NCBI GenBank assembly: GCA_039586795.1
Contig: JBDHJS010000001.1
Span: 1-64,000 of the forward strand
DNA: 64,000 nt
Direction of reading: 5' to 3'
Source of the DNA: Gemmatimonadota bacterium
Lineage (GTDB): Bacteria; Gemmatimonadota; Gemmatimonadetes; Palauibacterales; KS3-K002
Below the pieces are notes generated by a model. That model was not told the DNA's origin. It saw nothing but the letters and a program-made list of their open reading frames with translations, and ran no database searches. This document shows positions 1-64,000 of this stretch, piece by piece. A program made the translations under genes and the position numbers. Within the stretch, counting starts at the first letter, position 1; every line of letters starts with the position of its first letter.

Positions 1-537
1 ATACACCCACCCGTCGCGTCGACCGCCGCTGGCGTCCACAGCGATCAGCTCTTTGTCCTGGAACGCGTCGGAATCGAGACCGGGGATCAGCACCGGCTCC
101 GAGAACTCCACCGCCCCATCGGTTCGTGTCGACCGGGCCACGCCGACGAAGGAACGCGATCGATTGTCGAGGGCGAGCGTAGCGAAGTAGAAGTTCCCGT
201 CACGATCCGTGGCAAGCGCCGCGTCGCCGAGGTTCTGGCCTCCGCCGGCCGGCTTCAGTACCCCAGCGTCAGTGAACGTCTTCCCTCCGTCCAGCGAGTA
301 TGCGAAGCCCGTCATGCTCCGCGCGCGCTGAAACTCTCCGGAGTCGTTGTACCCGACCACGACCACATCGCCGTGACGTGCAACGGACGTCTCGCTTTGC
401 GTTGTGTTGTTGCCTCTGTCGATGGAAGGATCGTTGACCAACACATCGTCCGAGGGCGTCTCGGTATATTCTCCGCCGCAGGCCATGGCAGGCACTACCA
501 GCAACGGCCCCAGCGCTCTGAGGGCTTTCCTCATCAT
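1..537 (-). CDS. Exported BNR/Asp-box (sialidase-like) lipoprotein, runs off window start
   Basis: Manual translation MMRKALRALGPLLVVPAMAC... gives a lipobox and Asp-box SLDGGKTF; no stop before base 1; absent from ORF track. Confidence 0.7.
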   Translation of the reverse strand, partial: MMRKALRALGPLLVVPAMACGGEYTETPSDDVLVNDPSIDRGNNTTQSETSVARHGDVVVVGYNDSGEFQRARSMTGFAYSLDGGKTFTDAGVLKPAGGGQNLGDAALATDRDGNFYFATLALDNRSRSFVGVARSTRTDGAVEFSEPVLIPGLDSDAFQDKELIAVDASGGRRDGWVY

Positions 538-561
538 GCCGTTCATCTCGATGGTTCTCCC

Positions 562-1092
562 TCAGCCACCCAACTGTCGCGTGAGGGCGTCCAGAATCGT
601 GCTCTCGAGGGTACCGTTGGACGGTAGCGGCCGACCACCCAGCGGGCCTTCACCGCCGCGCACCGTGGCGATGATCGTCGGCGACACCGTCACTCGTAGA
701 CCGCCATCCGCTGCCGGCTCTACCGTCAACTCGAGGATGTAACGGCCGCCCTGCTCGCCGATGAAGTGGCGAACATCTTCCGGCACGAGCCGCGCCAACT
801 CCTCCATGCCCAGGCTGACGGACTCGCTGTTCAGGCGCGCCAGGTTGCTGGCGTTCAGCGCATCCAGCAGTCCTGGATCGAGCTGGTCCATCAGGTCGGC
901 AGACAGCGCGCCCTGACCCGCCAGTACATCAGTCAGGGCGTCGATGACGTGACCGGGACTCTGCATGTAAACAGCGAAGTTCTGAAATCCAGTCATCTGA
1001 CCATCGCTCTCGTATGAGCAGGCGGACGCCAAAACGGCGAAGGCGACTGCCGCCAAGCTGCGGACGGGCCGTCGTATCACGTGACCTGCCAT
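562..1092 (-). CDS. Hypothetical lipoprotein
   Basis: 176 aa, signal peptide with LASAC lipobox, co-oriented with the downstream lipoprotein gene. Confidence 0.7.
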   Translation of the reverse strand: MAGHVIRRPVRSLAAVAFAVLASACSYESDGQMTGFQNFAVYMQSPGHVIDALTDVLAGQGALSADLMDQLDPGLLDALNASNLARLNSESVSLGMEELARLVPEDVRHFIGEQGGRYILELTVEPAADGGLRVTVSPTIIATVRGGEGPLGGRPLPSNGTLESTILDALTRQLGG

Positions 1093-1299
1093 ATGCCAAA
1101 CGGTCTCCCTATACGGGCTCCAGGTGGCGGCTAGCGATTGGAATGTATAGATCCGCCGTCCCGGAGGCGAAAAGCTCTTGATCTCACCTCACCCTACGTG
1201 GCCCGCCGAGCGCCGGTTTCGGGCTGTCGGCCAGCCGCCCGGCGCCGTAACTTGGCGGTGTACCCACCAATTCGGACCCCTCAGAGCGGAGCCGGACCG

Positions 1300-2280
1300 A
1301 TGGCATGGCTACTGCTGATTCCCGTAATCCTCGTGGCTTCTCTGGCGGCGCTATGGATTGTCGGAGAGCGCGGCCACCTGATCCTGCCGTCCACTCGCGC
1401 ATCGATGCGACCGCGCCGATCCACGCCGCCGAGCGGCAGCGGGGGGGGCGGCGGCGGCCGCAAGCACGGCACACTCAACGCCCTGCACGGTTACGTCTAT
1501 GGTCGCTGGCCATACCAGTACATCGACTTCTGCGTAAACGTCCTGCTGCCGCGTTTGAAGAAGCCCGAGCACAAACGCTGGTGGGCGAATCACTATCACG
1601 GCAAGGTGCTGCCCACGGAGCTGGCGCGCCGGATCATCACGCTCGAGCGTGATATCAAGCGCACCGATCTTGAACAGATCGTTCCCTACCCCATGGCTCG
1701 AGACATCGTGCTCAAGGGGCCGCCGGGCATCACATTGCTCGAATGCCCGTGCCGCCACGCTCGCGAGAACCCGTGCGGGCCCACGGACGTTTGTATGGTA
1801 ATCGGCGAGAGCAACTTCACCGTCGAGCATCAACCGCAGCGTTCGCGACGCATCACCCAGGAGGAAGCGTTGGAGGTCCTGGCAGCCGAGCGTGAACGTG
1901 GCCATGTGCACACGGCTTACTTCAAGGACGCCTGCGGGGATCGATTCTACGCCATCTGCAATTGCTGCAAGTGTTGCTGCGGTGGCCTGGAGGCGATGGT
2001 CAAGCACGATGTGCCGATGGTCGCTTCCTCTGGCTACGTGGCCCAGGTGGATGAAGAAGCTTGCATCGCCTGTGCCGACTGCGAAGCCGCCTGCCCGTTC
2101 GAGGCGATTGCGGTGAACGGTCACTCGCAGGTGGACTGGGAGGCCTGCATGGGCTGCGGCGTGTGCGAAGCCCAATGCGAGATGGAAGCCGTCACGTTGG
2201 TTAGGGATGAGAAGAAGGGTGTCCCGCTGGATGTGTGGGAGATCGGTAGTCGACAACCCGCAGCCGCTGCGAGCCTATAA
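1300..2280 (+). CDS. Membrane-anchored 4Fe-4S dicluster protein
   Basis: ATG 1300; N-terminal TM helix; CPCR, CNCCKCCC and two CxxCxxCxxxC motifs. Confidence 0.8.
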   Translation: MAWLLLIPVILVASLAALWIVGERGHLILPSTRASMRPRRSTPPSGSGGGGGGRKHGTLNALHGYVYGRWPYQYIDFCVNVLLPRLKKPEHKRWWANHYHGKVLPTELARRIITLERDIKRTDLEQIVPYPMARDIVLKGPPGITLLECPCRHARENPCGPTDVCMVIGESNFTVEHQPQRSRRITQEEALEVLAAERERGHVHTAYFKDACGDRFYAICNCCKCCCGGLEAMVKHDVPMVASSGYVAQVDEEACIACADCEAACPFEAIAVNGHSQVDWEACMGCGVCEAQCEMEAVTLVRDEKKGVPLDVWEIGSRQPAAAASL

Positions 2281-2915
2281 TGACCGAGCACGACCTGTCA
2301 CAAGGCGACTTCTTCGCGCCACCGGATCCGATCGTCACGTGCAGAACGATTGATGAGTTGCACGGGCTGATACGGAACTGCACGAAGTGCGAAGAGCTGG
2401 TGGAGTATCGAAGCCAGGCCGTGCCGGGCGTCGGACCGCCGGATGCCCGCGTCTTCTTCATCGGCGAAGCACCGGGACGGTGGGAAGACCAGAAGGGCGA
2501 GCCGTTCGTCGGCGATGCGGGCGGGTATCTGACCGAACTGTTGGGCAAGATCGGGCTCGATCGCAAGCAGGTCTTCATCAGCAACATCGTCAAATGCCGT
2601 CCACCTGAGAACCGAAACCCGAAGGCGCCGGAGATGGAAAACTGCGCGCCGTATCTGGAGCGTCAGCTCGCGCTGATGAAACCCGACCTCGTAGTGCTGC
2701 TGGGTCGCTTCGCCCTCGAACGCTTCTTCCCGAAGGAGAAGCTCTCGGAAGCCGTCGGCGTCGAACGCAAACACTTGATCGGCGGACGCGAGATCACCTT
2801 CCTACCCCTTTATCATCCAGCGTTCGGAATCCGACGCCAGGATCTGAAGCCGGAGATCGAAAAGAAGTTCTGGAAGATACGAGAAATACTCGACGGGCTG
2901 GAAAAACCTACCTGA
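2280..2915 (+). CDS. udg: Uracil-DNA glycosylase family 4
   Basis: CxxC, GEAPG..E, GEPFVG, KCRPPENR and YHPA motifs. Confidence 0.92.
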   Translation: MTEHDLSQGDFFAPPDPIVTCRTIDELHGLIRNCTKCEELVEYRSQAVPGVGPPDARVFFIGEAPGRWEDQKGEPFVGDAGGYLTELLGKIGLDRKQVFISNIVKCRPPENRNPKAPEMENCAPYLERQLALMKPDLVVLLGRFALERFFPKEKLSEAVGVERKHLIGGREITFLPLYHPAFGIRRQDLKPEIEKKFWKIREILDGLEKPT

Positions 2916-2933
2916 GGAATTGGTCTACTAAGG

Positions 2934-3000
2934 ATTAGGTGTTAGGTGTTGAGGATTGTTTTCAAATCCTCAACACCTAACACCTAATGTTCTTTCTTTT
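2934..3000. terminator. Perfect 24-bp hairpin built of heptamers between convergent genes, likely terminator
   Basis: ATTAGGTGTTAGGTGTTGAGGATT (2934-2957), 7-nt loop, exact reverse complement (2965-2988), then T-rich tract. Confidence 0.75.
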
Positions 3001-5193
3001 CTATTCGTAGCGCAGAATGGCCAGCCCGGCATCGGTCGTTGCATTGAGCTGAAGCTGCAGGGCCGTATTGTCGCCCGCGGCGTCGAGCTCGACGTAGAGC
3101 GGGCTGGTCGCGGCCATGAACTGCCTGATCGCGGAGCCGCGGAAGGTGGCGAACGTCATCTGCATCGGTTGCAGAGCGTACACCGGGCTGCCGCCGCCCG
3201 GTGGAACGACTTTGACGATCTCACGAATGTCCCACTTCGGTATCGTATAGCGCTCCGCCAATCCCGGTATGTTCAGATCGTCGGCCCACGCCGCGACGGC
3301 GAAATCGGCGAACATTCTGAAGAACGACTCGCCCGTCCGCTGCTCCACGTTGTTCACGCCGCGCTCCGGCTCCTGGGTCAGGTCGCGGAGCATGAAGTCC
3401 CCGTACTGCTCGAGAATCCAACGCAGGAATAGCGTCCAGCCACCGCGCTCGCCCAACGAGCCGCCGCCTGTCGTCGCGGTCATGGAGAATGAATCCGGCG
3501 CCACCAGATAAGACGCGACACGGGCGAACACGGTCGAGTACATCTCGTTCGACAGATCCGTGTCACCATCCTCGAACAGCACGTCGCCGCCCTTCTCTTC
3601 CGCCATGTGAGCCAGACCTTCGCTGAGCCACAACAGTTCGAGCGCCGGCAGCGTCGGCGTATCGAAGACCTTGTAGCGGAAGTTGATCAAGTGCTGCGTC
3701 TCGTGGACCATCACACCGGGCAGCTGTCCGACGGCGAACTCCCGACTACGCGGGTCGCTATGGATGCCGCTGGGGTCCGGAACCAAACCGTAGAAGATCT
3801 CCGAGCCGTTAGAAAAACGGCACTCCGGACAGCCGGCGGCATTGGGAGTGAAGAGGTCGAGCCCGAAGAAGAACCCGACGATCACACCGTTGGAGCCGCG
3901 CTCCGTCAGCGAGTTGACCACCGGCGACAGCAACACCACGACCCGGTCGTTGTCATCCACGTCCGTCGGCTCGCCGAAATAATCGACATCAACTTCGTAA
4001 AGCCGCTGGTCATAGAGCTTGCCGAGCGCCTCGATGTCCGACTGCGTCAGTCCGGGAGCCGGCGAAGCGTCATCGACATAAAGCAGGGTGTTGCCGCCAA
4101 TGAACTGCAACGTCGCATTGATGCGGTCGAACGCGTTTTCGTCGACATTGCCTGCGTTCACGGCATCGAGGTCGCTTACGACCCAGAAGCTGCGTCTGTC
4201 TCCAACGCTCGGCCCCGCCATCAATTGCGGCGCCCGGGATGACTGCGCCGCAGGCAGGTTGGCGGCCGCCAGACGGGCTTCGATGGCACGCAGACGATCG
4301 TGGAAGCTGGTCTGCGGATCGACTCGCGCGTCATCGGCGGGGTCAAGTGCCACGTTGCCCGCCCCAAGGGTGACCTGGAAGTTGGCGTTCACCTCGAGCT
4401 CGGCGCTCAGCGCGACGAGGAGGTATTTCGCGTTGCCGCCGTCAGCGGGCAACAGCGCGCATTGAACATCGCTCGTACCCTCGATCACCAGGACCTGACC
4501 CACCTGGAACGGATCAGCCGGTACACTGACGTTCAACGTTCTCGAACCGGTGGTGACACCGTCGGCGCGCACCCTGACGTCGACTGCCACACCGGAGGCA
4601 CTGCAGACACCCGCCGGCGCCGGCACTATAACTTCGAGCGTAGTTGGAGTGCCCACGGTACCGTCAACGACTTCGCCAGCGACACCGTCGAACAGCACAG
4701 ACGCCGACAGCGACGGCAGGTTGTTCACTCTTACCACAATGGTGTCGCCCGGATCGGCGCTGCTTGCGGACAGCGAGGCGATCGTCGGCGCAGGAAGCAC
4801 GGTCACCGCCGGGAACGTCACCGGGGTAAGACCCAGCACCGAGGCCTCGAGGACCAGGTTACCGGTCCCCGTGCCAAGCTCCACCCGTGTTGACGCTTCG
4901 CCGGCGGCATCGGTCACCGAAGAAGTTCGCGTCGGCGCGCCCGACCCGCTGACGACTCGCCAGTCAACCGAGATGCCGTCTTCGGGAGCGCCGCCGTCTT
5001 TGCGAACGACCTCGGCGACGAACATCTCATCCACGACCGTCCCGGCCAGGCCGGAGCCCCCACCACCCGACACCGCGTTCAGCTGATACACGTTCGGGTC
5101 CAGCGCCGTCGGACCGTCCTCATCGCCGCCACAGGCAACGGCTCCGATCACAACCGACAAAACGAGCGGCTTAACTAGCCAACGGGGTGCCAT
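3001..5193 (-). CDS. Large lipoprotein with Ig-like domains and putative zinc metallopeptidase domain
   Basis: Lipobox AVAC; beta-rich N-terminal half; HETQH (HExxH) followed by SEGLA. Confidence 0.7.
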   Translation of the reverse strand: MAPRWLVKPLVLSVVIGAVACGGDEDGPTALDPNVYQLNAVSGGGGSGLAGTVVDEMFVAEVVRKDGGAPEDGISVDWRVVSGSGAPTRTSSVTDAAGEASTRVELGTGTGNLVLEASVLGLTPVTFPAVTVLPAPTIASLSASSADPGDTIVVRVNNLPSLSASVLFDGVAGEVVDGTVGTPTTLEVIVPAPAGVCSASGVAVDVRVRADGVTTGSRTLNVSVPADPFQVGQVLVIEGTSDVQCALLPADGGNAKYLLVALSAELEVNANFQVTLGAGNVALDPADDARVDPQTSFHDRLRAIEARLAAANLPAAQSSRAPQLMAGPSVGDRRSFWVVSDLDAVNAGNVDENAFDRINATLQFIGGNTLLYVDDASPAPGLTQSDIEALGKLYDQRLYEVDVDYFGEPTDVDDNDRVVVLLSPVVNSLTERGSNGVIVGFFFGLDLFTPNAAGCPECRFSNGSEIFYGLVPDPSGIHSDPRSREFAVGQLPGVMVHETQHLINFRYKVFDTPTLPALELLWLSEGLAHMAEEKGGDVLFEDGDTDLSNEMYSTVFARVASYLVAPDSFSMTATTGGGSLGERGGWTLFLRWILEQYGDFMLRDLTQEPERGVNNVEQRTGESFFRMFADFAVAAWADDLNIPGLAERYTIPKWDIREIVKVVPPGGGSPVYALQPMQMTFATFRGSAIRQFMAATSPLYVELDAAGDNTALQLQLNATTDAGLAILRYE

Positions 5194-5411
5194 GTGCTCC
5201 TCGCTTTTTACCTAGACAACCGCGCACGCGCGACCGGATGATCTAACACACCTCCGGCCGATCGACGCTCGCGGCGCCAACCGGCAGTCTCACAATAAAA
5301 CGCTGGCGGTACCGTTTGGGAATGCTGAAACGGGGAAAAAAACGGCCACCATACTGTGGGACGAGTGGCAGCTCTGGAACGTTAAGTGGCACGCTCGGCT
5401 ACCTCTTGAAG

Positions 5412-6443
5412 TCAGCCGCCGGGCTCTTCTTCGGGCTCGATATCCGTAAGATCTATTACGGGACCACCCATCTGGCTGGAGCGCCCGGTTCGGACCCGGC
5501 CGACGATCGTAATATACGCAAGTTGCGGCACGCTTTCGACCACAGGCAGCAGATCGTCTGGCACCGCCAGATAGACGAACCCGGCGTCGCCAGCCGGCCC
5601 GCGGGCCAGCAGGAAGGGCTCGCCCTCCTCGAAGTCCCGGCGCGTTCTCTCCGCTCGTTGCAGAGAGATGATCTGGACGCGCCAGCGCACCAGAGCGCCT
5701 CGGTAGCGGGCCGGGTCCGCCCGCAATTGGGCGGGCGTCAAGTCGCCGGTATCGGCCAAGCGAAGCAGCGAATCGAACGCCTCCGGACCGTAGACCCAGC
5801 CATCGACCCGAATCCGTATCCAGTCGCCGGTGCGGCCGAGGACCTGCGCCTCGGCTCCCGGTTGGAAGGTCGCGACGGTGTCACCGCCCGGCGTCGAGTA
5901 GACGATGAGCGGGGCCGCCGCGACGACATGTTGAGGACTCTCGCTGGTTGGGATGGTCTCGGTGGCCGTGTCCGCGGACTCCGTCGCTGGCGCCTCGGCC
6001 TCGTAACCCAGCTCGAGGGAGGCCCTCCACAACCAACCGCGCCGCGTCACACGGACCCAGTTCCCGTCGGTGGTAACCCGATCCAACAAGCAGCCGCGCA
6101 ACAGGCGGGCCACGATCACGCCCTGCGGCTGAAATCGCAGGTTTTCTCCTCCGGCTGCGCTGACGCGCAGGTCGAAGCCCCCCTGATTGGCATCCGACAC
6201 CGACGGCGCCCAGATCCACCCCGAAAGTTCGACTTCGACCCAACCGCCCTGTTCGTTGACGACGGGAAGCTCGGCGCCCCGCAGCACGGTGGCGAGCTGT
6301 GTACCGTTGGGCTCGCGTCGGAAGTTCTCCTCAGCGACGACGACTCGTGCTGTCGTTTGGGCCTCGACGGCGAGCGGCCACGTCGCGGCGATCAGCAACG
6401 CAGCCCGGCAGGCGTACAACAGAGTGGATCCAGCTCTCATCAT
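5412..6443 (-). CDS. Exported SH3-like domain protein
   Basis: Start MMRAG after GGGAG; signal peptide; repeated SH3b-like segments ending W-x-x-V/I...GW. Confidence 0.7.
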   Translation of the reverse strand: MMRAGSTLLYACRAALLIAATWPLAVEAQTTARVVVAEENFRREPNGTQLATVLRGAELPVVNEQGGWVEVELSGWIWAPSVSDANQGGFDLRVSAAGGENLRFQPQGVIVARLLRGCLLDRVTTDGNWVRVTRRGWLWRASLELGYEAEAPATESADTATETIPTSESPQHVVAAAPLIVYSTPGGDTVATFQPGAEAQVLGRTGDWIRIRVDGWVYGPEAFDSLLRLADTGDLTPAQLRADPARYRGALVRWRVQIISLQRAERTRRDFEEGEPFLLARGPAGDAGFVYLAVPDDLLPVVESVPQLAYITIVGRVRTGRSSQMGGPVIDLTDIEPEEEPGG

Positions 6444-6569
6444 CTCCCTCCCCGCACCTGGGCGGCGGCCGGTCGGCCTTGCGCCCCTACCACGCGTAAC
6501 GTCCTGAGAGTCGATTGTCAATTGCCGGCTGCTGTTGCGCCCGGGGCGTTGTCGTGTAAACTGCCCACC

Positions 6570-7289
6570 ATGCGGAACTACATGCTGTTGCTGGTGGCCA
6601 TCTCGGTATCGCTGGCCGCACCGAACCGGCTCGGTGCTCAGACGATCGATTCGCCCTACCGGTTCCTCTCTTTCAAGCGAGATGTCGGCGTTTACGTCGC
6701 TTACATATTCGCTGACGCAGGGGGATGGGGGCTGGGTGCTCAGCCGGGGCCAGCCATCGGTCTGCAGGGGGCGATGCGTATTAGCGATCCGCTCAACGTC
6801 AGCGTGAACGTCTCCTATTTCCCCACGGAACGTAACGTGATGGACCCCTCTACCGGCGAATCGAGGCCGGAAAAGCTCGGGACGACACCGTTCAACCTGC
6901 TGATGCTCAGCGCGCGACTGCAGTTCAACTTGACCGGGGCGCGAACCTGGCATCGACTCGTGCCGTACCTGATCGGCGGTGCCGGCATCGCCATCGATGT
7001 CGCGGGAGATGTCAACTGCTCGATCCCGAACAACCCGGACCCGACTTGCGACCTGGGGCCGCTCGAGCGATTCAACTTCGGCACCAGCTTCATGGGCCAG
7101 GTCGGCTTCGGAACGGCTATTGTCATCTCCCGCCGCATCGGCGCCCGGATAACGTTCGAAGACAATATCTGGCGATTGACGACCCCGGAGGGCTGGTTCC
7201 TCGGAGGGATCAACCTGCTGCCCTTCCCTCCGTCAAAGGAGTGGACCAACAACTGGCAGCTCAGCTTCATCGCTACCTACTGGTTCTGA
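6570..7289 (+). CDS. Outer-membrane beta-barrel protein
   Basis: ATG 6570, signal peptide, amphipathic strands, C-terminal YWF. Confidence 0.75.
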   Translation: MRNYMLLLVAISVSLAAPNRLGAQTIDSPYRFLSFKRDVGVYVAYIFADAGGWGLGAQPGPAIGLQGAMRISDPLNVSVNVSYFPTERNVMDPSTGESRPEKLGTTPFNLLMLSARLQFNLTGARTWHRLVPYLIGGAGIAIDVAGDVNCSIPNNPDPTCDLGPLERFNFGTSFMGQVGFGTAIVISRRIGARITFEDNIWRLTTPEGWFLGGINLLPFPPSKEWTNNWQLSFIATYWF

Positions 7290-7294
7290 GCCAC

Positions 7295-7855
7295 GTGTTG
7301 AACAGAACGCTGCTGCTCGTCGCCCTCCTGGCGATCTTGCCCACCGGGGTGAGCGCCCAGACGACGCCCAAGTGGTCGCTCGGGGGAACGTTGTTCGGCG
7401 TGACCTACACCTCGGAAGCGAAGAGCGTCGATGTGGCGTTGGTGAGCGGTGGCCCGTTGCTGCCCACGGGCGAATCGAGTCTTCGCGCGGCGCCGGAGGT
7501 CTATGCGGGGTTCTTCCCTCACCCCAACCTCGTCGTGGCTCCCGGACTCGCGTTCGCCTACTACAAGCCCGACGGTGGCGATTCCAGCTTTGGACTGGCC
7601 ATCGACCTGGCGCTAGAGTGGCACTTCGCCGGCGTCGCCGGCAATTCGTTCTACGCTGCCGTGAACGGAGCGTACTTGAGCTGGGATCTGGGCGCTGGCT
7701 CCGACTCCGACCTCACGGCTGGAGCGGCCGTCGGCTACCGGACCCTGGCGTCCGCCTTTTTCGGCCTTCGATTCGAAGCCGTCTACCGACGCTACTTCGA
7801 CCTGGAGGAGAACCAGATCACGGCTCTCATCAAGGCGGAAGTGGTCTTTAACTGA
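7295..7855 (+). CDS. Outer-membrane beta-barrel protein
   Basis: GTG 7295, signal peptide ending VSAQ, amphipathic strands, terminal VVFN. Confidence 0.7.
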   Translation: MLNRTLLLVALLAILPTGVSAQTTPKWSLGGTLFGVTYTSEAKSVDVALVSGGPLLPTGESSLRAAPEVYAGFFPHPNLVVAPGLAFAYYKPDGGDSSFGLAIDLALEWHFAGVAGNSFYAAVNGAYLSWDLGAGSDSDLTAGAAVGYRTLASAFFGLRFEAVYRRYFDLEENQITALIKAEVVFN

Positions 7856-8117
7856 GGGACTGCCGGGCCATGCCGGGGCGTTTTTGGCCGGCGGCCGGAG
7901 ATCGGCCCAGATCCTTGCGCACGAGGCGCCGGGGGTGCCAGATTACCCCAGTTCCGATCAGCCCTTTAGCCCCATAGATTCTGGTCGGCCCGGGAGATCG
8001 TACGTTCCAAGCGCTTTTGACATGGAAGGTGGCGGCCGGACCGGGCTTCCGGCTCAGCGCCTGGATTCGAGCCGCACCTCTGTATTTCAAGGAAGCTCCA
8101 CAAAGGAGGAGACACAC

Positions 8118-8678
8118 ATGAGACGGATCACTTGGTTAGTTCCGGTGCTCGCGATCGCACTGCTCTTTGGCTCGGTTCCGCAGGCCGAAGCTCAGGTCGA
8201 GCGGCCCTGGGTGATCGAGCTGTATGGTGGCGGATTCATCCCGCTGAGCCCGGAAGGGTGGACCGACGCGGTGGACATCAGTGCCGCCCTGGGCGCCACA
8301 GTGGGCTACCAGATCATTCCCAAGATCTACATCCTGGCCAACGGCAGTTGGGGGCTGGTGACCGGCGCTACCATTAACAGCATCAAATTGACAGACTGGG
8401 ACGTGTTTTCATACTTCCTGTCCGGCGCGTACGACTTCACCGAAGGCAAGTCAGTTAGCGTACTCGGTCAGGTCGGCGTTGGCGCTCAGACCTTGAGCCC
8501 AAGCCAAGAAGGGCTAGAGTCCGAGACCAACTTCGCGGCCAACGGTGGTTTCAAGTTCTATTGGTATATCAACCCGCAGATCGGCCTGACGTTGAACACG
8601 TTCGTCGTCGTGGCGTTCGCTGAGGACGACACGATCGTGAACCTGCCGCTCGCCGCGGGTGTCTTCTTCCGCTTCTAG
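8118..8678 (+). CDS. Outer-membrane beta-barrel protein
   Basis: RBS AAGGAGG, signal peptide AEAQ, C-terminal FFRF. Confidence 0.8.
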   Translation: MRRITWLVPVLAIALLFGSVPQAEAQVERPWVIELYGGGFIPLSPEGWTDAVDISAALGATVGYQIIPKIYILANGSWGLVTGATINSIKLTDWDVFSYFLSGAYDFTEGKSVSVLGQVGVGAQTLSPSQEGLESETNFAANGGFKFYWYINPQIGLTLNTFVVVAFAEDDTIVNLPLAAGVFFRF

Positions 8679-8720
8679 CGGACGCTGGACCGGGCCCAGT
8701 TCTACTGAGGCCTAGTTCGA

Positions 8721-10877
8721 TTGACAGGGTTCAAGTCAGTAGTCAGGGGTCGCGCCACAGGATGGGTGCGACCCCTTTGTCTGCACTGCGCGGTTCTCCT
8801 GGCGCTCACCACACCCGCATCGACCGTCGCCCAGCAGACTGATACCGCAGCCGCGGACACCGGCAATGTAGTCGCGCTATACGAACTCGAAGGCATCACG
8901 GTTAGCGTGACCCGCGGCAAAGAGGAGCTCGTCAAGCTCCCCTACGCCGTCGGCCTACTTAGCGCCGCCGAGATCCAGGGTCTCGAGGCGACCATCACAC
9001 TCGATGAATCCTTGATCGAGATCCCCGGCGTCATCGTCAACAACCGCTACAACTTCGCACTCGGCAACCGGATCGCGATTCGCGGAACCGGCGTACGCTC
9101 GCAGTTCGGCGTTCGCGGGATACGCATTCTTCAGGATGGCATACCGTTGACGCTGCCCGACGGGCAGTCGCAACTCAACAACCTCGATCTGGCGGCGGCC
9201 GGTCGCATCGAGGTGATCCGCGGCCCCGCCTCGTCTCTGTACGGCAATGCGTCGGGGGGCGTGATCAGCGTACAGACGGAGCGCCCACCGTTCGTTCCGT
9301 TTCGGCCGGAGATCTGGCTGTTGGGCGGCCGCTTCGATAACGGAAACAACTATCAGAAGTACGACCTGAAGGCGGCCGGAGGGTCGAGTAGCTTCGACTA
9401 CGGCGGCCATCTGAGCGTCTTCCAAACCGATGGCTACCGGCTGCATAGCGACTCGAAGTACACCCTGTTCAACAGCACGCTCCGCTTTCGGCCGGATGAA
9501 TCGTCCGAACTGACGGCGATCGTCAACTACGCGAACTCACCACAGGCCGACAACCCCAGCAGCCTGCCCGATTCGTTGGCGCGCACCGTCCCCGATACGG
9601 CGCGGGACATAGCCCTTTCCCCAGAGCAGTGTCCACCTGATCCGGGCTTCGGCGGTTGCCAGAACCTCGGCGAAGAATCGAAGCAGGGGCAGCTGGGACT
9701 GCGCTACCGAAGGTGGTTGGGCGACGCTCACGAGGTCGCGCTCATGGGCTATGGCGTCTTACGGGAGTTGAACAACAGGATTCCCTTCACCCTCATCGAG
9801 CTCGAGCGGCGTGTCGCCGGGGCACGCGCCGAGTACCGCCTGACGCCGACGGCCGGCAAGCTCACCGCCCTGACGACTGGAGTCGATCTGGACCACCAGC
9901 ACGACGACCGTGTCGAGCATGCCCGTGATGATCAGCAGCTTGGTCCGGTGACACTCGAGCAGCTCGAGTTGGTGACGGCGCTTGGAGTCTTCGTTTATGG
10001 CGGTTGGCTATTCAGCCCCGCCCTTCAACTGACGGCCAGCGCCCGGTACGATCTCGTTCGGTTCGAGGCGGACGACCGACTGACCGCCGACGGCGATGAC
10101 TCCGGGACCCGAACGATGGATCAGCTCAGCCCGATGGCCGGGCTCCGCTACACGCCGCGCCCCTGGCTGAACCTGTATGCCAACGTCGGCCGCTCTTTCC
10201 AAACGCCCACGACCACCGAGCTCACCGACACGTTGGGCGGATTCAACCAGGAGCTCGACCCGGAGCGCGCCATCAACTTCGAGGTTGGCTTCAAGGGCAC
10301 GGCCGGCGGCCGCCTGAGCTATGGCCTGGCGATCTTCCGCCAGGACATCGTGGATCAGATCATCGGCTTCGAGGCGACGAATATCGGCCGGGCTTTCTTC
10401 CGCAATGCGGGATCGAGCGACCATACTGGCGTCGAGGCGGCGTTGTCGGCCCTGTTGACCAAAGGCCTGAGATTCGCCATGGCCTATACCTACTCGAACT
10501 TCCGCTTCGACGAGTTCGTCACCGATCTTGGCGACTTCAGCGGCAACAAAGTACCGGGGGTGCCTCGCAACCAGCTGTTCCTCCGGATGGCCTACGGAGT
10601 CGCCGGTTTCTCCACCGTGTTGAGGCTTACCGCCGTCGGCGAGTATTTCGTGGACAACGCCAACGCGAACCGCAACGACGGATACATCTCGGCGGACTTG
10701 CGGTTCGGCTACGACCTGCGATTGGGTACCGTCTTGTTGGTACCGCTTCTGGGCATCAACAACTTATTCGATGCCCGCTTCAATTCCTCCGTCGTCGTCA
10801 ACGCGTCACGCGGTAACTTCTTCGAGCCGGCGCCGGGGCGGAACCTGTACCTCGGCCTTCGCATGCGCACGCGCTGA
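8721..10877 (+). CDS. TonB-dependent receptor (YncD-like)
   Basis: Plug motifs GVRGIRILQDGIP and IEVIRGPASSLYGNASGGVI; C-terminal PAPGRNLYLG; start uncertain. Confidence 0.9.
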   Translation: MTGFKSVVRGRATGWVRPLCLHCAVLLALTTPASTVAQQTDTAAADTGNVVALYELEGITVSVTRGKEELVKLPYAVGLLSAAEIQGLEATITLDESLIEIPGVIVNNRYNFALGNRIAIRGTGVRSQFGVRGIRILQDGIPLTLPDGQSQLNNLDLAAAGRIEVIRGPASSLYGNASGGVISVQTERPPFVPFRPEIWLLGGRFDNGNNYQKYDLKAAGGSSSFDYGGHLSVFQTDGYRLHSDSKYTLFNSTLRFRPDESSELTAIVNYANSPQADNPSSLPDSLARTVPDTARDIALSPEQCPPDPGFGGCQNLGEESKQGQLGLRYRRWLGDAHEVALMGYGVLRELNNRIPFTLIELERRVAGARAEYRLTPTAGKLTALTTGVDLDHQHDDRVEHARDDQQLGPVTLEQLELVTALGVFVYGGWLFSPALQLTASARYDLVRFEADDRLTADGDDSGTRTMDQLSPMAGLRYTPRPWLNLYANVGRSFQTPTTTELTDTLGGFNQELDPERAINFEVGFKGTAGGRLSYGLAIFRQDIVDQIIGFEATNIGRAFFRNAGSSDHTGVEAALSALLTKGLRFAMAYTYSNFRFDEFVTDLGDFSGNKVPGVPRNQLFLRMAYGVAGFSTVLRLTAVGEYFVDNANANRNDGYISADLRFGYDLRLGTVLLVPLLGINNLFDARFNSSVVVNASRGNFFEPAPGRNLYLGLRMRTR

Positions 10878-10973
10878 CGCACCCGATTTAGGAGCTCCAT
10901 CAAACTGGCTTCACGGGCACGCGGCCTCTTATATTGGCGCCGAAGTCCACTCCAACCTGCGAAAGGCCGACTG

Positions 10974-11525
10974 ATGGAGCACGAGCAGCTCGCGCCAGAG
11001 GCGCGCACGAGCTTTGGTCGCCGCTTGCTGGGGGCGGCCACCTTCAAGATCGATGTTTACGAAGAGGTCGAGCACGACGAGACCGCTACGACCCAGGCCG
11101 CGCTGGTGGTGGGGCTGGTGGCGCTGGCAGCCGCCGTGGACGGCCTATCGATGGGCCCCGGAGGAACGATCGCCGGCATTCTGGGCGCCTATCTGGGCTG
11201 GGGGCTCTGGTCCGCCACCTGTTACTGGGTCGGCGTCCAGCTGTTCGACGGGATCGCCGACTGGGGCGAACTGCTTCGAACGGTGGGTTTTGCCCAAGCG
11301 CCGGGGATCCTGCTGGTGCTTCGCCTCATACCTGGCGTTGGGTTTCCTCTGCAGCTGGGGATCCTCATCTGGATGGTGGCGACGGTCCTTGTGGCGATTC
11401 GACAGGCGCTAGACTTCAACACGGGTCGGGCACTGGCAACGGCGCTGGCCGGATTCGTGCCTTACATGATCGGGAAACTTCTGATAGAGTTATTGTTCGG
11501 CATCACGCCGTCGCTGATGCCTTAG
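10974..11525 (+). CDS. YIP1-family membrane protein
   Basis: YEEVEHD..AT.QA motif, about five TM helices, LLRTVGFAQAPG. Confidence 0.7.
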   Translation: MEHEQLAPEARTSFGRRLLGAATFKIDVYEEVEHDETATTQAALVVGLVALAAAVDGLSMGPGGTIAGILGAYLGWGLWSATCYWVGVQLFDGIADWGELLRTVGFAQAPGILLVLRLIPGVGFPLQLGILIWMVATVLVAIRQALDFNTGRALATALAGFVPYMIGKLLIELLFGITPSLMP

Positions 11526-11546
11526 TATCCATCAACCTGGGTCTAC

Positions 11547-11978
11547 ATGTTCTACGATCGACAGGGCGACAGCTATATCCTACGCTTCGAAGAAGGCGAG
11601 GTGTTTCCGGACCGATTCCTGGAATTCCTCTCAGCCAACTCGATAGCGGCGGGCGCCTTCACAGGCATAGGCGCGATGAAGAAGTTCGAGATCGCCTACT
11701 TCGACGCCACGCGAAAGCAATATCACGACCGAGAATACGAAGAGCAGGTGGAGGTACTCGCGCTGGTCGGTAACGTCGCCCAGATGGACGGTGCGCCGCT
11801 GGTTCACGTTCACGTCACCCTGGGACGCCGTAATTTTTCTGTGCTGGGCGGCCACCTGCGGAGCGGCGTCGTCTGTCCGACCCTCGAGGTGGCACTAAGC
11901 GTGTTTCCCGAACCGATCAAGCGGAAGATCGACCCGGCCTTCGGGCTCCCGGGCCTTGACCTAACCAATAGACTCTAG
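11547..11978 (+). CDS. PPC/DUF296 domain protein
   Basis: GIGA, HVHVTLG and GGHL motifs. Confidence 0.85.
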   Translation: MFYDRQGDSYILRFEEGEVFPDRFLEFLSANSIAAGAFTGIGAMKKFEIAYFDATRKQYHDREYEEQVEVLALVGNVAQMDGAPLVHVHVTLGRRNFSVLGGHLRSGVVCPTLEVALSVFPEPIKRKIDPAFGLPGLDLTNRL

Positions 11979-11981
11979 ACT

Positions 11982-12407
11982 ATGCTCCTGGACCAACAGA
12001 CGATCGACATCATTAAGAACACAAAGACAATCGCCGTTGTCGGCTGCTCACCCAAACCTTACCGGGACAGCAACTCGGTAGCGCGGTACTTGATCGAACA
12101 AGGGTTCGGCGTCGTCCCGGTCAATCCCAAGCACGATGTGATCCTTGAAGTAAAGGCCTACCCCGACCTGTTGACGGCCCGCGAAGGTGAAGGTCCTATC
12201 GACATCGTCAACATCTTTCGCGCTCCCGAGCTAGTCGTTCCGCACGTGCAGGAAGCGATCGAGATCGGCGCGCGCCTCGTCTGGATGCAGCTCGGTGTCA
12301 TCAACGATGAGGCCGCGCTGCTGGCCCGTCAGGCGAACGTTACGGTCGTCATGGATCAGTGCTTGCGAACCCAGCACAAAGAGCTGAGGCGCCAGCGTCT
12401 TCTGTGA
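11982..12407 (+). CDS. CoA-binding protein (YccU-like)
   Basis: IAVVGCS, PVNP, DIVNIFR and WMQLG motifs. Confidence 0.9.
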   Translation: MLLDQQTIDIIKNTKTIAVVGCSPKPYRDSNSVARYLIEQGFGVVPVNPKHDVILEVKAYPDLLTAREGEGPIDIVNIFRAPELVVPHVQEAIEIGARLVWMQLGVINDEAALLARQANVTVVMDQCLRTQHKELRRQRLL

Positions 12408-13048
12408 GCCCGGCGAGCGACTCGGACCGTCAAACACTGGGCGTCGTACTGGCCGGTGGCCGCAACGTCCGGTACGGCGGCCAGGCCAAAGTGTTGGAAA
12501 CCGTCGCCGGTGTTTTGATCGTCCGGCGCGTAACTCGCGCCATGGAACGGGCGACCGGGAACGTGGTTCTGGTGGCCAACGAGCTAGAGACCTACGACTC
12601 ACTCGGTCTGGATACGCGTCCCGATGTGAAGCCCGGCCTGGGAGCCCTGGGCGGCATCTACACGGCCGTCACGTGGGCGGAGGAATTGGGATGCGATGGC
12701 GCCCTGGTGGTAGCCGGTGACATGCCGTTCCTCTCTTCGGCACTCCTCGAGCGGCTCGTCGCCGATGCAAGCTCTGGCCGGGCGGTCGTGCCGGAAAGCG
12801 ACTCTCACCGAGGGCTCGAACCGTTATGCGCGTTCTACGGAACCGGCTGCCGGTTAGCCATCGAGGCGGCCATCGCTCGCGATGACCTGCGTGTCATCTC
12901 CTTCTATCCCGATGTCGAGCTCCGCAAGATTCCCAAACAGGAGGTCGCGAACTACGGCGACCCCGGCGTCATGTTCATGAACGTGAACACGCCAGAGGAT
13001 CGCGAACGCGCCGAGGCGCTGGCCCGGGGCGAGGATCCCGAATCATGA
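12404..13048 (+). CDS. mobA: Molybdenum cofactor guanylyltransferase
   Basis: LAGG..R.G..K, GDMPF, EPLCAFY and NVNTPED motifs; GTG start overlaps upstream stop. Confidence 0.9.
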   Translation: MSPASDSDRQTLGVVLAGGRNVRYGGQAKVLETVAGVLIVRRVTRAMERATGNVVLVANELETYDSLGLDTRPDVKPGLGALGGIYTAVTWAEELGCDGALVVAGDMPFLSSALLERLVADASSGRAVVPESDSHRGLEPLCAFYGTGCRLAIEAAIARDDLRVISFYPDVELRKIPKQEVANYGDPGVMFMNVNTPEDRERAEALARGEDPES

Positions 13049-14313
13049 CGGGCGGCACGAAGCGGGCGCGCCAGCCGCGGGAGCCCGACTGGCTCAGTTA
13101 CCAGGACGCCCGCGAGCTGATACTCTCACACGTCGGACCGCTCGAGCACGAGAGCGTTCTTCTGACCGAGGCGACGGGACGAATACTCGCGGCCGACGTC
13201 GAGTCCGCCATCACGCATCCGGCGTGGGACAATTCGGCGATGGACGGCTTTGCCGTTCTGTCCCGGGACGTGGCCCGAGCCACACGGAACAACCCGGTGA
13301 TCCTTCAGGTCATTGAGGAAGTCGCCGCCGGTGAGTTCCCCACCCGATCCGTAGGTCCGGGTGAAGCCATCCGTGTCATGACGGGAGCCGCGGTTCCGAA
13401 CGGAGCCGACGGCGTCACCCGGCTCGAACACACAGAGCCGGGCCCGAAGCCCGGCACGATAAGCGTGATCGACGGGAGTGACGCCGGCCGCAACATCCGA
13501 CGCCGCGGAGAGGATCTCAAGGTCGGCGCGCGACCGCTGTCGGCGGGCACCCTGATCCGCCCGGCGGAGACGGGCGTGCTGGCGATGCTCGGCCAGCCCT
13601 CGGTACCGGTCTACCGGAAGCCTACCGTCGGCATCCTATCGACGGGAAACGAGCTGGCCGACTTCAACGAGCTGGAGTTGGTGCACGCCGGCAAGCGTAT
13701 CATGAACTCCAACTCCTACGCGCTCGCCGCCCAGGTCGTGGAAGCGGGGGGTGAGCCCGAACTACTCGGGATCGCCCGTGATAACCGGGAGAGCCTGCGA
13801 ACGCATCTGGAGGGCGCTGCGGGCTGCGACGCCCTGATCACATCGGCGGGCCTCGCGGTGGGCGACCACGACTATGTGAAGGAAGTGCTGGATGACCTGG
13901 GAATCAGTTTCCTGTTCTATCGGATCAAGATGCGACCCGGCAGCCCGTTCACGTTCGGAATGCTCGGCTCGATGCCTGTCTTCGCTTTGCCGGGCAACCC
14001 GGTGTCGTCGATGGTGACCTTCGAGGTTCTGGTTCGACCCGCACTTCGAAAGATGGTCGGCCTCGAGGAGTACGACCGGCCGTTGCGCCGCGTGCGCCTG
14101 GCGGAACCGGTCACGACGAAGGGACCGCTGACCCACTTCTACCGCGCGACGCTAGACCGGGATGGCAGTGGCTGGTCGGCCCGGCTTACGGGGCCGCAAG
14201 GCTCGGGAATACTCACTTCGATGTCGGAAGCGGATGCGCTGATCATCGTCCCGGCGGACAGCAGACTACCAACCGGAACCGAGCTGGACGCCATCGTACT
14301 GCGGGAAAAGTAG
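13045..14313 (+). CDS. moeA: Molybdopterin molybdotransferase
   Basis: SAMDGFAV, TGA.VP.GAD, STGNEL, LPGNPVS and QGSG motifs. Confidence 0.95.
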   Translation: MTGGTKRARQPREPDWLSYQDARELILSHVGPLEHESVLLTEATGRILAADVESAITHPAWDNSAMDGFAVLSRDVARATRNNPVILQVIEEVAAGEFPTRSVGPGEAIRVMTGAAVPNGADGVTRLEHTEPGPKPGTISVIDGSDAGRNIRRRGEDLKVGARPLSAGTLIRPAETGVLAMLGQPSVPVYRKPTVGILSTGNELADFNELELVHAGKRIMNSNSYALAAQVVEAGGEPELLGIARDNRESLRTHLEGAAGCDALITSAGLAVGDHDYVKEVLDDLGISFLFYRIKMRPGSPFTFGMLGSMPVFALPGNPVSSMVTFEVLVRPALRKMVGLEEYDRPLRRVRLAEPVTTKGPLTHFYRATLDRDGSGWSARLTGPQGSGILTSMSEADALIIVPADSRLPTGTELDAIVLREK

Positions 14314-14364
14314 TCGACCCGGTTCTTGTAAGCGGCGCGAGACCCTTGGTCGCTTCCGCGGAAC

Positions 14365-15000
14365 TCAGAATCTCAGAATGAAAGCTGCACCAAGCACGAA
14401 ATCGACGGAGATCGATTTCGGTTCGGCGTTCAGCTGTTCGGATGGATTGATCAGGTGGAACCGGAGATTGATGCGAAAGGCCCGGCGGCGTGTAGAGGCA
14501 AACTCATATCCCGCGCCAATTATCCCAAACGGCTCCGTGAAGCTTCCGGGATCAGTGATCTGCGGGTCATCGCCGGCCGAAGTGACGTGCTGAGCACCGC
14601 CCCCCAAGATGAAATAGCCGGGAATTTGCGGCTTCACTCTCAACAGCAGTTCGCCACCGAACTGAAAGATATTGAAATTAGCGATCCCGGTGGCGACGGT
14701 CCCGTCCTGGCTCGTCAACTTCTCGTCGGTTCGTGAGTAGCTCCCGAAAGCGCCGAGCGTCAACGTTCCCGTGGCACGATAGTCGAACCGCAAGCCGACG
14801 GCCAGGCTGTTGTTGAGCTTGACCTCAACCCCACCGAGCGTTTGACCCCGCGTGCCACGGAAGTTGAAGTCCAAGAATAGTCCCGCATCAAAGCGTGGCA
14901 GCGTGTCTTCTTCTTCGAACTGTCCCCGCGCCGGCGCCACAAACGATGCCAGCAAAACGAGCGCCAAGACCGGTACTGCGATCCTCCGCGAGAGTCCCAT
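14365..15000 (-). CDS. Outer-membrane beta-barrel protein
   Basis: Signal peptide, amphipathic strands, C-terminal ILRF. Confidence 0.7.
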   Translation of the reverse strand: MGLSRRIAVPVLALVLLASFVAPARGQFEEEDTLPRFDAGLFLDFNFRGTRGQTLGGVEVKLNNSLAVGLRFDYRATGTLTLGAFGSYSRTDEKLTSQDGTVATGIANFNIFQFGGELLLRVKPQIPGYFILGGGAQHVTSAGDDPQITDPGSFTEPFGIIGAGYEFASTRRRAFRINLRFHLINPSEQLNAEPKSISVDFVLGAAFILRF

Positions 15001-15006
15001 CGCTAC

Positions 15007-15993
15007 TCAGCCCCCTGAACGCAACTTGCGAATCTCTTCGGTCAGTCGCGGAACAACCTCCGCCACGTCGCCCACTATGCCGTAGTCGGCGACTTTGAAG
15101 ATCGGCGCCTCGGGGTCCTTGTTCACCGCGACGATGCACCCGGCCGTTCGCATCCCGGCAAGATGCTGGATCGCACCGCTGATCCCGATGGCGAAGTAGA
15201 GAGGTGGCGACACGACCTTACCCGTCTGGCCGACCTGTTCCGAATGTGGCCGCCAGCCCGCGTCCACAACGGCGCGGCTGGCACCGAGCCCGGTGTTGGG
15301 GCCAAGAGCGTCGGCCAGCTCCTCCAGCATCTGCCAGGCCTCCGGTCCACCCAGTCCTCTACCGCCGGCGACGATCGCTTCCGCTTCGGCTACGTCGGGA
15401 CGCTCCTTCTGCACGCCTGCCTCGACCTCGACCCGAGTGCGTTGCGCCGCCGGATCCAGATCGGGCGTCAGCTCCTCAACCTGCGCATCCCGCGGAGCTT
15501 CCGTCGCCGCATACGACCTTGGGCGCAGACTCGCGATTGCCGGCTCTCCCATGAAGCCGACCTTCTGTATCACCTTGCCGCCGTAAGCCGGTCGCAACGC
15601 AACCAGGCGACCTTCCTCCATGAAGATCTGAGTCGCATCGCTGGCCAGGCCCGCTTTGACCTGTGCCGCCACCCGCGGTGCGAGATCCTTACCTAACGCG
15701 CTAGCCGTGAACAGGACGACCTTCGGCGATCGACCGTCGATCACGCTCTTCAACACACCGGTGAAGGCTTCCGGCGCGTAGCTAGCGAACGCATCATCCG
15801 CCGCAACCAGCACGGCGTCGGCTCCGTGCCGAGACAACGCATCCGCCGCCGCGGCGATACCGGGCGGCCCGATGACGATCGCCGCCAGGTCGCCACCCAT
15901 CGCATCCGCCAGTTGTCGACCCGCGGTAACGGCTTCCAGCGCCGCTTTGCGAAGTTCACCACCCCTTTGCTCTGCGAATACGAGAACGCTCAT
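15007..15993 (-). CDS. etfA: Electron transfer flavoprotein alpha subunit
   Basis: GASRAVVDAGW, QVGQTGK and GISGAIQHLAGM motifs. Confidence 0.96.
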   Translation of the reverse strand: MSVLVFAEQRGGELRKAALEAVTAGRQLADAMGGDLAAIVIGPPGIAAAADALSRHGADAVLVAADDAFASYAPEAFTGVLKSVIDGRSPKVVLFTASALGKDLAPRVAAQVKAGLASDATQIFMEEGRLVALRPAYGGKVIQKVGFMGEPAIASLRPRSYAATEAPRDAQVEELTPDLDPAAQRTRVEVEAGVQKERPDVAEAEAIVAGGRGLGGPEAWQMLEELADALGPNTGLGASRAVVDAGWRPHSEQVGQTGKVVSPPLYFAIGISGAIQHLAGMRTAGCIVAVNKDPEAPIFKVADYGIVGDVAEVVPRLTEEIRKLRSGG

Positions 15994-16010
15994 ATCTACT
16001 CGTCTGCTTT

Positions 16011-16754
16011 CTATATGGCCTTTGCCTGTTCGCGGAGCTTGCGGACGAGCTCGGGGACCGCGTCGGATCCCTCACCGACTATCTCGCCCGCCGAACGCTC
16101 CGGTGGAGGCGTCATGGTTATGATCTCGAGCTTCGATTCGGCATCACCGACGTCAATCTCCTCCAACGGCTTCTTTTTCGCCTGCATGATGCCTTTGAGG
16201 CTGGCGTAGCGCGGATCATTCAGCCCCTTCTGGGCCGCGATAACAGCCGGCGTCGCAAACGTGTAAATCTCGTGACCGCCCTCCACCTCCCGCTTGGCCG
16301 TGACCTGGCCGCCGTCGACCTTCAACTCGACGACTACGGTTGCGCAGGGAACATCGAGCAACTCGGCCACCATAGCCGGCACCTGGAGGTTGTCGTCATC
16401 GATCGCCTGTTTCCCGAACAGAACCAGATCGTGGTCACGGTCACGGATCGCATCGGCCAGTTTCTCGGCCGTACCCAGGCCATCGACCGACGGCTCACCC
16501 TTCAGCAGGACCGCCTGGTCGGCGCCCATCGCCAGCGCCGTACGGAGCGTCTCCTTTGCATCGTCTCCGCCAAGCGTCAACACGGTCACGCTGCCATCGC
16601 CCGCCGCCTCCTTGAGCTTCAGAGCTTCTTCGACGGCGAACTCGTCGTAAGGGTTGAGAACGAATTTGACGCCCTGAGTGTCGACGGAGTCGCCGGCTAT
16701 CGTGATTCGGCTCTCCGAGTCGGGCACGCGCTTCACGCAAACTATGATGTTCAT
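16011..16754 (-). CDS. etfB: Electron transfer flavoprotein beta subunit
   Basis: VCVKRVPD, NPYDEFAVEEAL, GKQAID and PRYASLKGIM motifs. Confidence 0.96.
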   Translation of the reverse strand: MNIIVCVKRVPDSESRITIAGDSVDTQGVKFVLNPYDEFAVEEALKLKEAAGDGSVTVLTLGGDDAKETLRTALAMGADQAVLLKGEPSVDGLGTAEKLADAIRDRDHDLVLFGKQAIDDDNLQVPAMVAELLDVPCATVVVELKVDGGQVTAKREVEGGHEIYTFATPAVIAAQKGLNDPRYASLKGIMQAKKKPLEEIDVGDAESKLEIITMTPPPERSAGEIVGEGSDAVPELVRKLREQAKAI

Positions 16755-16804
16755 CTCAGCGATTCGTGTGAGGTATGTTGAGTGTTGTGCTGCGGTCGTC
16801 GAGC

Positions 16805-17308
16805 CTATTCGCGCGCTGCTTCGAGTTGCTCGATCTCGTCCGCCTCCAACGCGCAGTACCGGTGCAGCACCAGATCGATCAACCGGTCCGTGAGGTCCGC
16901 CTCCTTGGCCCGGTCCGTAGCGCTACCACGGATCTCCCCGGAGCGGAGCTTCCGCAGCCTGTCCGAAAGCCAGCCGGCGAACGCCTCGACCACGTCGCGG
17001 TGCGGGGCGCCCTCGCCGTGCTCGCCTTCCGTGTGCGAAGTCACCAGCGCGTCGATCAGCGCCAACGTGCCGGGAAAGACGAGGGCAACCACGGCGCCCT
17101 CCTCCATCGACTCTTCGCCCGTCTCTTCTTCCCAGGTCAGCTCATTCTCGTACAGCTGCTGCGCGTTCTCCAGCAGATTACGATGCTTCTCCTCGGGCGT
17201 GGGTTCGGCTGGCCACTGCCTGGGCAGCTCGCGACCCAGCACTTCGGACATCGTGCTCAGGCGCGCCTCGATCTCCGAGCTTGCTCCGGGTTTTGCTTTC
17301 TTTGCCAT
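16805..17308 (-). CDS. Hypothetical acidic protein
   Basis: 167 aa ORF filling the gap, co-oriented with neighbours. Confidence 0.6.
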   Translation of the reverse strand: MAKKAKPGASSEIEARLSTMSEVLGRELPRQWPAEPTPEEKHRNLLENAQQLYENELTWEEETGEESMEEGAVVALVFPGTLALIDALVTSHTEGEHGEGAPHRDVVEAFAGWLSDRLRKLRSGEIRGSATDRAKEADLTDRLIDLVLHRYCALEADEIEQLEAARE

Positions 17309-17455
17309 AACGGTGGTCCGCTTTCCAAGTCCATCAATAACGCGGATCGGTGCGTGAGGACAGAGGGCACTTCGGCCCGTTAGATATCCATACCGCGCCG
17401 GAGCGCGCCAAGCAAGCGACGGATCACACTCCGCTGTGCCGCTAGAAGGGGTTTG

Positions 17456-18331
17456 TCAAGAGGTCAGGTAGCGTCTCAGGCGTCGCAGGTTCCGTCGGTC
17501 AGCGCGGATCGGGTCTTTTCCCTTCGGCGTTTCGATCACCTTCGGCACGCCGGCGAACCGCTCGTCGCGCATGACTCGTCGGAACGGCCTGTCGCCCAAG
17601 GTGCCGTCTGCGATCCCCTCGTGCCGATCAACACGGCTACCGAGAGCGGTCTTCGAGTCGTTGATGTGAAACAGGCGCACTCTCTCGAGTCCGACGGCTC
17701 GCTCGAGCTCTTCCATAGCCGCATCGTAGTTGCCGACTATGTCGTAGCCGGCGGCGAAGATGTGGGCCGTGTCGATACACAGTCCCAAACGTTCGTCATG
17801 CGACGGTCCTGCGAGCTCCAGAAGCTCCGCCAGCTCCTCGAAGCGCCAGCCCAGTGCCGTCCCCTGACCCGCTGTGGCCTCGATCAGCACCGGTGTCCGA
17901 CAATCGATCTGATCGAGGGCACGACGAATCGCTTCGGCGTTTCGTTTGAGACCGGCCGCCCGGTCGCCATCCGTAGCGTTACCAGGATGGGTCACCAGGA
18001 AATCGAGCTGCAACGACTCACAGCGCTCGAGCTCCCGACAGAACGATTCGAAGGACCGCATTCGCAGCGCATCGTCAGGGCTGGCCAGGTTGATCAGGTA
18101 AGAGTCGTGGGAGCCAGCGATCTGGATCCCGTGCTTGGCACGCGCCTCCCGAAAGGCGCGAGCCGTCTCTTCAGTTATGCGGGATTCCGCCCACCGCTGG
18201 ACTTGCTTGGTGAAGATCTGGATGGCGTTGGCGCCAATTTCGGCGCCTCGGGCGGGCGCCAGGTCGATGCCGCCTGCTGTGGAAACGTGGGCACCAAGTA
18301 GCAGCGCCGCGCTGGGATCAGAACGCGACAA
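17456..18331 (-). CDS. nfo: Endonuclease IV
   Basis: GAHVS.AGG, HDSYLINL, ETAGQG-like, DTAH and H.NDSK..GS..DRH motifs. Confidence 0.95.
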   Translation of the reverse strand: MSRSDPSAALLLGAHVSTAGGIDLAPARGAEIGANAIQIFTKQVQRWAESRITEETARAFREARAKHGIQIAGSHDSYLINLASPDDALRMRSFESFCRELERCESLQLDFLVTHPGNATDGDRAAGLKRNAEAIRRALDQIDCRTPVLIEATAGQGTALGWRFEELAELLELAGPSHDERLGLCIDTAHIFAAGYDIVGNYDAAMEELERAVGLERVRLFHINDSKTALGSRVDRHEGIADGTLGDRPFRRVMRDERFAGVPKVIETPKGKDPIRADRRNLRRLRRYLTS

Positions 18332-18632
18332 AGTAGGCGACGGCGGCCACTATGACGGCGACGACCGCGAGTCCGACCTTGAGCGCCAAGCCTCTCTTGT
18401 GCCGGCGCTCATGTTCGTCGACCACCCCGGTCACGAACCCACTCCAACGCTCAGGGTCGGGCTGCGGGATCGGGGTCTGCTGTAGCAGGCTTACGGCGTT
18501 GGCGCGGTTACGACATTCAACACAGCTCTCGAGATGCGTGCGGACCTTCCGGTCGTCCTCCTCGGACACCCTACCGGCCAGAAATTCGGGAAGCAGGTCG
18601 GCGATCTGATCACAAACTTCCCGATCTGTCAT
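18318..18632 (-). CDS. Zinc-finger (zf-HC2) anti-sigma factor
   Basis: HLESCVEC (HxxxCxxC) plus C-terminal TM helix; follows ECF sigma gene. Confidence 0.85.
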   Translation of the reverse strand: MTDREVCDQIADLLPEFLAGRVSEEDDRKVRTHLESCVECRNRANAVSLLQQTPIPQPDPERWSGFVTGVVDEHERRHKRGLALKVGLAVVAVIVAAVAYFVAF

Positions 18633-19156
18633 GTCAGCGACTCCCTCAGCTTCTGTATTCCGTGATGGTAGTTCACGCGCGCCGAGCCCTCCGAACAGCC
18701 GATGATCTCACCGATTTCCTTGAAGCTCAATCCTTCGTAGATGCGGAGCGTCACCGCGCCGCGTTGCTTCTCCGGCAGCTCGGCCAACTCGGCCGCCGCT
18801 CGCGCGTAGGCGTCGGCCCGTGCCGCCTTCGCGTCCGGTGGCGTGCGAAAATCGGGGAAGTCGGCGCCTGTGTTCAAACGGACTTCGCCGCGCCGCTTCT
18901 GCTTCCTGGCCACGGAACGCGAGGCATTCAGTGTGATCGAGAAGAGCCAGGTGCGGAAACGGCTGTCGCCACGGTAGTTCTTGAGACCATCGAAAGCGCG
19001 AACGAAGACGTCTTGCGCGACATCCAGGGCCTGCTCCGGGTCGGATAGCCAACGCACGGCAAACCGGTACACGGCGTCGCGGTGCCGCCTCACCAGTTGC
19101 CCGTACGCTTCCCGGTCTCCTTCCCGGGCTCGCTCGATCAAGACGTTCTCGTCCAT
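18629..19156 (-). CDS. ECF RNA polymerase sigma-70 factor
   Basis: DVAQDVF and FRTWLF region 2; LSFKEIG HTH region 4. Confidence 0.92.
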   Translation of the reverse strand: MDENVLIERAREGDREAYGQLVRRHRDAVYRFAVRWLSDPEQALDVAQDVFVRAFDGLKNYRGDSRFRTWLFSITLNASRSVARKQKRRGEVRLNTGADFPDFRTPPDAKAARADAYARAAAELAELPEKQRGAVTLRIYEGLSFKEIGEIIGCSEGSARVNYHHGIQKLRESLT

Positions 19157-19292
19157 CCCCGAATAAGATGACCGTAAGGTGGCCGATGTTAAAGGCTTGT
19201 CAGTCAGCCCCCATCCCGGCCCCTACTCCAAGAATCCCCGAATCCCTATTTTTAGCCACGGAAGGGCGGACGCAGTGGAGGGAGAATCGGTC

Positions 19293-19934
19293 ATGAAACA
19301 ACTATCGAGAGCAGCGGCGGCTACGTTGGTGGGCGCCTCTTTCTTTTTGTGCGCCGAACGGAGCCCCGGCCAGGTCGTGGCCGAACCGGCCATGCTCACC
19401 GCTGGCATCCCCGCCGGCGAGACGTTTCTGCCCTACGTAGCGATCCCCGACAACGGCTTCGTGCTGGCGGGGATGATCCGCTTCCCCCTCTCCGCCGAGG
19501 TCGATATCGGGGGTCGAGCCGGACTCTGGCTGATCGATGACGCGAAGGACACGCCCTTCGCCGGCGCCGACCTGCGCTACGGCCTGCTGGGTCGGACGCT
19601 CTCCGATGGCGGCGGCTTGCTCAACCTGAGCTTCGATATCGGTGTCGGGGTCAGCGAGCCCGGCCCGACGCTATGGAAAGTGCCGGTCGGCTTCATCGCC
19701 GGAATCGGCTTTAAACTGGCTGGCGGCGACTCGGAGATCTTCGCTTTCCCGAGGTTCGAGCTGGGGATAAGCTCGGGCGACACGAGCACCGACACCGCCC
19801 TGCTGCTCGACGTGGGCGGCGTGTTCACGCTCACGCAATCGCTGGGCGCGATGTTCGACTTCCGGTTCGGAAACGGGGTCTTCTTCGAGGGCGAGAGCGT
19901 GGTGATCGGGCTGGGCGCCATTTGGCGGCTCTAA
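19293..19934 (+). CDS. Exported beta-barrel-like protein
   Basis: RBS GGAGGGAG, signal peptide, Gly/aromatic strands, terminal WRL. Confidence 0.6.
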   Translation: MKQLSRAAAATLVGASFFLCAERSPGQVVAEPAMLTAGIPAGETFLPYVAIPDNGFVLAGMIRFPLSAEVDIGGRAGLWLIDDAKDTPFAGADLRYGLLGRTLSDGGGLLNLSFDIGVGVSEPGPTLWKVPVGFIAGIGFKLAGGDSEIFAFPRFELGISSGDTSTDTALLLDVGGVFTLTQSLGAMFDFRFGNGVFFEGESVVIGLGAIWRL

Positions 19935-19935
19935 C

Positions 19936-20340
19936 TCACTCCTCTAGCGGTACGGGACGGTCTCGCTCCGAATCCACGACGCAGATGAATCCGAGCGCCT
20001 CATCGGCCGCCGCTCGGAATTGATGCGGATCACCGCTGGCCACATAGACGACGTCGCCAAAGCCGATCTCTTCCCAGCGCTCCCCTAGCCGGACCTTTCC
20101 CTTCCCGCGCAGAACCATCACCGCATGCTGATGCTCGTGGCACTCGAACGTGCTGTGCCCACCGGCCGCAATCTCGAAATAGCGGAAGTGGAACGGAGCG
20201 CCTTCACTTGCGCCTACGAGGCGATGACGAGTAACGCCGGTCCATGTACCGTCGGGGTCCTTGTAACCGACGGGGCTGATGCCGGACCAAGAGTATTCGT
20301 TGAATCGTAGGACTTTGCTCTTTTCGGGGTCTACGCTCAT
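19936..20340 (-). CDS. Cupin domain protein
   Basis: HEHQH...G.G and GD.V.V...PHQF cupin motifs. Confidence 0.85.
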   Translation of the reverse strand: MSVDPEKSKVLRFNEYSWSGISPVGYKDPDGTWTGVTRHRLVGASEGAPFHFRYFEIAAGGHSTFECHEHQHAVMVLRGKGKVRLGERWEEIGFGDVVYVASGDPHQFRAAADEALGFICVVDSERDRPVPLEE

Positions 20341-20356
20341 ACGCTAACGGAAAAGT

Positions 20357-20410
20357 GAACATTGAACATTGGGCATGGAACATTGGACATTGAGTTTGCC
20401 TCAATGTTCA
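20357..20410. repeat. Heptamer array (GAACATT-like) with terminal hairpin
   Basis: GAACATT GAACATT GGGCATG GAACATT GGACATT then GAG-TTTGC-CTCAATGTTC pairing back. Confidence 0.75.
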
Positions 20411-21484
20411 CACCGCCTTAACCTCAACCCCGAGTCCATGCGGATATATCATCGTCCGAAGCCCCTCATCCGCCACCTTCGCCATTTGAAGCGCTTCTCC
20501 AACGCCTTCAAGACCAAACCGATGTGTCACCAGATCCTCGACCTCTATTCCTCCGGCCGCGAGGAGCTCAAGTGCTTCCCGCGTATCGATCGGACCGGCT
20601 GAGTAGCTGTGCGTGATCGTCACTTCCTTGAAGTAAAGATCGTGCGGCCGATAGGCGACAACCTCATCGGGAGGCGTCGGCGTGAACACCATGACGACAG
20701 CGCCGGGCGCCGTATGAACCAGGCCAGCCTCGACAGCGGTAGCCGAGCCGGGTCCAACGATGATCTTCTCGGCTCCCCAACCATCGGTAGCGTCCTGCAT
20801 CTCCTCATCGAAGTCTTCGGATGTGGGGTCGAGCGCCAGGTCGGCGCCGGCCTTCAGAGCGTAGTCGCGACGAACTTCCACGGGATCCGTCACGATGATC
20901 GGCTCGGCTCCAAAATGCCGGGCCAGCCGCAGATTTATCAGACCCATCGGCCCGGCGCCGATGATCCACGTGCTGTTGCCCGGTGTCATGTCCATCTTAC
21001 CGAAAGCGCGAAGACTGCACGCCACGGGCTCGATGAAGGCCGCCGCCTCATCGGACAGTTCCTCCGGGATCTTGAGCACGTCGAGACGTACGATCTCGGC
21101 CGGCACACGAACGAACTCGGCAAACGCGCCCGGGTCGAGAGATGTCTCTCGGAAACGGGCACACGAGGAATACATGCGGCGCTGGCAGGCACGGCATTCC
21201 ATGCATGGAACATGGTGGTGGAAGAACACCCGGTCGCCCACCTCCAGCCCTTCGACCTCGGGCGTTACCTCGTGCACTACGCCCACGGGCTCGTGTCCCA
21301 GGACGACCGGCACCTTGGTGCTCACGTACCAGTCCATCGCGTCGCTGGAGCAGACCCCGCACAACGTGACCATCACCCGGATGTCGCCAGGCTGCAATTC
21401 GGGAAGCGGCACATCCTCTACGCGCACATCATCAAAGGCGTAGGCGCGGGCCGCGGCCATCATCGGTGTATCTTTTGAACTCAT
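20408..21484 (-). CDS. Zinc-dependent (MDR) dehydrogenase
   Basis: CGVCSSD, GHE, structural Cys cluster CMECRAC..C, GAGPMG. Confidence 0.9.
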   Translation of the reverse strand: MSSKDTPMMAAARAYAFDDVRVEDVPLPELQPGDIRVMVTLCGVCSSDAMDWYVSTKVPVVLGHEPVGVVHEVTPEVEGLEVGDRVFFHHHVPCMECRACQRRMYSSCARFRETSLDPGAFAEFVRVPAEIVRLDVLKIPEELSDEAAAFIEPVACSLRAFGKMDMTPGNSTWIIGAGPMGLINLRLARHFGAEPIIVTDPVEVRRDYALKAGADLALDPTSEDFDEEMQDATDGWGAEKIIVGPGSATAVEAGLVHTAPGAVVMVFTPTPPDEVVAYRPHDLYFKEVTITHSYSAGPIDTREALELLAAGGIEVEDLVTHRFGLEGVGEALQMAKVADEGLRTMIYPHGLGVEVKAV

Positions 21485-22515
21485 AGAGTAATCGCGACCT
21501 TCACGGCTTCACGCTTCTGCATGCGCTCGAACGCTTCGGGGAGTTGTTCAAGACTCATCTGGTGAGTGACCAGAGGGTCCAACGCCAGCGCGCCGCTGAC
21601 GATCAGTTCCCAGGCGCGACGTACGCTGTCCGGCGTATAGTGAAAGCCGCCCTTGAGGTTGATCTCGTCATAGTGAATACGCTCGGTATCGAGCGAAACC
21701 ATCGCACCCTTCTCGCATCCGCCAAACAGGAGCACTTCTCCGCCCTTACGCACCAGCGCCGCCGACGCCTCCCAAGCTTCCGGGCGGCCGACGCACTCCA
21801 CGACCGTGTCGGCGCCAAGACCGTCGGTCAATACGTCGATCGCGGCTCTCACGTCGGCGACGCTGGCATCGACGATATGATCGACCCCCACCTGTCTCGC
21901 GATATCCAATCGCGTAGCGTGCTTGCCGACCAAGATGACCTGGCCCGATCCACGCAGCCGAGCAACCTGGGCGAAGAGAAGTGCGATGGAACCGTCACCG
22001 ACGAATACGACAGAGCGGTTCCCGTTCAGCTCGATCAGGTCGGCACCGTGAACCGTGCAGGCGAGTGGCTCCACAAACGCGGCATGCAAGTCAGAAACGG
22101 AATCCGGGATGCGGTAGGAGTTGCGGTTGACGACGTGGCGCGGGACCGTGACGTACTCGCCGTACGCACCCAGCACCATATCCTCGAACAAATACAGACA
22201 CAGGTTCTCGAGCCCCTTGAGACAGTAAGCGCAATCGCCGCATGGTGCCGTCGGGGCGGCAACCATGCGGTCGCCGGGCTGAAATCCCTTCACACCCGAG
22301 CCGACCGACTCCACTATTCCAGCCCATTCGTGACCCAGCAACCCAGGGACCTTTAGCCGGGCGTGCCCGCGCTGAAACGTCTTGAGATCCGTCCCGCACG
22401 TCAGCGCCACCGATACGCGGGCCACCACCTCTCCGTCGCTTGGCTTTGGCACGGGGACGGAGTCGAGATGTAACTCGCCGGGGCGAGTGAGATGAAAGAC
22501 GCGCATGCTAGACAT
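21481..22515 (-). CDS. Zinc-dependent (MDR) dehydrogenase
   Basis: CGTD, GHE, CGDCAYC..C, GDGSIA. Confidence 0.9.
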   Translation of the reverse strand: MSSMRVFHLTRPGELHLDSVPVPKPSDGEVVARVSVALTCGTDLKTFQRGHARLKVPGLLGHEWAGIVESVGSGVKGFQPGDRMVAAPTAPCGDCAYCLKGLENLCLYLFEDMVLGAYGEYVTVPRHVVNRNSYRIPDSVSDLHAAFVEPLACTVHGADLIELNGNRSVVFVGDGSIALLFAQVARLRGSGQVILVGKHATRLDIARQVGVDHIVDASVADVRAAIDVLTDGLGADTVVECVGRPEAWEASAALVRKGGEVLLFGGCEKGAMVSLDTERIHYDEINLKGGFHYTPDSVRRAWELIVSGALALDPLVTHQMSLEQLPEAFERMQKREAVKVAITL

Positions 22516-22568
22516 AGAGGGAGGAAGCTAATGGGTGTTGGCCATTGAAGCTACAGATGCATGCAGTC

Positions 22569-22658
22569 GAATATTGAACATGGGACATTGGAAGTTGCAG
22601 TCGGCGTCGAACGTTGACGTTCACGTTCCGTGCTCCATAGGCAACGTTCAATGTTCAA
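22569..22658. repeat. Inverted heptamer arrays (GAACATT family) in divergent intergenic region
   Basis: GAATATT GAACATG GGACATT GGAAGTT on the left; CAACGTT CAATGTT CAA on the right. Confidence 0.6.
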
Positions 22659-22702
22659 GCAGGCTTGCGTCCAACGGGAGGTTGACCCAAACTCGGCTGT
22701 CT

Positions 22703-23647
22703 ATGGCTCACATCCCTGACGGATTCCTCTCCGCGCCCGTCACCGCAGGCACGCTCGTCGCGGCTGGGGCGTTGGTCGCTCATTCGGCGAGCCGATCGCG
22801 CCGCGAACTGGACGAGCGCGCCGCGCCCACGCTGGGCCTCGCGACGGCGGCGGTCTTCGCGGCGCAGATGATCAACTTCCCGGTGGCGGCGGGCACCAGC
22901 GGGCATCTGATGGGTGGAACGTTGATCGCCGTGATGTTCGGGCCGTGGTCCGCCTTCCTGGTGATGACGGCGGTGCTCATCGCCCAGGCGCTCATCTTCG
23001 CCGACGGTGGGATCACGGCGCTAGGCGCTAACATCCTGAACATCGCCGGAGGAGGAGCGCTGTTCGGGTATGTCGTATACTGGATGATGACGGCGCTGAT
23101 CGGCGCCGGAGCAGCGAGGCGCGGTCTTGCGGCAGCGGCAGCGGCCTTCCTCGGCATGGTCGTGACAGGTATTGCTGCCGGGTTCGAGCTCGGGCTGTCG
23201 GGCGTCGCGCCGACGCGTTTGGCGGTGGGCGCCATGGCGAGCGTGCATGCGATCATCGGCCTGGTGGAAGGGTTGATTACCGGACTGCTCGTCGCGACCC
23301 TGGCTCGCAAGCGGCCGGACATACTCTATCGTGTACGCGACGCGTCACCCGTCGGCGCACCACGACCGGTGGTGCTTGCATCGTTGGGCGTCATGGCGGT
23401 GCTGGTCGGCGCGTTATCCGTCATCGCTTCGACGGCGCCTGATAGCCTGGAGCGTGTCGCCATCGATTTAGGTTTTGCAGACGCCGCTTCGACCACGCCT
23501 TGGGCGCCGCTCGCCAACTATCGCGCCTGGGTGCCCGGGCCTGCCGGAGTCCTCATCGCCGGCATCGTCGGCATCGCCCTCCTCTTTGCGGGTGTGATGG
23601 CGATGGTCCGGGCCCTGACACTGAGCCGCGCATCCCGAGAGGGCTAG
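22703..23647 (+). CDS. cbiM: ECF Co/Ni transporter substrate component (CbiM/NikMN fusion)
   Basis: MAHIPDGFL, GTSGHL.GG, DGG.TALGAN and C-terminal PDSLE (PDGLE-type) segment. Confidence 0.88.
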   Translation: MAHIPDGFLSAPVTAGTLVAAGALVAHSASRSRRELDERAAPTLGLATAAVFAAQMINFPVAAGTSGHLMGGTLIAVMFGPWSAFLVMTAVLIAQALIFADGGITALGANILNIAGGGALFGYVVYWMMTALIGAGAARRGLAAAAAAFLGMVVTGIAAGFELGLSGVAPTRLAVGAMASVHAIIGLVEGLITGLLVATLARKRPDILYRVRDASPVGAPRPVVLASLGVMAVLVGALSVIASTAPDSLERVAIDLGFADAASTTPWAPLANYRAWVPGPAGVLIAGIVGIALLFAGVMAMVRALTLSRASREG

Positions 23648-24418
23648 ATGGGTTTCAAGCATCTCGACCGCCACGCCGGGCGTCATTCCTGGTTGAGCGA
23701 ACACACCACGCCAGCGCAGCGACTCTGGATCGCGATCGCCGCCGCCTTCGTCGCCGGGCTGATGCCGTCCGGAGCCTGGCGTGCGCTGGCGGTGCTCGCG
23801 GTGGCTGTCGCGCTCGGTGCGTGGCTCGCTCGAGTTCCGGCGACGACTCTGCTCAGCCGCGTGGCATTGGCGCTCCCCTTCTTCCTGCTCCCGGCGTTGG
23901 CGCTACCCGTCACCGTCCCGGGGGCAGCCGTGGGGGAACTTGGTCCGTTCACGATCACCGAACCGGGCGTGCAGCGCGCCCTCGAGATCATCGTTCGAGC
24001 CACGCTAGCTGTCTCAGCCGTGTCCATCCTCATTTCGGTAACTCGAGCTACCGATCTATTGGGCGCTATCCACCACTTGCCATTGCCGCACCTGATCAAG
24101 CAATCGCTCGCGCTGGGATACCGCTACCTCTACTTGTTGACCGACGAATTCGAGCGCACGCGGCGCGCGCTCAGGAGCCGCGCCGGCCACACCTCGCTTT
24201 TCCGCGCCTGGCGCGGCCGGGCCGCAACGCTATCGCATCTTTTCGTTCGCGCTCACGCACGCGGAACGCGCGTCCACGCCGCGATGCTGAGTCGCGGTTA
24301 TCGCAGCGAGATGCCGACGCTCGCACCTGCCGCACGTGTCCATCCGATATGGACCGCAACGATCGTATTCTCACTCGCGATGATCTGGGTCGCGGGCTAC
24401 CTGGAGGTGCGCGGATGA
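23648..24418 (+). CDS. cbiQ: ECF transporter transmembrane T component
   Basis: YRYL..L.DE..R...A..SR and AM.SRG motifs. Confidence 0.85.
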   Translation: MGFKHLDRHAGRHSWLSEHTTPAQRLWIAIAAAFVAGLMPSGAWRALAVLAVAVALGAWLARVPATTLLSRVALALPFFLLPALALPVTVPGAAVGELGPFTITEPGVQRALEIIVRATLAVSAVSILISVTRATDLLGAIHHLPLPHLIKQSLALGYRYLYLLTDEFERTRRALRSRAGHTSLFRAWRGRAATLSHLFVRAHARGTRVHAAMLSRGYRSEMPTLAPAARVHPIWTATIVFSLAMIWVAGYLEVRG

Positions 24419-25170
24419 GCTGCGGTAGTGACGCCGTGGCATACGGCGTTGAGTTCAGCGGACTTGGTTACAGCTACCCGGGTTCTGGCAGCCCCGCCCT
24501 GCGTGACATCACGCTCACCGTTCAACGTGGCGAGCATGTGGCCATCGTCGGCCCGAACGGAGCCGGGAAGAGCACGATGCTGCTCCACCTGAACGGAATA
24601 CTCGAGCCGACCACCGGCTCGGTAACGATCGACGGCGTCGGAGTGATAAAGGAGAACTATCGAGAGATCAGGGGTCGCGTCGGCCTGGTCTTCCAGGACT
24701 CGGATGATCAGCTCTTCATGCCCACTCTCCTGGAGGACGTGGCGTTCGGACCGCTCTGCAATGGAGTGCCGAAGGACGAAGCACACGACCGGGCGCATCA
24801 AGCGTTGGACGCCGTCGGACTCGGTCACGTCGATGCTCACCGTGCCGCGCATCACCTCAGCGGCGGCGAGAAACGCCGCGCCGCGCTGGCGACGGTGCTC
24901 AGCATGGATCCGGGCGTCCTTGCCTTCGACGAACCCAGTTCCGGATTAGACGGGCGGGGTCGTCGAACCATCGCCGAGCTTCTCCGCGAACGTCATCAGA
25001 CCGCTATCATCGTGACCCATGACGTCGAGTTTGCGGCCGCGGTCTGCACACGCATCGTGATCCTGGACGGAGGGCAGCTGGTAGTGGACGGGCTGACTGC
25101 GGATGTCCTCGCTGATAGTGAGCTCCTGCGACGCCACGGCCTGGAGCTGGCCCGCTGGCTCTATGAATAG
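24415..25170 (+). CDS. cbiO: ECF transporter ATPase
   Basis: GPNGAGKS, FQDSDDQL, LSGGEKRR and FDEP; ATG overlaps cbiQ stop. Confidence 0.92.
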   Translation: MSCGSDAVAYGVEFSGLGYSYPGSGSPALRDITLTVQRGEHVAIVGPNGAGKSTMLLHLNGILEPTTGSVTIDGVGVIKENYREIRGRVGLVFQDSDDQLFMPTLLEDVAFGPLCNGVPKDEAHDRAHQALDAVGLGHVDAHRAAHHLSGGEKRRAALATVLSMDPGVLAFDEPSSGLDGRGRRTIAELLRERHQTAIIVTHDVEFAAAVCTRIVILDGGQLVVDGLTADVLADSELLRRHGLELARWLYE

Positions 25171-25175
25171 AAACG

Positions 25176-25243
25176 CCCCTGACCGGCGGAACCGGCCAGG
25201 GGTTTGATGAAACAAGCGGGCCAGCTTTCCAGCTGGCCCGCTT
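25176..25243. terminator. Two GC-rich hairpins between convergent genes
   Basis: CCCCTG..CAGGGG hairpin at 25176-25202; 13-bp stem AAGCGGGCCAGCT/AGCTGGCCCGCTT at 25214-25243. Confidence 0.6.
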
Positions 25244-25283
25244 CCTTCCGATCAAGGTACCAGTTCGTCGATCGAACTCACCA

Positions 25284-25910
25284 TCAACCGCCGAAGAAGA
25301 ACCTGTAACCCGCCATGAACTGCCAGACCTGGTTCTTCACACTGAAAGTATCCGAGTCGGTATCATCGTTGACGTTACCCAAGCCCAGGTTGTACCACAC
25401 GTCCAGCATGATAGCTCCGCTGCCAACCATGAAGTCGACGCCACCACCAAAGAAGACGCCGTAGTCGACGGCGCTGGTTATGTCCTTAAAATCTTCGGTC
25501 GTACCGTTCGTGACCTTACTGCTCACGTTGAACGCTACCGTCGGTCCTGCATAGATACGCGGCCCAATCGGGCTGTTCTCGATCGGGATGGTCAACGTGA
25601 GAGGGACCAACAGCTCAATGTAGTCGATCTTGGTCTTGAACGTCTCTCCGAGAAAGTCCTCCTTCGCTCCCTTCTGCACGTACTGGGCCTGGAACTGAAG
25701 CGCGAAGTACTCGTGCAGACCGAGAGCGAAGAATAGACCGCCGGCGAACCCCAGCTTTGAGTCCGTCCCTTCTACGTCACCGCCCACATTCGCCAGAGAG
25801 ACACCCCCCTGAACACCGGCGCTCATGTTCTGTCCCGCCGCGGGGCCCGCCAGCAGGCAGAGCAAGACCGCCGCTACCGTAAACACACCGAGTCGTTTCA
25901 ACATTCTCAT
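25284..25910 (-). CDS. Porin-family outer-membrane beta-barrel
   Basis: Signal peptide; YVQKG, DYIEL, PRIYAGP and YNLGL motifs; terminal GYRF. Confidence 0.85.
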   Translation of the reverse strand: MRMLKRLGVFTVAAVLLCLLAGPAAGQNMSAGVQGGVSLANVGGDVEGTDSKLGFAGGLFFALGLHEYFALQFQAQYVQKGAKEDFLGETFKTKIDYIELLVPLTLTIPIENSPIGPRIYAGPTVAFNVSSKVTNGTTEDFKDITSAVDYGVFFGGGVDFMVGSGAIMLDVWYNLGLGNVNDDTDSDTFSVKNQVWQFMAGYRFFFGG

Positions 25911-26043
25911 ACCCCCTTTGTCCGAGTAAGACATTGAGGCTCGGCAGTTCCTGCCAAGCGTGGTCGGTTACTACTGTATCACGGCACCACAGAACTGTCC
26001 CAACGGAATCTTGTTAATTCTGAACCTCGCCTAACACCCATCT

Positions 26044-26667
26044 CTAGATTATCGAAATGATCAGACCCGCTGACAGTATCAGGTCGACCTGCCACTGCGA
26101 GTTGGTGCCCCCGGACGGAAGGTCTGCACCCTCCAAACTCACCTTGTAGGCATAGACATCCGCATCACCACGAATCGCGAAGATGCCGGGTAGCTTGAAG
26201 CGAACGCCGGCACCCACCACGCCGCCCAGGTTGGTCTTCCCCTCCGTGACGTCGGAGTACGCGTCGCCGCTCAGCCCAACAATCGCCACGCCGCCACCGA
26301 CGTGGATCCCGATCGGGCCCGGAAGCAGCTTGAGAACCAGACGGCCATCCGCCATCCATACAGACGCGCTCGTATCCGCTACCGTCGTCCCATCATCTAT
26401 TTGGGCGTCGCTGAAGGCATAGACACCGTTCGCCTCGAAGCCCAGGGGGCCGGCTAGCCACAGCGTCAGGCGACCACCCACCGCCAGTCCGCTCTTCTGG
26501 CTCCCCTTCACGTCTCCCAACAACGGGATCGTCTGGTCGATGATGTCCTGCGTGGGGACGTAAACACCGAGGTAGGGCTCGAAATCGAGACCGGGCAGCT
26601 GCCCAAATGCCGGCGTCACGCTCAGCACTACGGCCACCATGGCGGCCCCAAACCACTTCTTCAGCAT
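26044..26667 (-). CDS. Outer-membrane beta-barrel protein
   Basis: RBS GGAGGG, signal peptide AFGQ, amphipathic strands. Confidence 0.75.
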   Translation of the reverse strand: MLKKWFGAAMVAVVLSVTPAFGQLPGLDFEPYLGVYVPTQDIIDQTIPLLGDVKGSQKSGLAVGGRLTLWLAGPLGFEANGVYAFSDAQIDDGTTVADTSASVWMADGRLVLKLLPGPIGIHVGGGVAIVGLSGDAYSDVTEGKTNLGGVVGAGVRFKLPGIFAIRGDADVYAYKVSLEGADLPSGGTNSQWQVDLILSAGLIISII

Positions 26668-26890
26668 GTGTACCCTCCGAGATGGAGATGTAATATGCAA
26701 TACATCACGAGCGGGAGAGCTCTTCTACGCGATGGGGGGGGCGTTTGGGATATGGCGCCAGACAGGCGCGCCTGAAAACCTGCCGAATATAACAAATATC
26801 ACGCGAAGGTGTTAGGCCTACTTGATTTACGCCCTCGGAGCGGATGAACCAACGCGACGGAAGTATGCCGATGCAGGATGCTGCGCCATC

Positions 26891-29290
26891 CTATCGCTGC
26901 AAGTCTGCCAACATCTCCAGGGCGCGAGCGTTCGAGGGATCATAAGATAGGCCGTTCTGGAGGGCGGTGATCGCCTCCTGGCGACGGTCTTGCTGAATGT
27001 AGATCGCGGCGAGAGTGAAGTTTGCCACGGCCATGCTGGGATCGAGGGTCAACGCGCGTCGAAAAGACTCTATCGCACTATCGACGTTCCCGGCCCTGAT
27101 GAGCGTATTGCCAAGGGTCACGAAGAGCCGGGCCTCATCGGGTTTCAGATCGATGGCCTCCGTGAACAGTGCGATGGCAGCATCGAACTCCCCTTGCAGG
27201 GAGAGCGCGACCGCCAGGCTCTCCATCGTGTTGGGGTCGTTCGGATCGGCCTCCAGGCTTTCCCTCAGATAGCGGATCGAGGCCGCGAGATCGCCGGCGT
27301 TCCCGTATCCGACGCCCAAGTTTCTCAGAACTTCCGGATTGCCGGGGAGGATTTCTGCCGCTTTTTGATAGGCCGCAAGCCCGAGCCGCGGCTGATTGAG
27401 CGCCGAGTAGGTATCGCCGCGGAAGCTCAATACCCACACCCAACGCCGCCGGATCGCCCAATCCTGCTCATCGAGCCGACGCAATCGCTCCGCCAGGAAT
27501 TGCCGGACTGCAGGGTCGCTGCCATGTGCCAGATGCAGACTGGCCAGCGCCAGTGCCTGAAGGTCGGGATCGTCGTTCTGCGCCAGCTGCATCAGACGGT
27601 CAACGATCGCTTCCTCCAAAGCGGGCATGTCAGGAGTGAGGTACGTCAGGTTGAAGTAGGCCAGGTTGGTGAAGAGCAGCGGAACGTATTCTTCCTCCGG
27701 CATCAGCATCAACCGCGCTGCCTCGTTGCGGTCTTCGACGCCTCGAGCTTCGATCAGGCCTCGTATTAGACTCTTGGGCGGCTTCAGCTCGCCATACCAC
27801 TCCTGGACCTTTTCCTGCACCTGAGACAGAGACAGGTCGCCGTGACACTTCACGCAGGCGTTCTCGATCCCGAAGAAAGCGTCGAGCCCGGGGCGCGGAA
27901 TGGGAATCGTGTGGTCGGAGCGCGAATAGCGAAGCTGCTGGCCGACATCCGGCTCCTGCAGGTACGGCATGTGGCAGTCGATGCAGCGGCCACCCGGCGC
28001 GCCGACCGGATGATAGGTGTGCGAGTTGATCAGCACGCGCTCTTCATCAAGCCGCGGGCGCGCTGACGCCACCTCCCAAGCTTCGTCGCTCAGCTCCGAG
28101 CGCAGGACCTCGACTTCGGTAGCCTTGCTGGGATGACAATCCAGGCATTGTCCATCGCTGAAGCGACCGACCAGCGGCTCCCACCAGATGTCTCGATAAC
28201 GCTGACTGTGCGGATCGTGGCAATCCACGCAGGTCATCGACCCGTTCAAATAGCAGTCGCTGTAGAGATGCTGCTGCTGATAGGCGAACACGCGGATACG
28301 ACCATCAGGGAAGTACGGGCGATAGCTGAGCAGAAGCATCAGATCGCTGAAGTAGTCCTCCAGCGGTTCGCCCGATATGTAACCCGGCTGCAGCTCGGCC
28401 TTGACCGCGTGGCATTGGAAGCAGACCTGGAGCGATCCGTCCTTGTCGAGGGTGGCCAGGGCCTCGACGCCGATGTCTGTGACGGAATCGATCGAATCGG
28501 AATCCGCGATCTCGATGTGTCGGCTGCCCGGTCCGTGACACGACTCGCAGTTGATAGCCAGGGTTGTGAATCGCGTCTCGTAGTTCTTCGCCTCGAAATC
28601 GTAGCGGACGGTGATCTGGCTTCCGTGACACTGCTGGCAGTTGGCGACGCCCTCGGAAGCGCCGAGCACCCGGTTCGGCGGCCAGTCGTTGCAGGCGGCC
28701 AGCGCGAGATCAGGTGTAATGGGAGCCCAGCCGGAATCCGCCCGACCCGCCGTCTGGCAGAACCAGACCTCTTCCTGTCGGATATAGTCGAAGGGAAGAA
28801 AACGATAGGTCCCGTCGGGGAACTCGGCGAAGAAGGCTTGCGTGCCCCCGCCCACCATGTGTCCGCCGCCCACGACGCCGGCAACTTCAAACACCTGCTC
28901 GATGCCGCTCGCCTCGCGAACGTGAAAGACCGGTTGACCGGCATCCGTCCGCGGCGTCACCACGGCATCGGCAAAGCGAATAGGCACGCCATCGAACGGA
29001 GCGATGATGCGTACATCGCCCGGCAAACCGCCCGCGTTCCCGTGGGTCGAGTGCTTCCAGAGGTCGTATTCGTGTTTGTGGCACTCTTCGCATTCGTCAG
29101 AGCCGACGAAATCGTCATGCGAAACGGTCGCTTGCCGCTCGTGGGGCAACGGAGCCGGGAAGTCCGTTCCTCCAGACGCACCCCCGCGATCGAAGATCAT
29201 ACTGCCGACGACAATTGCCGCTAAGACGGCCGCCGCTCCGGCCACCCAAGGCAGCCAGCGGCGAAGGTCGGGCCGCTTCCGCTCGCTCAT
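26891..29290 (-). CDS. Multiheme (8 CxxCH) cytochrome c with C-terminal TPR repeats
   Basis: CEECH, CQQCH, CESCH, CFQCH, CVDCH, CLDCH, CIDCH, CVKCH; N-terminal TM; TPR tail. Confidence 0.9.
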   Translation of the reverse strand: MSERKRPDLRRWLPWVAGAAAVLAAIVVGSMIFDRGGASGGTDFPAPLPHERQATVSHDDFVGSDECEECHKHEYDLWKHSTHGNAGGLPGDVRIIAPFDGVPIRFADAVVTPRTDAGQPVFHVREASGIEQVFEVAGVVGGGHMVGGGTQAFFAEFPDGTYRFLPFDYIRQEEVWFCQTAGRADSGWAPITPDLALAACNDWPPNRVLGASEGVANCQQCHGSQITVRYDFEAKNYETRFTTLAINCESCHGPGSRHIEIADSDSIDSVTDIGVEALATLDKDGSLQVCFQCHAVKAELQPGYISGEPLEDYFSDLMLLLSYRPYFPDGRIRVFAYQQQHLYSDCYLNGSMTCVDCHDPHSQRYRDIWWEPLVGRFSDGQCLDCHPSKATEVEVLRSELSDEAWEVASARPRLDEERVLINSHTYHPVGAPGGRCIDCHMPYLQEPDVGQQLRYSRSDHTIPIPRPGLDAFFGIENACVKCHGDLSLSQVQEKVQEWYGELKPPKSLIRGLIEARGVEDRNEAARLMLMPEEEYVPLLFTNLAYFNLTYLTPDMPALEEAIVDRLMQLAQNDDPDLQALALASLHLAHGSDPAVRQFLAERLRRLDEQDWAIRRRWVWVLSFRGDTYSALNQPRLGLAAYQKAAEILPGNPEVLRNLGVGYGNAGDLAASIRYLRESLEADPNDPNTMESLAVALSLQGEFDAAIALFTEAIDLKPDEARLFVTLGNTLIRAGNVDSAIESFRRALTLDPSMAVANFTLAAIYIQQDRRQEAITALQNGLSYDPSNARALEMLADLQR

Positions 29291-30120
29291 CGCTTGTTGT
29301 CCCTCGACCAGGCGGGCCCCTGACAGTCGCACAACTCGCGAAGGTATCTGACCAGGCTCCAGATCTGCTCGCGGCTCAGCGTCCGGCCGTAGGGCGGCAT
29401 CAGGTGGCTCAGATTCATGATGTAGCCACCGGAGTAGATCGCATCGAACAGCGAGTCATCCGGTCGCGCCGACATATACTCCGCGTCGGCGTGCGAGACG
29501 GGCTGCACAGCCAGGCGCTCGGCGTTGGGCCCATCGGCCGCGCCTTCCGTGCCGTGGCAGCTCGCGCAGTAGTGCTGATACAGCGTTTCGCCATCGGTCT
29601 CGTCTTCCGCGATCGGCCCCGAACGGGGAAGCTGCGTCGGCGGTGCGTCGGAGGACGGCTCTCTCTGCAGCAGAAAGTTGGCGATCAACTCGAGCATCGA
29701 TTCCTTGACCAGCGATTCCTCTTCGAGCACCTGCTCATCACGCTCCAGCCCGATCTGGAAGCCGAACCGCTCCCCCACCCACAGATACTGCTCCGCCATC
29801 GGCACGCGGGGCATCACCGTCCCGGGAATCGTGCCCTGCGGGTTCCGAATCATGGAAAAGACGTAGTCGGGATCGCGCGTGACCTGAAGCTGGGAGAGGC
29901 TGGGGCCGATCCTTCCGCCTTCACCGCCAAGCTCGTGGCACCCCAGACAGGGGAGCTTGTCGCGCACCAGTCGCTCCGCCTTCTGCATCTCGAAAGCGGA
30001 GAGCGTCCGCGCTCGCGCGCTGGCCGGCAGGTTCTGACCCAATGCCTGACCCACCGACACGCCAAGGAGTAGCGCGCCGCATGTCGGAACAGCGGTTGAA
30101 AGGCGACTCAAGCTGAGCAT
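29287..30120 (-). CDS. Diheme cytochrome c
   Basis: Signal peptide; CLGCH and CASCH each followed by a distal MP motif. Confidence 0.88.
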   Translation of the reverse strand: MLSLSRLSTAVPTCGALLLGVSVGQALGQNLPASARARTLSAFEMQKAERLVRDKLPCLGCHELGGEGGRIGPSLSQLQVTRDPDYVFSMIRNPQGTIPGTVMPRVPMAEQYLWVGERFGFQIGLERDEQVLEEESLVKESMLELIANFLLQREPSSDAPPTQLPRSGPIAEDETDGETLYQHYCASCHGTEGAADGPNAERLAVQPVSHADAEYMSARPDDSLFDAIYSGGYIMNLSHLMPPYGRTLSREQIWSLVRYLRELCDCQGPAWSRDNKR

Positions 30121-30286
30121 GGGTCGCTAGTGTAGACGGGGCCAGCCGGGCGCGCAAGCAGCCGGAACGGCCGCGCCGCGCGAATAATTGACTCTCGCGG
30201 CCGTATCCGTTATCCGTCAACGGTTCCCGACCGCATGTGGGCCTTCACAGCCGCCTACGGACCACCAACTACGGCACCCCGGGATT

Positions 30287-31669
30287 ATGCAGGACAGCGA
30301 GAAGGAAAAGGGACTTGCGAGTCGCATATGGCGCTCGATCATCCGCGGGCCAGTCTACCCGCGCGACGATCGCGATCGCAAGTGGCTCGTGGTGAACAAC
30401 CTGATTCTGCACCTGCGACCGATCCGACTGCCCCGGAAGTCTCTGAAGTACACCCATACCTTCGGGCTGGGTGGTATGTCGCTCGTCCTCTTCACGCTGC
30501 TCGCGTTGACGGGCATCCTGCTGATGTTCGTCTACGAGCCGTCGCCCGGCCTGGCCTACGATTCGATCCAGAGCCTACAGAACCAGGTCCTGTTCGGAAG
30601 GATGGTGCGCAACGTTCATCACTGGAGCGCCAACTTCCTGATCCTCATCGTCTTCTTGCACCTGCTGCGTGTCTACTTTACGGGCGGCTACCACACGCCA
30701 CGCCAGTTCAACTGGGTGATCGGGATTCTCCTGCTCGTCTGTGTCGTCGCATCGAACTTTACGGGTTACCTGCTCCCTTGGGACCAACTCTCGTATTGGG
30801 CGATCACGATCGTCACGGGCATGCTCAGCTACGTGCCGTTCGTCGGCGAGTGGCTGCGAGAGGTGATCCGCGGCGGACCGGAGATCGGGTCGGCAACGCT
30901 GATCAACTTCTACACCCTCCATACGACCGTCATTCCCGTTGCGCTAATCCTGCTAATGGCATGGCATTTCTGGCGCGTACGAAAAGCTCATGGCGTGGTC
31001 TACCCGAGGTCGATTGGCGAAGTACGCGAAGAGAAGCCCGAGTACGTCCTGACGCTTCCCAACCTCTTTCTGCGTGAGGTGGCCGTAGCGTTGATGCTCG
31101 TCGCGTTCATCATGCTCTTCGCCCTCTTCTTCAACGCACCGCTCGACGAGGCCGCCAATCCAGGGATGAGCCCCAACCCGGCGAAAGCGCCGTGGTACTT
31201 CCTGGGGATACAGGAGATGCTGCTGCATTTCCATCCGCTGTTCGCGGTCGTCATCATCCCGCTGTTGGGCGCCATCGCCATCACCCTGCTACCCTACCTG
31301 CGCTACCAAGACGATACGGAGGGTATCTGGTTCATGTCGCGCCGCGGCAGGCGGCTGGCGATCGTTGCGGCGGCGACAGCCCTGGTCTTCACGCCGTTCT
31401 GGATCGTGCTCGACGAGTACTGGCTGGACCCGATGAGCTGGTTTCCGAGTCTGCCGCCGGGTATCAGCACGGGGTTATTGCCGACCGCGGTCCTCGCGGC
31501 GTTACTGGTCGCGTTCTACATGACGATGAAGCGGAGTCTGTCGGCATCGCGGGATGAGGCGATACAGGCGTCGTTCGTTCTGTTGACGGTGGCGTTTGTG
31601 ATTCTGACGGTGACGGGGGTCTGGTTTCGAGGTGAGGGGATGCGGCTTGTTTGGCCCTGGGTGTATTGA
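30287..31669 (+). CDS. Cytochrome b of Rieske/cytb complex (b plus subunit IV in one chain, extra TM helices)
   Basis: R..HHWSAN, LHLLR, TGYLLPWDQ.SYWA, H..H heme ligands, KAPWYF. Confidence 0.92.
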   Translation: MQDSEKEKGLASRIWRSIIRGPVYPRDDRDRKWLVVNNLILHLRPIRLPRKSLKYTHTFGLGGMSLVLFTLLALTGILLMFVYEPSPGLAYDSIQSLQNQVLFGRMVRNVHHWSANFLILIVFLHLLRVYFTGGYHTPRQFNWVIGILLLVCVVASNFTGYLLPWDQLSYWAITIVTGMLSYVPFVGEWLREVIRGGPEIGSATLINFYTLHTTVIPVALILLMAWHFWRVRKAHGVVYPRSIGEVREEKPEYVLTLPNLFLREVAVALMLVAFIMLFALFFNAPLDEAANPGMSPNPAKAPWYFLGIQEMLLHFHPLFAVVIIPLLGAIAITLLPYLRYQDDTEGIWFMSRRGRRLAIVAAATALVFTPFWIVLDEYWLDPMSWFPSLPPGISTGLLPTAVLAALLVAFYMTMKRSLSASRDEAIQASFVLLTVAFVILTVTGVWFRGEGMRLVWPWVY

Positions 31670-31700
31670 TGGGAACAGGGGAAGAGGAGTGAAGGAATCG

Positions 31701-31738
31701 GTGTATGGAGTGTGGAGTTTGGAGTCTGGAGTTCGGAA
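31701..31738. repeat. Heptamer array GAGTNTG
   Basis: GTGTATG GAGTGTG GAGTTTG GAGTCTG GAGTTCG between cytochrome b and Rieske genes. Confidence 0.7.
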
Positions 31739-31772
31739 CGAGGTTGGGATGAAGCGCTGGTAAGAGAGTGAG

Positions 31773-32462
31773 ATGGGGAAGCGACGAAAGAAGTCGGACA
31801 AAGGCTACCGGGTTGAGGGTAAGGGGCCTAAGGGGCCGCGGCCGGAAGAGGTAGACAGTCCATCGGCGCTGGGCGAGACCGAGGTCGACCAGGTCGAGGC
31901 GGTGGAGCTCGAGCCGGTCGAGCCGGTTGCGGCCGAGGTACGCACGGAGGCGAAGGAGCCGGAGCCCGTGGTGGAAGAGTCGGCAGCGACGGCGGCGCCG
32001 ACGCGACGAGGCTTCTTCCGGCAAGCCTGGCTGGTGCTGGCGGGGCTGGCGGTGCTGGAGTACGTGTGGGTGGCGCTCAACTTCTTGCGGCCGCGGCTGA
32101 CCCCGGAGCAGGCCGCCGGTGTGGTGGTCGCCGGACCGGCGGAGAACTTCGAGCCCGGCAGCGTGACGCCCTTCCCCCGGGGCAAGTTCTATCTATCGAG
32201 GTTGGACGACGGTGGCTTCCTGGCTCTATCCCGCGAGTGCACGCACCTGGGATGCACCGTCCCCTGGCTCGACGACGAGGGACGCTTCATCTGCCCTTGC
32301 CATGCATCGGAATACGATCAGCGAGGAGTCGTCGTCAGTCCGCCGGCGCCGCGACCCCTCGACCTCTTCGCCGTTCGCATCGAGAACGGCGTGGTCAAGG
32401 TGGATACGAGCGAACCGCTGAAGCGGTCGATCTTCGAAGACAGCCAGGTCACGGAGGCCTGA
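31773..32462 (+). CDS. Rieske 2Fe-2S protein
   Basis: Tat motif TRRGFF, CTHLGC and CPCHAS; start uncertain (acidic N-terminal extension). Confidence 0.92.
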   Translation: MGKRRKKSDKGYRVEGKGPKGPRPEEVDSPSALGETEVDQVEAVELEPVEPVAAEVRTEAKEPEPVVEESAATAAPTRRGFFRQAWLVLAGLAVLEYVWVALNFLRPRLTPEQAAGVVVAGPAENFEPGSVTPFPRGKFYLSRLDDGGFLALSRECTHLGCTVPWLDDEGRFICPCHASEYDQRGVVVSPPAPRPLDLFAVRIENGVVKVDTSEPLKRSIFEDSQVTEA

Positions 32463-32465
32463 GAC

Positions 32466-34871
32466 TTGAGCGACGGGACGACCGAACGCACTTCGCCCAC
32501 GGATACCCAGCCCGATGACCTTCGCAGCTGGCGCGTCGCTGGATTGATCGCTCTGGCCGTCATCGTCCTCAGCGTCCCCGTCCACCTGATGAAAGAAGGT
32601 CGATCCCGTACCGTTCCGGTGACGCTGGAAACCGGCGCGACGTTCGTGGGCAGCGACGCCTGCGCCGATTGCCACGAAGAAGAATACGAGGCCTGGATTG
32701 GCTCAGATCACGACAGAGCCACGGAACTCGCGAGTGACCGCACCGTGCTCGGCGACTTCAACGATGCCGAGTTCGCCGACGGCGATGTCTTCGCCCGCTT
32801 CTACAACAGAGCCGGTCGGTACTTCGTATACACACACGGTCCCGACGGTGAGCTAGCGGAGTTCGAGATCACTCACACGCTGGGCTTCAATCCGCTGCAA
32901 CAGTATCTGGTTCCCTTCTCCGGCGGTCGCCTACAGGCGCTGACGATCGCATGGGATACCGAACGCGGCGTGTGGTTCGACATGATCCCCGACCGGGCAA
33001 TCGATTCCAATGACTGGATGCACTGGACGCGAGGCGGCCAGAACTGGAACAGCATGTGCGCCGAGTGTCACTCCACCAACCTGGCCAAGGGCTACAACGC
33101 GCTGACCCGCGAGTACGCGACGACTTGGTCGGAGATCGACGTCGGTTGCGAGTCGTGTCATGGACCGAGCTCGCTCCACGTTGCATGGGCCGAAGTGACG
33201 CCCATGGCACGCCTGCGGTCGGAGAACTACGAGCTCGTGATCAACACGTCGGAGATCGGCCCGGCGCAGGAAGTCGAGATGTGCGCGCCTTGCCACTCGC
33301 ACCACGTAGATTTCGACAGACATGATCACACGCAGACGGAACTGATGCAGGAAGGGGTACCGTCTCTCCTGCGAGAAGATCTCTACTTCCCCGACGGACA
33401 GATCATCGGAGACGTCTACGACTACGGTTCGTTCCAGCAGAGCAAGATGTACCGCAAGGGTGTGCGCTGCGGCGATTGCCACGACGTCCACGATCTGGAG
33501 CTCACCGCGGACGGCAATGATCTCTGTCTGCCCTGCCATCAGGCCAGCATCTACGACAGCTACGACCATCACTTTCACGAGGAACGCGTCGACGGTGCGC
33601 TGAACGAAGGCAGGCTTTGCGTTAAGTGCCACATGCCGGAGCGGAGCTTCATGATCGTCGACCGGCGCGCCGATCACAGCATCCACGTGCCGCGGCCAGA
33701 TCTGACGATAGAGCTCGGCGTGCCGAACGCGTGCGCTTCCGCCGGGTGCCACGACGGCGAGAGCGATAGGTGGAACGCCGACTATTTCCGGCAGTGGTAC
33801 GGCGAACACGCCCGGTCGCACTTCGGGACCACGCTGGCGGCGGGCCGCGAGGGACGCCCGGAAGCGCACGAAGGCTTGATCGAGATCGCTGGTGACACGC
33901 TGTATGCGGGCGTGGTCCGCGCCACGGCGCTCTCGCTGCTCTCCTCCTACTCCGGCGCCAGAAACGCCGAAGCGTTCAAGCTGGCGCTCGCCGACGAGGA
34001 TCCGCTGGTTCGTTACACGGCGGCGGAGTTCGCCAACAGTCTCACGCTTGCCGAGCTGGTCGAAGCGATGACTCCGCTGCTCTTCGACCCGGTCAAGGCG
34101 GTTCGATTGCAGGCGGCGCTTCGGCTGGCGGGAACGCCCGCCGGGATGCTTCAGGACTACCAGCGCGCGCAGCTCGACGAATCGCTGCGCGAGTTCCGGG
34201 ACGCGATGACGCACTCGCTAGAGTTCCCGTTCGCCGAGTACAACCTCGGGACACTACACCTGGCGGAGCGAGACACGGCGGGCGCCGAAGAGCACTTTCG
34301 AGCGGCGATCGAACTGGACGAGCGCTATTTCCCGGCGAAGTTGAATCTAGCGCAGTTGCTGTGGTCATCCGCGCAGTACGAAGAAGCCGAGCGATTGCTC
34401 CGGGAAGTGGTGAGCGACGCGCCTGAGCTGGGCGAAGCCTATTACTCACTGGGGCTGCTGTTGGCGGAGATGGAGCGCTATGCGGAGGCTGAGTCATTCC
34501 TTCGTCGAGCGGCGGAGGCGATGCCGGGACGATCGCGGGTCTATCTCAACCTGGGGCTGGTGGAGCAGGCGGCGGGGCAAACGGCGTTGGCGGAAGCGGC
34601 GCTGCGGCGCGCGTTGGAGATGGAGCCGGGGAATCTCGATTATCAGTTTGCCCTGGCGGATCATTTTGTGCGGCGTGGTGAGTTTGGGCGGGCGCTGGAG
34701 GTGGCCGAGCGGATGGTGAATAGTCATCCGGGGAGTGAGGTGGGTTTCCAGGTGAAGATCTATATCGAGGAGATCATGCAGAAATCGGCTGACGGTGTGG
34801 TTGGGTATGGGTCTTATGATCTTCGCGGGATTAGTGATTATTACATTCGGGTGGGTGGGGCTTCTCGGTGA
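32466..34871 (+). CDS. Multiheme cytochrome c (7 CxxCH plus one CxxxxCH) with HEAT/TPR tail
   Basis: CADCH, CAECH, CESCH, CAPCH, CGDCH, CLPCH, CVKCH, CASAGCH; TM anchor; TPR repeats. Confidence 0.9.
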   Translation: MSDGTTERTSPTDTQPDDLRSWRVAGLIALAVIVLSVPVHLMKEGRSRTVPVTLETGATFVGSDACADCHEEEYEAWIGSDHDRATELASDRTVLGDFNDAEFADGDVFARFYNRAGRYFVYTHGPDGELAEFEITHTLGFNPLQQYLVPFSGGRLQALTIAWDTERGVWFDMIPDRAIDSNDWMHWTRGGQNWNSMCAECHSTNLAKGYNALTREYATTWSEIDVGCESCHGPSSLHVAWAEVTPMARLRSENYELVINTSEIGPAQEVEMCAPCHSHHVDFDRHDHTQTELMQEGVPSLLREDLYFPDGQIIGDVYDYGSFQQSKMYRKGVRCGDCHDVHDLELTADGNDLCLPCHQASIYDSYDHHFHEERVDGALNEGRLCVKCHMPERSFMIVDRRADHSIHVPRPDLTIELGVPNACASAGCHDGESDRWNADYFRQWYGEHARSHFGTTLAAGREGRPEAHEGLIEIAGDTLYAGVVRATALSLLSSYSGARNAEAFKLALADEDPLVRYTAAEFANSLTLAELVEAMTPLLFDPVKAVRLQAALRLAGTPAGMLQDYQRAQLDESLREFRDAMTHSLEFPFAEYNLGTLHLAERDTAGAEEHFRAAIELDERYFPAKLNLAQLLWSSAQYEEAERLLREVVSDAPELGEAYYSLGLLLAEMERYAEAESFLRRAAEAMPGRSRVYLNLGLVEQAAGQTALAEAALRRALEMEPGNLDYQFALADHFVRRGEFGRALEVAERMVNSHPGSEVGFQVKIYIEEIMQKSADGVVGYGSYDLRGISDYYIRVGGASR

Positions 34872-34901
34872 TCGGCGGTCGACGGTCGTCGTTCGACGGG
34901 T

Positions 34902-34996
34902 TCGACGCTCGGACTATTTCGACAGCCGACAGCCGACAGCCGCGTATCGGCGGCCGAGTCCTGTTGGGCGATCGACGTTCGACGCGCGACGTTCGT
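34902..34996. repeat. Left inverted-repeat arm (contains GACAGCC x3)
   Basis: Manual alignment to the reverse complement of 35436-35530. Confidence 0.9.
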
Positions 34997-35017
34997 CGGT
35001 CGGCGATCGTGAGTTGG

Positions 35018-35407
35018 TCAGCTTTTGAGTTTTTCGTTGCGTTTTGCGGTTCTTATGCTGGTGAAGACTATTGCGATAGCCCGGTCCGTGTCCTCCACGG
35101 CCTGGTCAACGGTATCGGCGTCTCCCAGTTCCAGGCGTTGGATGTAGCAGAGCCAGCTCATCGTCTCGCGTAGCTCCTTTAGGCACAGACCCAATTTGTG
35201 GATGAAGTCCTTGCGGGATTCGGCAGCGTTGGCCTCGGCGTGTAATGGCGCTGGCGCGGTGGAGCACCGCACCAATTGGCCCGCTACGTGTTTGCCCACC
35301 CGAGTCGGCGGCAGATCCTCACATATCGCGGCCACCTTCACCGCCAACCCGATCAACCGATCCTGCAAGTCGTAATACGTGGTAACCGTCTCCGGCAGCG
35401 TCTCCAT
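35018..35407 (-). CDS. Four helix bundle protein (23S rRNA IVS protein/Avd-like family)
   Basis: 129 aa; L..R...A, QL.R.ST, EA..AES.KDF.HKL...KE.RET..W pattern; RBS GGAGGGG. Confidence 0.88.
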   Translation of the reverse strand: METLPETVTTYYDLQDRLIGLAVKVAAICEDLPPTRVGKHVAGQLVRCSTAPAPLHAEANAAESRKDFIHKLGLCLKELRETMSWLCYIQRLELGDADTVDQAVEDTDRAIAIVFTSIRTAKRNEKLKS

Positions 35408-35435
35408 ACACCCCTCCCAGAGGGAAAGTCCAACA

Positions 35436-35530
35436 ACGAGCGTCGCGCGTCGGGCGTCGATCGCCGAATTGTCCTCGGTCGTCGGTACGCGGCTGTCGGC
35501 TGTCCGCTGTCGAAATAGTCCGAACGTCGA
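35436..35530. repeat. Right inverted-repeat arm
   Basis: Reverse complement of 34902-34996 with 13 differences. Confidence 0.9.
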
Positions 35531-35596
35531 CCGCCGACCCCGACCGCCGATTGTCGAACGTCCAAGCTACACCCCACCATCAACAATCCCTCAACA

Positions 35597-35622
35597 AGAA
35601 AAAGCGCGGCCCAAAGCCGCGC
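35597..35622 (-). terminator. Intrinsic terminator of arsR-SRPBCC operon
   Basis: Minus strand GCGCGGC-TTTGG-GCCGCGC followed by TTTTTCT. Confidence 0.75.
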
Positions 35623-35658
35623 CTTTCCCAAACAACACCAACCAGCAAGAACCACCAC

Positions 35659-36093
35659 TCAGACAAACAACCTCTCGAGCCGGTTCAGGCAGCTCGTCCA
35701 GCCTTCCTCATGCCCAACCTTCGCCTCACCATTCGGAAACAGTTCATGGCTCAGCATAACCTCAGTGGATTCTCCAACCTCATTGAACTCCACCGTAACG
35801 ATCGTCTCCCCGATCGATTCCTCCTGCCAATCCCACGTATAGACCAAACGACTCGGCTTCTCGATCTCACGATAGATGCCCACCGCCGTGTGCACCTTGC
35901 CTTCTGGCGACTCCATGCGGATCAGGTAGCGGCCGCCCACCGTCAGATCGACCTGTGCGTCTCCAACGTTCATGCCTTCGGGACACGACCACTTCTTCAT
36001 ATGCTCCGGCTGGGTCCATGCCTCGAACACTTTTTCACGACTGGCCTTGATCACCCGGGACAGTCGCAGTGTGGTTCCGGTGTCTGTGCTCAT
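35659..36093 (-). CDS. SRPBCC/AHSA1-family protein
   Basis: VFEAWT.PE...KW, VGGRY, G.Y.EI..P.RLVYTW and GWTSCL motifs. Confidence 0.9.
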   Translation of the reverse strand: MSTDTGTTLRLSRVIKASREKVFEAWTQPEHMKKWSCPEGMNVGDAQVDLTVGGRYLIRMESPEGKVHTAVGIYREIEKPSRLVYTWDWQEESIGETIVTVEFNEVGESTEVMLSHELFPNGEAKVGHEEGWTSCLNRLERLFV

Positions 36094-36464
36094 GATTCGT
36101 TCTCCTTCGGGTTGGTTGGGGCCTCGGTTTCTGCGTCAGGCGCGGCGTTTTCCAGGTAGCGCGCCAGCGAGTCCAGTTGCTCTTCCCAGAACTGCCGATA
36201 GCGCTCGATCCAGTCCGCGGCATCGCGCATCGGCTCGGCATCCAGCTCGCAACGACTGATCCGCCCGTCCCGGGTGCGCTGGACCAGGCCGGCCCGCTCC
36301 AGCACCCGGAGGTGCTTTGAGATGGCCGGTCGCGAAACGTCGAACGGTCGCGCCAGCTCACCGACGGTCGCCTCCCCTTTCGCCAGGCGCGCGAGAATAG
36401 CGCGGCGGATCGGGTCGGCGAGGGCGCCGAAAGTGAAGTCGAGTCTTCTGCCATTGGTAACCAT
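36090..36464 (-). CDS. ArsR/SmtB-family regulator (SRPBCC-associated type)
   Basis: FGALADPIRRAIL and SRPAISKHLRVLE.AGLV; ATG at 36464. Confidence 0.9.
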   Translation of the reverse strand: MVTNGRRLDFTFGALADPIRRAILARLAKGEATVGELARPFDVSRPAISKHLRVLERAGLVQRTRDGRISRCELDAEPMRDAADWIERYRQFWEEQLDSLARYLENAAPDAETEAPTNPKENES

Positions 36465-36502
36465 ATGGTTACCAATATAGCGGCACCCCACCTCTACGTC
36501 AA
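36453..36502 (-). promoter_or_regulatory. Sigma70 promoter plus perfect 24-bp palindromic operator over the start codon
   Basis: TTGACG (36502-36497), 17 nt, TATATT (36479-36474); ATTGGTAACCATATGGTTACCAAT at 36453-36476. Confidence 0.8.
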
Positions 36503-36625
36503 GCGCAGCCTCTCTTCAGGCTATTGTCGATCTGAATGCTCCAAAAAGGATAGAAGGAGGCTCGACTACCCTACCTGTCGAGCCTCCCTCCACTCGCTGT
36601 CTACCGCTGGCGTGGTGCCACGAGA

Positions 36626-37053
36626 TCAGCCGACGCCGAACAACAGCGCCAGCGCCCAGGTCCGGTTCTTCACCGAAGCCGCGTCGGTCTCCGCGATGTC
36701 CGTCAGGCCGTGTGTGTAGGAGAGGTCGAGACCGAGGAACATCACCTGCAATCCCAGGCCGCCCTTCAAGGCAAAATCGAAGCTGTTGGTCTGGGCGCAG
36801 GAAAAACCGCCGAGGCCAGCCAACAACCCGCTCTCGCTGCAGTTCACTTCGAAGTTGAGATCGACGCCCCCGTACAGCCGGGGCCCAAGCAAGCGACCGA
36901 TGATCGGCAGCTTGAACACGGCCATCACGGGAACTTCGATGTATCCCGGCTGCACCTCCGAGCTCGTGCAGCGATTCCAATCTGGGCGCTACCCGAGCTC
37001 GCCAAGAGAAGAACGAATGCTGCCGCCATACCCGAAGCAGTGATCGCACGCAT
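36626..37053 (-). pseudogene. Porin-family beta-barrel gene with internal deletion and frameshift
   Basis: ATG 37053 gives signal peptide MRAITASGMAAAFVLLLASSGSAQIGI; barrel C-terminal half (YIEVP, PRLYGG, YTHGL) is in a different frame from about 36955. Confidence 0.7.
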
Positions 37054-37110
37054 TTCCTTCCCAGCCTTTCAGACAAGTGTGGATGCGGCCAGCAAATGTC
37101 GCGGCACAGT

Positions 37111-37806
37111 CTATCTCTTCTTCAAGATCTTCTCAATTCTCTTCCAAGGGGTGTTCCATACCAGCAAGCCGTTGAACGCCGATACGTGGGTGATCGAGCC
37201 GACGATCTTGAACCCGGCTCTCAACGACGACTTGAGCGACGGGATCTTCGAAGGCGCGATCACGCTGCAGCGGACATTAATGCCGTTTGCCCGGCAGTGC
37301 TCCTCGATCTCGTGTCGGATCATGTCCGCCAAACCACGCCCGCGATACTCGGGTGTAACTTCTATGTAGTGAGTGAACATGATGTCGGCCGCTAAAATCC
37401 GCTTACGACCCAACGCAGAGAAGACCCCGCGCTCACAGATACAGTAGCCCACCACGTTCTTCTCACTCTCGAGACCAGGCGACCGCGTCGCCAGAAAGAC
37501 CAGACAACCTTCCTCCAGCCTGCCTTCGAGATCTTCGAATGAATCGCGCAACGAAGGCGGCATCTCCACCCGCCCCTCTCGTAGCGCGGCCACCGATTCA
37601 AAAAGAACGCATTCAGCGTCGCCCGAGGCCGCTACACCCGGCGGCACATCGACGGCGTCCACCGCTTTCGCGACGATGTATTGCTTTCGGCGACGATAGA
37701 GCCAAGACATAAGATCGAACTGCCATAGTGAGGGCGGCCACGTCAAAAATACCGCCACCGAGACAGTCAGGAAACGAGAAGCCCCCGCTTGCCGAAGGCC
37801 CATCAT
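37111..37806 (-). CDS. GNAT-family N-acetyltransferase
   Basis: V.PEYRGRGLA acetyl-CoA motif and terminal AGF; start uncertain. Confidence 0.65.
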   Translation of the reverse strand: MMGLRQAGASRFLTVSVAVFLTWPPSLWQFDLMSWLYRRRKQYIVAKAVDAVDVPPGVAASGDAECVLFESVAALREGRVEMPPSLRDSFEDLEGRLEEGCLVFLATRSPGLESEKNVVGYCICERGVFSALGRKRILAADIMFTHYIEVTPEYRGRGLADMIRHEIEEHCRANGINVRCSVIAPSKIPSLKSSLRAGFKIVGSITHVSAFNGLLVWNTPWKRIEKILKKR

Positions 37807-37868
37807 TCGTGTCTCTTGTGAACGGAATCGCTAGCCCGTCGGCGTGACAACCTTTGGAGAGCGTGTGG

Positions 37869-40205
37869 ATGAAAACGTTCGTGTCCTGCATTCCCGCAAC
37901 GATCCTGTGCGGTGCCGTCTTCGGCATCGCCAGCGTTGATCACGTCGCAGCTCAGGCCACCGACCCGCAGACACGCTCCGCTTCGTGGGATCGACACGTC
38001 GCGCTTGAGCGCGAATCGCCGTTGAGTGAATTCCCCTGGAAGGCCGTCGGTCCGAAGCAGGCAGGGGCCCGGGTGGAAGCGATCGCCGTGCCGCCCGGCA
38101 ACCATGGAACCATCTACGTTGGCGTCGGTTCTGGCAACCTGTGGAAGACGGAGAACAACGGGCTCACCTGGCGACCCATCTTCGAGAAGCAATCGACGTT
38201 CACCATCGGCGATGTCGCCGTCTCACCTTCGAACCCGGACGTCGTCTGGGTGGGCACCGGCGAGACGCAACCGCGACATAGCGGCTACTCGTATGCGGGG
38301 ACCGGCGTCTTCAAGTCGACCGACGCCGGTGAAACCTGGCGAAACATGGGGCTCCGAGACACGCATCATATCGGGAAGGTCCTCATCCACCCCACCGATC
38401 CGTCCATCGTTTACGTCGCCGCCATCGGCCACTTCTGGTCGCGCAACGCGGAGCGCGGCGTGTTTCGAACCAGCGATGGCGGTGAGAGCTGGGAGCACGT
38501 CCTGTCCGTCAGCGACCGAACCGGCGCCGTGGACCTGGTCATGGATCCCTCAGATCCCGCGACTCTCTACGCATCGGCGTGGCAGAGTGTGAGTGGCGAG
38601 CCAACGGTGGCCGGCCCGGAGAGCGGGATCTACAAGAGCACGGACGGTGGCACGTCATGGACGAAACTCACCGCAGGTCTGCCCGCCGGCCCCCTCGGCC
38701 GTATCGGTCTCGACGTCGCGCCCGGCAGGCCGAACGTCGTCTACGCCTTCATCGACAACTGGAACGAGTACACCGGCGAACAGGACCCCGACCGGCCGCG
38801 GGAGATCATCGGCGGCGAGGTCTACCGGTCCGACGATCGCGGCGCTTCCTGGCTTAAGGTGAGCGGCGACGACGTCTACCAGGTCTTCCGAATCTACGGT
38901 TGGAAGTTCACCGACATCCGCGTGTTTCCGGATGACGAAGACGAGATCTTCATCCTCGGTCTGCGCGCCTTTTATTCTGCCGACGGCGGCCGCACCTTCG
39001 AGCGCATCGGCGAGCAGATCATCCGCATGCACGACACGCAGGGACTGATCATGCATCTCGATCACCACGAGATCTGGATCGATCCTCTGAACCCTGACCG
39101 CATCCTGCTGGGCAACGACGGCGGCCTCTTCCAATCCTATGATCGTGGAAGAAGCTGGCTGCACATCAACAACATCCCGGCGGCGGAATTCTATGCGGTG
39201 TCCGTCGACATGGCCGAGCCCTATCGGATCTACGGCGGCACCCAGGATAACGCGGCGCTCTACGGTCCCAGCGATACCGAGCTCGAAGACGCGACGGATG
39301 ATCCGTGGGAAAACGTCTACCTGGATCGCTGGACGGGCGGCGACTCGTTCGATACGTACCTCGATCCCACCGACAGCACCATCGTCTACTACGAACACCA
39401 GCACGGCGCTATGCGTCGCATGGACATCACGGATGATTCGGTGCTCACCGGCTCCGCGGAGGGCATCCGGCCCCGGCCGCCGGAGGACAGCGAGGAGCAT
39501 TGGCGCTTCGGTTGGTACACGCCGATCGTAATCTCGCACTACGATCCGTACACGCTCTACGTCGGCGGTAATCGCCTCTTCAAGTCGACGAACCGCGGCG
39601 ACGAGTGGCAGCCGATCAGCCCCGACTTATCCGACGAGGCCGGCGGCCAGCGCGCCGTCGTTCCCTTCGGCACGATCACCATGATCTCGGAATCCCAATT
39701 GCAGCCCGGGTTGATCTACGTGGGCACGGAGGGCGGCAGCGTTTGGCTGACGCGTGACGAAGGCGAAAACTGGACGAAGGTGAGTGACGGGCTTCCGAAG
39801 AAGTGGGTGAGTCGCGTCGTCGCGTCAGAGCACGATCTGGGGACTGTCTACGTCTCGCTCACCGGTTTCCGAGAGGATGATTTCCGAACCTACATCTACC
39901 AGTCGAAGGACTTCGGAGAGTCATGGAGATCGATTTCCGGGAACCTCCCCGACGAATCGGTCAACGTGATTCGAGAGGACCCGCTCGAGTCGTTCATCTT
40001 GTATGCGGGGACCGATCTGGGCGTTTACGTCTCTCTGGACCGCGGAGGAAGCTGGCACTCGCTGTGCGCGAACCTGCCGACGACGCCGGTGCACGATCTC
40101 GTCATCCATCCAAGGGACGATGAGATCGTCATCGGCACTCACGGTAGAAGCGTCTTCGTGGCGGACCTGGCACCGCTTAGGGAGCTGACCGCACGCCGAC
40201 GTTAG
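37869..40205 (+). CDS. Exported VPS10/BNR-repeat beta-propeller (glycosyl hydrolase-like)
   Basis: Many S/T-x-D-x-G-x-T/S-W Asp boxes, GGTQDN, GTHGRS, signal peptide. Confidence 0.88.
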   Translation: MKTFVSCIPATILCGAVFGIASVDHVAAQATDPQTRSASWDRHVALERESPLSEFPWKAVGPKQAGARVEAIAVPPGNHGTIYVGVGSGNLWKTENNGLTWRPIFEKQSTFTIGDVAVSPSNPDVVWVGTGETQPRHSGYSYAGTGVFKSTDAGETWRNMGLRDTHHIGKVLIHPTDPSIVYVAAIGHFWSRNAERGVFRTSDGGESWEHVLSVSDRTGAVDLVMDPSDPATLYASAWQSVSGEPTVAGPESGIYKSTDGGTSWTKLTAGLPAGPLGRIGLDVAPGRPNVVYAFIDNWNEYTGEQDPDRPREIIGGEVYRSDDRGASWLKVSGDDVYQVFRIYGWKFTDIRVFPDDEDEIFILGLRAFYSADGGRTFERIGEQIIRMHDTQGLIMHLDHHEIWIDPLNPDRILLGNDGGLFQSYDRGRSWLHINNIPAAEFYAVSVDMAEPYRIYGGTQDNAALYGPSDTELEDATDDPWENVYLDRWTGGDSFDTYLDPTDSTIVYYEHQHGAMRRMDITDDSVLTGSAEGIRPRPPEDSEEHWRFGWYTPIVISHYDPYTLYVGGNRLFKSTNRGDEWQPISPDLSDEAGGQRAVVPFGTITMISESQLQPGLIYVGTEGGSVWLTRDEGENWTKVSDGLPKKWVSRVVASEHDLGTVYVSLTGFREDDFRTYIYQSKDFGESWRSISGNLPDESVNVIREDPLESFILYAGTDLGVYVSLDRGGSWHSLCANLPTTPVHDLVIHPRDDEIVIGTHGRSVFVADLAPLRELTARRR

Positions 40206-40210
40206 TTCTG

Positions 40211-40795
40211 CTAGCGGCTCCCGCCCAGCTGCTTGCCAACCACCAGCCGGAACTGCAGGGAGTTGTTCTTCGTGCTGCTGTTCTCGAACACGTCGGACAA
40301 TCCCCACACCCAACGCGTATCGATTCCGACGAACACTCCGTTGTCCATCCACTTACCGAACATGAGTCCGACCGGTATCGTCCACTGCGTGCTCTTGACG
40401 TCCGGACACGCATCGACAACCCCGCTCGTGCTACACGACACCTCGAACCCGACGCTGACGCCGCCGTAACCCCGGACGATCGTCCCCCAGCCCCCGACGA
40501 TCCCTCCACCGATCAACAGCGGAATGTCGATGTAACTCACGCGGGTGTTGTTGCCGCCCATCTGGACCCAGTTGGCTTCCAAGTTCGCCTGGACGTTTTG
40601 GCCAAAAGTGCGGCCGATCATCAGGCCGGCTGTCCCGCCCCAGATGGTGTTGCTGAAGAACCCACTAGTAGATGAATAGCTCACCGTGGCTCCACCCTGC
40701 ACGCCGGCTAGTGTGACACCGCTTTGCGCTTGCGCCAACGTCGCGACCGTCAGGGCGAGAGCGAGTGTCAGTCCGAGTATCTTTGACAATGTCAT
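40211..40795 (-). CDS. Porin-family outer-membrane beta-barrel
   Basis: Signal peptide AQAQ; WVQMG, SYIDIP and WGLSD motifs. Confidence 0.75.
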   Translation of the reverse strand: MTLSKILGLTLALALTVATLAQAQSGVTLAGVQGGATVSYSSTSGFFSNTIWGGTAGLMIGRTFGQNVQANLEANWVQMGGNNTRVSYIDIPLLIGGGIVGGWGTIVRGYGGVSVGFEVSCSTSGVVDACPDVKSTQWTIPVGLMFGKWMDNGVFVGIDTRWVWGLSDVFENSSTKNNSLQFRLVVGKQLGGSR

Positions 40796-40974
40796 CCTCT
40801 TCGTCTCCCACGTGTTGATGTTCGTGTCTGTCCGTCCAGTACACTTTCCCGCATGGTTTGGGCGTCCAATTTCGCGACAGGAGAGGTCAGCGGCAAGGAG
40901 GGTCTAGCCTCTGGCACTCGGCAAGGACGCTGGAGTATTGCGCTCCCCTTACCTTCGTTCCAGACTGAAGGCCC

Positions 40975-42441
40975 ATGAGCCACGAGACCGAGATCCGTTC
41001 CCTGCCCTGGCGCTACCGGCTAGACGTGCTATCGCCGGATGAGCTCGCCGAAGTCCACGGCCGGACGGTGGATGTCCTCCACGAGATCGGCATCGAGGTG
41101 GGCTCGCCGGCAATCCTCGAGCAGCTTGCGGCAGCCGGAGCCGCCATCGACCTGGAGTCGAGACGTGTGCGCTTCCCCCGCGAGATGACCGAGACGGCGG
41201 TCGCTCGCGCGCCACGTAACATCACCTTCGCGTCTCGATCACCGGGCTGCGATTTGGAACTGGACGGCCAGCGCGGATACATGAGCGTCGATGGCTGCGC
41301 CTCCGATGTCATCGACCTCGACACCGGCGATCGTCGACCCTCTACGAAAGCTGATGTGGCCACCATCACACGGGTCGCCGATGCATTGCCAGAGATCGGA
41401 TTTGTCTGGCAGCCGGCAGCGGCCCGGGATGTGCCGGCCCCGGTCCAATCTCTGCACGAGTTGCACGCCCAGTTGGCCAATACCGGCAAGCACATTCAGA
41501 TGATGACCGCGGCCGAGCCGAACGCTGCCCGGGGTGTGGTCGAGATCGCTCGGCTGGCGGCCGGCGGTGACTCGGAGCTACGGCAGCGGCCCATCATCTC
41601 GAACTTCCAGTGCAGCACCAGCCCGCTGATGTACGACGGCGGCGCCGTGGAGGCCGCCATCATCTTCGCCGAGGCCGGCGTGCCCTGCGGCTTCGTCGTC
41701 ATGCCCATCGCCTGCGCGACGGGGCCGGCCACATGGGGCGGCACGCTGGTCCAGTCCAACGCGGAGGTGTTGGCCGGGATCGTGATCCTCCAGACGCTGG
41801 TGCCTGGAGCGCCGACCTTCTACGGGTCGTGCGCGACGGTGATGGACCTGCGGTCCGGCGCCGCGGCGTGCGGCGGACCGGAAGATCTGCTGCTGCAGAT
41901 GGCGTCCGCTCAACTGGCGCGTCACTACGAAGTGCCTTCCTCCATCGGCACGTTCGCCACCGGTTCGAAGTCGCCCGACTGGCAGGCGGGACTGGAGAAC
42001 GGGCTGTCGGGTTTGGCCAGCGTGCTCTCCGGCGCCGACATGCTGTGCGGCGCCGGTCTGCTGTACGGCGCCCGCGTCTACTCGGCGGAGCAGCTGGTCC
42101 TCGATACGGAGATCTTCTCTCTGCTGAGGCACATGGTGGGTGAACCCATCGATGCGGGCGCGGGTCTGCTGGACGTCCTCGACGCCGCGGGACCGGGCGG
42201 AGAGTTTCTGAGTCAGCGGCACACACTAGAGACGATGCGCAGGTTATGGCTACCTCGGATGTTCGACCGCAGCGAGTGGTCGGAATGGGAGGCGGCGGGC
42301 AAGCCCGACCCGCGTGAGGCGGCGCGGGCGCGGTTGCGTCAGATCCTCGACGAACACAAACCCGACGTGCTGGATGCGGAATTGGACGCGGAGATTCGCC
42401 GCGTCATCCAACGCTATGAGGAACAAGGAGACAGCATCTGA
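40975..42441 (+). CDS. MttB-superfamily (non-pyrrolysine) substrate:corrinoid methyltransferase
   Basis: P.T..GTLVQ.NAE.LAG, PGAP..YG, MDLRSG, SK.PD.QAG.E and GPGG.FL...HT; no internal TAG. Confidence 0.9.
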   Translation: MSHETEIRSLPWRYRLDVLSPDELAEVHGRTVDVLHEIGIEVGSPAILEQLAAAGAAIDLESRRVRFPREMTETAVARAPRNITFASRSPGCDLELDGQRGYMSVDGCASDVIDLDTGDRRPSTKADVATITRVADALPEIGFVWQPAAARDVPAPVQSLHELHAQLANTGKHIQMMTAAEPNAARGVVEIARLAAGGDSELRQRPIISNFQCSTSPLMYDGGAVEAAIIFAEAGVPCGFVVMPIACATGPATWGGTLVQSNAEVLAGIVILQTLVPGAPTFYGSCATVMDLRSGAAACGGPEDLLLQMASAQLARHYEVPSSIGTFATGSKSPDWQAGLENGLSGLASVLSGADMLCGAGLLYGARVYSAEQLVLDTEIFSLLRHMVGEPIDAGAGLLDVLDAAGPGGEFLSQRHTLETMRRLWLPRMFDRSEWSEWEAAGKPDPREAARARLRQILDEHKPDVLDAELDAEIRRVIQRYEEQGDSI

Positions 42442-43082
42442 TGGAAGAGCTACTTGCATCCCTACGACAGGCAATCCTCACGCAAGATGAGGAAGGTGCG
42501 CTGAAGGCGACCCGCAGCCTGTTGGAGTCGAGCATCGACCCGCAGACGATCCTCGAGTCGGGTCTTACCGAGGCGATGCTCGAGCTGGGACGCAGGTGGA
42601 AATGCGGCGACGCGTTTCTTCCCGAGGTGGTCGTCGCCGCCGACATCTTCGCGCGCTGTAGCGAGCTGGTGGAGCCCGCCCTGCTCGAGCGTCGCGACGA
42701 TCGACTCCCCGCCCACCGCCTCGTGCTGGCCACGGTCCAGGGCGACCTGCACGACCTGGGCAAGAACATCGTGGGTGCGATGGCAAAGACCGTCGGCTTC
42801 GAGGTGGTCGACCTGGGCAAGAACGTGCCGACCGACCAGATCGTCGCCGCCGCCAAAGAGGCGAGCCCGTGCATCGTTGGGCTGAGCGCGCTGTTGACCA
42901 CCACCATGCCCCAGCAGAAGGTCGCCGTCGAAGCGATCAAGGCGGCGGGCCTCGGGCCGGCGGTGCGAGTGATCATCGGCGGAGCGCCGGTCACCAAGGA
43001 ATGGGCTGACGAAATTGGCGCTGACGGCTACGCGCCCGACGCCGCCAGCGCGACCGAGCTCGCGCTGTCACTCGTCGACTAG
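42441..43082 (+). CDS. Corrinoid (B12-binding) protein
   Basis: GDLHDLGKNIV (DxHxxG), SALLTTTM, IGGAP and GADGY. Confidence 0.95.
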   Translation: MEELLASLRQAILTQDEEGALKATRSLLESSIDPQTILESGLTEAMLELGRRWKCGDAFLPEVVVAADIFARCSELVEPALLERRDDRLPAHRLVLATVQGDLHDLGKNIVGAMAKTVGFEVVDLGKNVPTDQIVAAAKEASPCIVGLSALLTTTMPQQKVAVEAIKAAGLGPAVRVIIGGAPVTKEWADEIGADGYAPDAASATELALSLVD

Positions 43083-43095
43083 CCGGGGAGTTCAG

Positions 43096-43959
43096 GTGGA
43101 GACCGTCCTGCAATCACGCACTCGTTCCGTCACGATCGGACCGGAACACCCGTTCGTGATCATCGGCGAACGGATCAATCCCACCGGCCGGAAGCAGCTG
43201 ACCGAAGAGTTGCTCCGCGGCGACATGGAGACGGTGCGTGCGGACGCCATCGCCCAGGTTGGAGCCGGTGCCGATGTTCTCGACCTCAACGTCGGGGCGG
43301 TGGGCGCAGACGAAGTGCGCCTCTTGCCCGACGTGGTCACCGCCGTACAAGACGTCGTCGACGCGCCGCTCTGTATCGATTCGCCGAAGCACGATGCGTT
43401 GGAGGCGGCGCTGAAGGCCTGCGACGGCAAGCCGCTCGTCAACTCGGTTACCGGCGAAGATCACAGCCTCGATCGCATCTTGCCTAAGGTGCGTGAGCAC
43501 GGCGCGGCGGTGATCGGCCTGGCGCATGGCGACGCGGGCATCTCGATGAACCCGCCAGATCGCCTGGACGCGGCGCGCCGCATCGTGGAGCGAGCCGACG
43601 AGCTCGGCATCTCGGCCGAAGACGTCATCATCGATCCGCTGGTCATGTCGGTGGGCGCCGACCCGCAGGCGGCGGACATCGCACTCGAGACAATGCGCCT
43701 CGTACGTCAGGAGCTTGGCGCCAACCTCGTGTGCGGGCTGTCCAATGTCTCTCACGGCCTACCGGGTCGCGCCGATCTCAGCTCCGCGTTTCTCGCGATG
43801 GCCATCCAGGCCGGGCTCACGTGCGCTATCGCAAACCCGCAATCTCCGCAGGTGATGCGGATGGCCCGCACGGCGGAGGTGCTCGCCGGTCGCGACCCCT
43901 ACGCCAAGCGGTGGATCCGCGCCTACCGGGAGGAGATGGGCAGATCGGGGGGCGACTGA
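43096..43959 (+). CDS. Methylcorrinoid:tetrahydrofolate methyltransferase (pterin-binding, AcsE/MetH-domain type)
   Basis: IIGERINPTG, GADVLDLN, IDS, NSV, IDPL and GLSNVS.GLP; GTG 43096 after GGGGAG. Confidence 0.9.
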   Translation: METVLQSRTRSVTIGPEHPFVIIGERINPTGRKQLTEELLRGDMETVRADAIAQVGAGADVLDLNVGAVGADEVRLLPDVVTAVQDVVDAPLCIDSPKHDALEAALKACDGKPLVNSVTGEDHSLDRILPKVREHGAAVIGLAHGDAGISMNPPDRLDAARRIVERADELGISAEDVIIDPLVMSVGADPQAADIALETMRLVRQELGANLVCGLSNVSHGLPGRADLSSAFLAMAIQAGLTCAIANPQSPQVMRMARTAEVLAGRDPYAKRWIRAYREEMGRSGGD

Positions 43960-43964
43960 CCGGC

Positions 43965-45650
43965 ATGGGTTCGCCCGATCACGAGGTCCGCTTCCAATCC
44001 TCAGGAAGAACCGCTCGCGTGGCGAGCGAGACCAGCGTGCTGGCCGCGGCGGCCTGGGCCGGCGTCTCCGTCGATTCCGCCTGCGGCGGACACGGAACGT
44101 GCGGAGACTGCCGGGTCAGGATCGTCGAAGGCGCCGTTCCGATCACGCCCGCCGACGAACAACATCTCTCTGAGGCCGAACGCGTCGACGGCTGGAGATT
44201 GGCCTGCCGCGCGATGGTCCGCGGTGACGTTCTCTGCGAAGCCCCGGAACTCTCCGAGCACCCTCGCGCCGCGGTAGAGGGGATCGGACGCGACATCGCG
44301 GTCGAGCCGGCGGTCAGGCTCGAAACCGTCCCGACGGGAACCGCAATAGTTTGCGGCGACCACCAACTCGACGTCATCGAAGTCGGGTCACCCCGGGGGC
44401 TCTACGGCGTGGCTTTCGACCTTGGCACGACAACGGTAGCCGGCGCGCTCGTCGATCTCGTCGAAGGCGACGTCGTGGCCGCGACGAGCATGGTCAACCG
44501 ACAGGTCACCGCCGGGGCAGATGTAATCAGCCGTGCCGCCTTCGCCCGTGCGAACGCCGATGGCATCAGCCAGCTTCAGAGCATGGCCGTGCAAACTCTG
44601 AACGAACTGGTGCTCGTGTTGTGTGGTCAGGCAGGAATCTCGTCGGCTGGCGTGTACGAGACCGTCGTGACTGGCAACGCCATCATGCTTCACATCCTGC
44701 GTGGCCACGACCCGCACCCGCTGGCCGTGGCGCCATTCGAGCCGGCGTTCCGGGAAGCGCTCGACACTGAAGCCGCCGAGATCGGACTCGCCGGCCATCG
44801 ACAGGGACGACTGCAGACCTTCCCGATCATCGGAACGTATGCGGGCGGCGATACCGTGGCCGGCCTTCACGCCACCGACCTGGTACGAGGTGACCGCCCA
44901 CGGCTCCTGATCGACCTAGGCACGAACACCGAGGTGGGGCTCGGATGGAGCGGACGGGTCGTCGTCGCTTCGGCGCCCGCCGGACCCGCTTTCGAGGGCG
45001 GAAGCGTCCGCTGCGGGATGCCCGCGGTACGCGGGGCGATCGTTCGGGTGAAGATCGGCTCGGATGTCGACCTAGAAGTCATCGGCGGCGTAGCGCCGCG
45101 GGGCATCTGCGGCTCCGGGCTGGTGGACGCCGTCGCCCAACTGCGTCGCGCCGGTCTCCTCGATCGAACGGGTTTGCTGACTTCGAAAGATGAAGCGCCG
45201 GACCATCCACTGGCTGATCGCCTGAACACAATAGACGGCGCGCGGGTTTTTCGCCTGACCGACAACATCTACTTAAGCCAACTCGACATCCGGGAGTTGC
45301 AGTCGGCGATCGCCGCGGTGGCGGCAGCCACCCGGATCGTCATGGAGGAAGAAGAGGTCGATCCCGCCGATCTCGCCGACGTCTTCATTGCCGGCTCGTT
45401 CGGCGCCGCACTCGACCCGGCCAGCGCGAGGATCGTCGGGTTGGTGCCTTCCGTTTCTGATCACGTGGTTAGCAGCGTAGGCAACGCGGCGATCGAGGGC
45501 GCCAAGGCAGCGCTGATCTCGTTCCGTGAACGCCAGGTCGCGTTCCAGATTCCTTCCCACGCTGAATACGTGGAGCTGTCAGCCCACCCGAAATTCAACG
45601 ACACGTTCCTCGATGCGATGAAGTTCCCTGACTTGGAGGCGTTGTCATGA
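43965..45650 (+). CDS. ATP-dependent reductive activator of corrinoid proteins (2Fe-2S plus ASKHA, RACo type)
   Basis: CGGHGTCGDC, RLAC, DLGTTT, GADVISR, DLGTN.E, AGPAFEG, GICGSG and AGSFG. Confidence 0.92.
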   Translation: MGSPDHEVRFQSSGRTARVASETSVLAAAAWAGVSVDSACGGHGTCGDCRVRIVEGAVPITPADEQHLSEAERVDGWRLACRAMVRGDVLCEAPELSEHPRAAVEGIGRDIAVEPAVRLETVPTGTAIVCGDHQLDVIEVGSPRGLYGVAFDLGTTTVAGALVDLVEGDVVAATSMVNRQVTAGADVISRAAFARANADGISQLQSMAVQTLNELVLVLCGQAGISSAGVYETVVTGNAIMLHILRGHDPHPLAVAPFEPAFREALDTEAAEIGLAGHRQGRLQTFPIIGTYAGGDTVAGLHATDLVRGDRPRLLIDLGTNTEVGLGWSGRVVVASAPAGPAFEGGSVRCGMPAVRGAIVRVKIGSDVDLEVIGGVAPRGICGSGLVDAVAQLRRAGLLDRTGLLTSKDEAPDHPLADRLNTIDGARVFRLTDNIYLSQLDIRELQSAIAAVAAATRIVMEEEEVDPADLADVFIAGSFGAALDPASARIVGLVPSVSDHVVSSVGNAAIEGAKAALISFRERQVAFQIPSHAEYVELSAHPKFNDTFLDAMKFPDLEALS

Positions 45651-46252
45651 CCCGCCCGGCCCGGCCGGCGCCGCTGGCGATCATCGTCTGCGGGGCGCTC
45701 GCCGTGGACGTGCGGCGCATCCTGGACGAACGCGATTGGCAGGCGGACGTGTACGGCGTGCCGGCGATCCATCACATGCACCCGCCGAAGATCGTCGAAG
45801 CTGTGGATACGCTGCTGGGCGAAGTAGCGGATCGCTATGACAAGGTGATCGTGGTCTACGGCGACTGCGGTACCTCGGGCGCGCTGGACCGAATGCTCGA
45901 ACGCCACCGCGCCGAGCGGACGGCGGGCGAGCACTGCTACGAGATCTACTGCGGATGCGGGTTCGGCGAACTGGCCCAACGCAGCCCGACCACCTATTTC
46001 CTCACCGACTACCTGGCCAAGAACTGGGACGAAGTCGTGGCCGCGGAGATGGGGTTCGATGAGAACCCAGCTCTCAAGGAGCGGTTCTTCGCCGGGTTCA
46101 CCTCGATGACCTACCTGAGACAGTCAGAGGACCCCGATCTGCTGGAGGCGGCAGAGCGCGTTGCCGCCTCGCTGGGTCTGCCGCTGGAGATCGAGACCGT
46201 CGGCCGCCGTGAACTCGAGGCCGAACTCGAGCGTTTGATCAGCAGCCGCTGA
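45647..46252 (+). CDS. DUF1638-family protein
   Basis: CGAL, H..P..I, YGDCGT.G.LD, HCYE and YFLTD.L motifs; typical neighbour of corrinoid genes. Confidence 0.8.
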   Translation: MTRPARPAPLAIIVCGALAVDVRRILDERDWQADVYGVPAIHHMHPPKIVEAVDTLLGEVADRYDKVIVVYGDCGTSGALDRMLERHRAERTAGEHCYEIYCGCGFGELAQRSPTTYFLTDYLAKNWDEVVAAEMGFDENPALKERFFAGFTSMTYLRQSEDPDLLEAAERVAASLGLPLEIETVGRRELEAELERLISSR

Positions 46253-46330
46253 CCCTGTCCGGTCACGCCCGGCTTCTGCGCATAAGGAAAGTAGGACCGC
46301 AGAAGGCCCCAATTACCAAGGAAGAGGCAC

Positions 46331-47116
46331 GTGACGCACGCACCTCCAGTACCCGACGTTGACGTCGAAACGCTCCGTTGCGAGATCCGCAACGAATACG
46401 CTGAAGTCGCCGAGAATCCCGGCCGCGGCTTCCATTTCCACACGGGCCGGCCCCTGGCGAAGATCCTCAGTTACGAAGAAGCTTTGCTAGACGCCGTACC
46501 CGAGAGCGCCATCGAGTCGTTCGCCGGCACCGGCAACCCGTTCAGCCTGGGCGCGATCGCGCCGGGCGCTCGGATCGTCGATATCGGCTCCGGCGCGGGA
46601 ATCGACTCCCTCATCGCCGGACACCTAGCCGGCACCTCCGGCCACGTCATCGGGGTCGACATGACACCCGAGATGCTGGAGAAAGCGACACAGGCCGCGG
46701 AACAGGCGGGCATGGCCCAGGTCGAGTTCCGAGAGGGCTACGCCGAGGCGCTGCCGGTCGACGACGGCTGGGCGGATCTCGTCATCTCGAACGGCGTCAT
46801 TAACCTCTGCCCGGACAAGGTTGCCGCATTCGGCGAGATGCACCGCGTCTTGAAGCCGGGCGGCCGTATCCAGATCGCCGACATCCTGGTGCAGAAGGCC
46901 GTTCCCCTCGATGCGAAGCGCGACATCGATCTCTGGAAGGGTTGAATCGCGGGCGCTCTGCTGGAGGCAGAGCTTCAGGCGACGGTGGAGGCGGCGGGCT
47001 TCCACGGGTTCGAGATCACCTGGCGCGATGACGTCTTCGCCGGCGCACCACAGCAGTCGAGCGCCGCCGCTTTCGGGACGCTGGGGATCAACTTCCGCGC
47101 CGCGAAAGCCCGATAG
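46331..47116 (+). CDS. Putative selenocysteine-containing ArsM-like SAM methyltransferase (UGA at 46943-46945 read as Sec, 261 aa)
   Basis: DIGSGAG.D, GVDMT.EM and RVLKPGG; frame continues WKG-UGA-IAGALL...AAGF for 56 codons to TAG 47114-47116; SECIS-like hairpin follows. Confidence 0.85.
46946..46973 (+). promoter_or_regulatory. Candidate bacterial SECIS element
   Basis: GCTCTGC (46955-46961), loop TGGAG, GCAGAGC (46967-46973); 16 nt between UGA and loop; G at loop position 2. Confidence 0.75.
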
Positions 47117-47206
47117 TCCGGTCTTCAGAGCATCCGGCTCGGGAGTGAGTTCCGAAGTGCTCAACGCAACATGGACTTCTCGGCCCCGCGGAGCCCGGGC
47201 CGCGAG

Positions 47207-48667
47207 TCAGAGATTCAACGCCCCGTAGAGGAAGCCGGTAAGAGCGGACATCGCTACGACCAGAACGATGAAAACCGCGGTCTTCTTGGTACCGATCACA
47301 CTTCGGATCACCAAGATGCTCGGCAACGATACCGCTGGACCGGCCAACAAGAGCGCCAGTGCCGGACCGCTCCCCATACCGCTGCTCAACAGGCCGTCGA
47401 GGATCGGAACCTCAGTCAGCGTGGCGAAATACATGAACGCCCCGGCGACCGATGCGAACAGATTCGCCAACGGTGAGTTACCACCAACCGCGTCGGCCAC
47501 CCAACCTGACGGAATCAGACCCTCGTGTCCCGGGCGCCCTAACAGAAAACCCGCTACCAGCACACCCGCCAGTAGCAGCGGAAGAATCTGTTTGGCATAA
47601 CCCCAAGACGAAGCGAACCACTCTCCCAACTCGCCGTCGCTGGTGCTCGCCACAGCTGAGAGCCCCACGGTCGCCGCGACGAATGGAACGGAGGGCCGTC
47701 CGGGAAAGGCCAACGCGAGCCCGACAGTGGCTATAGACACGGCCAGCAACTGCCAGACCCTCATTCCGAACCAGCGTACGAGAACGATGCCCAATCCAGC
47801 GGCGAGCAGAGCCGTGATCGTCCACTTGGCGGCGTAGATCTCGTGCCAGATCCCCGCCGTCATCCCCGGTCTGCCCCAGTTGGCGAAGACCAGAATGCCG
47901 ACCAGCAGCATGAAGTAGAGAGCCGTCTTCCAAATGGGCCGGCCTTCGTCCGATACGGGAAGCTCGGCCTTCGTCCTTTCCCGTTGGCTCTCTCCGCGAC
48001 GGAAGAACGCGTGCATCAACAGACCGATGACCACCGCAAATACGATGGCTCCCACGGCCCGGGCAATCCCGAGGTGCGGGCCCAGTATTCGAGCCGTCAA
48101 GATGATTGCCAGAACGTTTATCGCCGGACCCGAGTACAGGAATGCGGTGGCAGGCCCGAGGCCGGCGCCCGTCGCGTAGATCCCCGCAAACAGCGGGAGC
48201 ACGGTGCAGGAGCAGACGGCTAGTATCGTACCCGATACTGAGGCCACGCCGTATGCAAGTGCTTTGGGAGCTCGCGGCCCGAGGTAGCGAAGCACTGACT
48301 GCTGACTGACGAACACTGAGATCGCACCGGCGATGAAGAAGGCCGGGACCAGGCACAACAGTACATGCTCGCGGGCATACCACTTGGTGAGCTCGAGGGA
48401 CTCGTTCACCGCCCCGTCGAATCTCGCGTTACCCACCGGTAGGTACCAAGCGGCGATGAAGACGCCGACGATCACAACCAGGGGCTTCCACTCTCGCCCC
48501 CACTCCAGGGCCACGGTCCGTCGCTTGCGACGGCTCCACCAGTTGGCGAGGCGTTCCCGCGCACTCAGCCTGGACTCGCCTACCTCGGCTGCCGGGCCCG
48601 GCGCCTGCCCAGTCGCACCGGTGTCCGCGACCGTCGTTGCTCGCCTCGGCTCCGTCACCGAACCCAT
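47207..48667 (-). CDS. ArsP-family (DUF318) permease
   Basis: AREHVLLCLVPAFFIAG, VCSCTVLP, FLYSGPAIN, YFATLTEVP and GPAVSLP; start may lie further downstream. Confidence 0.85.
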   Translation of the reverse strand: MGSVTEPRRATTVADTGATGQAPGPAAEVGESRLSARERLANWWSRRKRRTVALEWGREWKPLVVIVGVFIAAWYLPVGNARFDGAVNESLELTKWYAREHVLLCLVPAFFIAGAISVFVSQQSVLRYLGPRAPKALAYGVASVSGTILAVCSCTVLPLFAGIYATGAGLGPATAFLYSGPAINVLAIILTARILGPHLGIARAVGAIVFAVVIGLLMHAFFRRGESQRERTKAELPVSDEGRPIWKTALYFMLLVGILVFANWGRPGMTAGIWHEIYAAKWTITALLAAGLGIVLVRWFGMRVWQLLAVSIATVGLALAFPGRPSVPFVAATVGLSAVASTSDGELGEWFASSWGYAKQILPLLLAGVLVAGFLLGRPGHEGLIPSGWVADAVGGNSPLANLFASVAGAFMYFATLTEVPILDGLLSSGMGSGPALALLLAGPAVSLPSILVIRSVIGTKKTAVFIVLVVAMSALTGFLYGALNL

Positions 48668-48676
48668 GTCAGAGAA

Positions 48677-48919
48677 TCAGGATCGGGGGTATGTGAGTAT
48701 CGCCTTGATCTCTTTCACGCTCGGCACCCGACCTGCAACCCTGACCCGTCCATCGACCAACAGTGCAGGCGTAAGTGTGACACCTCGTTTGGCGATCTCG
48801 GCCACTTCATGCACGTACTCGACCTCGGCGTCGAGGTCCAACTCAGCTACCGCATCAAACGTGTTGCGTTTTAGAGTCTGACACCTCGAGCAGCCGGGGC
48901 CGATCACCTCAATCCTCAT
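48677..48919 (-). CDS. Small thioredoxin-like redox protein (MTH895 type)
   Basis: I.V.GPGCSRC, TPAL.VDG and GRVP; RBS GGAGGT. Confidence 0.88.
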   Translation of the reverse strand: MRIEVIGPGCSRCQTLKRNTFDAVAELDLDAEVEYVHEVAEIAKRGVTLTPALLVDGRVRVAGRVPSVKEIKAILTYPRS

Positions 48920-48949
48920 TTCGAGAACCTCCGACATCATTCGAATTCT

Positions 48950-49663
48950 CTAGGGTTCAAACAGCGCCGTGAGCCGGCGCCTGAGCTCATCGCGCACTCC
49001 GCGGAACGAGTCGAGGATCTCCTCATCGCTCCCTTCTGCGGCGGCCGGATCGGAGAGCGGCCAGTGGACACGCTGCGCTTCGCCCAGCCACACCGGACAG
49101 ACCTCCTCAGCGCACAGCGTGATAACAGCGTCCACGTCGGGTCCCTCGAGCTGACGGATATCGTCGATCGCTTTGGAATGCTGGAACGCAGCATCTATAC
49201 CCGTTTCTTCCAGCGCACGAATGGCGAAAGGGTTGACCCGGGACGGTGCCGACCCGGCGGATGAGATGACGACGGTATCCGGCGCCAGGTTCCGGGCGAT
49301 TCCTTCCGCCATCTGACTGCGCGCCGAGTTTGCAACGCAGAGGAAGAGCAGATGTCGTGGTTGCAGTGCGCGAAGTATGCGAGCTTCGATCAACCACTGG
49401 GGAGGTACGCCATCCCCGTCATCGTAACGGCGGCAGGCGAAGGCCGGCGGACCGACGTCGGGCCCGGCCACATCTTCGCCGTTGACCCGCACCGTGGGAG
49501 ATCCGGGAAAAGCGAGTTGCTCAGCTTCCGTGACGTCTCGGATTTCCTTGTGAATGACCTCGGCATCGGGCGTCAAGAGAGCCGTCGTCTCCTGCACGAG
49601 CCGCCGTGCCGGCTCGGCATTGGGACAGTCGGGTGTGGTGAGGACTTCCAGGCGCAGGGTCAT
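48950..49663 (-). CDS. arsC: Arsenate reductase (LMW-PTP fold) fused to N-terminal thioredoxin-like domain
   Basis: P-loop CVANSARSQMAE, TLC....CP and HW...DP; N-domain CPN..GSPTVRVNGED..CR. Confidence 0.85.
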   Translation of the reverse strand: MTLRLEVLTTPDCPNAEPARRLVQETTALLTPDAEVIHKEIRDVTEAEQLAFPGSPTVRVNGEDVAGPDVGPPAFACRRYDDGDGVPPQWLIEARILRALQPRHLLFLCVANSARSQMAEGIARNLAPDTVVISSAGSAPSRVNPFAIRALEETGIDAAFQHSKAIDDIRQLEGPDVDAVITLCAEEVCPVWLGEAQRVHWPLSDPAAAEGSDEEILDSFRGVRDELRRRLTALFEP

Positions 49664-49666
49664 TCT

Positions 49667-50758
49667 CTACTCATCTCCTCCAGCCATTGCCGCGGCCGGG
49701 GCCGCTTCGCCAAAGAAACGACGTTTCAACCACAGCGACACTTGCACGAGGCCGATCATCACCGGCACCTCGACTAGCGGGCCGATGACCGTCGCGAAGG
49801 CCGGCTGTGACGCGATCCCGAACACGGCGATCGCCACGGCGATGGCGAGCTCGAAATCGTTGCTGGCCGCTGTGAGCGCAACCGTCGTGGTCTCCGGATA
49901 CTCACCCCGCAGGAAGCGCGCGGCGAAGAAGGTGATCACGAACATCGCCACGAAATAGATGGCCAATGGAATCGCGATCCGAACCACATCATACGGAAGC
50001 TGCACGATCAGCTCGCCCTTTAGGGAGAACATCACGACAACGGTAAACAGCAAAGCCGCCAAAGTGATTGGGCTGATGCGCGGGATGAATACCCGCTCGT
50101 ACCATTCCCTTCCTTTGAGCTTCAGCAGTGAAAACCGCGTGATGAGACCCGCTAAGAACGGGATGCCCAGGTAGATGAACACGGTACGGGCGATCTCTCC
50201 CACGCTCACATGCATCTCCGCACCCTGAAACCCGAAGAGCGGCGGCAGCAGCGTGATGAAGAACCAGGCGTAGAACCCGTAGAACAGCACCTGGAAAACG
50301 GCATTAGCCGCCACCAGACCTGCCGCCAAGTCGTGGTCACCCTCTGCCAAGTCGTTCCACACCAGCACCATGGCGATACACCGCGCGAGTCCCACCAAGA
50401 TCAAGCCGACGGCATAGCCCGGCATGTCGCGCAGCAACAGGACGGCTAGGAAGAACATCACCAGCGGCCCGATGACCCAGTTCTGCAACAGCGACAGCGC
50501 CAGTATCCGCTTGTGCCGCAGGACCACCCAGAATTTCTCGTAGCGAACTTTGGCGAGCGGCGGGTACATCATCAGGATGAGGCCGATCGCAATAGGAATG
50601 GAAGTCGTCCCGATCTGGGTCGCACGATTGAGCGCCTCGACCGGCTCGGGCCACAGATAGCCGATCGCGACTCCCAAGGCCATGGCGGCGAAAATCCAGA
50701 CCGTCAGATAGCGGTCGAGAAACGAAAGTCGCCGCGCTACGGAACTGTCAGCAGCCAC
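49667..50758 (-). CDS. acr3: ACR3-family arsenite efflux transporter
   Basis: [33 protein letters not shown] and GPLVEVP. Confidence 0.95.
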
Positions 50759-51144
50759 TATGAACTCACTTTCGATCTAGAAGGCGCCACCTCCCGCGGG
50801 GCCGCGGCCGGATGACAGCGCTTGGCTCTCATCTCGTCCAGTTCACCCGCGACCTCCGGAACCGGGACATCAGCCAGCACCCGCCGGAGCATCTCGAGCA
50901 GGGTCCGCTGTTCTTCGCGCGTCGGCTCCGCGGGATGGTAGTAGACCCACAGACCATCCCGACGGTCCTGCAACAACCCGGCGTTGAGCAGGTAACGAAG
51001 GTGCCGGGACGCCTTGGACTGCGAAATCTCGAGAAACCGCTCAACCTCGCAGACGCAAAGTTCCCCGTGGCGGAAGATGAGAGCGAGGATCTGAAGGCGA
51101 ACGTCTTCGGAGAGCGCCTTGAACTGCTGCGTCAGCTGGAGCAT
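50758..51144 (-). CDS. arsR: As(III)-responsive ArsR repressor
   Basis: FKALS...RL.I, ELCVCE metal site and [12 protein letters not shown] 51144. Confidence 0.9.
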
Positions 51145-51147
51145 GAT

Positions 51148-51169
51148 TATACCCGTGTATGCGGTTATA
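51148..51169 (-). promoter_or_regulatory. Probable ArsR operator
   Basis: Inverted repeat TATACCCG-N6-CGGTTATA immediately upstream of arsR ATG, overlapping -10-like hexamers. Confidence 0.6.
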
Positions 51170-51254
51170 CATGACAAACATACCCCAGCCTGGCCCTCGC
51201 CACAAGAACGTGGGCCGCACGCGCGGGCAATTGCAGGCACGCGCGCTCCTGGCT

Positions 51255-52985
51255 TCATTGGCTGCCGAGGCGCACTTCCATTCGCGTCATGCCGCCCTTT
51301 TCAGAACGCACCGTAATCGAGAGACGCGGGTCACTTCCCGCCGAGCGTACCACGTACTCGAAGGTCCGGCGCGCGGCGGCTGTCCCAGTCCGGCCCTGGG
51401 TGTCCCGCGTGCCGAGAAGGTGGCCGAGGTCGGCCCGCGCCTGACCTGAGACCAGCTCTGCATCGGATAGGTCTAGAGTCACGCGGACCGGCACCGCGAC
51501 ATTCGCGTCCAGCGCCCGCCGTGTGATGTTCGTCGGCAGATAGCCTTCGTTCTCGACGACGCCGGTGATCTTGAACAGGCCGGAGCCCAACGACTCGGTC
51601 TCCACGTCCTTGAGAACCACCCGAGGGCTGATCTCAGCCAGCCACAGCATCCACGGCACGTACAACTCGAGCTCGCCCTTCAAGAACTGCGACGGTGGGT
51701 TCTGGCGCGTGAACTTGCTGCGCCAGCCGCCGATCTCGACCCGGCCAAGCTGGGGATGGTCGTAGGCCGTCCAATCGGCGAAGCCTTCACCGTCCAGCTC
51801 TTCCTCGTTCCATCGGTGCCGCTCGGCTTCCGAGACGTTGCCGTCATCATCGTAGTCGCGACCGAAGCCGCCCCAGAACTCGGGGACGAAGGCGACAACA
51901 CCGAAGTCCCAGTACGACCACGAAATCAAAGTGCCGTAACGGTGGATGCGCGGGTTGCTGTAGCTGGGAATTGCTCGTTGCCCGGTGGTCGATTCGTACT
52001 TACGCGACATCTCCAAGATCAAGGACTGGTCAGACAGAACGTAGTCGTCCCACGATGTAGTGGACGGGAGTCGGAACAGGAAGCCACCGGACGTGTGCCC
52101 ATGGAACACTCCGGTGATGTTGCGGTGCGAATTGAGGAACTCGATCGTCGCCCGGGTCTCGGGCTCAGACAATGGATAGGGTCCTGCACCGGTCTGCTCG
52201 AACTCCATCCCCCAGTTGCGCGGGAAGTTACGATTCATGTCGATGCCGCCTGGCCCATCTTCGTTGAACAGGCCGTCGTCATCGTCATCGATTCCCTCTG
52301 AGTAAACCGCGAAGAACTCGCCCTCGAAGTCCTCATCGCCGCGGCGCTCCATGATGCGCGAGTCGGACCGGTTCACCTTCCAGCGACCGTTGGCATTGGG
52401 CACACGCATCTGCGTGATGGCGCCGTCGCCGTCCAGGTCGTTCCCCGGATCCTCATCCAGTAATCCATCGCCGTCCTGGTCGTACGGGCGTGGGGTGCTC
52501 CGCAGGTTCTGCTCAGTATTCAGCGCGATGTCCGCGCCATCCGGATTGAACTTCGGCCGGACGTACAGCGTCCTCGTATCGACGAGGCGAGTGACCCGGT
52601 CATCACTGCCGTAGTTGGAGAGGAGATACCAGGCGAAGTGAAGCGCCACCTCGGCACCGGTCAGCTCGCCGGCGTGGATATTCCCATCGTAATAGTAGCC
52701 GGGTTTCTCGCCCGCTGCGCCCGTACCCTTGTTCGTGATCTCCAGGACGAGGAGCGGCGTACCCTCCAGCGTCTCACCGATGGAGTACAGCCGGGTTAGC
52801 TGCGGATACGCTTGCGCCCAATCCTCGAGCAACGCGTATGCCCGCTCGGTGGAGTGGTAGGTGTTCCAGCTGGGATCGCGGGGGTTCTCATCCTGGGCGA
52901 ACAGCGGTACCGCCGAAGAAGGAGCGAGCACCAGGCTCCAGCAGGCGAACACAATCAGATAACGCCTAATGGCATCAGCAGGCAT
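51255..52985 (-). CDS. M14 zinc carboxypeptidase-family protein, exported
   Basis: HAGE (HxxE), NPDG, NRNFP, SEPET, D-rich repeats, signal peptide. Confidence 0.9.
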   Translation of the reverse strand: MPADAIRRYLIVFACWSLVLAPSSAVPLFAQDENPRDPSWNTYHSTERAYALLEDWAQAYPQLTRLYSIGETLEGTPLLVLEITNKGTGAAGEKPGYYYDGNIHAGELTGAEVALHFAWYLLSNYGSDDRVTRLVDTRTLYVRPKFNPDGADIALNTEQNLRSTPRPYDQDGDGLLDEDPGNDLDGDGAITQMRVPNANGRWKVNRSDSRIMERRGDEDFEGEFFAVYSEGIDDDDDGLFNEDGPGGIDMNRNFPRNWGMEFEQTGAGPYPLSEPETRATIEFLNSHRNITGVFHGHTSGGFLFRLPSTTSWDDYVLSDQSLILEMSRKYESTTGQRAIPSYSNPRIHRYGTLISWSYWDFGVVAFVPEFWGGFGRDYDDDGNVSEAERHRWNEEELDGEGFADWTAYDHPQLGRVEIGGWRSKFTRQNPPSQFLKGELELYVPWMLWLAEISPRVVLKDVETESLGSGLFKITGVVENEGYLPTNITRRALDANVAVPVRVTLDLSDAELVSGQARADLGHLLGTRDTQGRTGTAAARRTFEYVVRSAGSDPRLSITVRSEKGGMTRMEVRLGSQ

Positions 52986-53064
52986 ACGTGGGCTCCTGTG
53001 AGAAATGGGGGCTAGTCTGGGATGGCTAAAGATGCAGGCTGACCGGCCGCGCCGCGAGTGCGCG

Positions 53065-55965
53065 CTAGCGATGCTCCCGGCTGGCGAGCAGCGTCAGGCG
53101 CTCCGCCGCGTAGTCGACCAGCGGGCGAAGTTCGGGGTCGCAGTCGCGCCACAGCGCGATGAAGGTTTCGTAGTGATGGGCAGCCAGGGCATCGTCGCCC
53201 AGGCGCTCGTAGATCTCGGCGCGCTTGAGATGGGAAGGGGCCAGGTAGATCAACTCGCGCGACGAGCTGGCGGTGAACGAACTATACCAGTTGAGAGCTT
53301 CCTCTTCGCGACCGGCGGCGGCGAGCAACTCGGCCCGGGTATAGCGCTCGAAGGCCTGCGCGTAGAAGAGTGAGGCGGCCATGTTCTGGTACCAGCTTTG
53401 TACCGTCGCCTGCTCCAACTCGTGGATGGCATCCTCAGGTTCTCCCTCGGCGATAGCGACCTGAGCGCGGATCGACTGGGCGAGGTCGCCCGCCAGCTCG
53501 GTCACCTCGTCGGGTCCGTCGAGCTGCCCCAACTCCTGTGCGTACTGCAGCGCCGCGCCGCCGTCATCGAGTCGCGCGCTCAGAAGTCCCAGCAGGTAGA
53601 GCCTCAGGTGCGCGTGCGCTTCATCGTGAACGCTGGACCACGTCATGCGCGCCGCGCTCTGGCGCCACTCGTCTGACGTCCAACCCCGAAGCTCGGATCG
53701 AATGGCTTCCAGCTCCGCGTCAGTTGTACCCAGAAACGGAGTGGCGGAAAGCAGCGCCCTGTACTCGAGCGCCGAAACGGCATCAAGGGAGGACGCGATA
53801 TTCAATTCTACCCTGGCGTCCCGCCATTTCCCCTGAGCCAGGAGCAGCGATGCGCGGATCGTGTGTCCCAGCGCGCGTACATCGGAGGGGTAGGCGGGGT
53901 CGGTGAGCATGCCGACGACTCCCACGGCGCCATCCAGGTTGAGCGTGAAGACCGGGACGCTCCAACTCATGACCATCAACTGGTCGAGCTCGGCGAATCG
54001 CATCTCGGACATGACTTGCTGCTGACCCTGCTCGTCACCGATCACGAACTCCCGCAGCGCGCGAACCTCGAGCGCCCTGTCGTCGTCGGGATGAAGCGCC
54101 AGGTAACGTTCGACCAGCTCTACCAGCTCATCCGCATCCCCTTCCAGGGCGGAAATCCGGATCAAGTGCGTTAGGGCGTGGACTTCGTTGGGCTCGAAGA
54201 ACAGGACGCGCTCGAAGGGCGCTCGGGCCTCACCGATGGAGCGACCGTAGTACGGAGCGAAGTGGAAGAGAAGCTCACCCAGCTGGATCCACGCCTCAAC
54301 GTCATCCGGGTGCGTGCTGAGGATCGCGCGGTAGAGACGCTCCGACTCCCTGGGATCGCCCAGCCGGTAGGCGTGAAACGCCTCGAACAGGTCACGGTCG
54401 TGATCGGAGAGCCGACTGCTCAGGCGGTAAGCCTGTTGGGCGCTGAGTTCGACGAGATCGGAGCGCACCATCCAGTCGGCGGCGACGCCGAGGCGATACC
54501 AGGCGAGGGCGAAGGTGGTGTCGAGCTCGGTAGCGAGCTGGAACGCTTCGGCCGCCGGCGCGAAGTACCCCGCGCGAAACGCCCGCTCCCCCTCCAGGTA
54601 AGCCTTGAGCGCCGGTAGCGAGCTGGTCGTCACTTCGGCGATGCGAGTCGCGCCGCTCCCAAGGCTTTGGCCGACGAGAAGCTGCGCGGCTACCTCGTCG
54701 ACGAGATCGAAGAGACTCTCAGCACCGCCCTCGGCAGATGCGTGGGCGACGGCGTCGAGCCCCGCATTCGGATCGAACAGCGACGCGTCGAGCTTCAAGT
54801 TTCCGCGCACCTCGACGATACTGCCGAGCACGTAGAGGCCAGCGCCCAGACCGCTTGCAATACCCTGCGCCTCCTCAGGATCCGGCACGCCCAGGCCTTC
54901 TTGCTCCACCAGGCTCAGCACGGCGCGCGGGTCGGCGCTGCGCAATTCTCCCGCGCCGTCCAGCGCGGTGCTCAGCAAGTCGACCATCCCCATGCTGAGA
55001 TAATCGAAGCTGCTGCTGCCACCCACCGAGAACGGCAGCACGGCGATCCGCATCTGCGAGACCGGCGGCGATCGTGGCATCCACAGGTCACGCAACCCCC
55101 AGGCGCCGCCGACGACGATCACCAGCGCGAGCGTCGCGGCCAGCGCTTTCGACAGCAGCGTGGCATGGCGTGCGGCCGATCCTTCCTGCGCTCGGTTGAG
55201 CGCAGCGCGAAAGGCGCCCGCGTCGGCCCAGCGGTCGGCCGGCTTCATGGCGAGGGCGCGCTTAAGGACTCGAGCCAGATTCTGGGGTACGCCCGTCCAG
55301 TCCGCCTCCTTGACCGGCGTGAGCATCGACCAGCGGCGGCCGGTGAGGGAGTCGTAGAGTACCATTCCGACGGCATAGAGGTCGGTTTGCGTCGTGACTT
55401 CATCACCCGTGACCTGCTCCGGCGCCATGTGGCCCGGCGTCCCCACCCGCTGGCCCGGCTCGGTGATGGTGGAATCTCTATCGTGGTGCTTGGCGATCCC
55501 GAAGTCGCCGAGCAACGCATGGTCGTCAACGAGGAAGATGTTGCTCGGCTTGATGTCGCGATGGACGATGCCGCTCCCGTGCACCGTTTCCAGCGCCGAG
55601 AGCATGTCGTTCCCCAACTTCACCGCCTCTTCACGGGGCAGCGGGCCGCGATCCAGCCGCTCCTTCAGCGTCTCCCCTTCCACATAGTCCATGATGTAGT
55701 AGAAGGACTCGCCGATCTCGCCGGCGTGGTAGATGGAAACGACGTTGGGATGCCGGATGCGAGCCAGGATTCGGGCTTCTTCGAGGAGACGTTTCGATGC
55801 CCGGGGGTCATCGAGATCGTGACGGTGGACCTTCACGGCGACGGTCCGGTCCAGCACCGTGTCGTGGGCCAGGAAGACCGTCCCCATCCCACCGCTCGCC
55901 AGCTCCCGCTCCACCTCGTACTGAGGCGGAAGAGCTTCGCGCAGCCGCTCGAGCAGAGAGCTCAT
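53065..55965 (-). CDS. Ser/Thr protein kinase with TM, TolB-like and TPR domains
   Basis: GGMG.V, VAVK, HRDIKPSN, DFG and APE; IAVLPF domain; TPR tail. Confidence 0.92.
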   Translation of the reverse strand: MSSLLERLREALPPQYEVERELASGGMGTVFLAHDTVLDRTVAVKVHRHDLDDPRASKRLLEEARILARIRHPNVVSIYHAGEIGESFYYIMDYVEGETLKERLDRGPLPREEAVKLGNDMLSALETVHGSGIVHRDIKPSNIFLVDDHALLGDFGIAKHHDRDSTITEPGQRVGTPGHMAPEQVTGDEVTTQTDLYAVGMVLYDSLTGRRWSMLTPVKEADWTGVPQNLARVLKRALAMKPADRWADAGAFRAALNRAQEGSAARHATLLSKALAATLALVIVVGGAWGLRDLWMPRSPPVSQMRIAVLPFSVGGSSSFDYLSMGMVDLLSTALDGAGELRSADPRAVLSLVEQEGLGVPDPEEAQGIASGLGAGLYVLGSIVEVRGNLKLDASLFDPNAGLDAVAHASAEGGAESLFDLVDEVAAQLLVGQSLGSGATRIAEVTTSSLPALKAYLEGERAFRAGYFAPAAEAFQLATELDTTFALAWYRLGVAADWMVRSDLVELSAQQAYRLSSRLSDHDRDLFEAFHAYRLGDPRESERLYRAILSTHPDDVEAWIQLGELLFHFAPYYGRSIGEARAPFERVLFFEPNEVHALTHLIRISALEGDADELVELVERYLALHPDDDRALEVRALREFVIGDEQGQQQVMSEMRFAELDQLMVMSWSVPVFTLNLDGAVGVVGMLTDPAYPSDVRALGHTIRASLLLAQGKWRDARVELNIASSLDAVSALEYRALLSATPFLGTTDAELEAIRSELRGWTSDEWRQSAARMTWSSVHDEAHAHLRLYLLGLLSARLDDGGAALQYAQELGQLDGPDEVTELAGDLAQSIRAQVAIAEGEPEDAIHELEQATVQSWYQNMAASLFYAQAFERYTRAELLAAAGREEEALNWYSSFTASSSRELIYLAPSHLKRAEIYERLGDDALAAHHYETFIALWRDCDPELRPLVDYAAERLTLLASREHR

Positions 55966-56121
55966 GCGCGCTCTAACCTATGGAATGGGAGAGCACGAAC
56001 CCAGGTATGGGGCCCAGGAAGGCGCAAAAGGACCGATCGCAGCGAGGACCTCCGGTGTCGGGGCGTCGTTCGGGAACTGCTGGCCGCCAAGAAGATGGGG
56101 CTTTGGGGGATTTAAGGCCAG

Positions 56122-57045
56122 TTATCCCGCACAATTCCGCCAGGCGATGCCCAGCGCGACGATCACAAGGGCGGCGACTGCTGGAAGAACCCAGGCGGGC
56201 ATTCTCGAGCGCGAGCCTTCCCCTGAATTCCGGATCGACGCGGCGAACTCGCCAACGCTACCCTGCCGTTCCGCCGGGCGTTTGCTCAGCGCTTTCATCA
56301 GCGCCCCCCGCATGCCCCCGGGAACGGAGCCGGGAAGCGGCTCGGGCCTCTCGTAGATGTGCTGTTTCAGAATGTCCGAGATGTTCGCTCCCACGAACGG
56401 TGGTTGCCCGGTCAGCAACTCGTAGACCACGCAGGCCAGGCTGTAGAGATCGGTTCGCGCGTCAATCGTCTCCAACCCCGCCAACTGCTCAGGGCTGACG
56501 TAGAGCGGCGTCCCGACGATGGAGCCGGTGGCGGTAAGCGTGGCCTGATCGGCACCGCACATCGCGCGCGCCAATCCGAAGTCGGCGACGATCGCTTCGC
56601 CGTTGGAGACGAGAATGTTCTCCGGCTTTATGTCCCGATGCACGATACCCTGTTGGTGCGCGTGCTCGAGTGCCTCGGCCACATCAATAGTGAGCTTGAT
56701 CGCCTCCTCCACCGGCAGCTTCCCGCGGCGTCGAATCAGGTCACGCAGCGATTCACCATCGACGAACGGCGTAACGTAGTAGGCCAAATCCCCCGCCGTC
56801 CCCGAGTCGAGGAGCGGGAGGATGTGGGGGTGCTGCAGCTTCGCGGTCACTCGAATCTCACGCTCGAATCGAGTCAGCTCGGCGCCCGAGGCAAGCTCCG
56901 GGTGGATCACCTTGATCGCGACGGAACGTTCGTGCTTGCGATCGCGAGCGCGGAAGACCGTCCCCATGCCGCCGGCGCCGATCTCGTCCTCCAGCTCGTA
57001 GGTATCGGACAGCGCTTCGTGGATTATCTCGTGGGGATCGCCCAT
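56122..57045 (-). CDS. Ser/Thr protein kinase with C-terminal TM helix
   Basis: GAGGMG, VAIK, HRDIKPEN, DFG and GTPLY.SPE. Confidence 0.93.
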   Translation of the reverse strand: MGDPHEIIHEALSDTYELEDEIGAGGMGTVFRARDRKHERSVAIKVIHPELASGAELTRFEREIRVTAKLQHPHILPLLDSGTAGDLAYYVTPFVDGESLRDLIRRRGKLPVEEAIKLTIDVAEALEHAHQQGIVHRDIKPENILVSNGEAIVADFGLARAMCGADQATLTATGSIVGTPLYVSPEQLAGLETIDARTDLYSLACVVYELLTGQPPFVGANISDILKQHIYERPEPLPGSVPGGMRGALMKALSKRPAERQGSVGEFAASIRNSGEGSRSRMPAWVLPAVAALVIVALGIAWRNCAG

Positions 57046-57146
57046 GCTAGCCCGGGAGCGTGTAGTCTTTGAGGTTCAGCCGTCGCGATTGAACACCGAA
57101 TGATGACTGCAGATATCGACTCGACGCAACCGGTGCCGCTGACGCC

Positions 57147-58415
57147 TCAGGCCGCGTCGGTGCCTTCGTGATCGATGGAAGGTGGCTTGCCGTACTCCCT
57201 ACTTCGTAGCGTGAGAACCGTGACCTCGGGAGGCGTGCCGATGCGAAACGGGATTCCCCAGTAGTTGGTGCCCGGGTTGATGTAGAGCAGCGATTCCCCC
57301 TGACGATGGACTCCCATCGACAAAGCCAGGAATGGTGAGGCGGCGTTCCAGTTGCGGCTGGGAATTGCCAGCTGGCCGTAGTGGGTGTGACCGCTGAGCG
57401 TCAGGTCGACTCCGCGAGCGGCGAGTTCCGGCCACAAGGCGGGGTTGTGCGCCAGGGCGAGAACCGGCTCGCCCTTCGGAATACGAGCGAGCGTGCGATC
57501 GATATCGGGCGCCGCATTCCGACCTTCGTGATTCCACGCTCGTCCGGCGGGGTCGCCGGCACCGGCGACCCAGAGCCGGTCGCCGCCGCGCTCAACCGCA
57601 ACGGCCTCGTTCACCAGCACGGTGAAGCCGCCATCCAACAGCCCCTGCCGCACCGGACCCCAACCCGCGTAAACATCGTGGTTGCCCGCGATGGCGAAAA
57701 CGCCGAGCGGAGCATCCAGGTCGCTGAAGGCTTCGTTGAAGTACTCGACATCGCGTGGGAAATCGTCGACCTGGTCGCCGGTGAAGACGATGATGTCGGG
57801 ATGCGCGTTCCGCGCCGCATCCGCGACACGCGTCAGGTAGCGCCGCGACGTGTGCGGACCGACATGTAGGTCGGAAATCTGGACGATACGCAGCCCATCG
57901 AAGTCGTCGGGCAAGTTTGGCAACAAAACATCGAGGTGCCGCACGACCAGTCGTCGTGATCCTAGATAACCGGCCAGCGAAACGATACCCAGCAACGCAC
58001 CGACCGTCGCCAAACCCCAGCGGCCCGCCACGCCTCCTGCTCCGAACCACACACCCACGGCGGCCACCGTCACACCCGCCACGGCAAGCAGCGGCATGAC
58101 CAGCATGGCGTACCAAAACGGCCGGAGCACGAACAATCGAGTGAGCGCGGAGGGATAGGTGGCGCCGCCCAGGCCACGCACCAAGACGAACACCGGTAGG
58201 CCGCCCAGCATTGCTACGCCGGCGACCGTCACCCACCCGCCGGGCAGGACGGGTTGGAGCAACGAACCCACCACCAGCCAGGACCCGCCGAGCCATACCG
58301 CGATGAACGTGAGCACCCGGCGAAGTGGAAACGTCCGCCTTCGCTTCACTTCAGCGCTCTGAGCGCGCTCCGATTCCGGCCGCTGGATCGTGTCCAGCGC
58401 TCTGTCTCCCGTCAC
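57147..58415 (-). CDS. Membrane-anchored metallophosphoesterase (YkuE-like)
   Basis: DLH, GD..D, GNHD, AHNP and GHTH motifs; N-terminal TM helices. Confidence 0.9.
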
Positions 58416-60928
58416 CGGGTCGCCCCGCTGATATCGACCTTTCTGAGGCGCGCGCTGTTGCTGACGACGTTGATGGAGCTGAAAGCCATGGCGGCTTCGG
58501 CGATGGCCGGGTGGAGGAAGCCCAGAATCGCGACGGGTATCGCGATCACGTTGTAGAAGTAAGCCCAGAACAGGTTCTGTCGGATCTTGCGGAACGTGGC
58601 CCGAGATAGACGGATCGCTTTCACAACCGCCGACAGATTGCCCTGCACGAGGGTCACGTCTGCGGCCTCGATGGCGATATCGGTGCCGGTGCCGATGGCG
58701 ATACCCACGTTCGCTTGCTTGAGCGCCGGCGCGTCGTTGATGCCATCGCCGACCATAGCGACGTCGCGGCCTTCGCTCTGCAACCGACGCACCTCGTCCA
58801 CCTTCTGATCGGGCAGTACCTCGGCGATCACACGATCGATGCCGACTTCTCGGGCAATGGCGTTCGCGGTGCGTTGATTGTCGCCGGTAAGCATGACGGT
58901 CTCGAGGCCGAAGCGCTTGAGCTCCGCGATGGCTTCCTTCGAGTCGTCTTTCAGCGTATCGGCCACGGCGATCACCCCCGCAAGTCGATCGCCGACCCCA
59001 ACAAACATTGCGGTCTTGGCCTCATCCTCCAGGCGATCCAGTTCCGTGGCCAGCTGATCGAGCGTGATATCGTGTTCCTCCATCAACCGGGCGTTCCCGA
59101 CGACCACGAGCTGCCCCTCGATCGTCGCGACGACGCCGCGACCGACGGCCGCTTCGAACCGTGATGCGCTACTGGCAGTCACACCGCGCTTCAGCGCTTC
59201 AGCCACGATGGCGCTACCCAAAGGATGTTCGGATCCCAGCTCGGCGCCGGCAGCGTACCTGAGCACTTCGTTCGCATCTCGGCCCGCCGCCGGCACGATA
59301 TCGGTCACACCCGGTTCGCCCCTGGTGATAGTGCCTGTCTTGTCGAGGACGATCGTGTCGACCTCTTTGAGAGTTTGGATCGCCGCTCCGCTCCGGAACA
59401 ACACACCGTTCTCGGCGCCCATGCCGGTACCGACCATCAGCGCCGTAGGCGTGGCGAGGCCGAGGGCGCACGGACAGGCGATGACCAACACGGCCACTGC
59501 GGCGAATATCGCCAGCGAAACGCGACTCAAGCTCGGGTCGACCCACGGCAGAAAGCCCGAAGCCCATTCGGCGATCGAAGCGAAGGCGCCGGGGAAGATG
59601 AGCCAGGCGAGGAACGTGGCGGTGGCAACCGCCAGAACCGTCGGAACGAAGACGGCGGTCACACGATCGGCGAACTGCTGTATCGGGACCTTCGTGCCCT
59701 GGGCCTCTTCCACCATGCGGATGACGTTGGCCAGGAAAGTGTCCTCGCCGACGCCGGTGGCCCGGACCCGAAGCAGTCCTTCTTTGTTGATCGTGGCACC
59801 GATGACCCGGTCGCCCTCAGCCTTCTCCACCGGCATCGATTCGCCCGTAGCCAGTGACTCATCGACTGAAGAGTGGCCGCCAATCACTTCGCCGTCGGTG
59901 GGAATCTTCTCGCCGGGCCGCACGATCATCACGTCGCCGACTTCAACCTCTTCGATGGGCACCTCGACCTCGGCACCGTCCCGCTCGACGCGAGCGGTCT
60001 TCGCCTCCAACGACAGCAGCTTCTGAATCGCGGCGGACGTACGACCGCGGGCCCTGGTCTCCACGTAACGGCCGGTGAGGTGGATGGCCATGATCATTCC
60101 ACCGACGCCCGCATAGTTGAGCAGCTTGGGCGCAAAGCCCAGATCGTAAGCGACGGTGACGAAACCAGTGGCGAAGGCGACGGTGGAGCCGATGGCGATG
60201 AGGGTGTCCATCGTCGGCGTGCCGTTCACCAGACTCCGGAAGCCAGCGCGAACTGTGTCCCAGCCCCAAACGAACAGGACCGGTGCGGCGAGGACGATCA
60301 TCCCGATGTCATAGGCGAGCGCGGAGGGCCACATGACACCGAAGAACATGTGGGGGATCATCCAGGCGATGATCGGCGCGGTCAGCACCCAGGCGAAGAC
60401 CATCCGGCGTTGCGCATCATCGACCTTACGCTGGTCTTCCTCGAGACGCTCCCGCTCCCGTGCCAGACGGCGCTCGGCGCCCGCGCGCTCAACAGAAGCC
60501 ACGCCGTAGCCCGCGGCCTCCACCGCGGCACGCATGTCATCGACGCGAACCTGACCGGGGATGTGCGACACGGTCGCCTTGTGAGTCGCGATGTTCACAG
60601 CCGCCGAGTCCACGCCATCCAGTTCGGCCAGAGCCTTCTCTACCGCTGCCGAGCACGAGGCACAGTGCATCCCCTCAACATCGAGAACGACCGTCTGCGG
60701 CTTCGCCTTGACCTCAAAGCCCGCCTTCTCCACGGCACGGCGAAAGTCATCGAGCCCGACCTGGCCGCCGTAGTATTCAACCGTCGCCTTTTCGGTTGCC
60801 AGGTTCACACTCGCCTGCTCCACACCGTCCAGTCCGGCCAGCGCTTTCTCCACCGCCGCGGAACACGACGCGCAGTGCATGCCGCCGATCTCGAGCGTCT
60901 CTTTCTTCAATGTTCGTTGAGCCATCAT
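58412..60928 (-). CDS. copA: Copper-translocating P1B-1 ATPase
   Basis: Two GMHCASC domains, TGES, CPC, DKTGT, GDGIND, YN and M..SS. Confidence 0.95.
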
Positions 60929-61003
60929 CAGATTCCGCCAAAACAACGGGCGCCGGCCCCGGAATGTTCTCCGGAGCCCACGCCCGAGTCTATTCAGTTC
61001 AGA

Positions 61004-61059
61004 CCGCTTACTGCTTAGCGCTTACCACCCACTACCTACCACCTACCACTCACCACCTA
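61004..61059 (-). repeat. Eight-unit heptamer array starting at the upstream gene's stop codon
   Basis: Minus strand TAGGTGG TGAGTGG TAGGTGG TAGGTAG TGGGTGG TAAGCGC TAAGCAG TAAGCGG. Confidence 0.85.
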
Positions 61060-61713
61060 CCGACCGCCACCGCCCTCTTCGTGGTGCACCCGATGCCGCA
61101 TCCGCATACCCTGCCCATCGCCCTCACCTTCCATATGCATACGCATCTGCCGCATACCCTGACGGCGAAATACCTCGGCGCCTTCCTTCCAAGTCTCGAA
61201 CTTCTGGCGCTGCGCATCGTTCAGCACGCCCAACGTCTGGCGCTCCACGTCGATGAAGCTCTTGGCCTGGGCGGTGCGGAGTCGAGCCAGCTCGTCGATG
61301 GCGCTCTCCATCGCGTCGTAGTCGTCGGCTCTGCGGGCTTCGGCGAGCGCTTCGGCCTGCTTCTGCATCTGCTCGCGCATGCCGGTCATCAGCGCCTGGT
61401 GGCTGGTGTGTACGCCCTCGAGCTGAGTGACCTGCTCCTCGGAGAGCTCGAGATCGTCCTTGAGGCCGATCAGGAAATGCGGGCCGAGGTGCGCCGCTCC
61501 CATGCGGGCGCTGGTCCTCATGTGCCGCATGCCCTGCCGCATACCCCGCATGCTCATCCGGCCCTGTCGGCCCATCTGGCGCATCATGCCGCGGTGAGCG
61601 CGCCGCATCTGCGCCGTGGTATCCTGCTCTGCTTCTTGAGCAGCGCCAACCGCAGGTAGCGCCAGGAGCGCCGCCAACGCGAGTGCTGCTGCTGCTGGGA
61701 ATCGCATATTCAT
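61057..61713 (-). CDS. Spy/CpxP-like periplasmic protein, Met/His-rich
   Basis: Signal peptide; L.LSEEQ and LNDAQR (LTxxQ-type) motifs; Met-rich flanks. Confidence 0.75.
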   Translation of the reverse strand: MNMRFPAAAALALAALLALPAVGAAQEAEQDTTAQMRRAHRGMMRQMGRQGRMSMRGMRQGMRHMRTSARMGAAHLGPHFLIGLKDDLELSEEQVTQLEGVHTSHQALMTGMREQMQKQAEALAEARRADDYDAMESAIDELARLRTAQAKSFIDVERQTLGVLNDAQRQKFETWKEGAEVFRRQGMRQMRMHMEGEGDGQGMRMRHRVHHEEGGGGR

Positions 61714-61804
61714 CTTGCCCAAACCTCCATCAAAGCTGTCGGTGCCGCGTCTACAATACTGACAGCTAACGATCCGAAAACGCTAGCTGACGGTCGGCGC
61801 CCGA

Positions 61805-62107
61805 TCAGCGAACGTAGCGGCCCAACAGGTCGACGATCTCCTGCCTCACCTGCTCCGCCGCCGGACCGCCCTCCATGATGGCGTGGGCGGCGCAGCGATC
61901 CAGGTGGTTCCCCAGCAGTTCGCGCTCCACGGCCCGGAGCGCCGAATGGACGGCGGTGCACTGCTGGAGGATGTCGGGGCAGTATCGCTCTTCGTCCACC
62001 ATGCGCTGAATTCCTTCCACCTGCCCGCGGACTCGGGCAAGACGCTTGAGCAGGTCGCGCTTGGTGTTGTCGGCGATACCCATTGCATGTGAGGGATTCT
62101 CTGTCAT
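61805..62107 (-). CDS. csoR: CsoR-family copper-sensing repressor
   Basis: RL.R..GQ..GI.RM, YC.DIL.Q and HL..C (C-H-C site); RBS GAGGAGG before ATG 62107. Confidence 0.9.
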   Translation of the reverse strand: MTENPSHAMGIADNTKRDLLKRLARVRGQVEGIQRMVDEERYCPDILQQCTAVHSALRAVERELLGNHLDRCAAHAIMEGGPAAEQVRQEIVDLLGRYVR

Positions 62108-62134
62108 CCGGCAGGGCCTCCTCTGTAGAGAGTA

Positions 62135-62179
62135 TATGCTATACTGGGGTATAGTATAAGAAACCCGTCCCGTCTGCAA
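62135..62179 (-). promoter_or_regulatory. csoR promoter and operator
   Basis: TTGCAG-17-TACTAT on minus strand; inverted repeat TATGCTATAC-TGGG-GTATAGTATA (62135-62158) with central G/C tract. Confidence 0.75.
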
Positions 62180-62279
62180 CCCCCTCCCTCCTGCTAGTGC
62201 TCACGCTCGTGACCCTGTTCAACTCTATCACGAGCAGGAGATGAAAAGAGATACGGCCGGCCCCGTGACACGAAGCCGA

Positions 62280-62314
62280 CCGTCTACTGTCTACCCTCTA
62301 CTGTCTACCGTCTA
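62280..62314 (-). repeat. Five-unit heptamer array starting at the upstream gene's stop codon
   Basis: Minus strand TAGACGG TAGACAG TAGAGGG TAGACAG TAGACGG. Confidence 0.85.
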
Positions 62315-63058
62315 CCGCGCCGATCGCTCCCGTAGGTAGTTCGCGATGGCATCCGCCTCACGGTCTGTGAGCGGCGCGATATCCATGGCGTTCATCAAGC
62401 CACGCATCCGGGCAACGATGGCGTCCCACCCGGCGGCGGTGTGTGCGCGCGGCGACGGCGGCGCGTGACAGATGGCGCACCTCTGCATGAAGAGGTCGAG
62501 GCCGGGTCCGTCCGTCAGTTCGCCGGGTTCGGCTTCCGGCAACGCGTTCCTCTGCAGGTAAGAGAGGATCGAGTCGGTCTGCTCCGGCGTCGGGTACTCG
62601 GCCGTCTCGAGTCCAGCCATCACCACGTCGCCGATCAGGCCGGTTGTGAGCGGGCCGCCTAGTCGGTACTCCAGGGTCTGAGCCCGGTAAAGCATGTTGC
62701 GCAGCAAATACGGCCATTCGGTCGCAGTATGCATCTTGGGTGACGGCAGCCAGTGGCACTGGATGCAGTAAACTTGGAGAAGGCCGGCGCCGCGCGAGCC
62801 GGGTTCGGGCAGCTGCTCCGGTGTGTAGTTGATGGGCGGCAGACCGGAACCGACGGACGCGATCAAGCGCCAGCGCGTACCGCGTTCCATGGCGGCGGTG
62901 GCGGTTCCACCGAGCTCGGCGAGCACGCTGTCGACGACGGCGATGTCGACCTCCTGGTTCGCCTGCTCCTGGACGCAGCCGGCCGCCACTACCGTGAAAG
63001 CAAGCGCGGCGAGGACACCACCCAGTCGCGACCACTTCTCCCGGCTCTGTCTGTGCAT
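62312..63058 (-). CDS. Diheme cytochrome c lipoprotein
   Basis: Lipobox AAGC; CIQCH and CAICH each followed by P.P..H...W......M. Confidence 0.85.
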   Translation of the reverse strand: MHRQSREKWSRLGGVLAALAFTVVAAGCVQEQANQEVDIAVVDSVLAELGGTATAAMERGTRWRLIASVGSGLPPINYTPEQLPEPGSRGAGLLQVYCIQCHWLPSPKMHTATEWPYLLRNMLYRAQTLEYRLGGPLTTGLIGDVVMAGLETAEYPTPEQTDSILSYLQRNALPEAEPGELTDGPGLDLFMQRCAICHAPPSPRAHTAAGWDAIVARMRGLMNAMDIAPLTDREADAIANYLRERSAR

Positions 63059-63068
63059 TCTGACTCCC

Positions 63069-63620
63069 TCACGCCTCGTTTCGTCGTTCTCTCAAGCTGG
63101 CGATGCCAGCAACCGTATAGTCTATGATCGCGATGACGGACGCCACGGCGACGACCACCACGAACAGTCCGACCTGATCCGGCGCAAAAAGCAGCACGCC
63201 CAGCGTCACGATCTGCAATACCGTGACCAGCTTGCCGCCGGGTCGGGACCGCGCCACGACATCGACGCCGATCACCTCCGCAACCAGGAATCCCAGCCCC
63301 ACATAGAGGTCGCGGGAGATCAGGATCGCGAATTCCCGCCACCCTAAATAGGGTCCCGGGAGGAATGCCGCCAGAGCGATCAGCACGAACAGCTTGTCGA
63401 ACAGCGGGTCGAGCAGCGCGCCGGTTCGGCTCTCCACGCCCAGCTTCCGGGCGAGCCAGCCGTCGAGAAGATCGGTGACGGCGCTCAGGAACAGCAAGAT
63501 GCCGCGCCAGAGAACCGTGTTGGTCGCGAGGAAGATGAGCGCCAGGGGGAGCCGCAGAGCTGAAATCAGGCTGGGCAACGCAGCCAGCGATGAGCGACGG
63601 GCGCCTGCAGCTGCGTTCAC
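63069..63620 (-). CDS. CDP-alcohol phosphatidyltransferase (PgsA-like)
   Basis: D.LDG.LARK....S..GA.LDP..DK motif. Confidence 0.9.
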   Translation of the reverse strand: MNAAAGARRSSLAALPSLISALRLPLALIFLATNTVLWRGILLFLSAVTDLLDGWLARKLGVESRTGALLDPLFDKLFVLIALAAFLPGPYLGWREFAILISRDLYVGLGFLVAEVIGVDVVARSRPGGKLVTVLQIVTLGVLLFAPDQVGLFVVVVAVASVIAIIDYTVAGIASLRERRNEA

Positions 63621-63774
63621 TGCTCTTCGCCTCCGCCGGACCCGCGGTCAGGTTCCCCTGCCCCGATCATACTCCCTCCTCCGCTCCTCCCTCATTCGCG
63701 ATCGCTGTAGTCCAGTGCCAGAACAATACGCCCCCGTCCGCGCCGCCGCGAGACCCGGCGGTCGTATTTCGCGG

Positions 63775-64000
63775 TTACGCCTGGCGAACCCGTTGAATGA
63801 CGGACCTGAAGGCCGCCGGCTCGTACCCAAAGACCTCGTGAATCGCATTGCCGGCGCCGGGCACGATGCTCTCGTGCATGAGCATCTCCAGCTGGTCCGA
63901 GGTCAGCGGAGTCGGCAGCCGCCAGCTCGAGGCGAGATCGACGAAGGGGCGGACCAGCGATACCGGAACGTGTAGGAACTTCCTGCGCACGCCATACTCC
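63775..64000 (-). CDS. C-terminus of probable NAD(P)-dependent SDR (NDUFA9-like), begins beyond window
   Basis: Frame open to window end; HVP and PLTSDQL.ML pattern recalled from that family. Confidence 0.5.
   Translation of the reverse strand, partial: EYGVRRKFLHVPVSLVRPFVDLASSWRLPTPLTSDQLEMLMHESIVPGAGNAIHEVFGYEPAAFRSVIQRVRQA

What the first reader, a model, noticed from the sequence alone, without database searches (positions are those of the whole stretch)
46331..47116. Hidden selenoprotein: ArsM-like methyltransferase recoded at UGA 46943-46945
Seen: the 204-aa ORF stops mid-fold at ...DLWKG-TGA, but the same frame continues IAGALLEAELQATVEAAGF...FRAAKAR for 56 codons to TAG at 47116. 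A 7-bp hairpin (GCTCTGC/GCAGAGC, loop TGGAG) follows, with 16 nt between the UGA and the loop. Known: arsenite methyltransferases carry WxGC(I/L)xGA...AGF at this position, and bacterial SECIS elements have this spacing with a G early in the apical loop. Two other ArsM cysteines look replaced (AGTGNP for GCGNP; SNGV for SNCV, with a Cys nearby in INLCPDK). Inference: a 261-aa Sec enzyme whose chemistry may differ from canonical ArsM.
Basis: partly seen in the sequence, partly recalled or inferred. Interest (0 to 1): 0.85.

Follow-up and report, generated by a model that had tools for sequence, protein, structure and literature searches.

The report
Selenocysteine ArsM-like methyltransferase lacking arsenic cysteines
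The apparent stop codon inside this methyltransferase gene is most likely read as selenocysteine, a known kind of recoding, but this widespread branch lacks the other cysteines that arsenic-methylating enzymes need, so it likely methylates a sulfur compound rather than arsenite.

Summary
Observation confirmed. TGA 46943-46945 is in frame and aligns with CmArsM Cys224; 56 codons follow, then TAG. The genome has selA, selB, selD and tRNA-Sec. Of 80 related loci, 67 have TGA, 12 TGC and 1 TAG at this column. selA was found in 37 of 37 TGA genomes tested and 4 of 12 TGC genomes. The hairpin fits the bacterial SECIS model, covaries in TGA forms and decays in Cys forms. Recoding probability is about 0.97.

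Sec-containing arsenite methyltransferases (UxxG) are already catalogued, and this scan has noted this family before in other genomes. The whole clade lacks the Cys72 and Cys174 equivalents, separates from canonical ArsM on a tree, and scores below every NCBIfam cut-off shown. The genome has its own four-Cys ArsM elsewhere. Sulfur-relay genes lie near 33 of 80 homologous loci, seeded arsenic genes near 1 of 80. Most likely this is a single-Sec methyltransferase for reactive sulfur, which is untested. An adjacent ars operon keeps organoarsenic methylation alive as a rival. Verdict: new variant of a known kind, moderate interest.

The parts
46318..46327 (+). Purine-rich ribosome-binding-site-like stretch before GTG 46331
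   Evidence: Seen in the sequence. The start is supported by homologues of the same 204-aa truncated length. Its function as an RBS is inferred.
46331..47116 (+). Full gene: 261-aa ArsM-fold SAM methyltransferase with Sec205 (recorded as a 204-aa protein)
   Evidence: P0002. AlphaFold mean pLDDT 95, pTM 0.93, with confident structure after residue 205. The top 13 Foldseek hits are all ArsM/AS3MT.
46430..46447 (+). FHFHTG motif (His35, His37), in the N-terminal region where canonical ArsM has its Cys cluster
   Evidence: H35 in 76 of 81 loci and H37 in 74 of 81. A role as active-site ligand or base is inferred; geometry was not measured.
46529..46531 (+). Thr67, at the position of CmArsM Cys72 (GCGNP)
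   Evidence: Alignment. T, V, M or I and never Cys in 81 loci.
46580..46600 (+). SAM-binding motif I (DIGSGAG), intact
   Evidence: G88, G90 and D92 invariant in alignment A1; Pfam Methyltransf_31.
46793..46795 (+). Gly155, at the position of CmArsM Cys174 (SNCV)
   Evidence: Gly in 81 of 81 loci and in 121 of 121 rows.
46808..46810 (+). Cys160, candidate resolving or second thiol, enriched in Sec forms
   Evidence: 46 of 68 TGA loci against 2 of 12 TGC loci. In one search the rows with Cys160 are the query and the 22 hits cut off at WKG. Not significant on independent pairs.
46943..46945 (+). In-frame UGA, inferred Sec205 (equivalent to CmArsM Cys224)
46947..46982 (+). Bacterial SECIS: upper stem 46955-46961/46967-46973, loop 46962-46966, variable lower stem 46947-46950/46979-46982
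   Evidence: Model constraints from PMC13188914. Same geometry as the hairpin behind this genome's selD TGA.
40975..46252 (+). Upstream co-directional cluster: MttB-family methyltransferase, corrinoid protein, MTHF:corrinoid methyltransferase, RACo, DUF1638 (context, not shown to be functionally linked)
   Evidence: RACo and DUF1638 lie beside the gene only in the same-genus genome G002, among 109 loci searched.
47207..51141 (-). Convergent ars operon: ArsR, Acr3, DF-domain-ArsC fusion, small thioredoxin, ArsP-type permease (context)
   Evidence: ArsC and Acr3 are also adjacent in G002, without the permease. ArsC near 1 of 80 other loci, Acr3 0, ArsP 0.

Best explanation
This gene most likely encodes a 261-residue selenoprotein, an ArsM-fold SAM-dependent methyltransferase whose UGA205 is likely recoded by SelB and tRNA-Sec through the adjacent SECIS hairpin, and which likely methylates a reactive sulfur species rather than arsenite. 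Shown: the frame, the machinery, the Sec/Cys column, the covarying hairpin, the intact SAM motif, the loss of the Cys72 and Cys174 equivalents, and the family's sulfur-relay neighbours. Inferred: with one chalcogen left at the substrate site, the Sec205 selenolate would capture a single soft atom (persulfide or sulfane sulfur from rhodanese, TusA or DsrE carriers, or HS-/HSe-) as a selenenyl-sulfide. SAM would methylate that atom, and Cys160 or a cellular thiol would release the product (methanethiol, DMS or the Se analogue). His35 and His37 may position or deprotonate the substrate. The confidence given is for the whole statement; the recoding alone is about 0.97.
For: Recoding. selA, selB and selD are over their cut-offs, and a tRNA-Sec is present; selD itself has a TGA plus a same-geometry hairpin. 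67 of 80 related loci have TGA and 12 have TGC. All 17 other matches at 52% identity or more among 100 relatives have TGA at this column. 93 of 120 protein hits have Cys here and 22 stop exactly here, one of them the window's own. selA is found in 37 of 37 TGA genomes, 4 of 12 TGC genomes and 0 of 1 TAG genome. The stem is 96.4% paired, with 3 of 7 pairs changed on both sides and 44 such cells; 0 of 500 shuffles reach that, and slid controls give 27-51%. Mean pairs are 6.75 of 7 in TGA loci against 3.6 of 7 in TGC loci. The C-terminal part folds confidently.
Not classical ArsM. All four Cys are needed for As(III) and Cys174 plus Cys224 for MAs(III) (PMC6138428 passages). The clade splits from canonical ArsM at 99 SH-aLRT. 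The genome has a separate four-motif ArsM on C80, and 20 of 37 TGA genomes have a stop-free match to it at 47-75% identity (motifs not inspected).
Sulfur link. Rhodanese, persulfide-dioxygenase-like, DsrE or TusA genes lie in 33 of 80 loci, against 3 places in the whole 4.68-Mb own genome. The label changes 10 times on the tree. 16 of 120 protein hits are TusA fusions. A DsrE gene is adjacent in 4 of 13 same-family loci.
Against: There is no biochemical or proteomic evidence. The own locus has no sulfur-relay neighbour and lies 90 bp from an ars operon, an arrangement kept in G002. 47 of 80 loci have none of the sulfur genes. The sulfur seeds came from these same loci while each arsenic gene had one seed, so the count leans towards sulfur, and the loci are not independent. 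The persulfide-dioxygenase label rests on my recognition of MBL-fold sequences, not on a family scan. A single-Cys ArsM with two His residues does methylate arsenite in Thermus (bioRxiv 10.1101/2021.07.12.452139, passages), and the fold is closest to ArsM. The known H2S/MeSH methyltransferases (MddH, MddM) were not linked to ArsM in the passages read, and the MddH paper concludes it likely needs no metal cofactor. The Cys160-Sec link is not significant on independent pairs. About 10 TGA loci (loop CCCGT, pair 12-26 broken) lack a G in the first two loop positions of my register.
Confidence: 0.42

Rival explanations
1. Same selenoprotein, but it finishes arsenic methylation. A single Sec binds mono-coordinate DMAs(III), or MAs(III) with Cys160 or His help, and methylates it, downstream of the canonical ArsM and beside the ars operon.
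For: DMAs(III) binds one Cys (PMC3877260 abstract), specifically Cys224 (PMC6138428), which is the position kept as Sec. An ars operon is adjacent here and in G002. A canonical ArsM is present in the same genome. The top fold hits are ArsM.
Against: ArsC lies near 1 of 80 homologous loci, Acr3 and ArsP near none. The gene is convergent with the ars operon, not part of it. 17 of 37 TGA genomes gave no stop-free match to the canonical ArsM (incomplete MAGs).
Confidence: 0.25
2. Selenoprotein that methylates As(III) by a non-canonical Sec plus two-His site, like Thermus TtArsM.
For: TtArsM has one Cys and two His and methylates arsenite. H35 and H37 are conserved in 76 and 74 of 81 loci. JGI names many hits 'arsenite methyltransferase' (automatic names).
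Against: TtArsM was not aligned to this protein here, so equivalence of its Cys and His positions is untested. The function would be redundant with the genome's four-Cys ArsM, and ars neighbours are rare in the family.
Confidence: 0.1
3. Selenoprotein methyltransferase for another soft substrate (Se/Te oxyanion metabolites, Sb, Hg, or an organic thiol), or an accessory to the upstream corrinoid demethylase cluster.
For: It is co-directional with, and 78 bp behind, the MttB/corrinoid/RACo/DUF1638 cluster. Neighbourhoods are varied, with DUF2652 fusions and OsmC neighbours.
Against: The corrinoid linkage appears in only 1 of 109 loci searched, the same-genus genome. There is no positive evidence for any particular substrate.
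Confidence: 0.21
4. The TGA is a true stop: a truncated protein or a pseudogene.
For: Databases record 204-aa products. The hairpin alone is only modestly better than shuffles. There is no direct proof of readthrough.
Against: TGA sits at one column across at least seven phyla, with 54-85 open codons behind it. It is tied to selA. The hairpin covaries and is lost in Cys forms. Truncation would remove the last helices and strands of a confidently predicted domain.
Confidence: 0.02

Closest known systems
Arsenite methyltransferase selenoprotein family (NF008823/PRK11873, motif UxxG, example WP_011987699.1; listed in PMC13188914 and PMC9312934, credited in PMC13188914 to Fomenko et al. 2007)
   Same: ArsM fold, one Sec in a U-x-x-G motif at the C-terminal catalytic Cys column, bacterial SECIS.
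   Different: Scores 221.9 bits against the cut-off of 263 and lacks the Cys72 and Cys174 equivalents. Whether WP_011987699.1 keeps those cysteines was not checked; Fomenko 2007 was not read.
ArsM/AS3MT (CmArsM 4FR0/4KW7, CrArsM 5EVJ, human AS3MT 8XT7)
   Same: Closest solved sequences and folds (E 3e-27 by sequence, TMq 0.65-0.75); SAM motif; Cys224 position kept as Sec.
   Different: Only one of the four catalytic Cys positions is kept; it has an N-terminal FHFHTG motif; it is shorter, with a different C-terminus; it forms a separate clade.
NCBIfam multi-Sec fusions ArsM_AhpD_UU (NF041537), ArsM_DUF2284_UU (NF041536), MTase_UXPK_star (NF047649); MduS
   Same: Sec in a UxxG motif in an ArsM-like domain for the three NF models (best NCBIfam hits, 215-233 bits).
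   Different: No fused second domain, one Sec only, far below cut-offs of 460-575. MduS has a CxxU motif and two Sec. The Haft and Tolstoy 2025 paper describing these was not available.
Thermus thermophilus TtArsM (single Cys77 plus His40 and His179)
   Same: Precedent for a methyltransferase with one Cys and two His acting on a soft metalloid.
   Different: Not a selenoprotein; no alignment to this protein was made.
H2S/methanethiol S-methyltransferases MddH, MddM1/2 (PMC11445057, PMC12904073) and TPMT acting on reactive sulfur (PMC13089183, abstract only)
   Same: The proposed reaction type: SAM-dependent S-methylation as detoxification.
   Different: MddH is UbiE-like; no ArsM or arsenic mention was found in the two Mdd papers; sequences were not compared.

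Membership tests
Bacterial selenoprotein gene | In-frame UGA aligned with Cys in homologues, with conservation on both sides | tested here: met
Bacterial selenoprotein gene | selA, selB, selC, selD in the genome | tested here: met
   co-occurrence with selA in 37 of 37 TGA genomes tested
Bacterial selenoprotein gene | bSECIS model: 3-9 nt loop, 4-16 bp upper stem, G in the first two loop bases, 16-37 nt spacing, MFE <= -7.5 | tested here: met
   Criteria; measured; covariation. bSECISearch itself was not run.
Bacterial selenoprotein gene | Sec physically present in the protein | not testable with these tools
   Needs 75Se labelling or MS
Arsenite methyltransferase selenoproteins (NF008823, UxxG) | UxxG motif in an ArsM-type domain | tested here: met
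   U-I-A-G at 205-208; motif listed
Arsenite methyltransferase selenoproteins (NF008823, UxxG) | Score above the NF008823 cut-off (263 bits) | tested here: not met
   221.9 bits
Canonical ArsM/AS3MT | Class I SAM methyltransferase fold of ArsM type | tested here: met
Canonical ArsM/AS3MT | Cys174 equivalent (SNCV) | tested here: not met
   Gly155 in 81 of 81 loci
Canonical ArsM/AS3MT | Cys72 equivalent (GCGNP) | tested here: not met
   Thr67; no Cys in 81 loci
Canonical ArsM/AS3MT | Cys44 equivalent (N-terminal Cys) | tested here: inconclusive
   This region did not align to CmArsM. The only N-terminal Cys, C17, is in 6 of 68 TGA loci.
Canonical ArsM/AS3MT | Cys224 equivalent | tested here: met
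   Held by Sec205
Canonical ArsM/AS3MT | Methylates As(III) with SAM | not testable with these tools
   Needs an assay
ArsM_AhpD_UU / ArsM_DUF2284_UU / MTase_UXPK_star | Fused second domain with further Sec; score above cut-off | tested here: not met
   Single domain, one TGA, 215-233 bits against 460-575
MddH/MddM S-methyltransferases | Sequence membership and H2S/MeSH methylation | not tested
   Only paper passages were read

The most novel reading that the evidence does not exclude
A widespread, annotation-hidden clade of single-selenocysteine methyltransferases, derived from the ArsM fold but moved off arsenic, that methylates persulfide or sulfide sulfur (or selenide) delivered by rhodanese/TusA/DsrE carriers. 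It would be an unrecognised selenium-dependent route to methanethiol and DMS in soils and sediments, present even in Actinomycetota.
Probability: 0.35. Interest if true: 0.75.

Novelty: new variant of a known kind. Interest (0 to 1): 0.38.

Why it matters
The recoding is a known kind, so for this gene the gain is a corrected annotation (261 aa, not 204). The family matters more. About 1000 stretches in GTDB genomes matched the query patterns (estimate), and most close relatives are cut at the UGA or auto-named 'arsenite methyltransferase'. If they do not act on arsenite, arsM gene counts in metagenomes overstate arsenic-methylation capacity. If they act on reactive sulfur, they add a selenium-dependent enzyme to MeSH/DMS cycling. 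Natural Sec and Cys versions exist side by side, so the substrate question can be tested directly.

Tried and rejected
Assembly error: rejected.
A functional link to the upstream corrinoid cluster or the ars operon as a family trait: found only in the same-genus genome.
Cys160 as an obligatory partner of Sec: absent from 22 of 68 TGA loci, with only 3-4 independent pairs and p 0.5-1. Cys17 is limited to 6 of 68.
An Rfam scan of 45500-48000 gave one chance match (E 0.96). The promoter/terminator scan found no + strand site.
Expression: RNA-library contigs X11 and X17 cover parts of the gene, but contigs cannot show transcription, strand or level. Runs with small word shares were not used.
The first neighbour clustering was swamped by shadow ORFs and was redone with a composition score.
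The Pfam scan of 47 longer homologues showed only five families each, which hid most fusion domains; DUF2652, Thioredoxin_5 and Radical_SAM were visible.
Distances between U205, C160, H35 and H37 could not be measured, because model coordinates are not returned.
The language-model look-alike search and the database-name look-up could not be made, so those questions stay open.
Literature searches found no paper describing this Cys-poor clade. Haft and Tolstoy 2025 was not held, Fomenko 2007 was not read, and no supplements were opened, so a prior description there is not excluded.

Full report
1. Observation. GTG 46331 opens a 204-codon ORF ending at TGA 46943-46945; read as Sec, the frame runs 56 more codons to TAG at 47116, giving 261 aa. 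The 7-bp stem (46955-46961/46967-46973), the 5-nt loop and the 16-nt spacing are present. ViennaRNA adds one U-G pair and a lower stem, -19.4 kcal/mol, with only moderate z-scores for the hairpin alone. The same geometry follows 165 of 129,525 TGA triplets in this genome. Contigs from 3 of 4 runs laid span the codon with no difference; one may be the source sample. The closest named homologues are Gemmatimonadota at 81-84% identity, so the host is inferred to be one.

2. The UGA is a Sec codon. The genome (97.8% complete) has selA, selB and selD above their curated cut-offs and a tRNA-Sec. selD carries its own TGA followed by a hairpin of the same geometry. Of the best 120 protein hits, 93 have Cys at this column, 22 stop exactly before it (one is the window's own product), and 5 have W, Y or R. 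Among 100 relatives, all 17 other matches at 52% identity or more have TGA here, and a second, more distant paralogue class (41-48%) does too. I tested 50 of the 80 loci's genomes for selA: it was found in 37 of 37 TGA carriers, 4 of 12 TGC carriers and not in the one TAG carrier (MAGs are incomplete and kin are not independent). Across 63 distinct TGA sequences the stem is 96.4% paired, three pairs change on both sides (C-G/G-C, U-A/C-G, G-C/C-G), no shuffle of 500 reaches the paired fraction or the covariation score, and slid registers give 27-51% (the structure was taken from the query, which favours it). In Cys forms the same register keeps 3.6 of 7 pairs, against 6.75. The element meets the four bSECIS criteria quoted in PMC13188914; about 10 actinobacterial-type loci deviate in the loop. 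The AlphaFold model has mean pLDDT 95, with ordered helices and strands after residue 205. Sec incorporation itself is inferred, not observed.

3. It is not a canonical ArsM. The nearest solved sequences and folds are ArsM/AS3MT, and U205 aligns with CmArsM Cys224. But the Cys72 position is never Cys and the Cys174 position is Gly in 81 of 81 loci. PMC6138428 (passages) states that all four Cys are needed for As(III) methylation, that Cys174 and Cys224 hold MAs(III), and that DMAs(III) is held by Cys224 alone. A quick IQ-TREE run on 78 selected rows (trait column masked) separates 69 'SNG' rows from 9 canonical rows at 99 SH-aLRT, with 7 Sec/Cys changes inside the clade (the root was set on the canonical rows). 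The genome encodes a canonical ArsM with all Cys motifs on contig C80, and 20 of 37 TGA genomes have a stop-free match to it (motifs not inspected). The protein scores below all 25 NCBIfam cut-offs shown (of 47 hits), including NF008823 at 221.9 against 263. The clade instead conserves His35 and His37 in FHFHTG. Cys160 is enriched in Sec forms (46 of 68 against 2 of 12), but this is not significant on independent pairs (five loci and two thirds of the Cys-form proteins were left out of that tree).

4. Context. Here the gene follows a corrinoid demethylase-type cluster by 78 bp and converges on an ars operon 90 bp away. That arrangement recurs only in the same-genus genome G002. In the wider family, rhodanese (often fused to an ArsR-type regulator), persulfide-dioxygenase-like, DsrE or TusA genes lie in 33 of 80 loci, ArsC in 1, and Acr3 and ArsP in none; the same sulfur seeds hit only 3 places in the own 4.68-Mb genome. 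The seeds were drawn from these loci, which favours the sulfur count. 16 of 120 protein hits are TusA fusions, and a DsrE gene abuts the gene in 4 of 13 same-family loci. Two earlier scan notes named this sulfur association before I counted it; the counts are mine.

5. Mechanism. Shown: the SAM motif, the fold, one chalcogen at the substrate site, and sulfur-relay neighbours in the family. Inferred: the Sec205 selenolate binds one soft atom, most likely persulfide or sulfide sulfur, SAM methylates it, and Cys160 or a cellular thiol releases it (0.42). The rivals are terminal methylation of DMAs(III) or MAs(III), which fits the single retained site and the local ars operon (0.25); some other soft substrate, or a role with the corrinoid cluster (0.21); As(III) methylation by a Sec plus His site, as in Thermus TtArsM (0.10); and a true stop (0.02).

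6. What is known. 'Arsenite methyltransferase, UxxG, 1 Sec' is listed among prokaryotic selenoprotein families in PMC13188914 and PMC9312934 (table passages), with Fomenko et al. 2007 as the source in PMC13188914 (reference list; paper not read). NCBIfam holds three ArsM-like multi-Sec fusion models. So it works like a known Sec ArsM-type gene at the recoding level, but fails membership of canonical ArsM on two defining cysteines. My searches found no description of this Cys-poor clade. Haft and Tolstoy 2025 was not held and no supplements were read, so this is weak evidence of novelty. The scan has look-alike stretches in 13 other genomes; the 8 notes shown report the same family.

Papers seen: PMC13188914, PMC9312934, PMC12013277, PMC6138428, PMC12904073, PMC11445057 and bioRxiv 2021.07.12.452139 as passages; PMC3877260 and PMC13089183 as listing and start of abstract.

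7. Verdict. A real, well-supported selenoprotein gene and a new variant of a known kind. Interest 0.38: the recoding would not surprise a specialist, but the unknown substrate of a large, mis-annotated clade is a testable open question.

Noticed in passing
L063:6586-6588 (Geodermatophilus MAG): A homologue with TAG instead of TGA at the Sec column, a relic hairpin (6 of 7 pairs) and no selA found in its genome; probably a dead former selenoprotein gene.
   Followed up: partly
L107 and L108 (G088, G071): A Cys-form paralogue and a Sec-form paralogue of the clade lie about 1.3 kb apart, with a small membrane protein gene between them that has no Pfam match.
   Followed up: partly
L016, L076, L080: selB lies within about 1 kb (median) of the Sec methyltransferase gene in 3 of 80 loci.
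   Followed up: no
L045 and other Actinomycetota loci: TGA forms with selA occur in Pseudonocardia, Rubrobacter and Acidimicrobiia, largely aerobic groups by my own knowledge, whereas PMC13188914 says aerobes rarely keep selenoproteins.
   Followed up: no
L031-L085, position 212: 32 of 68 TGA loci have an extra Cys seven residues after the Sec (U-I-A-G-x-L-P-C), encoded inside the SECIS loop.
   Followed up: no
window 48950-49663 (-): ArsC fused to an N-terminal 'DF family (seleno)protein' domain in its Cys form, just under the cut-off (62.8 against 70 bits).
   Followed up: no
window 40975-46252 (+): A complete pyrrolysine-free MttB-type corrinoid methyltransferase module in a probable Gemmatimonadota genome; the MttB ORF has no internal stop.
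   Followed up: partly
P0004, P0006, P0019: JGI proteins with W at the Sec column and longer C-termini; possibly a gene caller reading TGA as Trp. The DNA was not checked.
   Followed up: no
P0125, P0129, P0132, P0134, P0140: DUF2652 fused in front of the methyltransferase domain, with the proteins ending at the Sec column.
   Followed up: no
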